Source: an uncultured archaeon
Lineage (GTDB): Archaea > Iainarchaeota > Iainarchaeia > Iainarchaeales > Iainarchaeaceae
Length of the DNA stretch: 25,874 bases
Direction: 5' to 3'
Assembly: GCA_964531875.1 (NCBI GenBank)
Contig: CAZHFT010000001.1
Coordinates: forward strand, 1 to 25,874
Made by a program: the position numbers and the translations under genes. Below, one piece after another: positions 1 through 25,874 of the stretch. Each line of letters starts with the position of its first letter. Position 1 is the stretch's first letter. The notes under the pieces were generated by a model. The model saw only the letters and a program-made list of their open reading frames with translations, ran no database searches and had not been told where the DNA came from.

Positions 1-343
1 AATTTGCAGAGTGCATTTTTCCTATTTCTTTTCCTGCTTTTTTACATATTTCTTTTGTATTATTTCCTTCTAATAATTCTGTTTTGAGTGTTTTTCCTGA
101 AATAAATTCTTGGGTAATTGCAAATTTTTTTAAGTCTACTTTGTAAACTACTGGGGTTCTTATTCCTGCTTTTTTTGCTTTTGAAAGAAGAGTGCATTCT
201 GTTCTAATTCTTTCTTTTAAAATTTTGTCATCTAGACTTTTTTCTCTGTACTTTTTTCTTTGTCTTTCTTTTACAACGCTTTCTCTTTCAATGTAAGTAG
301 TTTTGTAAATTTTTGCTTCTGCGCCTTGTTTTATTAATTGCAT
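1..343 (-). CDS. bud32: KEOPS kinase Bud32 (Kae1-associated kinase), 5' part only; runs off the left edge
   Basis: Not in the ORF track. Hand translation from ATG at 343: MQLIKQGAEAKIYKTTYIERESVVKERQRKKYREKSLDDKILKERIRTECTLLSKAKKAGIRTPVVYKVD...QEFISG...GKEIGKMHSAN. Contains the QGAEA loop, KxRxxKxYR and RxRxE motifs typical of Bud32/PRPK. Confidence 0.93.
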   Translation of the reverse strand, partial: MQLIKQGAEAKIYKTTYIERESVVKERQRKKYREKSLDDKILKERIRTECTLLSKAKKAGIRTPVVYKVDLKKFAITQEFISGKTLKTELLEGNNTKEICKKAGKEIGKMHSAN

Positions 344-356
344 AAAAATAGTTGTT

Positions 357-884
357 TTAGCAAATTGTTTTAAGCGTGTTGATGCTGTTTTCAAGCATTT
401 CAATGACTGTTTTTATTGTTTCTTCAAATGTTTTGTCTTGTAAATATTTAAACGATAATCCTGTAATCTTTTTTGCGGTTGTAAGTGCTTTTTTACCGTG
501 AATTAATGCAGTTTCTGCGTTTTTTTCTGCTGATTTAATTGAACCAGTTAGTCTACAATCAGGATTTGTTAAATCAATTCCTTGCATATGGCTGGAGTAG
601 GAAAGTAATTCTTTTTGCATTAAATTTAATTCTTTTTTTGTTTCAATTAAACTGGTTTCTGATTCATTCGCGCCTTGTAATTTATTCAATTCTATTGAAT
701 ATTCGTTTATTTTTGCAATAGTAGCAGGGGATAATTTTTCAGCACTTAAAATGTATCTTGAATCAAGAACTTTAAGTTGTTGCATACTTCCTCCTACTAA
801 TCCAAGGTACTGTGCTCCAAAATAAAATAAAACTATAATAATTATTGTTACTATTAAAAGTTTTTTTAATTTCAAAAAATTCAC
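357..884 (-). CDS. Hypothetical protein, N-terminal TM/signal anchor plus helical/coiled-coil domain
   Basis: 175-aa ORF with GTG start overlapping the upstream stop (GTGA). Hydrophobic stretch LLIVTIIIIVLFYFGA, then a helical K/E/L-rich region. Ends 13 nt before bud32. Confidence 0.75.
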   Translation of the reverse strand: MNFLKLKKLLIVTIIIIVLFYFGAQYLGLVGGSMQQLKVLDSRYILSAEKLSPATIAKINEYSIELNKLQGANESETSLIETKKELNLMQKELLSYSSHMQGIDLTNPDCRLTGSIKSAEKNAETALIHGKKALTTAKKITGLSFKYLQDKTFEETIKTVIEMLENSINTLKTIC

Positions 885-1651
885 CCGAGATAATCTAAAG
901 TTGCTTCAAATATCCCTCTGGTTTTTCCTACATTGTAATTAAAGTAAATGGTTTTTCCAAGCATTGTTTTTTTTTCAGAGATTCCAATATAACTTTTTTT
1001 ATTTGCTGCTGAACTTTGAATGTATGCAATTTCGGTTCCTAAATTGTCAACTTCAAAAGTTTCAAATGTAGCATTAAGGGTTTCTCCTGCGGGGAATTGT
1101 TCTATTCCTTGCATTATAGGGTGTTCTGTTGCTCTTATGAGTTTTCCGACTACAAGTTTTTTATTTGCACAAGTTAGTTCATTATCGCCTATTCGATTAC
1201 ATTTTACTGGAATTAAGTCTAAGAATGTTGGTTCCCATCCAATAACATCTTGAGTATCTGGTCTTTTGATTCCTGAATCTTTTATAACAATTAAATTTCC
1301 GCCTTTTTTAACAAAGTTTTGTAAGGCATCTCCAAGTTCTTTTGAAATTTCTTTTGTTGCTTCTTCGCTTTGGTCTAGCATAATTATTTTGTAGTCTTTT
1401 AATTGTTCTTCTGAATTTGCTTCAAGTGAATTAGCTGTTTTTGAAGTGTAATCTATTGTGTTTCTATTTTCGTTTAATATTTGTATTGTTTCTTGTGTGG
1501 TTGAACCAATCACCAGCATTTTGGTGGGTTCACTTCCTAAAAAATCCACTCCGCTAAAAGTAAAGAATGCAATTGCAATAATAATCAATAATCCTGCAAT
1601 AACACTGTATTTTATAATATCTTGATTTTGAGTTTCGGGTACGTCATCCAT
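881..1651 (-). CDS. Membrane-anchored hypothetical protein with class I GATase/ThuA-like (DUF4350-like) fold
   Basis: Likely start is ATG 1651 (MDDVPET; the track starts at TTG 1666). One TM (SVIAGLLIIIAIAFFTF), then LKDYKIIMLD...ALQNFVKKGGNLIVI and HPIMQGI, a pattern typical of GATase-like flavodoxin folds. Confidence 0.7.
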   Translation of the reverse strand: MDDVPETQNQDIIKYSVIAGLLIIIAIAFFTFSGVDFLGSEPTKMLVIGSTTQETIQILNENRNTIDYTSKTANSLEANSEEQLKDYKIIMLDQSEEATKEISKELGDALQNFVKKGGNLIVIKDSGIKRPDTQDVIGWEPTFLDLIPVKCNRIGDNELTCANKKLVVGKLIRATEHPIMQGIEQFPAGETLNATFETFEVDNLGTEIAYIQSSAANKKSYIGISEKKTMLGKTIYFNYNVGKTRGIFEATLDYLG

Positions 1652-1720
1652 GTTAATCAATTTCAATTAAAGTATTTCTTTATTTATTAACCTTTAGTTC
1701 TGCAAAATTAGTTTTTTTCT

Positions 1721-4129
1721 TTATTTAATTTGAATTTTTATTTCTGTTTCAGAGGTTTTCTCAAAAACAATTTCTTTGATTTTCATTGTTTGTTTTATGT
1801 CCTCTTCAATTTTTTCAAATTCAATTGTTTCATTTATTAATACTTTTACTTTTTCAAGTTCTGCATTCATTGCTAATGCGTTTTCTGATTTGTATTTTCT
1901 TATTGCAGTAATAATTTTTTTTGTTATTTCGCCTAATTTTTCCGCTTCTTCATTAATCAAGTTTTCTTCTATTTCTGGCCATTTTTCTAGGTGTACTGAT
2001 TTTGTTGTTAATTGGTCTTTAAAGTTTTCTTGGAAAATTTCTTCGGTTATGTGTGGAACAAACGGAGCAAGTAATTTTATCATTTCTGAAAATATTTTTA
2101 CTAAAACAATTTTTGCTGCTTTAGTTTCATTTGTTTCTTTTTCAGCGTATACTCTGTGTTTAACTTCTTCAATGTAAAAGTCTGCAAATTCTAACCAAAA
2201 AAAGTTTCTTACTCCTCCAAGTGCTTTTGAGAACTCGTATTTTTCAAGCGAATTTGTTGCTTCTTTTTTTACTTTCGAAAATCTACTTAAAATCCATTTG
2301 TCAATTTCGCGTAAATCGTTTTTATTAAATTCACTTAATTTTACTCCTTTTGTTTGCATTGTAACAAATTTAGTGGCATTTGCAAGTTTGGTTAAGAATT
2401 TTTTCCCTGAAATAAATTCTTTTTCTTGGAATGGTAAGTCTTCTCCTAATGACCCTGCTGCTGCCCAATACCTAAGCATATCTGCCGAGTATTTTTGAAT
2501 CATTTCTACTGGGTCAATTGCATTCCCAAGACTCTTTGACATTTTCCTTCCCTTTGCATCTAATGCATGTCCTGAAACCATTATGTCTTTCCAAGGTAAT
2601 GTTCCTGAATGGAAGTATCCTTTTACAATTGTGTTAAATGCCCACAGGGTAATTATGTCATGTGCTTGTGGTCTCAAGCTCATTGGGTAAAGTTTTTTGT
2701 GAAAATCCTTGTCAGTAGCCCATTTTGAGTTAATTTGAGGAGTTAATGAAGAGGTTGCCCAAGTATCAAGAACGTCTTTTTCTGGAATAAATTCTTTACA
2801 ACCACATTTTGGACATTTTTCAATTAATGGTTTTTTTTCTATTGGGTCAATTGGTAGTTGTTCTTCACTTGCAAGTATTGTTTCTCCACATTCTTTACAA
2901 TACCAAACCGGAAAAGGAATTCCAAAAAATCGTTGTCTTGAAATACTCCAATCCCATTGAAGTCCTTTAATCCAATTATCATACCTAACTTTCATGTGTT
3001 TGGGGTGCCATTGTAGTCCATTTCCTTTTTTCAAAAATTCTTCTTTTAAATCCAAGTATTTTATGAACCATTGTTTTGTGTTCATTATTTCTATTTCTGT
3101 TTTGCATCTTTCATGAACCTTAACTGCGTGTCTAATTGGTTTTTGTTCAAGTAATAATCCCGCATCTTTTAAATCTTGAATTATTTCTTTTCTTGCTTCT
3201 TTAATTTTCATTCCTGCGTATTTTCCTGCTAATTCAGTCATTCTTCCGTCTCGAGTAAAACTCATTTTTAATGGCAAATTATGTGCAAAGTACCATTCCA
3301 TATCAGTTTGGTCTCCAAAAGTACAACACATTACTACTCCTGTTCCTTTTTCAGGGTCAACTCTTTCATCTTCTAAAACAGTTACTTCAAAACCAAATAA
3401 TGGAACAATTGCTTTTTTTCCAAGCAATTCTTTTTTTCTTTTATCAGTCGGGTGAATAAAAACAGCTACACAACTAGAAAGTAATTCTGGTCTAGTAGTA
3501 GAAATTACAACATCTTTTCCATCTATTTTGAAAACAATATCGTTGAATACACTATCAAGTTCAACATCTTCAAGTTCTGCTTGTGCAATTGCAGTTTCAC
3601 ATTTTGGACACCACATTGATGGTGCTTCTTTTCTGTATGCTCTTTCTTTTTTATAAATTTCTAAAAAACTTTTTTGACTTGTTTTTCTTGCTAATTCATC
3701 AATTGTTCGGTAAAGAAGACTCCAATCAACGCTTAATCCAAGTTGTTCAAAATCATTAAGCATTGTTTTTTCGAATTTTTTTGTTTCCTCTAAGCAAATT
3801 TTTATGAATTCGTCTCGAGTAAAATCTTTTGCTCTTATTTTTTTACTTTTTTCAACAAGTCTTTCAGTAGCTAATCCATTATCATCAAACCCGAAAGGAT
3901 AAAAAACATTGAATCCTTGCATTCTTTTAAATCTCGCAATAAAATCTGCTTGAGTATAAGAAAAAGCATGTCCTAAATGCATTTTTCCGCTTACAGTTGG
4001 TGGAGGGGTATCAATAGAATAAATGCTTCCATCCCTTTTAGAATCGAAATCGTAAACTTTATCAGTTTCCCATTTTTTTTGCCATTTAGCTTCTATTTCT
4101 AAAAAATTAATTCCTTTTCCTTTAGCCAT
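1721..4129 (-). CDS. valS: Valyl-tRNA synthetase, archaeal type
   Basis: SIDTPPPTVSG, HLGH (HIGH), TTRPE, DWSISRQR, DVLDTWATSS, RPQAHDII and KMSKS motifs. 802 aa, without the bacterial C-terminal coiled coil. Confidence 0.97.
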   Translation of the reverse strand: MAKGKGINFLEIEAKWQKKWETDKVYDFDSKRDGSIYSIDTPPPTVSGKMHLGHAFSYTQADFIARFKRMQGFNVFYPFGFDDNGLATERLVEKSKKIRAKDFTRDEFIKICLEETKKFEKTMLNDFEQLGLSVDWSLLYRTIDELARKTSQKSFLEIYKKERAYRKEAPSMWCPKCETAIAQAELEDVELDSVFNDIVFKIDGKDVVISTTRPELLSSCVAVFIHPTDKRKKELLGKKAIVPLFGFEVTVLEDERVDPEKGTGVVMCCTFGDQTDMEWYFAHNLPLKMSFTRDGRMTELAGKYAGMKIKEARKEIIQDLKDAGLLLEQKPIRHAVKVHERCKTEIEIMNTKQWFIKYLDLKEEFLKKGNGLQWHPKHMKVRYDNWIKGLQWDWSISRQRFFGIPFPVWYCKECGETILASEEQLPIDPIEKKPLIEKCPKCGCKEFIPEKDVLDTWATSSLTPQINSKWATDKDFHKKLYPMSLRPQAHDIITLWAFNTIVKGYFHSGTLPWKDIMVSGHALDAKGRKMSKSLGNAIDPVEMIQKYSADMLRYWAAAGSLGEDLPFQEKEFISGKKFLTKLANATKFVTMQTKGVKLSEFNKNDLREIDKWILSRFSKVKKEATNSLEKYEFSKALGGVRNFFWLEFADFYIEEVKHRVYAEKETNETKAAKIVLVKIFSEMIKLLAPFVPHITEEIFQENFKDQLTTKSVHLEKWPEIEENLINEEAEKLGEITKKIITAIRKYKSENALAMNAELEKVKVLINETIEFEKIEEDIKQTMKIKEIVFEKTSETEIKIQIK

Positions 4130-4259
4130 TAAAAAATCAATCCTATAAGTAGATAAATTAACTTAGAATAAGCTTTAAATAAGTGTTTTGAGAACGATAT
4201 AAACCACTCAAAATAATGAGTTAGAAAGAGTATTTAAGACGAGCTGGTTTATGCATTAG

Positions 4260-5375
4260 TTATTCAAAAAACCCTTTGATTTTGCCAAAGATTCCTTTTC
4301 GGTTTTTTTGAGTTTCTTCTTCTTTTTTAAGTTGTTCAAATAATTCTTTCATTTTTTTGCTTGGTTTTTTTGGTGTTTTTACAAGAACTCTTATGTATTG
4401 GTCTCCATAAGTATTGTAATTCACGTGTTTGATTCCTTTTCCTTTCATTTTGAAAAGAGTAGTTGATTGTGTTCCTGCTGGAACTTTTAATTTTGCTTTT
4501 CCTTTTAAAGTTGGAACTTCTATTTCGCTTCCAAGAGCTGCTTCTGAGAATGAAATTGGTGCTTCCATAAAAACATCATATCCATCTCTTTTGAATATTT
4601 CGTGTGGTTCAACATAAATAATTACTATTAAATCTCCTGCTCCAGCATCGCCTTCGTGTCCTTGACCTCGTACATGTAAATTGTTTCCTGTGTCGATTCC
4701 TTCAGGAATAGTAATCGTAATTTTTTTCTTTTTCAATACTTTACCTTTTCCATTACATTCTTGACAATGTTCAGAAATAGTTTTTCCTTTTCCTTTACAT
4801 TCACTACAGGTTCCTTGTGTTTGAATCATTCCTAAAAAAGTTTTTCTTATTTTTTTTTCGATTCCTGTTCCTGCACAAGTCGAACAAGTAGTTACTCTGG
4901 TTCCTGGTTTTGCTCCAGTTCCATCACAAACATCACATTTAGAAATTCTTTCTATTTCAACTTCTTTTTTTGTTCCAAAAACAGCTTCTTCAAAAGTTAA
5001 ACCCATTTTTAATACAATATTTTCTCCTCTTTGAGGACCACGTCTTCCTCCTCCAAAAATATCAGAGAATCCGCCTCCGCCAAATGAATTAAAAATATCT
5101 GAAAAATCAAAGTCTTGACCTCCTCCGAAACCAGAGAATCCGCCTCCGCCACCAAATCGTTCTGATTGTTCACCAAATTGGTCATAGTTTCTTCTTTTTT
5201 GTTCGTCGCCAAGAGTTGAATAAGCATGTTGAATGTCTTTAAATTTTTGTTCGGCTTCAGATTCTTTATTTATGTCTGGGTGATACTTTTTAGCGAGTTT
5301 TTTGTAAGCACGTCTAATTTCATCCTGTGACGCTCCTTTTTGTACTCCTAAAGTACTGTAGTAATCCGTTGCCAT
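4260..5375 (-). CDS. dnaJ: Chaperone DnaJ (class A)
   Basis: J-domain with HPD, G/F-rich region, four CxxCxGxG zinc repeats and C-terminal domain. Confidence 0.98.
5063..5151. repeat. Perfect 20-bp direct repeat inside the dnaJ G/F linker
   Basis: CAGAGAATCCGCCTCCGCCA at 5063-5082 and at 5132-5151; encodes GGGGFS twice. Confidence 0.85.
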
Positions 5376-5416
5376 TCAAAATCAGCTATAAAAATTAATC
5401 TAAAAGAAGAAGGGGT

Positions 5417-7282
5417 TTATTCCTTCTTCTTTTTATCTTCTTCTGTGAATTCTGCATCAACAACTTTTTCGTCTTTCTTTTCTTCTTTTTGTGAGGTATC
5501 TTTTGGTTGTTGTTTTGCAGCTTCTTCCTGAGCTTTTTTATAAAGTTCTGCAGATGCTTCTTGAATTTCCTTGTTTAATTCATCAAGTTTTGTTTTTATT
5601 AAGGAAACATCTTTTTCTTTTGGTTCTAATAATTTCTTTAATTCATCATTTTTAGCTTGGATTGAACTTAGTTTATCTTCAGCTATTTTTCCTTTCATTT
5701 CTTCAAGCATTTTTTCAGTAGAAAAAACAGTTGCATCAGCTGTGTTTAAGGTTTCAATTTTTTCCTTATTTTTCTTATCTTCTTCAGCATGTGCTTCAGC
5801 ATCTTTCTTCATTTTTTCTATTTCTTCATTAGTTAATTTATTAGAAGCAACAATTTTGATGGTTTGTTCTTTTCCTGTTCCAAGGTCTTTTGCAGAAACA
5901 TTAACTATTCCATTTGCATCAATATCAAAAGCCACTTCAATTTGTGGAACTCCTCTTTGAGCAGGGGGAATACCAACTAATTGGAATCTTCCAAGAGTTT
6001 TGTTTCCTGAAGCCATTTCTCTTTCTCCTTGCAAAACATGAATATCCACTGCTGGTTGATTATCTGAAGCAGTAGAAAAGATTTGACTTTTCTTTGTTGG
6101 TACAGTAGTGTTTCTTTGAATTAATGGAGTTCGTATTCCTCCAAGGGTTTCTATTCCAAGTGTTAAAGGAGTAACATCAAGTAAAAGAACATCTTTAACT
6201 TCTCCAGAAAGAACTCCTCCTTGAATTGCTGCACCCATTGCAACACATTCCATTGGGTCTACTCCGTGTTCAACTTTTTTGCCTACTTCTTTTTCAATGA
6301 ATTTTTTAACACTAGGCATTCTTGTTGGTCCACCAACTAAAACAATTGTACTTATTTCTCCTGCAGTAAGTTTTGCATCAGCAAGCGCTTGATGAATAGG
6401 TTTATCGCATTTAGCAATTATTGGAGCTACTAATTCTTCAAGTTTTGCTCTATTAAGTTTCATTTGGATATGTTTTGGTCCTTCATTTGTAGCAGTAATA
6501 TAAGGTAAGTTAATTTCAGTTTCAAGAGTAGTGGATAACTCAATTTTTGCTTTCTCTGCTGCTTCAGTTACTCTTTGCATTGCTGCTTTATCTTTTGAAA
6601 GGTCAAAGTTTTCATTTTTTTTGAATTCTTCAAGAATATATTTTGTAAGAACTTCATCCATGTCTCTTCCGCCAAGATTAGTATCTCCTGATGTACTTTT
6701 TACTTCAAAAACTCCTTCTTCATAATCCATTACAGTAACATCAAGTGTTCCTCCACCTAAATCAAAAACAAGAATTTTGAAGTTCTGGTTTTTTTTATCT
6801 AATCCGTACGCAAGTGATGCTGAAGTTGGTTCGTTTACTATTCTTTCAACTTTAAGTCCAGCAATTTCTCCTGCGTCTTTAGTTGCTTGTCTTTGAGCAT
6901 CATCAAAGTAAGCAGGAACAGTAATTACTGCTTTTTCTACAGTATCGCCTAAAAAAGATTCAGCGTCCTTTTTGATTTTTTGAAGAACAAAAGCAGATAA
7001 TTGTTGAGGAGTGTATTCTTTACCATTAGAAGAATATTTTTGATTAGTGCCCATTTTTCTTTTAAACCCAGAAAAAGTATTTTCAGGATTTGTTACGGCC
7101 TGTCTTCTTGCAGGTTCTCCAACAAGCATTTCACCATCTTTTGTAAACGCTACAATGCTTGGAAATGCTTTTCCATAAGCAGTATTTCCTTCTGCAGAAG
7201 GTATTATTTTTGGTTTTCCTCCTTCAAGAACAGCCGCAGCCGAATTCGAAGTTCCTAAATCAATTCCAATTATTTTTGCCAT
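5417..7282 (-). CDS. dnaK: Chaperone DnaK (Hsp70)
   Basis: [42 protein letters not shown] and C-terminal VDAEF. Lacks the ~24-aa N-terminal insert of Gram-negative DnaK, as in archaeal and Firmicute forms. SD GGAGTGA upstream. Confidence 0.98.
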
Positions 7283-7296
7283 TTTTCATCACTCCT

Positions 7297-7340
7297 TCAC
7301 CGTTTGCGTCCGGTGATAACGCGTGCACCTTTGGTAGCAC
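7297..7340 (-). promoter_or_regulatory. Structured grpE-dnaK intergenic RNA (hairpin plus candidate H-type pseudoknot) next to the dnaK SD
   Basis: Minus strand GUGCUACCAAAGGUGCAC GCGUU A UCACCG GACGC AAA CGGUGA AGGAGUGAU. GC-rich island; pairings worked out by hand. Confidence 0.5.
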
Positions 7341-7879
7341 TAATTTATTTTGTTCACTTTAACCTTTGCAGGTCTAAGAATTTTATCATTTAATACATAT
7401 CCTTTCTGGAATTCCTCCAGAATATAATCATCTTTTTTATCTTTTTCATTTGCAGTCATCATACATTCATGAAAATTATGGTCGAATTTTTCTCCAACAC
7501 TATTAATTGATTTAACTCCTTGTTTTTCAAAAATTTTGAGTAATTGAGTTTTGATTTTTTCAAATCCCTCAGTCATTTCAGGGTTATTGCTTTTTTTTGA
7601 TTGATTTATCCCCTCAGAAATCGAGTCCACTAAAGGTAAAAATTCTTCAATCGTTCTTGCAGAAGCAAATTTAATAAACTCAATTCTTTCACGTTCATTT
7701 CTTTTTTGAAAGTTTTCAAATTCTGCTTGAATTCGTTGAAGTGATTCTTTATGTTCAGTAGATTTTTTTTCAAGATTTTTTAGTTCAGTATCTTGTTTAG
7801 AGTCTTTAGTTCCATGTTCCTTATTATGCAAAGAATTTTTAGAATCGTGTTTATTTTCATGTTTGTGTTCAAATTTCAT
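7340..7879 (-). CDS. grpE: Nucleotide exchange factor GrpE
   Basis: RIQAEFENFQKR, FDHNFHE and FQKGYVLNDKILRPAKVKV. Likely start is ATG 7879 (track starts at GTG 7888). Confidence 0.96.
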   Translation of the reverse strand: MKFEHKHENKHDSKNSLHNKEHGTKDSKQDTELKNLEKKSTEHKESLQRIQAEFENFQKRNERERIEFIKFASARTIEEFLPLVDSISEGINQSKKSNNPEMTEGFEKIKTQLLKIFEKQGVKSINSVGEKFDHNFHECMMTANEKDKKDDYILEEFQKGYVLNDKILRPAKVKVNKIN

Positions 7880-7904
7880 AAAAATCACTAAAATTGCTTA
7901 AAAA

Positions 7905-7912
7905 GTTTAAAC
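7905..7912 (-). promoter_or_regulatory. Putative TATA box for grpE-dnaK-dnaJ
   Basis: GTTTAAAC 26-33 nt upstream of the grpE ATG, consistent with a leaderless archaeal transcript. Confidence 0.5.
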
Positions 7913-7916
7913 AATA

Positions 7917-7931
7917 ACTAAATCTTTTAGT
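7917..7931. promoter_or_regulatory. Perfect 6-3-6 palindrome, candidate operator
   Basis: ACTAAA-TCT-TTTAGT lies between the two divergent TATA boxes. A second inverted repeat, CTTTT-AGTC-AAAAG (7924-7937), overlaps it. Confidence 0.45.
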
Positions 7932-7946
7932 CAAAAGGTTTTTAAA
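7932..7946 (+). promoter_or_regulatory. Putative BRE/TATA for the HTH regulator
   Basis: CAAAAGG-TTTTTAAA, ending about 23 nt upstream of ATG 7969; no SD. Confidence 0.5.
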
Positions 7947-7968
7947 CGTTTCACTCAAGTTTTAATTT

Positions 7969-8403
7969 ATGGTTGAACCTAAAAGAGCAACTTTCAAAAT
8001 AGTTATTAAAAAAGTTGAGAAACCATTTTCTAATGAATCAATTGATGATTTTGAATGGTTATGTCAAAGTCTTGGTTTTTTTGAATTAATTGATAGGGAA
8101 AAAACTGCGTCGGGTATTTTTAAGGTAATTCTTGCTGCTTCTGAACGCGGTGTGGCTCTTACTTCTTCTGCTATTGCTGAACAGGTAAACATGAGTCGTG
8201 GTTCTGTTATTAATCATTTAAATAATTTGATTCGTTCGGGTTTAATCATTAAAGTGGGTAGGTATTATGAGCCTCGTTCTAAATCAATGCTTCGTACTAT
8301 TGAAGAAATTCAAGAAGATGTTGATAGAATTTTTTCTAAAATGAAAAAAACTGCTGGTGAAATAGATTTTGAAATAGGTATTGCGCCTCCTTCAAATGAA
8401 TAG
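7969..8403 (+). CDS. Winged-HTH transcriptional regulator (ArsR/TrmB-like), divergent from grpE
   Basis: LTSSAIAEQVNMSRGSVINHLNNLIRSGLIIKVGRYYE is a HTH plus wing, followed by a C-terminal amphipathic/coiled-coil helix. Confidence 0.85.
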   Translation: MVEPKRATFKIVIKKVEKPFSNESIDDFEWLCQSLGFFELIDREKTASGIFKVILAASERGVALTSSAIAEQVNMSRGSVINHLNNLIRSGLIIKVGRYYEPRSKSMLRTIEEIQEDVDRIFSKMKKTAGEIDFEIGIAPPSNE

Positions 8404-8437
8404 CTAATTTTTTATACTATGCTTACTATTTTATTGC

Positions 8438-8893
8438 ATGAACAAATCTAAAATCATTAATGAAAGCTCTGTTTTAATTAAAGATAAAGCAAAAGAAAAA
8501 TTTGTTAGTGCTAAAAATGATTTACAACTCATTGCTTTTTGGATTGTTGAATTTTTTTTAACTTTGATTCTTGTTGGGGCAATTCTTTTGTATTTAGATG
8601 GTAGATTTAATACTATTGATTTTCCTTTTAATTTAATTATTTTTGCAGGAATTGGTTATGGTGTTCTTCATTTTTATCGTTATACTGAATCATTTAGAGA
8701 AGCAAGACAAATGAAACATAAGGGTACTTTCAAGTCTTTTGTTTTAGAATTCGTAATTTTTATTTTAATTATTGCTTCGACTTATATTTATCAAGATTCA
8801 ACCATCAATATTTTTCCTTATCCTTTTAATTTTATAATATTTTTAATTTTACTTTCAATTCCGCTTTATTTTTATATTAAAGAAAAAAATTGA
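8438..8893 (+). CDS. Hypothetical integral membrane protein (about 4 TM)
   Basis: Four hydrophobic segments arranged as two similar hairpins; T-ending codon usage matches the neighbouring plus-strand gene. Confidence 0.75.
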   Translation: MNKSKIINESSVLIKDKAKEKFVSAKNDLQLIAFWIVEFFLTLILVGAILLYLDGRFNTIDFPFNLIIFAGIGYGVLHFYRYTESFREARQMKHKGTFKSFVLEFVIFILIIASTYIYQDSTINIFPYPFNFIIFLILLSIPLYFYIKEKN

Positions 8894-9077
8894 TAAAAAT
8901 AGTATTTTAGATAATGAATTACGCGAACCTATATGTGTCATTTTTGAATACCCCCAAATACAGATTAATATATTTCGTTTAAAATTAACACTTAACTTTT
9001 TATAAATACAACTTTTTTTAACTACATAAAGTAACTACTTAACAGTCACAAATTAAATTTATTTTTTTGAAAAGTTT

Positions 9078-10058
9078 TTAATTAGTCCAATTAATTTCTT
9101 CCAAATCAGTTCTGAATTTTTGATTAGTAAACGCATCTTTGATTTTTACTGTTCTATTATGCTTAAACATTAGGGTTCCAAGAAAAGCAATCATTGCAGC
9201 ATTATCTACTGCAAGAAGAGTAGGGCAAACACGCATTTTTACTCCTCTTTCCTCACACATTTCACCAACCATTTTTTGCAAAGCCTTAGAAGCAGCAACT
9301 CCACCTACTAAAAGAACCTCTTTTTTTTCAGTGTGAGCAAGAGCTCGCTCCGTTACCTCAGTAAGCATTGCAAAACATGTGTGCATTAAAGAATAAGCCA
9401 AATCTTTTTCATCAACTTTACCGATTTTTTGCTTAGCACTTGTAAGTAACCCAGAAAAATGCAAATCCATGCCTTTCACAGAATAAGGTAATTCAATGTA
9501 ATTTTTTGCTTCAAAATACATTTTATCTATTATTGGCCCCGCAGGAAAACCAAGACCACAGGCTCTACCAAAAGAATCAAGCAAATTACCCACGCCAATA
9601 TCAAGAGTTTCACCATAAACCCTGTATTTTCCTGATTCAAAACCGATTATTTGAGAATTTCCCCCAGAAACATAAAGAATAAGTGGGTCATTACAATTAC
9701 ATATTTTTTTACCAATTTCAATATGAGCAACGCAATGGTTGGTTGCAACCAAAGGTTTATTATGTAGAAGTGAAAGATATCTTGCCATAACTGCTCCAGT
9801 GCTTAATGCTGGTCCCATTCCTGGTCCTGCACTATAAGCAATACAATCAATATCTTTCCAATCCATTTTTGCTTTTTCAAATGCATTTTTTAAAATTGAA
9901 GGAAATTTTTCACAATGGTGTTCTGCTAATTCTCGGGGAATCATTCCTCCCTTTTCTGTTGTAAAAGTATCTTTTTCATTAGCAAGCACATCGCCCTCAG
10001 AATTCATTATTCCGACTCCAGCAGTATGTGCAGTTGATTCAATACCTAAACAAATCAT
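9078..10058 (-). CDS. kae1: KEOPS N6-threonylcarbamoyltransferase Kae1 (stand-alone, not fused to Bud32)
   Basis: LGIESTAHT, GPGMGPAL, NHCVAHIE metal motif, YVSGGNSQ, GETLDIGVGN, VGGVAA and DNAAMIA. Confidence 0.97.
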   Translation of the reverse strand: MICLGIESTAHTAGVGIMNSEGDVLANEKDTFTTEKGGMIPRELAEHHCEKFPSILKNAFEKAKMDWKDIDCIAYSAGPGMGPALSTGAVMARYLSLLHNKPLVATNHCVAHIEIGKKICNCNDPLILYVSGGNSQIIGFESGKYRVYGETLDIGVGNLLDSFGRACGLGFPAGPIIDKMYFEAKNYIELPYSVKGMDLHFSGLLTSAKQKIGKVDEKDLAYSLMHTCFAMLTEVTERALAHTEKKEVLLVGGVAASKALQKMVGEMCEERGVKMRVCPTLLAVDNAAMIAFLGTLMFKHNRTVKIKDAFTNQKFRTDLEEINWTN

Positions 10059-10059
10059 T

Positions 10060-10644
10060 CTAAAACTCTTTTAGTTTTTCTAAAACTTTATTAATTCTAT
10101 TTTTGGTTATTTTTCCTTCTCTAATTACTTTTCCTTCTTCTAAATCATATATTGTACTTGGTTCTTGTTTTTCTAGTTTTCCCGTGTCAATAATTGGAAT
10201 GTTTCCAAAGTAGTTTCTTATTTCTTCTGGACTAAATGCTGGTTCTTGCCCATGCAAATTTGCGGATGTTGCTGTAATTGGTTTCCCAAATTTTCTTGAT
10301 AATTCCCTTGCAATTTCATTTTCAGATATTCTAAAAGCAATTGTTTTTTTGCTTAAAAAATCAGGGAGAATTTTTTTCTTTTTTGCAATAATTGTAAGTG
10401 GGCCTGGCATAAATGTTTCAATTAATACTCGAGCTTTTTCATTTAACTCTGCAATTTCTTCTATCATTTGTATTGAATCAACAATTAAAAGAACTGGCTT
10501 ATCAAATGGTTCTTTTTTTAGTTGGTGTAATTCTTGAATTGCTTTTTCATTGAATGGGTCACAAGCTAATCCATAACTTGTTTCGGTTGGAAATGCAATG
10601 ATTTTTCCTTCTTTTAATAATTTTACTCCTTCATCAGTATTCAT
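10060..10644 (-). CDS. sua5: Threonylcarbamoyl-AMP synthase, YrdC/TsaC domain only (no SUA5 C-domain)
   Basis: AFPTETSYGL, FMPGPLT, AFRIS, TATSAN, PSTI and IREG. The KxR motif reads KKE. Confidence 0.92.
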   Translation of the reverse strand: MNTDEGVKLLKEGKIIAFPTETSYGLACDPFNEKAIQELHQLKKEPFDKPVLLIVDSIQMIEEIAELNEKARVLIETFMPGPLTIIAKKKKILPDFLSKKTIAFRISENEIARELSRKFGKPITATSANLHGQEPAFSPEEIRNYFGNIPIIDTGKLEKQEPSTIYDLEEGKVIREGKITKNRINKVLEKLKEF

Positions 10645-11180
10645 TGGCTCACCATTACAAGCACTACTATTAAGTTGTAAAGCAAATGAGCAATAAAATT
10701 TGGCATTATTTTTTTGTGTTGATTATAAGATAGTGCAAGTACTGCTCCTAATACTATTGCTCCAATTATTTCTCCTGTAGAGTTATATCCAAAATGCAAT
10801 AAACCAAATAGTACACTTGATATAATTACTCCTGTTCTTGGCACAAGAAAAGCTCTGAAGAACCATTCTTCAAGAAAAACTCTTACTACAAAAAGGTAGA
10901 TTAGTATTAGTGGTGAAAGTGCGAGAAGTTGTTTTAGAACGGTTTCTACGCCTTGAAAATCATTTATTCCTAATGTAATTAATGTTATTGAAAGCAATAT
11001 TGAGTAAATGAATAATGCTAAAAATATTTTCAAAGTAGTGTAAATATCAAGTAGTGGAGTTTTTGTTTCTAATCCAAATTCTTTTGGAGTTAATTTTTTC
11101 TTTTCAAAAAATATTATGTAGATAATTGGGATTAGTAGTAATACCGCATCTAAAAGTATATTTGATAAAAGAGCACTTAT
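10641..11180 (-). CDS. CPBP (Abi/CAAX) family intramembrane metalloprotease
   Basis: EEWFFR, FGLLH and HLLYN motifs. The frame stays open upstream of the track's TTG 11033 to 11192 and encodes an extra TM plus KKLTPKEFGL. Probable start is ATA 11180 after SD GGGGG. Confidence 0.85.
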   Translation of the reverse strand: MSALLSNILLDAVLLLIPIIYIIFFEKKKLTPKEFGLETKTPLLDIYTTLKIFLALFIYSILLSITLITLGINDFQGVETVLKQLLALSPLILIYLFVVRVFLEEWFFRAFLVPRTGVIISSVLFGLLHFGYNSTGEIIGAIVLGAVLALSYNQHKKIMPNFIAHLLYNLIVVLVMVSQ

Positions 11181-11198
11181 TGTAAAGCCCCCTTAAAA

Positions 11199-11402
11199 TC
11201 ATTTGAATTCTGTAAAGTTGCATTTTCCACAGTGGCGTCTTTTTTCATGGTCTGCCATGAATACTCCTGGGCCACATTTAGGACAAGTTTTTTTTCTTGT
11301 AACTTTACCGTCTTCAATTTTGTACTTTTCCCCTTTTTTAATATTAGGGTGTTTTTTATGGGGTTTTTTCCCTTTTGCGTCTTTTTTTCCTTTCATTACC
11401 AT
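11199..11402 (-). CDS. rps27ae: 30S ribosomal protein S27ae (eS31)
   Basis: [15 protein letters not shown]...RHCGKC zinc ribbon, directly after rps24e. Confidence 0.96.
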
Positions 11403-11408
11403 TTTAAA

Positions 11409-11834
11409 TCACTCTTTCTTTTCTTTCCCTTCACCCTCACGGGTACTTTCAGCGGGACTTCCTTTGGTCGCAGCTTTTACTTCTTCTTTTTTTACTGGAG
11501 CTTCTTCTTTTACTTTTGCTGGAGCTTCTGTTTTATTTTCTGCTTTTGCTTCTTCTTTTTTTCCAAAGTTTCTTGCAAGAATATATTTTTCTTCTATTTT
11601 TTTCATTTGTTTTTCGTCTTTGTAGATTTTTGCTGTTCCCTTTAAATCTGATGTTCCGTATCTTGTTTCTAATACATCTATTACTGTTAATTTTTCATCA
11701 GAATTGATTAAAGCAATTATTTTTTGTTTTATTTCTTTTCTTGATGGAGTTTTTTGTGCTTCTTTTGCACTAAATTTTATTTCTGTTCTGTTAAGAACGG
11801 GATTTTCATTTTTTTTGTCTATGTTTACTATCAT
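11409..11834 (-). CDS. rps24e: 30S ribosomal protein S24e with a charged C-terminal tail
   Basis: KNENPVLNRTEI, TPSRKEIK, TRYG and AKIY. Likely ATG 11834 after SD AGGTGA (track starts at GTG 11843). Confidence 0.95.
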   Translation of the reverse strand: MIVNIDKKNENPVLNRTEIKFSAKEAQKTPSRKEIKQKIIALINSDEKLTVIDVLETRYGTSDLKGTAKIYKDEKQMKKIEEKYILARNFGKKEEAKAENKTEAPAKVKEEAPVKKEEVKAATKGSPAESTREGEGKEKKE

Positions 11835-11839
11835 TTTTT

Positions 11840-12037
11840 TCACCTACTTAATCTTAATGCATATTTTCCTGCTTTTGTTATTCCCATTTTTTGAGCAATT
11901 TCTGAATTTTCCGCATTTAATATTACTGAGTATCCTCTCCAGAATGTTGTGAATGAATTTGAACCACAAACAGGGCATACGTCGCCACCTTCTTCAAGAA
12001 CATATCTACAACTTCGGCATGCTTTGTCCTGTTTCAT
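11840..12037 (-). CDS. spt4: Transcription elongation factor Spt4 (RpoE'')
   Basis: KACRSC...CPVCGS zinc finger, W-x-G, SEIA and GKYALR. Confidence 0.96.
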   Translation of the reverse strand: MKQDKACRSCRYVLEEGGDVCPVCGSNSFTTFWRGYSVILNAENSEIAQKMGITKAGKYALRLSR

Positions 12038-12624
12038 TTTTTCAACTCCTTTTTTTTATCCTTTTCTGTTGCTTTTTTAGTTGGTTTTTTTTCTATTTTT
12101 ATCCAATCTGATTTTCCAAGTCCTTCTTGTCTCATTGTTAATCCTATTTTTGAACTTGAAATTGTTCCTTTGAGACTTACAGTAACTATTCTTGCTTTTA
12201 CAACGTCTTTGGTGGTTAGTTTTCTTTTTGTTTCTTTTCCAACAAATCCTGGTAGTTTTGCATCGTAATTAATGTAATCATCCATTATTTGACTTACATG
12301 AATTAATCCTTCTAATGGCCCAGTTTTTATAAATGCTCCAAATTCAGTAACGTCGCTTATTTCTCCTTCTACGAGTTCATGTAACATTGGTTTGTACATT
12401 AGTACTTTAATGTCTGTTGCATAATATGCTGCTCCGTCTCCGGGAACTATTTTTCCGTCTCCTATTTTTTCTACTCCTGTTACGGTAACAACTACTCCCA
12501 TATCTTCATCAAGAACTCCTTCATAAACTTTTTTTGCGTTTTCAAGTATTGTCTTTTTGAGGTTTGTTCCTATGTCTGCAGGAGGGATTCTTATTGTATC
12601 AGTTATAGTATAATTTTTGTACAT
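12034..12624 (-). CDS. rpoE1: RNA polymerase subunit E' (Rpo7)
   Basis: IRIPP, GKIVPGDGAAY, S1 domain FGAFIKTGPLEGLIHVSQI and IGLTMRQEGLGK. Confidence 0.97.
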   Translation of the reverse strand: MYKNYTITDTIRIPPADIGTNLKKTILENAKKVYEGVLDEDMGVVVTVTGVEKIGDGKIVPGDGAAYYATDIKVLMYKPMLHELVEGEISDVTEFGAFIKTGPLEGLIHVSQIMDDYINYDAKLPGFVGKETKRKLTTKDVVKARIVTVSLKGTISSSKIGLTMRQEGLGKSDWIKIEKKPTKKATEKDKKKELKK

Positions 12625-12638
12625 TGTTTTTTCACCAC

Positions 12639-13019
12639 CTAAATAAGCTCAAGCATTTTTTTTTGTCTTAAGTATAATACCTTTCCATTTAATTCTCTTA
12701 CCTTATCTTTTAATTCTTTATCGTTTGTCGCAATTATTGCTTCTGGAGACATTTTTTTTAATGCTTCGTCTGCATTTCTTGCTTTTATTTCAATTATTTT
12801 TACTTTATTTTTTTCCATTAATTCCCTTGCTATATTTACTTCTTTTTTTAGTTTGTTTCCTTCTTTTGAAAGCCCTTCAAGTTCATTAATTACCTGTCTG
12901 GGAACAATGAATTCTACTTTGCCAAGCATTCTTTTTGATTCATGGAAAACATCTATTTTGAATCTTTCTATATTAAGAAGCATATTTGTATCCCAAGCAA
13001 TTTTACTTGCTGATACCAT
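12639..13019 (-). CDS. PIN-domain protein (Fcf1/Utp23-like, COG1412-type)
   Basis: DTN, VINEL, ADEA and ATNDKEL give four acidic PIN residues. Occupies the conserved position between eif2g and rpoE1. Start is ATG 13019 or 13040. Confidence 0.9.
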   Translation of the reverse strand: MVSASKIAWDTNMLLNIERFKIDVFHESKRMLGKVEFIVPRQVINELEGLSKEGNKLKKEVNIARELMEKNKVKIIEIKARNADEALKKMSPEAIIATNDKELKDKVRELNGKVLYLRQKKMLELI

Positions 13020-14205
13020 ATGCTCGTAACCTCCAACCATTTTGTTCTCTTTTACTTATTGCTACTTTTTGGTCTTTTTCAATTACACAATATGAACGTA
13101 ATGCAAATTCAAATGAATTTTTTCCAGAACTTTTTATTGCTTGTCCAATAATTGTACTTGTTCCTATTGCAAGAACTACGTAATCGTTTATTTTAATGCT
13201 TTCTTCATTTTTTTCAAGTAGTCTTTCAATTGGGTGTACTTCTAATTTAATTAAATTTGTTGGTTTTGGTAGTACTCCTGGTTTTGCAATCATTTGTCCT
13301 CTTAATTCATCATTTTTTGTGAAGAATGGGTCAAGTGTTGTTCCTACTGCAATTAGTCCTCCAGCATGTGCTTCTTCTAGCATTCCATTTTCTACTCCTA
13401 AACTAACTACTTCGGTTTCTATTGGTTTTCCATTTTCGCCGGGAGTAATTTCTATTTTATCTCCAATTTTTAGTGTTCCACAAATAATGCTTCCACCAAT
13501 TACTCCTCCTTTAATATTTTCTATTTTTGTTCCTGGTTTGTTAACATCAAAACTTCTTACAATGTACATTTTCATTAGTTTTTTCTTTTCTATTTTTGGA
13601 GTAACAATTTCTTTTTCAATTGCTTCTATTACTAAATCAATGTTAACCCCTTGGTTTGCAGAGATTGGGACTATTGGAGTATTTGTATAATTATATTTTT
13701 TTAAGAATGCAGTTATTTCATTATGGCTTTCTTTTGCTCTTTTCATGTCTACTAAGTCTATTTTGTTTTGTGCTACTACAATATTTTTTATTCCTGCTGA
13801 GCTTAATGCCATTAAATGTTCTGCTGTTCTTGGTTGTGGACATTTTTCATTTGCTGCAATTACAAGTACTGCTCCTTGCATTAATGCGGCTCCTGATAAC
13901 ATTGTAGCCATTAATGTTTCGTGTCCTGGAGCATCAACAAAAGAAACTTTTCTTATTGGAACTGCTTTTCCTGTTTCACATTTTCCTGTTGCATTGTAAG
14001 CTTCTGCTCCTTTTATTTTATCGCATTTGTAAAATGTTGCGTCAGCATAACCTAGTCTTATTGAAATTCCTTTTTTTAGTTCTTCACTATGAGTGTCAGC
14101 CCATTTTCCTGTTAATGTTTGAACTAATGAAGTTTTACCGTGGTCTACATGACCAATCATTCCAATATTGATTTCTGCTTGCTGTCCGAGTTTCTTTTTT
14201 GACAT
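13003..14205 (-). CDS. eif2g: Translation initiation factor aIF2 gamma
   Basis: GHVDHGKT, DTHSEELKKGISIRLGY, DAPGHE, NKID and RSFDVNKPG. Start is ATG 14205 or GTG 14214. Confidence 0.97.
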   Translation of the reverse strand: MSKKKLGQQAEINIGMIGHVDHGKTSLVQTLTGKWADTHSEELKKGISIRLGYADATFYKCDKIKGAEAYNATGKCETGKAVPIRKVSFVDAPGHETLMATMLSGAALMQGAVLVIAANEKCPQPRTAEHLMALSSAGIKNIVVAQNKIDLVDMKRAKESHNEITAFLKKYNYTNTPIVPISANQGVNIDLVIEAIEKEIVTPKIEKKKLMKMYIVRSFDVNKPGTKIENIKGGVIGGSIICGTLKIGDKIEITPGENGKPIETEVVSLGVENGMLEEAHAGGLIAVGTTLDPFFTKNDELRGQMIAKPGVLPKPTNLIKLEVHPIERLLEKNEESIKINDYVVLAIGTSTIIGQAIKSSGKNSFEFALRSYCVIEKDQKVAISKREQNGWRLRAYGISK

Positions 14206-14210
14206 TGGTT

Positions 14211-14684
14211 TCACTTTTTGATTTTTCCTTTAATATCTTTTGCTGCTGATGCATCAATTTTTCCAACATTTTCAAGAGATTTTTCTACTGCTTTTTCAGT
14301 AACTGATTTTTTCTCATCTTTGTGTTCTGCGTTTTCTCCGCCTAAAAGTTCTTCTAATTTTACTTTTCCTTCTTTGGTTATTTTGAGGTTTACTTGTGCG
14401 GTTTCATCACTAATTTCGTTTCCTCTTTTTGAAACTTTTTGTCTTATTCCTTTTTTAATATTTTTTACTAAATATAATTTTTTTCTGTTTATTCCTTCAA
14501 AATCATGTTTCATTGGAAATCCTTGCTTGTCTGAACCTCCAGTTATTATTGCTTTGTAGCCATCAAGTCCAATTAAACCTAATTCTACTTCGTTTCCTAT
14601 TTTTTTTCCTTTAAAAAAAGCATTATTTTCTATTGTTTTTGAATATGCTTTTTTTGTTTTTGGGTCTGACACTGATAGTTTCAT
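14211..14684 (-). CDS. rps6e: 30S ribosomal protein S6e
   Basis: SDPKT, GKKIG, ITGGSDKQGFPM and RGNEIS...QVNLKI. Confidence 0.96.
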   Translation of the reverse strand: MKLSVSDPKTKKAYSKTIENNAFFKGKKIGNEVELGLIGLDGYKAIITGGSDKQGFPMKHDFEGINRKKLYLVKNIKKGIRQKVSKRGNEISDETAQVNLKITKEGKVKLEELLGGENAEHKDEKKSVTEKAVEKSLENVGKIDASAAKDIKGKIKK

Positions 14685-14705
14685 TTAAAATTCCTCCAAT
14701 TTTTT

Positions 14706-16469
14706 TTAAGCTTCATTCCTCATTTTTTTTATTTCTTTTATTAATTCAAGTTCATCTGTTGTAAAAGAATCGCTTATTGTATCTAATTGTAAAAAATCTC
14801 TTTGGGGAATAAAACTATATAGCTTATCTTTTTCAAACAAATCTTTTTCAACTACTGCGTCATCTATTGAAACAGCTACTTCCATTCCTTTGATTGCTTC
14901 TTCAACAGCTTTTCCTTCTGATTGTATTGCTTGAACTTTTCCAATTACTTCTCCATTTTTCATTATTTTTGTTCCTTTTTTGAGTTTTCCTTCAAGAATT
15001 CTAACTCCTACTATTGCTGGTTTGCTGTGTCTAAAAACCATTCCTACCATAACTAAAAATTTGGATGGCATTGTTAAAGTTGATAATTTTTTATTTTTCT
15101 CCAAGTCTTTTTCTTCTTTTACCCATTCTTCATAATCTTCAAGGATTTTGTAAACAACATTACTTTCAAATATTTTCACGTTTCTTTTTTTTGCTTCAAT
15201 TTTTGCAGCTTCGCTAACCTTTGTGTGGAATGCAAAAATTACTCCTTTGTATTTATCTTTTTCTGCTACTGATTCTATTTCAAGAACATCTTTTCTTGGA
15301 ATTTCTCCAATGTCTGCTTTTTTTACTTTAATTCCTTTGTCTTCTAAAAGTTTTATTATTGCTTCAAGACTTCCAAGAGTATTACTTCTTACTATTGGGC
15401 CTATTGCATCGGATTCAATTTTTATGTTATGAATTTCGTCATTAATTTCTTTTTCATTTTCTTCTGAACAATGTCTTAGTGGAGAACCACTTATTGCATC
15501 ATCAAGATTTGGTGCAGAAATTTTTACTCCTGCTGCAGCGTGAATTTCTTTAATGTTATTAAATTTTTCATTTGGGTTTCCTTCGCCTACTGGTTTTGGT
15601 TCTAATAATGCTCGAATTTTGGTTTTAATGATTCCATTTTTTCCGCCTAAAATAATTTCTTCGCCTACTGTAAGCATTCCGTCATAAAGAATAACATCAA
15701 TTGTTTTACCTAATCCTCTTTCTTCATTTACTTCAAGTACTGTACCTTTACAAGTTCCTTTGTCATTTACTATTAGCTTTTTATCCAAGTATTTTTTTGA
15801 AATTGCTGATAAGAACATTAGTAGTTCTGGGATTCCAATGTCTTTTTTTGCTGATGTGGGAATAATAGTTACTTCTTTTGTAAAATCTGTTATTCTATCA
15901 AATCTTTCGCTTGCAAATCCTTGTTCATGTAATTGTCCAACTAATTCGTAAATTTTAATATCAAGTTGTTCTAAAACATCTTCTCTTTGTGTTTTTAAGT
16001 TTTCTGAAATACTTCCTTTTTCTACTACCCATCCTTGTAATGTATCAACTTTGTTTGCTACAACAATAAATGGACACTTGCAAGTTTTGAGTATGTCAAT
16101 TGCTTCTAATGTTTGATTTTGTAATCCTTTGTGAATATCTACTACTACAACTGCTAAATCAGCTATACTTCCGCCTCTTTTTCTTAGAGTAGTAAATGCT
16201 TCGTGTCCAGGAGTATCAATGAAAAGTAATCCTGGAATGTTTAAATTGAACTTAAATTTTTCAAGTAATTTTCCCGCTTGTTTTTGAATGATTTTTATTG
16301 GAACTTCTGTTGCTCCAATGTGTTGAGTAATTCCGCCTGCTTCTTTTTCTGCAATATTTGTTCCTCTAATTGAATCAAGAATTTTTGTTTTTCCTGCATC
16401 AACATGTCCAAGTACTGTAATAATTGGTTTTCGTAACGAAACATTTTCAGCGTTGTTTTCTTCATTCAT
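14706..16469 (-). CDS. infB: Translation initiation factor aIF5B (IF2)
   Basis: LRKPIITVLGHVDAGKT, EAGGITQHIGAT, FIDTPGHEAF, NKVD and GSLEA. Likely start is ATG 16469 after GTGA. Confidence 0.97.
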   Translation of the reverse strand: MNEENNAENVSLRKPIITVLGHVDAGKTKILDSIRGTNIAEKEAGGITQHIGATEVPIKIIQKQAGKLLEKFKFNLNIPGLLFIDTPGHEAFTTLRKRGGSIADLAVVVVDIHKGLQNQTLEAIDILKTCKCPFIVVANKVDTLQGWVVEKGSISENLKTQREDVLEQLDIKIYELVGQLHEQGFASERFDRITDFTKEVTIIPTSAKKDIGIPELLMFLSAISKKYLDKKLIVNDKGTCKGTVLEVNEERGLGKTIDVILYDGMLTVGEEIILGGKNGIIKTKIRALLEPKPVGEGNPNEKFNNIKEIHAAAGVKISAPNLDDAISGSPLRHCSEENEKEINDEIHNIKIESDAIGPIVRSNTLGSLEAIIKLLEDKGIKVKKADIGEIPRKDVLEIESVAEKDKYKGVIFAFHTKVSEAAKIEAKKRNVKIFESNVVYKILEDYEEWVKEEKDLEKNKKLSTLTMPSKFLVMVGMVFRHSKPAIVGVRILEGKLKKGTKIMKNGEVIGKVQAIQSEGKAVEEAIKGMEVAVSIDDAVVEKDLFEKDKLYSFIPQRDFLQLDTISDSFTTDELELIKEIKKMRNEA

Positions 16470-16483
16470 TAAAATCACTTATA

Positions 16484-16915
16484 TTATTCTAATCCTGTTG
16501 AACCAAATCCACCTTCTCCTCGAGTAGTTTCATCTAGTTCTTTTACTTCTTCAATTTCGGGTTCTTCAATTTTGTTAAATACCACTTGGCAAATTTTTTT
16601 ACCCTTTTCAATTAAGTATTCTTTTTCGCCTAAATTTGCGATTATTACTTTTATTTCGCCTCTGTATCCTGCGTCAATTGTTCCGGGAGTATTAAGTAAA
16701 GTAAGCCCGTGATTTATTGCGAGTCCACTTTTTGGTCTTATTTGTGCTTCGAATCCTTTTTCAAAAGAAATACTTATTCCTGTTCTAACAAGTGCTCTTT
16801 GCATTGGTTTTAGATTAATTTCTTCTATGCTGTAGAGGTCAAATCCTGCGTCGCCTTCATGTGCTATTTTTGGCACTTTTGCTTCTTCCACAAGTTTTTT
16901 GACCTTTACTTTCAA
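16484..16915 (-). CDS. dut: Trimeric dUTP diphosphatase
   Basis: All five motifs present: AGFDL, PKSG, GTIDAGYRGEI, ICQ and RGEGGFGSTG. TTG start with SD GGGAG. Confidence 0.96.
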   Translation of the reverse strand: MKVKVKKLVEEAKVPKIAHEGDAGFDLYSIEEINLKPMQRALVRTGISISFEKGFEAQIRPKSGLAINHGLTLLNTPGTIDAGYRGEIKVIIANLGEKEYLIEKGKKICQVVFNKIEEPEIEEVKELDETTRGEGGFGSTGLE

Positions 16916-16931
16916 ATTAATCTAACTCCCG

Positions 16932-17408
16932 TTATTTTTTTTCTCTTTCTGAATAAATTACATCAGTTAACAATCTTGGATAACTGAATAATTCATCTTT
17001 ATTGAAAAATCTCCAAATTTCTTTTTCTGCAGTTGCTTTACTGTCTGAAGCATGAATTATTGTGTTTTGAAGGCTTAGTGAAAAGTCTCCTCTTATTGTT
17101 CCGGGTAATGCTTCTGTTCCTTCTGTTACTCCAGCCATTTTTCTAACAACTTCAATTGCTTTTCGTCCTTGTAAAACAAGTAAAATACTTGGAGCTTTTT
17201 GCATGAAAGCTTTTATCTCTGGAAAAAATGGTTTTTTTGCTAAATGCGAATAATGTTCTTCTAATTTTGCATCAGAAAGATGATCCATTTTCATTCCAAT
17301 TAGTTGAATTCCTTTTCTTTCAAATCTATTTAGTACTTCTCCAATCATTCCTCTGTTTACTGCATCAGGTTTTATTATTACGAGTGTTTTTTCCATTTCG
17401 CTTGCCAT
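16932..17408 (-). CDS. ndk: Nucleoside diphosphate kinase
   Basis: EKTLVIIKPDAV, EHY, KPFF, PGTIRGDF and catalytic His in IIHASDS...EI. Confidence 0.97.
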   Translation of the reverse strand: MASEMEKTLVIIKPDAVNRGMIGEVLNRFERKGIQLIGMKMDHLSDAKLEEHYSHLAKKPFFPEIKAFMQKAPSILLVLQGRKAIEVVRKMAGVTEGTEALPGTIRGDFSLSLQNTIIHASDSKATAEKEIWRFFNKDELFSYPRLLTDVIYSEREKK

Positions 17409-17414
17409 TTTAAA

Positions 17415-17621
17415 TCACTCCTTTTTTTTCCCTCTTAGTTTTATTTCTTTATTTTTATGATAACTATTTGTCCATTTTGTTTTTCCAGGAGTTCTTTTTA
17501 GTTTAAGAAAATTTTTTTCAGATTTTTGATTCTTAAACCAATATGTAGTTCCGTCTTTTTTGACGTACATGTGTCCTGTTCCTTTAGGAATTTCTTCTCC
17601 GCTAAAATAATCAGTAGGCAT
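17415..17621 (-). CDS. rpl24e: 50S ribosomal protein L24e (zinc-free variant)
   Basis: FSGEEIPKGTGHMYVKKDG...KRTPGKTKWT, in the conserved position between rps28e and ndk. Confidence 0.94.
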   Translation of the reverse strand: MPTDYFSGEEIPKGTGHMYVKKDGTTYWFKNQKSEKNFLKLKRTPGKTKWTNSYHKNKEIKLRGKKKE

Positions 17622-17635
17622 CTTTGAATTTCCCC

Positions 17636-17842
17636 CTATTTAGCACGTATTTCTTTCGCTTCTCTTTCAGTAGAAAGCAAAATAACTACGTCTCCTTTTT
17701 TTATATTTCCTTTAATATTTCTTCTTTTTACTCTGCCTTGTTCGTGTCCATCAAGAATTTTACAAAGAACCTGTACTATTTCTCCATTAACTCCAGTTCT
17801 TCCCATGATTTGAACGACTTCAGCGGGTGTTCCTTTTTCCAT
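17636..17842 (-). CDS. rps28e: 30S ribosomal protein S28e
   Basis: PAEVVQIMGRTGVNGE...QV...RRNIKG...GD...LLSTEREA. Confidence 0.96.
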   Translation of the reverse strand: MEKGTPAEVVQIMGRTGVNGEIVQVLCKILDGHEQGRVKRRNIKGNIKKGDVVILLSTEREAKEIRAK

Positions 17843-17858
17843 TCTTAGTCACATTCCT

Positions 17859-18224
17859 TTATTTAGCTAGTCCTTGAAGTTTTTTTACTAAATCTTCTAA
17901 TTCTTTTTTAGTGTCTCCTGCATCAATTATTGCGATTGCAGCAGTTCCTATTGGAATTCCAACAAGAGCACCTAACTCTTTTTTTGTAGCAATGTAACTA
18001 ACAGGGATATTTTTTTCTTTACAAATTATTGGTAAGTGCATTACTATTTCTGGTGGAGAAACATCTTCAGCAATAACAATTAATTTTGCTGTTCCTCTTT
18101 CTGCACCTTTAGTAGCTTCGTTAGCACCTATTCTAATTTTTCCTGTTTTTCGTGCTTTTTCAAGAATTATTGCCTGTTTTTTTTTGAGTTCTTCAGGTAC
18201 ACTGAACTTAATATAATCCGCCAT
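17859..18224 (-). CDS. rpl7ae: 50S ribosomal protein L7Ae
   Basis: GKIRIGANEATK, ERG, IAEDVSPPEIVMHLP and ELGALVG. Strong SD GGAGGTG. Confidence 0.98.
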   Translation of the reverse strand: MADYIKFSVPEELKKKQAIILEKARKTGKIRIGANEATKGAERGTAKLIVIAEDVSPPEIVMHLPIICKEKNIPVSYIATKKELGALVGIPIGTAAIAIIDAGDTKKELEDLVKKLQGLAK

Positions 18225-18231
18225 AACTTAC

Positions 18232-18271
18232 ACCTCCTTATCCCTAAAAATAGGGAATCATCGTCATCGGC
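18232..18271 (-). promoter_or_regulatory. rpl7ae 5'-UTR kink-turn autoregulatory element
   Basis: GCC-GAU-GA-C pairs with G-GA-GGU (the SD itself) as a canonical K-turn. A second, non-canonical K-turn sits on the UCCCUA-UUUU-UAGGGA hairpin. Confidence 0.8.
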
Positions 18272-18316
18272 AAAAAAAGTATAATTTTACTAATAAAAAG
18301 AATCCCCCCGAAAGGC

Positions 18317-18324
18317 TTTAAAAA
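18317..18324 (-). promoter_or_regulatory. Putative TATA box of the rpl7ae superoperon
   Basis: TTTTTAAA on the minus strand, about 45 nt upstream of the K-turn element. Confidence 0.4.
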
Positions 18325-18386
18325 GTACTTATTTCACTAAAAAATTCTTTTTTTTTCAAAATTTTTGAGCTTGTTTAGTAATAAAA

Positions 18387-18394
18387 TTATATAG
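18387..18394 (+). promoter_or_regulatory. Putative TATA box of the giant protease gene
   Basis: TTATATAG preceded by A-rich BRE-like GTAATAAAA and about 22-29 nt before ATG 18416. No SD, so probably leaderless. Confidence 0.55.
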
Positions 18395-18415
18395 TTTGGC
18401 GTTTATTAATTTTGT

Positions 18416-21400
18416 ATGGATAATAAATTATTTTTTGCATTTTTTTTGGTTTTTTTGTTTGTTGGTTTTGGTTTTGCAAGCACTACGCCTAATGTTTTGT
18501 ATGATTGGAGTTGGAGTGGTGTTAGTGTTGATGCGTGTGAGGGTTCTAATGAAAAAGTTATTTTTTGTGATGCTACTCAATTTAGTATTTCTTTGTTAAA
18601 AAAGTTGAATTCTGTTTCTGCTGGTTCTTCTTTTGAATTTGATGCTTTTTTGATGGGTGATGGTTTTAGTCAAGATTTTAGAGAGGATTTTGATCATTAT
18701 TATTCTAATATTTCTTTTTTTGATTCTCCTTTTTTTTATATTAATGAAACTGATGGTTTAAGGCATTATTTTACCAGTTCTGATTTGTTTGTTTTTAAGT
18801 TAAATGGGGAATCTTGGGTTGATGGGGTTAAATTGGTTCCTGGGGAGTATAGGGTCAGTGTGGATGTTCCTATTGATTTTAATCCTGGTGTTCTTGGTGT
18901 TGAGTCAGTAGTTGTTGATTTTGAGTTTTTGTCTTCTCCCGAGGAAGAAAGTGCTTTGTTGTTTTTGCCTTTTGATGGGGAGATTGGTTTTTTTAATGGA
19001 GATAAAGATAGGGTTGGTTATGGAGTAGTTTTTTCTTCTGGTGGCGAAATTGCTTTGAATGATAAGGTTATTTTTGATAGTACTGTTAGTGGGGGTGTTG
19101 TTGAAGTTAGTGATTTTGTTTTTGTTGATGATTTTGTTGAGTTGAATGATTTTTATAAGAAAAAGCAGTTGTTGAAGATTGTTGATAATGAAGGCGATTT
19201 TTCTTTTGAGTTTTCTTCTTCTGTTCCTACTCCTGTTTTTTTAGAAGTAAATAAAGTGTCTGATGAAAAAGAGTTTAGTGTTTTTTATAATATTTTTAGT
19301 GCGTCTGGTGCAACTGTTAATTTGGACAGGGATTATTTTTTGGTTTGGGATTCTGCTTTAGAAAAGTGTGCTGATTTGTCTGGAGCAAATATGACCGATA
19401 AGTTCATTGATTTTTTTGATAGGTTTGCTGAAGGGGAAGGATTGGATAGGGGTAATGTTTTTGCTGTTGATTGGGCGGATTCTTCTGCTGATGGAAAGGT
19501 TGTTGTCGAATCGGTTGTTTATCGTAATGGCGAGCAGGATAAGTTTTATTTGAATTTGTTTGATTTGGAGGAGGGGGTTTCTTCTGTTTTTTATTCTCCT
19601 TTTGATTTGGGGGAAAAGATTTTTTTGAGTGGTTCTGGAAATGAGTTAGTTGATTCTAAGTCTAAGAGTCTTTTTGATTTGATTAAGTTGGTGGAGCGGG
19701 GTTTTGTTGAGGTTGTTGTTGAGGATAATGTTACGGTTTTTCAGTGGAATGAGGTTGCGTTAAGAAATTTATTGAGTGATAAAAGAGATGATTTTGAAGC
19801 TGAGTGTATTCCTGTTCCTGAACAAAACCAACCTGATGTTAATGGCAGTTACTTTCCTTATTATGTTCTTACACAAGATGATTTGATTCCTTCTTCCCTT
19901 GCGACAAATCTTCCTGAATTTGATGTTGACGACCTTGTTGATTTTGAGCTTGTTTATTCTTCTGAAAATGATGTGACAGTTACTGGGGCTTATTTGCTTG
20001 ATGCTAAGGGCAAGGTTAAAGCGATTGGTGATGCGAATGCTCAGCTTGCATTTTTATTGAATTCTGCTTCTGCAGAATCTTCTGAATCAAGTTCGTCTTC
20101 TGAGAAAGGATTTTTTTCAGGAATCCTTAATTTTTTCAGGAATATATTTACTGCTATTTCTAATTTTTTTAGTAATTTGTTTTCAGGGGGAAGTGAACCA
20201 AGTGTTAATGCAGTTGATTTGGAAGTAACTTCTTCTGGAAATGGGATTTATGTTTTGTTTGAAGATGGTTCTTTAAAAGTTGCTGGTGAAGCCCAGGTAT
20301 TAAACTCCGAGGTCATTAAAGACGCGGTTGATTTGGAGTTAATTATTCAAAAGGACACAGTAGTTGGGTATCGCGTTTTGGATAAAGAAGGAATTTTAAG
20401 GGGAGTTATGGGAAAGTCACAGGTAGCCACAGAGGATTTTGGTACTTCTTCTTTTGAGTACGCTGTTGATTTTGAATCTTCTGTTTCTGGGTTTTTTGTT
20501 CTTTTCTCAGGGGGAACAATTAAACAAATTGGTGGTTCTCCGATAAGTGTAGCAGTCAAGGGAAAAGCAGTAGACCTAGAGTTTTTTGAGGGTGAAATGT
20601 ATGTGTTAGATTCTTTTGGTAACATTCAGGGGGTTGATGGTGCGCCTCCAATTGCAGGCCAATTAATCCACATTTTTGATTCAAAAAAAGCAAAAGCATT
20701 GGAGTTTGTTGGATTAAATGAAGTTTCTGCAGAAGAAGATATTGAAGTTTCAATTGCGACTTTAAAAGATAGTTATATGGTTGGGGAAGTAATAGGATTA
20801 ACAGACCCTCCTGAGCAGGAAATTACTGATGCTGAACAAGTTTTTTATGGGAGTGGTTTGGTTTTATCAACTACTAATTTTGAAACTCCGCAGCAAAATG
20901 AGGGGTATATTGTTAAACTTAAAGATAAATCTATAATTGAGAAAAAAGTTGAGTTAGATGCTCAAGGTAATATTAGTAAAAGTAGTATTTCTGCTAATCT
21001 TGATATTCATGAGCAAAATCTTTTAGATGAACATTCTGCTTTTAAGTATAAAATGAATCAAGTTTTGAGTAAGGGGCTGAAAAAAACAGGGTCTGTAGTG
21101 GTAAAAAGAGAGTATATTAAAGTGTTCAATGGTTTTGCACTTGATATTGATGATGCGACTGCATTGGAACTAAAGTTACTTGACGAAGTTGAGGAAATTT
21201 ACCCTAATTATGCTGTTGAAGCTGTTTTGATGGATTCAGTTCCACAAATTCAAGGTGGAGTTTCAGCAGGGCAATTAGGTGCTAATGGAGATAATTGTAC
21301 TGTTAGTGGCGAGGAATGTTTGACTGGGGAAGGAGTTACAATTGCGATAATTGATACTGGGATTGATTATACTCATCCTGATTTGGGAGGGTGTTTTGGT

Positions 21401-24400
21401 GCAGGTTGTAAAATTATTGGAGGTTACGACTTTGTTAATGATGATGCTGATCCAATGGACGACCATGGACACGGAACGCATTGTGCAGGAATTGCGGCGG
21501 GAAATGGTGTGCTGAAAGGAGTTGCTCCTGAGGCTAAAATATATGCTTATAAAGTCCTTGACAACGGCGGTTCTGGAAATTGGGATGAGATAATTGCGGC
21601 AATCGAAAGAGCAGTTGACCCAAATCAAGATGGGGATTTTACCGACCATGTAGATATTATTAGTTTGAGTTTAGGAGGGGCAGGAAATTCTGATGACGCA
21701 ATTAGTATTGCAGTAGATAATGCTGTTGATGCCGGCGTTGTTGCAGTTATTGCTGCTGGAAATAGCGGCTCTAATGAACGGACTATCGGTAGCCCTGGAA
21801 CTGCGAGGAAAGCGATAACCGTAGGAGCAATAGATGGCGCCGATTATATGGCGAATTTTAGCTCAAGGGGTCCTGTGGTCTGGATTAATACAATAGGAAT
21901 TGAAAAAGCGATTATAAAACCAGACATTGTTGCTCCTGGATTTGAAATCTGTTCTGCTCAGTGGGAGGATGCATGGATTGATACTGAATGCATTGACAGT
22001 GAACACACTGCGATTTCCGGAACATCCATGGCAACTCCTCATGTTGCAGGAGCAGTTGCTTTAATTAAGCAGAAAAATTCTGATTGGAGTCCTGCAGAGA
22101 TTAAATCTGTTTTAATGGGAACTGCTGAAGATATTGGTTATGAAGTTATTACTCAGGGGGCAGGGAAAGTCAATGTTCCAGATACTTTAAGAGTAAATCA
22201 AAAGCCGTTAATTGCAGAATTAAATGTTGAGAATTATGCGGTTTCAGGTATTATTAATATTAGTGGAATTGCTAAAGGCGAAGCGTTTGAAAAATTTGAT
22301 GTTTACTATTCAAAGAAAGATGAAACAGAAGAAAAGTGGGAATTAATTTGTTCAGGAACAAGCCAAGTTGATACTGGGGTTTTATGTCGTGGGTTTGATA
22401 CTTCGATACTTGAACAAGGGGAATATATGCTTAAATTAAGTGTTAATGGAAATCAATTTTCAACATCTACTTATGGACTTGTTAGATTTAATAATTTTGA
22501 AATAATTTCTGTTGGAAAAAACCAAGGGTATCTAAATGGCTATACTGATATTTTAGGTGAAATTAAATTAAAGGAATATGACGCATATAAAATTATTTTT
22601 GATAATCCTGAGCAGGAAGAACAGGAATTATGTTTTGTAAATGGGAAAGCAACTACTGAAATTCTTTGTTCTTTTGATTTTAGCCAGTTGTCTGATGGAA
22701 AATATTATTTGAAACTTTTAATATCAAAAGAAGGGGTTTGGGTGGGCAGTGAAACAATTCCGATTGCCGTGATACAAAATTTAATGGATGGTTGGCCTGT
22801 GCATAATTCTTGTAATGGGAGTAATGTACTTTCACCTATAAAAATTGATGGAGTGCCTAAAATTTTTAGTGCTGATCCACGTGAATGTTATCCTGGGTGG
22901 TCACTTGGTGGAAAAATTATTTCTTATGATAATTTCACAAATAAAACTGTGCTTTATGAACTTTTTAAAGATGGACAGAACATTACAAATACAAATCATA
23001 TGTCGGGTCGCCTAATTTCTACATTAGATCAAAAACTTGCTCTTTCTTCACTCTCTAAATATATTGGAGTTGTTGATGATAGTGGGAATTTTGTTGATAA
23101 CTGGCCATATGAAATTGATGACTTTGAAGGTATTTACGAGGGGGCTGTTGGTTCGTTTATTATAAGTGAAAATAATCTTTTCAGTGTGAGAGTAATAAGT
23201 ACAAACCAGTTGTTTGATGGATTAAGTTTGTATAAATTTGATAAAAAAGGGAATTTATTGTATAATGTTCCTATTGAAAAAGAAGAAGGTTTTGAAGAAT
23301 GGGCGATTTCTTCTGCAGGGGGAATTTTGATTGAAGACGATGGAAAGGAGTATATTGGTTTGATGGTAGCTTTATTCAATAATTGGGGTGATTTAAATGG
23401 GAAGCTGTTCTTTGATATTTATTCTGTTTCTGATGGAAAAAGAATTAAAAGATCTCTTCTTCATGATGGCTTGGATAAAAAAATAAATTATCAAGGGTTT
23501 TCTTTTACTTCAGGGGATTTGGATGGTGATGGCAGTGACGAAATTGCTGTGGGTTACATGGTTTTGGATTTGGATAAATTTAATGAAGATAGATATAATC
23601 TTGATGCCTATGAAAGCCATTTGAAAATTTTGGATTCAACTGGCAATATTCTTTCTGATATTTATAACATAAAGGGGTACTTCCTCAACAAGATTCGTAT
23701 TGGACGTTTAAACACCAAAAATCCAGTTATTATATTTCATTTAGAGGATACTTGGCCTACTACTTATGACGGTCAAAGAATTGTCGGAGTAAATCTTCAA
23801 GGAGACATTTTAGTCGATATTAATTTAGAAGATCATACTCATTTAGTAGAAGGATTGAGTATTGGCGATGTTACAGGAGACTCAAAACAAGATATCGTTA
23901 TTGCATATCGTCCTCGGTGGTGGATGGAGAATCCCTCTGGAATTCTTATTTATGACGGAAAGGGAAATTTAGAAAAAGAAATTTTAATCCCGACTTTCGG
24001 AACTGCAGAACAACTAGGATGGGGAAACGATCCTTTATTGACTGATTTTGATTTAGATGGGAAAGTTGACATTATTTTAAAAACTCTCCACCTTCAAAAA
24101 AACACTAGTGACACTTGGCAATCTAATATTTTTGTTTTTGAAACAAATACTCCTTATGATTCTTCGACGATGGAATGGCCAATGTTTCAACATGATCCTC
24201 AGTATACTGGGCGTTACACAAAACCATTACCTCAATCAAAAATAGTAAACAACGCTGAGGAGGATGTTTCAGGTTTGCTGAGTTTTAAATTACTGAAGCT
24301 TGATGGGGGCAGTTGGAATGATTATACTACAGTTCATGAACAACAGGTCACTATTCCTGCAAATGATTTAATTAAGTTAGATGTTGGAAATAGTGAATTT

Positions 24401-25874
24401 CCCGGTTTTAATAATCTCGGTGTGAAAGTGAATGAACCTGGCGAGTACAAGGTTGTTGTTTCTTTCACCGTCAATGGAGCAGATTATGAAAGTGAGTGGG
24501 AGTTTTCAGTAGAGAAAGCGCTGATTGCTGTTTGTGGGAATAGCATTTGTGAGGAAGGTGAGACTCCTGAGAATTGTGTGGAGGATTGTGGTGTTCCTCT
24601 TAGAGAAAACAAAAAAGACATGAGCAAGTATTCAGAAAAAGAGGCTTTCCTGATTTCCGATAAGGATTGGAGAAGCGTTCTTTCTCTTGTGCCTGTTACT
24701 ACTTGGACAACTAGAGAGGGCGAAATTGAAAAATATCCTTCTCTAGTGTTCCATGAAGAAGATGCTGAAGACCGAGTTTTGACTTTGGATAAACAATTAC
24801 TTTTGAATGATGTAAGAATGACTTTTCGTTATATTAGTCCTCTTATTTTTGAGGAAAGACCTAATAGTAAAAGTTTTGAATATTCTTTTGATGTTCCTGA
24901 GAGAGCTTGGGAATATATGAATAATTCTGATGTTCATGGTTCTACTAACGGAATTCTAATAAAATTTAAGATTAAAACAGAAACCGAATTCTATGGTGAT
25001 ATGAATCCTTTTATTGCTGCTTTTAAGGAACACTTAATTTTAAATGGGTGCCCTGTTTCTGTTCCTGGTTCAGGTGCTGGTTATGGGTTTAAGGGAGATG
25101 TGCTTGATTTAACTCTATATATTACTTTTGACTATAGCGATGTAGAGTTATTTGAATTTGGAAATTTAATGACTTTAGAAGAGTTTGATGATGAACATTA
25201 TTTGATTGAAGAATTGAAAATTTACCCTGAACCATATTATATGAATAATATTGGAGAGGGATTTGAAAATCTCACAGTTAGAGTAGGGGACGAGTGTAAT
25301 AATGATTGGGTAGAGTTTTGTATTACTGATGTTCAATTTGATAAGCAAACGGTTTTGCCAGGAGAAGAATTTAGTTATACTTATTCAATTCAAAATATAA
25401 CAAGTTCAACTATTGATTTATTGTCTGAAAATCAAGATTTTGAAATATATGTGTTTGAACCTTTGGACAATTTAAAAGTTGGGAATATTAGTTTTCCAAG
25501 TAGGATAGTTGAGCCAGGTGAAACAACTTCAGTTACAATTAATACCTTGTATAATGCTTCTTTAGATTATTCCTTTGATGCTGATTCAGTTTTTCATTTT
25601 TTACGACAATATTCTCCTGAGGAATTAACTATAGTGGGAGAAACAACCCCTGATTTTGATAATCTTATTATTTCTCCTAGTGGAGCTGATTTGAGTGAAG
25701 GTGTAGTTCAAATAATTGATTCCGCTGATTATTTCTCGTTTTGGTTATCTTTTGAAGACATTGTTTTTGTTCATAGTGAAAACTATAAAGATGCCTTAGT
25801 GGCATCAACGTTTGCATCATCTTTAAATGCACCGCTGGTTTTTTTGGATGAATCCAATATGGCTAATTATTATA
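18416..25874 (+). CDS. Giant secreted multidomain S8A (Vpr-like) serine protease/adhesin, >2486 aa, 3' end outside window
   Basis: Hand translation found no stop from ATG 18416 to the window end. Signal peptide MDNKLFFAFFLVFLFVGFGFA; I9-like propeptide (GYIVKLK...EYIKVFNGFAL); catalytic Asp (IAIIDTG, 21353), His (HGHGTH, 21470), oxyanion Asn (AAGNSG, 21761) and Ser (GTSMATPH, 22025). Also FG-GAP motifs, WPMFQHDPQYTG, CGNSICEEGETPENCVEDC and CWB2-like NYKDALVASTFASSLNAPLVFL. Confidence 0.93.
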   Translation, partial: MDNKLFFAFFLVFLFVGFGFASTTPNVLYDWSWSGVSVDACEGSNEKVIFCDATQFSISLLKKLNSVSAGSSFEFDAFLMGDGFSQDFREDFDHYYSNISFFDSPFFYINETDGLRHYFTSSDLFVFKLNGESWVDGVKLVPGEYRVSVDVPIDFNPGVLGVESVVVDFEFLSSPEEESALLFLPFDGEIGFFNGDKDRVGYGVVFSSGGEIALNDKVIFDSTVSGGVVEVSDFVFVDDFVELNDFYKKKQLLKIVDNEGDFSFEFSSSVPTPVFLEVNKVSDEKEFSVFYNIFSASGATVNLDRDYFLVWDSALEKCADLSGANMTDKFIDFFDRFAEGEGLDRGNVFAVDWADSSADGKVVVESVVYRNGEQDKFYLNLFDLEEGVSSVFYSPFDLGEKIFLSGSGNELVDSKSKSLFDLIKLVERGFVEVVVEDNVTVFQWNEVALRNLLSDKRDDFEAECIPVPEQNQPDVNGSYFPYYVLTQDDLIPSSLATNLPEFDVDDLVDFELVYSSENDVTVTGAYLLDAKGKVKAIGDANAQLAFLLNSASAESSESSSSSEKGFFSGILNFFRNIFTAISNFFSNLFSGGSEPSVNAVDLEVTSSGNGIYVLFEDGSLKVAGEAQVLNSEVIKDAVDLELIIQKDTVVGYRVLDKEGILRGVMGKSQVATEDFGTSSFEYAVDFESSVSGFFVLFSGGTIKQIGGSPISVAVKGKAVDLEFFEGEMYVLDSFGNIQGVDGAPPIAGQLIHIFDSKKAKALEFVGLNEVSAEEDIEVSIATLKDSYMVGEVIGLTDPPEQEITDAEQVFYGSGLVLSTTNFETPQQNEGYIVKLKDKSIIEKKVELDAQGNISKSSISANLDIHEQNLLDEHSAFKYKMNQVLSKGLKKTGSVVVKREYIKVFNGFALDIDDATALELKLLDEVEEIYPNYAVEAVLMDSVPQIQGGVSAGQLGANGDNCTVSGEECLTGEGVTIAIIDTGIDYTHPDLGGCFGAGCKIIGGYDFVNDDADPMDDHGHGTHCAGIAAGNGVLKGVAPEAKIYAYKVLDNGGSGNWDEIIAAIERAVDPNQDGDFTDHVDIISLSLGGAGNSDDAISIAVDNAVDAGVVAVIAAGNSGSNERTIGSPGTARKAITVGAIDGADYMANFSSRGPVVWINTIGIEKAIIKPDIVAPGFEICSAQWEDAWIDTECIDSEHTAISGTSMATPHVAGAVALIKQKNSDWSPAEIKSVLMGTAEDIGYEVITQGAGKVNVPDTLRVNQKPLIAELNVENYAVSGIINISGIAKGEAFEKFDVYYSKKDETEEKWELICSGTSQVDTGVLCRGFDTSILEQGEYMLKLSVNGNQFSTSTYGLVRFNNFEIISVGKNQGYLNGYTDILGEIKLKEYDAYKIIFDNPEQEEQELCFVNGKATTEILCSFDFSQLSDGKYYLKLLISKEGVWVGSETIPIAVIQNLMDGWPVHNSCNGSNVLSPIKIDGVPKIFSADPRECYPGWSLGGKIISYDNFTNKTVLYELFKDGQNITNTNHMSGRLISTLDQKLALSSLSKYIGVVDDSGNFVDNWPYEIDDFEGIYEGAVGSFIISENNLFSVRVISTNQLFDGLSLYKFDKKGNLLYNVPIEKEEGFEEWAISSAGGILIEDDGKEYIGLMVALFNNWGDLNGKLFFDIYSVSDGKRIKRSLLHDGLDKKINYQGFSFTSGDLDGDGSDEIAVGYMVLDLDKFNEDRYNLDAYESHLKILDSTGNILSDIYNIKGYFLNKIRIGRLNTKNPVIIFHLEDTWPTTYDGQRIVGVNLQGDILVDINLEDHTHLVEGLSIGDVTGDSKQDIVIAYRPRWWMENPSGILIYDGKGNLEKEILIPTFGTAEQLGWGNDPLLTDFDLDGKVDIILKTLHLQKNTSDTWQSNIFVFETNTPYDSSTMEWPMFQHDPQYTGRYTKPLPQSKIVNNAEEDVSGLLSFKLLKLDGGSWNDYTTVHEQQVTIPANDLIKLDVGNSEFPGFNNLGVKVNEPGEYKVVVSFTVNGADYESEWEFSVEKALIAVCGNSICEEGETPENCVEDCGVPLRENKKDMSKYSEKEAFLISDKDWRSVLSLVPVTTWTTREGEIEKYPSLVFHEEDAEDRVLTLDKQLLLNDVRMTFRYISPLIFEERPNSKSFEYSFDVPERAWEYMNNSDVHGSTNGILIKFKIKTETEFYGDMNPFIAAFKEHLILNGCPVSVPGSGAGYGFKGDVLDLTLYITFDYSDVELFEFGNLMTLEEFDDEHYLIEELKIYPEPYYMNNIGEGFENLTVRVGDECNNDWVEFCITDVQFDKQTVLPGEEFSYTYSIQNITSSTIDLLSENQDFEIYVFEPLDNLKVGNISFPSRIVEPGETTSVTINTLYNASLDYSFDADSVFHFLRQYSPEELTIVGETTPDFDNLIISPSGADLSEGVVQIIDSADYFSFWLSFEDIVFVHSENYKDALVASTFASSLNAPLVFLDESNMANYY

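What the first reader, a model, noticed from the sequence alone, without database searches (positions are those of the whole stretch)
19934..20712. Beta-propeller repeats with a 25-residue amphipathic Phe-rich helix inserted between blades 1 and 2
The repeat [AL]VD[LF]E-x(3-10)-G-[aromatic]-x-L-[DF]-xx-G-x-[VIL]-xxx-G starts at 19934, 20210, 20324, 20462 and 20567, with a partial copy at 20690. Between the first two copies lie a Ser-rich linker (SASAESSESSSSSEK) and GFFSGILNFFRNIFTAISNFFSNLF (20108-20182). That segment has FF/IL/IF pairs in helical periodicity. I associate such helices with C-terminal membrane anchors of surface proteins (recollection). Here it is internal and would loop out of a propeller, so it may insert into its own or a host membrane.
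Basis: partly seen in the sequence, partly recalled or inferred. Interest (0 to 1): 0.62.

Follow-up and report, generated by a model that had tools for sequence, protein, structure and literature searches.

The report
Amphipathic helix inserted in archaeal repeat domain
A giant secreted protease of an uncultured salt-lake archaeon has a five-repeat beta domain carrying an inserted 25-residue, extremely amphipathic, phenylalanine-rich helix on flexible tethers; a sister strain's copy of the domain lacks it, so it is a recent add-on that most likely sticks the protein to a membrane, which is untested.

Summary
Window 19934-20815 lies in a + strand ORF of more than 2,486 aa: signal peptide, a conserved DPANN giant-protein domain, this repeat module, an I9-S8 subtilase, then FG-GAP repeats. 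The motif [AL]VD[LF]E occurs 5 times against 0.03 expected. Each repeat is recovered by a profile built from the other four.

The helix (aa 565-589) is perfectly segregated. Its hydrophobic moment is 0.67 over 25 residues, reached by 0 of 10,000 shuffles. It is too polar to span a membrane.

A 96.5%-identical sister contig (L012) carries the same module, collinear and 34% identical, inside an esterase. That copy has no Ser-rich linker and no long helix, so the 52-aa segment is a lineage-specific insertion at the repeat 1/2 boundary. A third, rare variant keeps the insert. Its four substitutions preserve the amphipathic pattern.

The propeller fold is plausible but unproven: AlphaFold confidence is below 50 and there is no Pfam or PDB match. 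Membrane binding is inferred from chemistry and from analogy with the Nup133 inter-blade ALPS loop and the PROPPIN 6CD loop.

Verdict: a real feature and a new variant of a known kind. Its function is untested.

The parts
18416..25873 (+). Giant ORF (more than 2,486 aa; runs off the window end): secreted, acidic (pI 4.25) surface protease/adhesin
   Evidence: An independent Logan contig of run X1 (6,287 nt) covers 18300-21000 with no differences.
18416..18481 (+). Sec-type signal peptide MDNKLFFAFFLVFLFVGFGFAS (or an uncleaved N-terminal anchor)
   Evidence: Highest Kyte-Doolittle window in the protein, 2.29. Read from the sequence; cleavage is inferred.
18482..19834 (+). Conserved domain of about 450 aa found in giant DPANN proteins; no Pfam family
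   Evidence: 445 representatives at E<=1e-3. C-terminal in 138 of the 150 best hits. AF2 pLDDT about 85-95. No fold match.
19934..20053 (+). Repeat 1 (aa 507-546)
20054..20209 (+). Lineage-specific 52-aa insertion at the R1/R2 boundary (aa 547-598)
   Evidence: Absent from the homologous module of L012.
20063..20107 (+). Ser-rich flexible linker SASAESSESSSSSEK
20108..20182 (+). 25-residue amphipathic helix GFFSGILNFFRNIFTAISNFFSNLF. It contains two 11-codon units: ILNFFRNIFTA, and ISNFFSNLFSG, which runs 6 nt past the helix into the linker.
   Evidence: muH 0.668. The two units share 22 of 33 nt, P=4e-4. Helical in both AF2 models. KD19 of 0.96 means it is not a transmembrane segment. Wimley-White interfacial sum is -7.9 kcal/mol.
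20183..20209 (+). Gly/Ser/Pro linker SGGSEPSVN
20210..20323 (+). Repeat 2
20324..20461 (+). Repeat 3
20462..20566 (+). Repeat 4
20567..20689 (+). Repeat 5
20690..20815 (+). Degenerate or partial repeat 6 (AKALEFV...)
   Evidence: Not found by the profile, but collinear with VVDFEFL of L012.
20906..21220 (+). Peptidase inhibitor I9 propeptide (aa 831-935)
   Evidence: Pfam E=2.4e-6
21326..22147 (+). Peptidase S8 catalytic domain, with DTG (980), HGTH (1019) and GTSMA (1202) intact
   Evidence: Pfam E=8.4e-64; motifs
19208..19208 (.). End of the 96.5% nucleotide identity with sister contig L012. The strain-specific part of the gene, including the whole finding, starts here.
   Evidence: X11 contig 7 diverges at 19208. 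Contigs from X1 and X2 cross it with no differences.

Best explanation
Window 19934-20815 encodes a lineage-restricted beta-rich module of five repeats plus a degenerate sixth, probably a small beta-propeller. It lies between a conserved DPANN giant-protein domain and an I9-S8 subtilase, in a secreted acidic surface protein of more than 2,486 aa. The organism is an uncultured, probably DPANN-type, archaeon from a salt lake.

A 52-aa segment has been inserted exactly at the boundary of repeats 1 and 2: a Ser-rich tether, a 25-residue helix, and a Gly/Ser/Pro tether. The helix was lengthened by duplicating an 11-codon (three-turn) unit, which keeps the two faces in phase. One face has 14 bulky residues, 9 of them Phe. 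The other face has only Ser, Asn, Thr and Gly plus one Arg.

The most likely mechanism is an interfacial, in-plane membrane-binding helix. It would be unfolded on its tethers in solution and fold on a lipid surface. Binding would be driven by hydrophobic insertion rather than charge. It would hold this part of the protein on a membrane, either the cell's own outer leaflet or the host cell's membrane. With two hydrophobic residues per turn it should bind strongly and promiscuously, not act as a fine curvature sensor.

The self-cleaving I9 propeptide lies downstream. The helix could therefore be the only membrane tether of the N-terminal fragment of about 940 aa after maturation.

Shown: the repeats, the insertion, the amphipathicity, the non-transmembrane character and the secretion signal. 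Inferred: the propeller fold, exposure of the helix, membrane binding and I9 cleavage.
For: - Repeats.
- Insertion: the L012 homologue is hit by the repeat profile at E=8.4e-17 and by phmmer at 1.4e-11. It is collinear and 34% identical, and lacks the linker and the long helix.
- Amphipathicity: muH 0.668, 0 of 10,000 shuffles, perfect 180-degree segregation with the peak at 98 degrees.
- Rarity: best window in the protein and in the whole window, and unmatched in 282 kb of related giant proteins.
- Not a transmembrane segment (KD19 0.96), yet the second most interface-seeking 25-mer after the signal peptide (Wimley-White -7.9 kcal/mol).
- Flexible low-complexity tethers on both sides.
- Duplication of the 11-codon unit: 22 of 33 nt against a background of 10.3, P=4e-4.
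- A rare, roughly 6%-diverged variant in run X11 keeps the insert in frame. Its changes are N576G, F578V, T579N and A580T plus 2 synonymous. Every change keeps the residue class, and muH is 0.671.
- The polar face is uncharged like an ALPS motif, and paired hydrophobic residues make such helices promiscuous membrane binders (PMC6164224).
- Structural precedent: the Nup133 ALPS motif sits in the loop between strands 3D and 4A of its propeller and is needed for liposome binding (PMC7695694). PROPPIN/Atg18 inserts an amphipathic propeller loop into membranes (PMC9809942).
- Both AF2 models call the segment helical, at low pLDDT, as expected for a conditionally folded element.
Against: - There is no experiment and no confident structure. 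The helix could be buried or pack against protein.
- The insert is known only from this strain and one close variant, in a strain-specific part of the gene. Conservation evidence is therefore thin: short contigs at depth 2-3, with only part of their differences listed.
- Known ALPS, Nup133 and PROPPIN helices are cytosolic and eukaryotic. An extracellular archaeal case facing ether lipids has no precedent that I found.
- The very dense Phe face would equally favour protein-protein burial.
- The low-GC, T-rich genome readily yields Phe/Asn/Ile codons; the helix is 21% GC and 55% T.
- The C-terminus of the protein is outside the window, so other anchors are unknown.
Confidence: 0.45

Rival explanations
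1. Protein-protein element. The Phe-rich face is buried in an oligomer (a Phe-zipper-like bundle joining several copies of the giant protein), or it docks intramolecularly onto a hydrophobic groove of the repeat module, the conserved N-terminal domain or the protease.
For: The hhxxhhx pattern, with 14 of 25 residues hydrophobic, gives a face wider than most lipid-binding helices. Such a face is hard to leave exposed. The neighbouring N-terminal domain is itself 11% Phe.
Against: The helix is short (3.5 heptads). Its Ser/Gly/Pro tethers suggest a mobile element. AF2 places it with pLDDT about 40 and gives no confident contact. The homologous L012 module works without it.
Confidence: 0.2
2. A neutral or nearly neutral insertion. 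T-rich DNA arose by slippage or duplication in a hypervariable surface-protein gene, is tolerated in a loop, and is amphipathic partly because an 11-codon unit was duplicated.
For: The segment lies in the strain-specific part of the gene, beyond the homology break at 19208. No homologue of the helix was found in the large protein searches. The helix is 21% GC and 55% T. The 33-nt duplication inflates the periodicity.
Against: No shuffle reaches the observed moment, and segregation is perfect within each 11-mer as well. The diverged variant keeps the frame and the residue class at all four replacements. The ORF stays open for more than 7.4 kb in a 31-35% GC sequence. The same sequence occurs in at least 10 metagenome runs from 2017-2019.
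Confidence: 0.15
3. A proteolytically released or unmasked membrane-active peptide. Cleavage in the tethers, for example after Lys564 just before GFFSGI, by the protein's own S8 domain or another protease would free the helix. Alternatively it would expose the helix at a new N-terminus, where it would perturb or fuse a target (host) membrane, as class I viral fusion peptides or amphibian-type lytic peptides do.
For: An active-looking subtilase is in the same polypeptide. A basic residue directly precedes a Gly-Phe-Phe start. The chemistry resembles Gly/Phe-rich interfacial peptides (my recollection, not tested). DPANN-host contacts have been proposed to involve membrane fusion, with the molecular basis unknown (PMC11329633).
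Against: There is no evidence of cleavage. One Lys is weak evidence for a site. Net charge is only +1. No homologous system is known.
Confidence: 0.1
4. Adhesion to a hydrophobic surface other than a membrane, such as an insoluble substrate, the S-layer, or a lipid or polymer particle. The repeat module would be a targeting domain for secreted hydrolases.
For: In L012 the same module sits between a BD-FAE esterase and a PAF-AH/PETase-like hydrolase, and here next to a protease. So the module travels with secreted hydrolases.
Against: The esterase copy, which would need such adhesion most, lacks the helix. The chemistry does not distinguish between kinds of surface.
Confidence: 0.1

Closest known systems
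Nup133 ALPS motif in the DA34 loop of its N-terminal beta-propeller (PMC7695694)
   Same: An amphipathic helix with a largely uncharged polar face sits in a disordered loop between consecutive repeats of a beta-repeat domain. In Nup133 that loop is required for liposome binding.
   Different: Nup133 is eukaryotic, cytosolic and seven-bladed, its loop is about 20 residues, and there is no sequence similarity. Here the protein is archaeal and secreted, the fold is unproven, the helix is longer, the hydrophobic face is much denser (2 per turn, 9 Phe), and the polar face is rich in Asn.
PROPPIN (Atg18/Hsv2/WIPI) 6CD-loop amphipathic helix (PMC9809942)
   Same: A propeller loop folds into an amphipathic helix on the membrane and inserts.
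   Different: In PROPPINs the loop lies within a blade (strands C-D) and works together with phosphoinositide sites. Nothing comparable is seen here, and there is no homology.
ALPS motifs, 'condensed' ALPS variants and the ARF1-type helix (PMC6164224)
   Same: The polar face consists of small uncharged residues, and binding is expected to be driven by the hydrophobic effect. Paired bulky residues resemble the condensed or ARF1 type, which binds membranes regardless of curvature.
   Different: Classical ALPS motifs have sparse hydrophobic residues and a Ser/Thr/Gly face. This helix has 14 of 25 residues hydrophobic and four Asn. It is also extracellular.
11-mer-repeat lipid-binding helices (apolipoproteins, alpha-synuclein, perilipins)
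   Same: The helix has 11-residue (three-turn) periodicity. The moment peaks at 98 degrees, which equals 3 x 360/11, and an 11-codon unit was duplicated.
   Different: There are only about 2.3 units against many. The polar face is uncharged rather than Lys/Glu-rich, and the hydrophobic residues are far bulkier.
Giant surface proteins of DPANN archaea, e.g. the nanohaloarchaeal 'SPEARE' proteins (PMC10266531)
   Same: A very large, acidic, Sec-exported, strain-variable surface protein thought to mediate host contact. The N-terminal domain here is shared with hundreds of giant proteins; the relatives that carry a source name come from Diapherotrites and Micrarchaeota.
   Different: No homology to SPEARE proteins was tested or found. 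This protein has a bona fide I9-S8 protease, whereas the protease assignment in SPEARE proteins is disputed in that paper.
Class I viral fusion peptides (recollection; stated in words only)
   Same: A Gly/Phe-rich amphipathic interfacial segment directly follows a basic residue.
   Different: There is no evidence of cleavage, of a coiled-coil refolding machine, or of homology. The segment is internal and lies between beta repeats.

Membership tests
beta-propeller (structural class) | 4-10 tandem sequence repeats of about 35-50 residues | tested here: met
   Five repeats of 35-46 aa plus a degenerate sixth. Confirmed by leave-one-out profiles and by collinearity with L012.
beta-propeller (structural class) | Each repeat forms a four-stranded antiparallel sheet, and the ring is closed | tested here: inconclusive
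   The AF2 models show 3-4 strands per repeat, but pLDDT is below 50 for nearly the whole region and reaches about 73 in only one short stretch. The conserved extra first-strand motif after repeat 5 would fit a velcro closure (inference).
beta-propeller (structural class) | Similarity to a known propeller family or structure | tested here: not met
   No Pfam or NCBIfam hit even at E<=10. No PDB sequence hit with single sequences or repeat profiles. Foldseek on the low-confidence model returns almost only WD40-type propellers, but at TM about 0.2 and E about 1e-3.
ALPS motif | Amphipathic helix of about 20-40 residues | tested here: met
   25 residues, muH 0.668.
ALPS motif | Polar face of small uncharged residues (Ser/Thr/Gly) with almost no charge | tested here: met
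   The polar face has 4 Ser, 1 Thr, 2 Gly, 4 Asn and 1 Arg, and no acidic residue. The Asn content is atypical.
ALPS motif | Sparse bulky hydrophobic residues (about one per turn), which give curvature sensitivity | tested here: not met
   There are two per turn, 14 of 25. This corresponds to the 'condensed', promiscuous type described in PMC6164224.
ALPS motif | Binding to liposomes that depends on curvature or packing defects | not testable with these tools
   Requires a liposome assay.
Nup133-type inter-blade membrane loop | The helix lies in the loop joining two consecutive blades | tested here: inconclusive
   The insertion lies exactly at a sequence-repeat boundary. Whether that is a blade boundary cannot be told without a structure.
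Nup133-type inter-blade membrane loop | Homology to Nup133 | tested here: not met
   No PDB sequence match. The protein is archaeal and secreted.
Transmembrane segment | About 19 residues with mean Kyte-Doolittle hydropathy of roughly 1.6 or more | tested here: not met
   The maximum is 0.96, against 2.29 for the signal peptide.
Subtilase with I9 propeptide (the host protein) | Peptidase_S8 domain with Asp/His/Ser motifs, preceded by Inhibitor_I9 | tested here: met
   Pfam S8 E=8.4e-64 and I9 E=2.4e-6. DTG at 980, HGTH at 1019 and GTSMA at 1202.

The most novel reading that the evidence does not exclude
The tethered helix is the membrane-engaging tip of a host-contact machine of a DPANN-type archaeon. 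It would be an extracellular, archaeal analogue of propeller-loop membrane anchors, convergently evolved. It may be unmasked by the protein's own subtilase, in the manner of a fusion peptide, and would insert into the host cell's membrane to anchor, perforate or fuse it.
Probability: 0.15. Interest if true: 0.8.

Novelty: new variant of a known kind. Interest (0 to 1): 0.5.

Why it matters
How ultra-small DPANN archaea attach to and breach their hosts' membranes is an open question (PMC11329633). Giant, strain-variable surface proteins are the usual suspects, but no membrane-engaging element has been pinned down in them.

This finding offers a short peptide that can be synthesised. It also offers a natural comparison: two strains about 96.5% identical over the shared flank, one with the helix and one without. 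That makes the idea directly testable.

The finding also defines a new repeat module with no Pfam or PDB relatives. The module moves between secreted hydrolases within a flexible genomic island.

Tried and rejected
Searches that found nothing:
- Pfam and NCBIfam on the region.
- PDB sequence searches with the region and with 5- and 10-repeat profiles. The E=2e-8 hit to 8h2i 'P22' is a sum of 14 sub-threshold matches to a 13-residue stretch, so I rejected it.
- The search for homologous proteins with aa 476-795, with the repeat profile and with the helix.
- Genome contigs with the region and with the two-sequence alignment.
- The first metagenome scan.
- The exhaustive representative search. 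Its 150 listed hits all match only the N-terminal domain, and none carries the repeats. The 295 unlisted hits could not be inspected.

Structure prediction:
- AF2 single sequence: pLDDT 35.
- AF2 with the 31-sequence alignment improved only the N-terminal domain.
- Foldseek against PDB and BFVD gave no match for that domain.

Ideas rejected:
- DNA tandem repeat: TRF finds none.
- Transmembrane segment.
- Phase-variable poly-T tracts: the window has 84 runs of T7 or longer, so they are nothing special.
- Assembly chimera at 19208: contigs from X1 and X2 cross it cleanly.
- The argument that a salt-in halophile would favour an uncharged helix: cytoplasmic proteins here have a pI of 5.4-9.3, so the proteome is not acidic.
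- Recurrence of such helices in relatives: only the P0002 tail.
- RNA genes: none.
Full report
**Context.** The window is a low-GC (about 31%) archaeal chromosome fragment. Positions 1 to about 18,200 carry housekeeping genes on the minus strand: a class I tRNA synthetase, DnaJ, DnaK, GrpE, Kae1, Sua5, RpoE, aIF2-gamma, aIF5B, Ndk, L24e, S28e and L7Ae. No close genome exists among species representatives; the best aIF5B match is 53% identical, to an unclassified archaeal MAG. The sequence occurs in many salt-lake metagenome runs.

From ATG 18416 a single + strand ORF runs off the window end, giving more than 2,486 aa. Its layout is:
- a signal peptide;
- a conserved domain of about 450 aa with no Pfam family;
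- the region of the finding;
- Inhibitor_I9 (aa 831-935) and Peptidase_S8 (aa 971-1244, catalytic motifs intact);
- FG-GAP repeats;
- a weak CWB2-like end.

The product is acidic (pI 4.25), whereas cytoplasmic proteins are not.

**Check of the observation.** The motif [AL]VD[LF]E occurs five times, only at aa 507, 599, 637, 683 and 718. The expectation is 0.03 per shuffle, and none of 20,000 shuffles reached five. Profiles built from four repeats recover the fifth at the correct place (i-E 1e-3 to 1e-8), with nothing comparable elsewhere in the protein.

The helix at aa 565-589 has muH 0.668 over 25 residues and <H> 0.81, with a sharp peak at 98-100 degrees. None of 10,000 shuffles reaches it. 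All 14 hydrophobic residues lie in one 180-degree arc. The other arc holds 4 Ser, 4 Asn, 1 Thr, 2 Gly and 1 Arg. It is the most amphipathic window in the protein and in any long ORF of the window. Nothing in 282,438 residues of related giant proteins equals it. It is too polar to span a membrane (KD19 0.96). It is still the second most interface-seeking 25-mer after the signal peptide (Wimley-White sum -7.9 kcal/mol; scale values from established literature). Two 11-codon units share 22 of 33 nt (P=4e-4), which indicates growth by a three-turn duplication.

**Search for relatives.** Large protein searches with the region, the repeat profile and the helix found nothing. Pfam, NCBIfam and PDB found nothing either. 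The exhaustive search found 445 relatives, but only of the N-terminal domain. None of the 150 listed proteins contains the repeats.

The breakthrough came from fetching the contig of the closest of those hits. Locus L012 is 96.5% identical to window 12617-19208, and its housekeeping proteins are 97.5-99.3% identical. All nucleotide similarity then stops at 19208, inside the giant gene. In L012 the gene ends early, giving a 362-aa protein with a transmembrane anchor. The next gene encodes a 1,139-aa protein with this layout:
- a class III signal peptide;
- a BD-FAE esterase;
- the same repeat module;
- a PAF-AH/PETase-like hydrolase.

The window's repeat profile hits that protein at E=8.4e-17. 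Repeats 2-5 and the partial sixth copy align collinearly at 34% identity. The start-to-start distance from repeat 1 to repeat 2 is 52 aa in L012 and 92 aa in the window. L012 has no Ser-rich linker and no long helix.

Independent contigs from runs X1 and X2 cross position 19208 and the helix without differences, so the arrangement is not an assembly artefact. Both alleles occur in salt-lake metagenomes, and six runs hold both.

**A third allele.** Run X11 contains short low-depth contigs about 6% diverged from the window across the linker and helix. The insert is present and in frame. The listed changes in the helix are N576G, F578V, T579N and A580T plus two synonymous changes. Each replacement keeps the residue class, and muH is 0.671. 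This is modest evidence of constraint. The contigs are short, and differences near their ends are not listed.

**Fold.** Both AlphaFold models predict 3-4 beta strands per repeat and a helix at aa 563-590. Confidence in this region is low. Foldseek with the poor model returns almost only WD40-type propellers, but at TM about 0.2. A propeller is therefore plausible and unproven. A sequence-repeat boundary need not be a blade boundary.

**Mechanism.** The chemistry matches an interfacial membrane-binding helix: an uncharged small polar face, a bulky aromatic face, and flexible tethers. Its polar face resembles an ALPS motif. Its hydrophobic face has two residues per turn, as in 'condensed' ALPS or ARF1-type helices, which bind membranes regardless of curvature (PMC6164224).

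The closest architectural precedents are two:
- the Nup133 ALPS motif, in the loop between strands 3D and 4A of its propeller, whose replacement by a Gly-Ser linker abolishes liposome binding (PMC7695694);
- the PROPPIN 6CD loop (PMC9809942).

Both precedents are cytosolic and eukaryotic. This protein is secreted and archaeal, and I found no description of an ALPS-like element in archaea.

The I9 propeptide lies downstream, and subtilases normally cleave after it (established knowledge; not tested here). The helix could therefore keep the N-terminal fragment on a membrane. The rivals are listed with their tests: protein-protein burial, a neutral T-rich insertion, a released or unmasked membrane-active peptide, and adhesion to other hydrophobic surfaces.

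**Verdict.** The feature is real and statistically extreme. It is a lineage-specific insertion in a new repeat module of a strain-variable giant surface protease. Membrane binding is the best-supported reading (about 0.45) but rests on analogy. It is a new variant of a known kind, namely a propeller-loop or tethered amphipathic membrane helix. Interest is moderate. It would be high if the helix proved to engage host membranes, given that the basis of DPANN-host membrane contact is unknown (PMC11329633; PMC10266531).

Noticed in passing
window 18482-19834 (aa 23-473 of the giant ORF): A conserved domain of about 450 aa with no Pfam family has 445 relatives at E<=1e-3. In 138 of the 150 best hits it sits at the extreme C-terminus of proteins of 2,000-3,000 aa. 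The named sources are Diapherotrites/Iainarchaeum and Micrarchaeota. AF2 with a 31-sequence alignment gives pLDDT about 85-95, yet Foldseek finds no PDB or BFVD fold match, so it may be a new fold. Here it is N-terminal instead.
   Followed up: partly
window 19208; L012 1-6585: Nucleotide identity of 96.5% with a sister contig ends abruptly inside the surface-protein gene. Downstream, the two strains carry entirely different gene content: a giant protease here, and a 362-aa anchored protein plus an esterase in L012. It looks like a flexible genomic island for cell-surface proteins. Both alleles occur in salt-lake metagenomes, and six runs hold both.
   Followed up: partly
L012 6975-10394: A 1,139-aa protein with an archaeal class III (pilin-type) signal peptide, a BD-FAE esterase, the repeat module and a PAF-AH/PETase-like hydrolase. 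This is an unusual two-hydrolase secreted enzyme in a probable DPANN archaeon.
   Followed up: partly
P0002 (MCR4334930.1), last 16 residues: Another archaeal protein ends 17 residues after the same conserved domain, with a strongly amphipathic aromatic tail ILGDIINWFVSIFS (muH 0.65). It may be a C-terminal in-plane anchor. Whether the protein is complete was not checked.
   Followed up: no
window 24533-24604 (aa 2040-2063); P0001 C-terminal part: A Cys-rich motif, CGNSICEEGETPENCVEDCG, recurs as CNGNGVCDFGENEKNCPQDC in the sister strain's short protein. It appears to be a small disulfide-knot module shared by these surface proteins.
   Followed up: no
window about 18000-18400: GC skew flips from negative to strongly positive where gene orientation switches: all upstream genes are on the minus strand and the giant gene is on the plus strand. 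This probably reflects coding-strand purine bias. The region between L7Ae (ending at 18224) and ATG 18416 is a divergent intergenic region.
   Followed up: no
window 20040-20269, run X11: Low-depth contigs reveal a third allele of the linker and helix region that is about 6% diverged. Only part of its differences could be read.
   Followed up: partly
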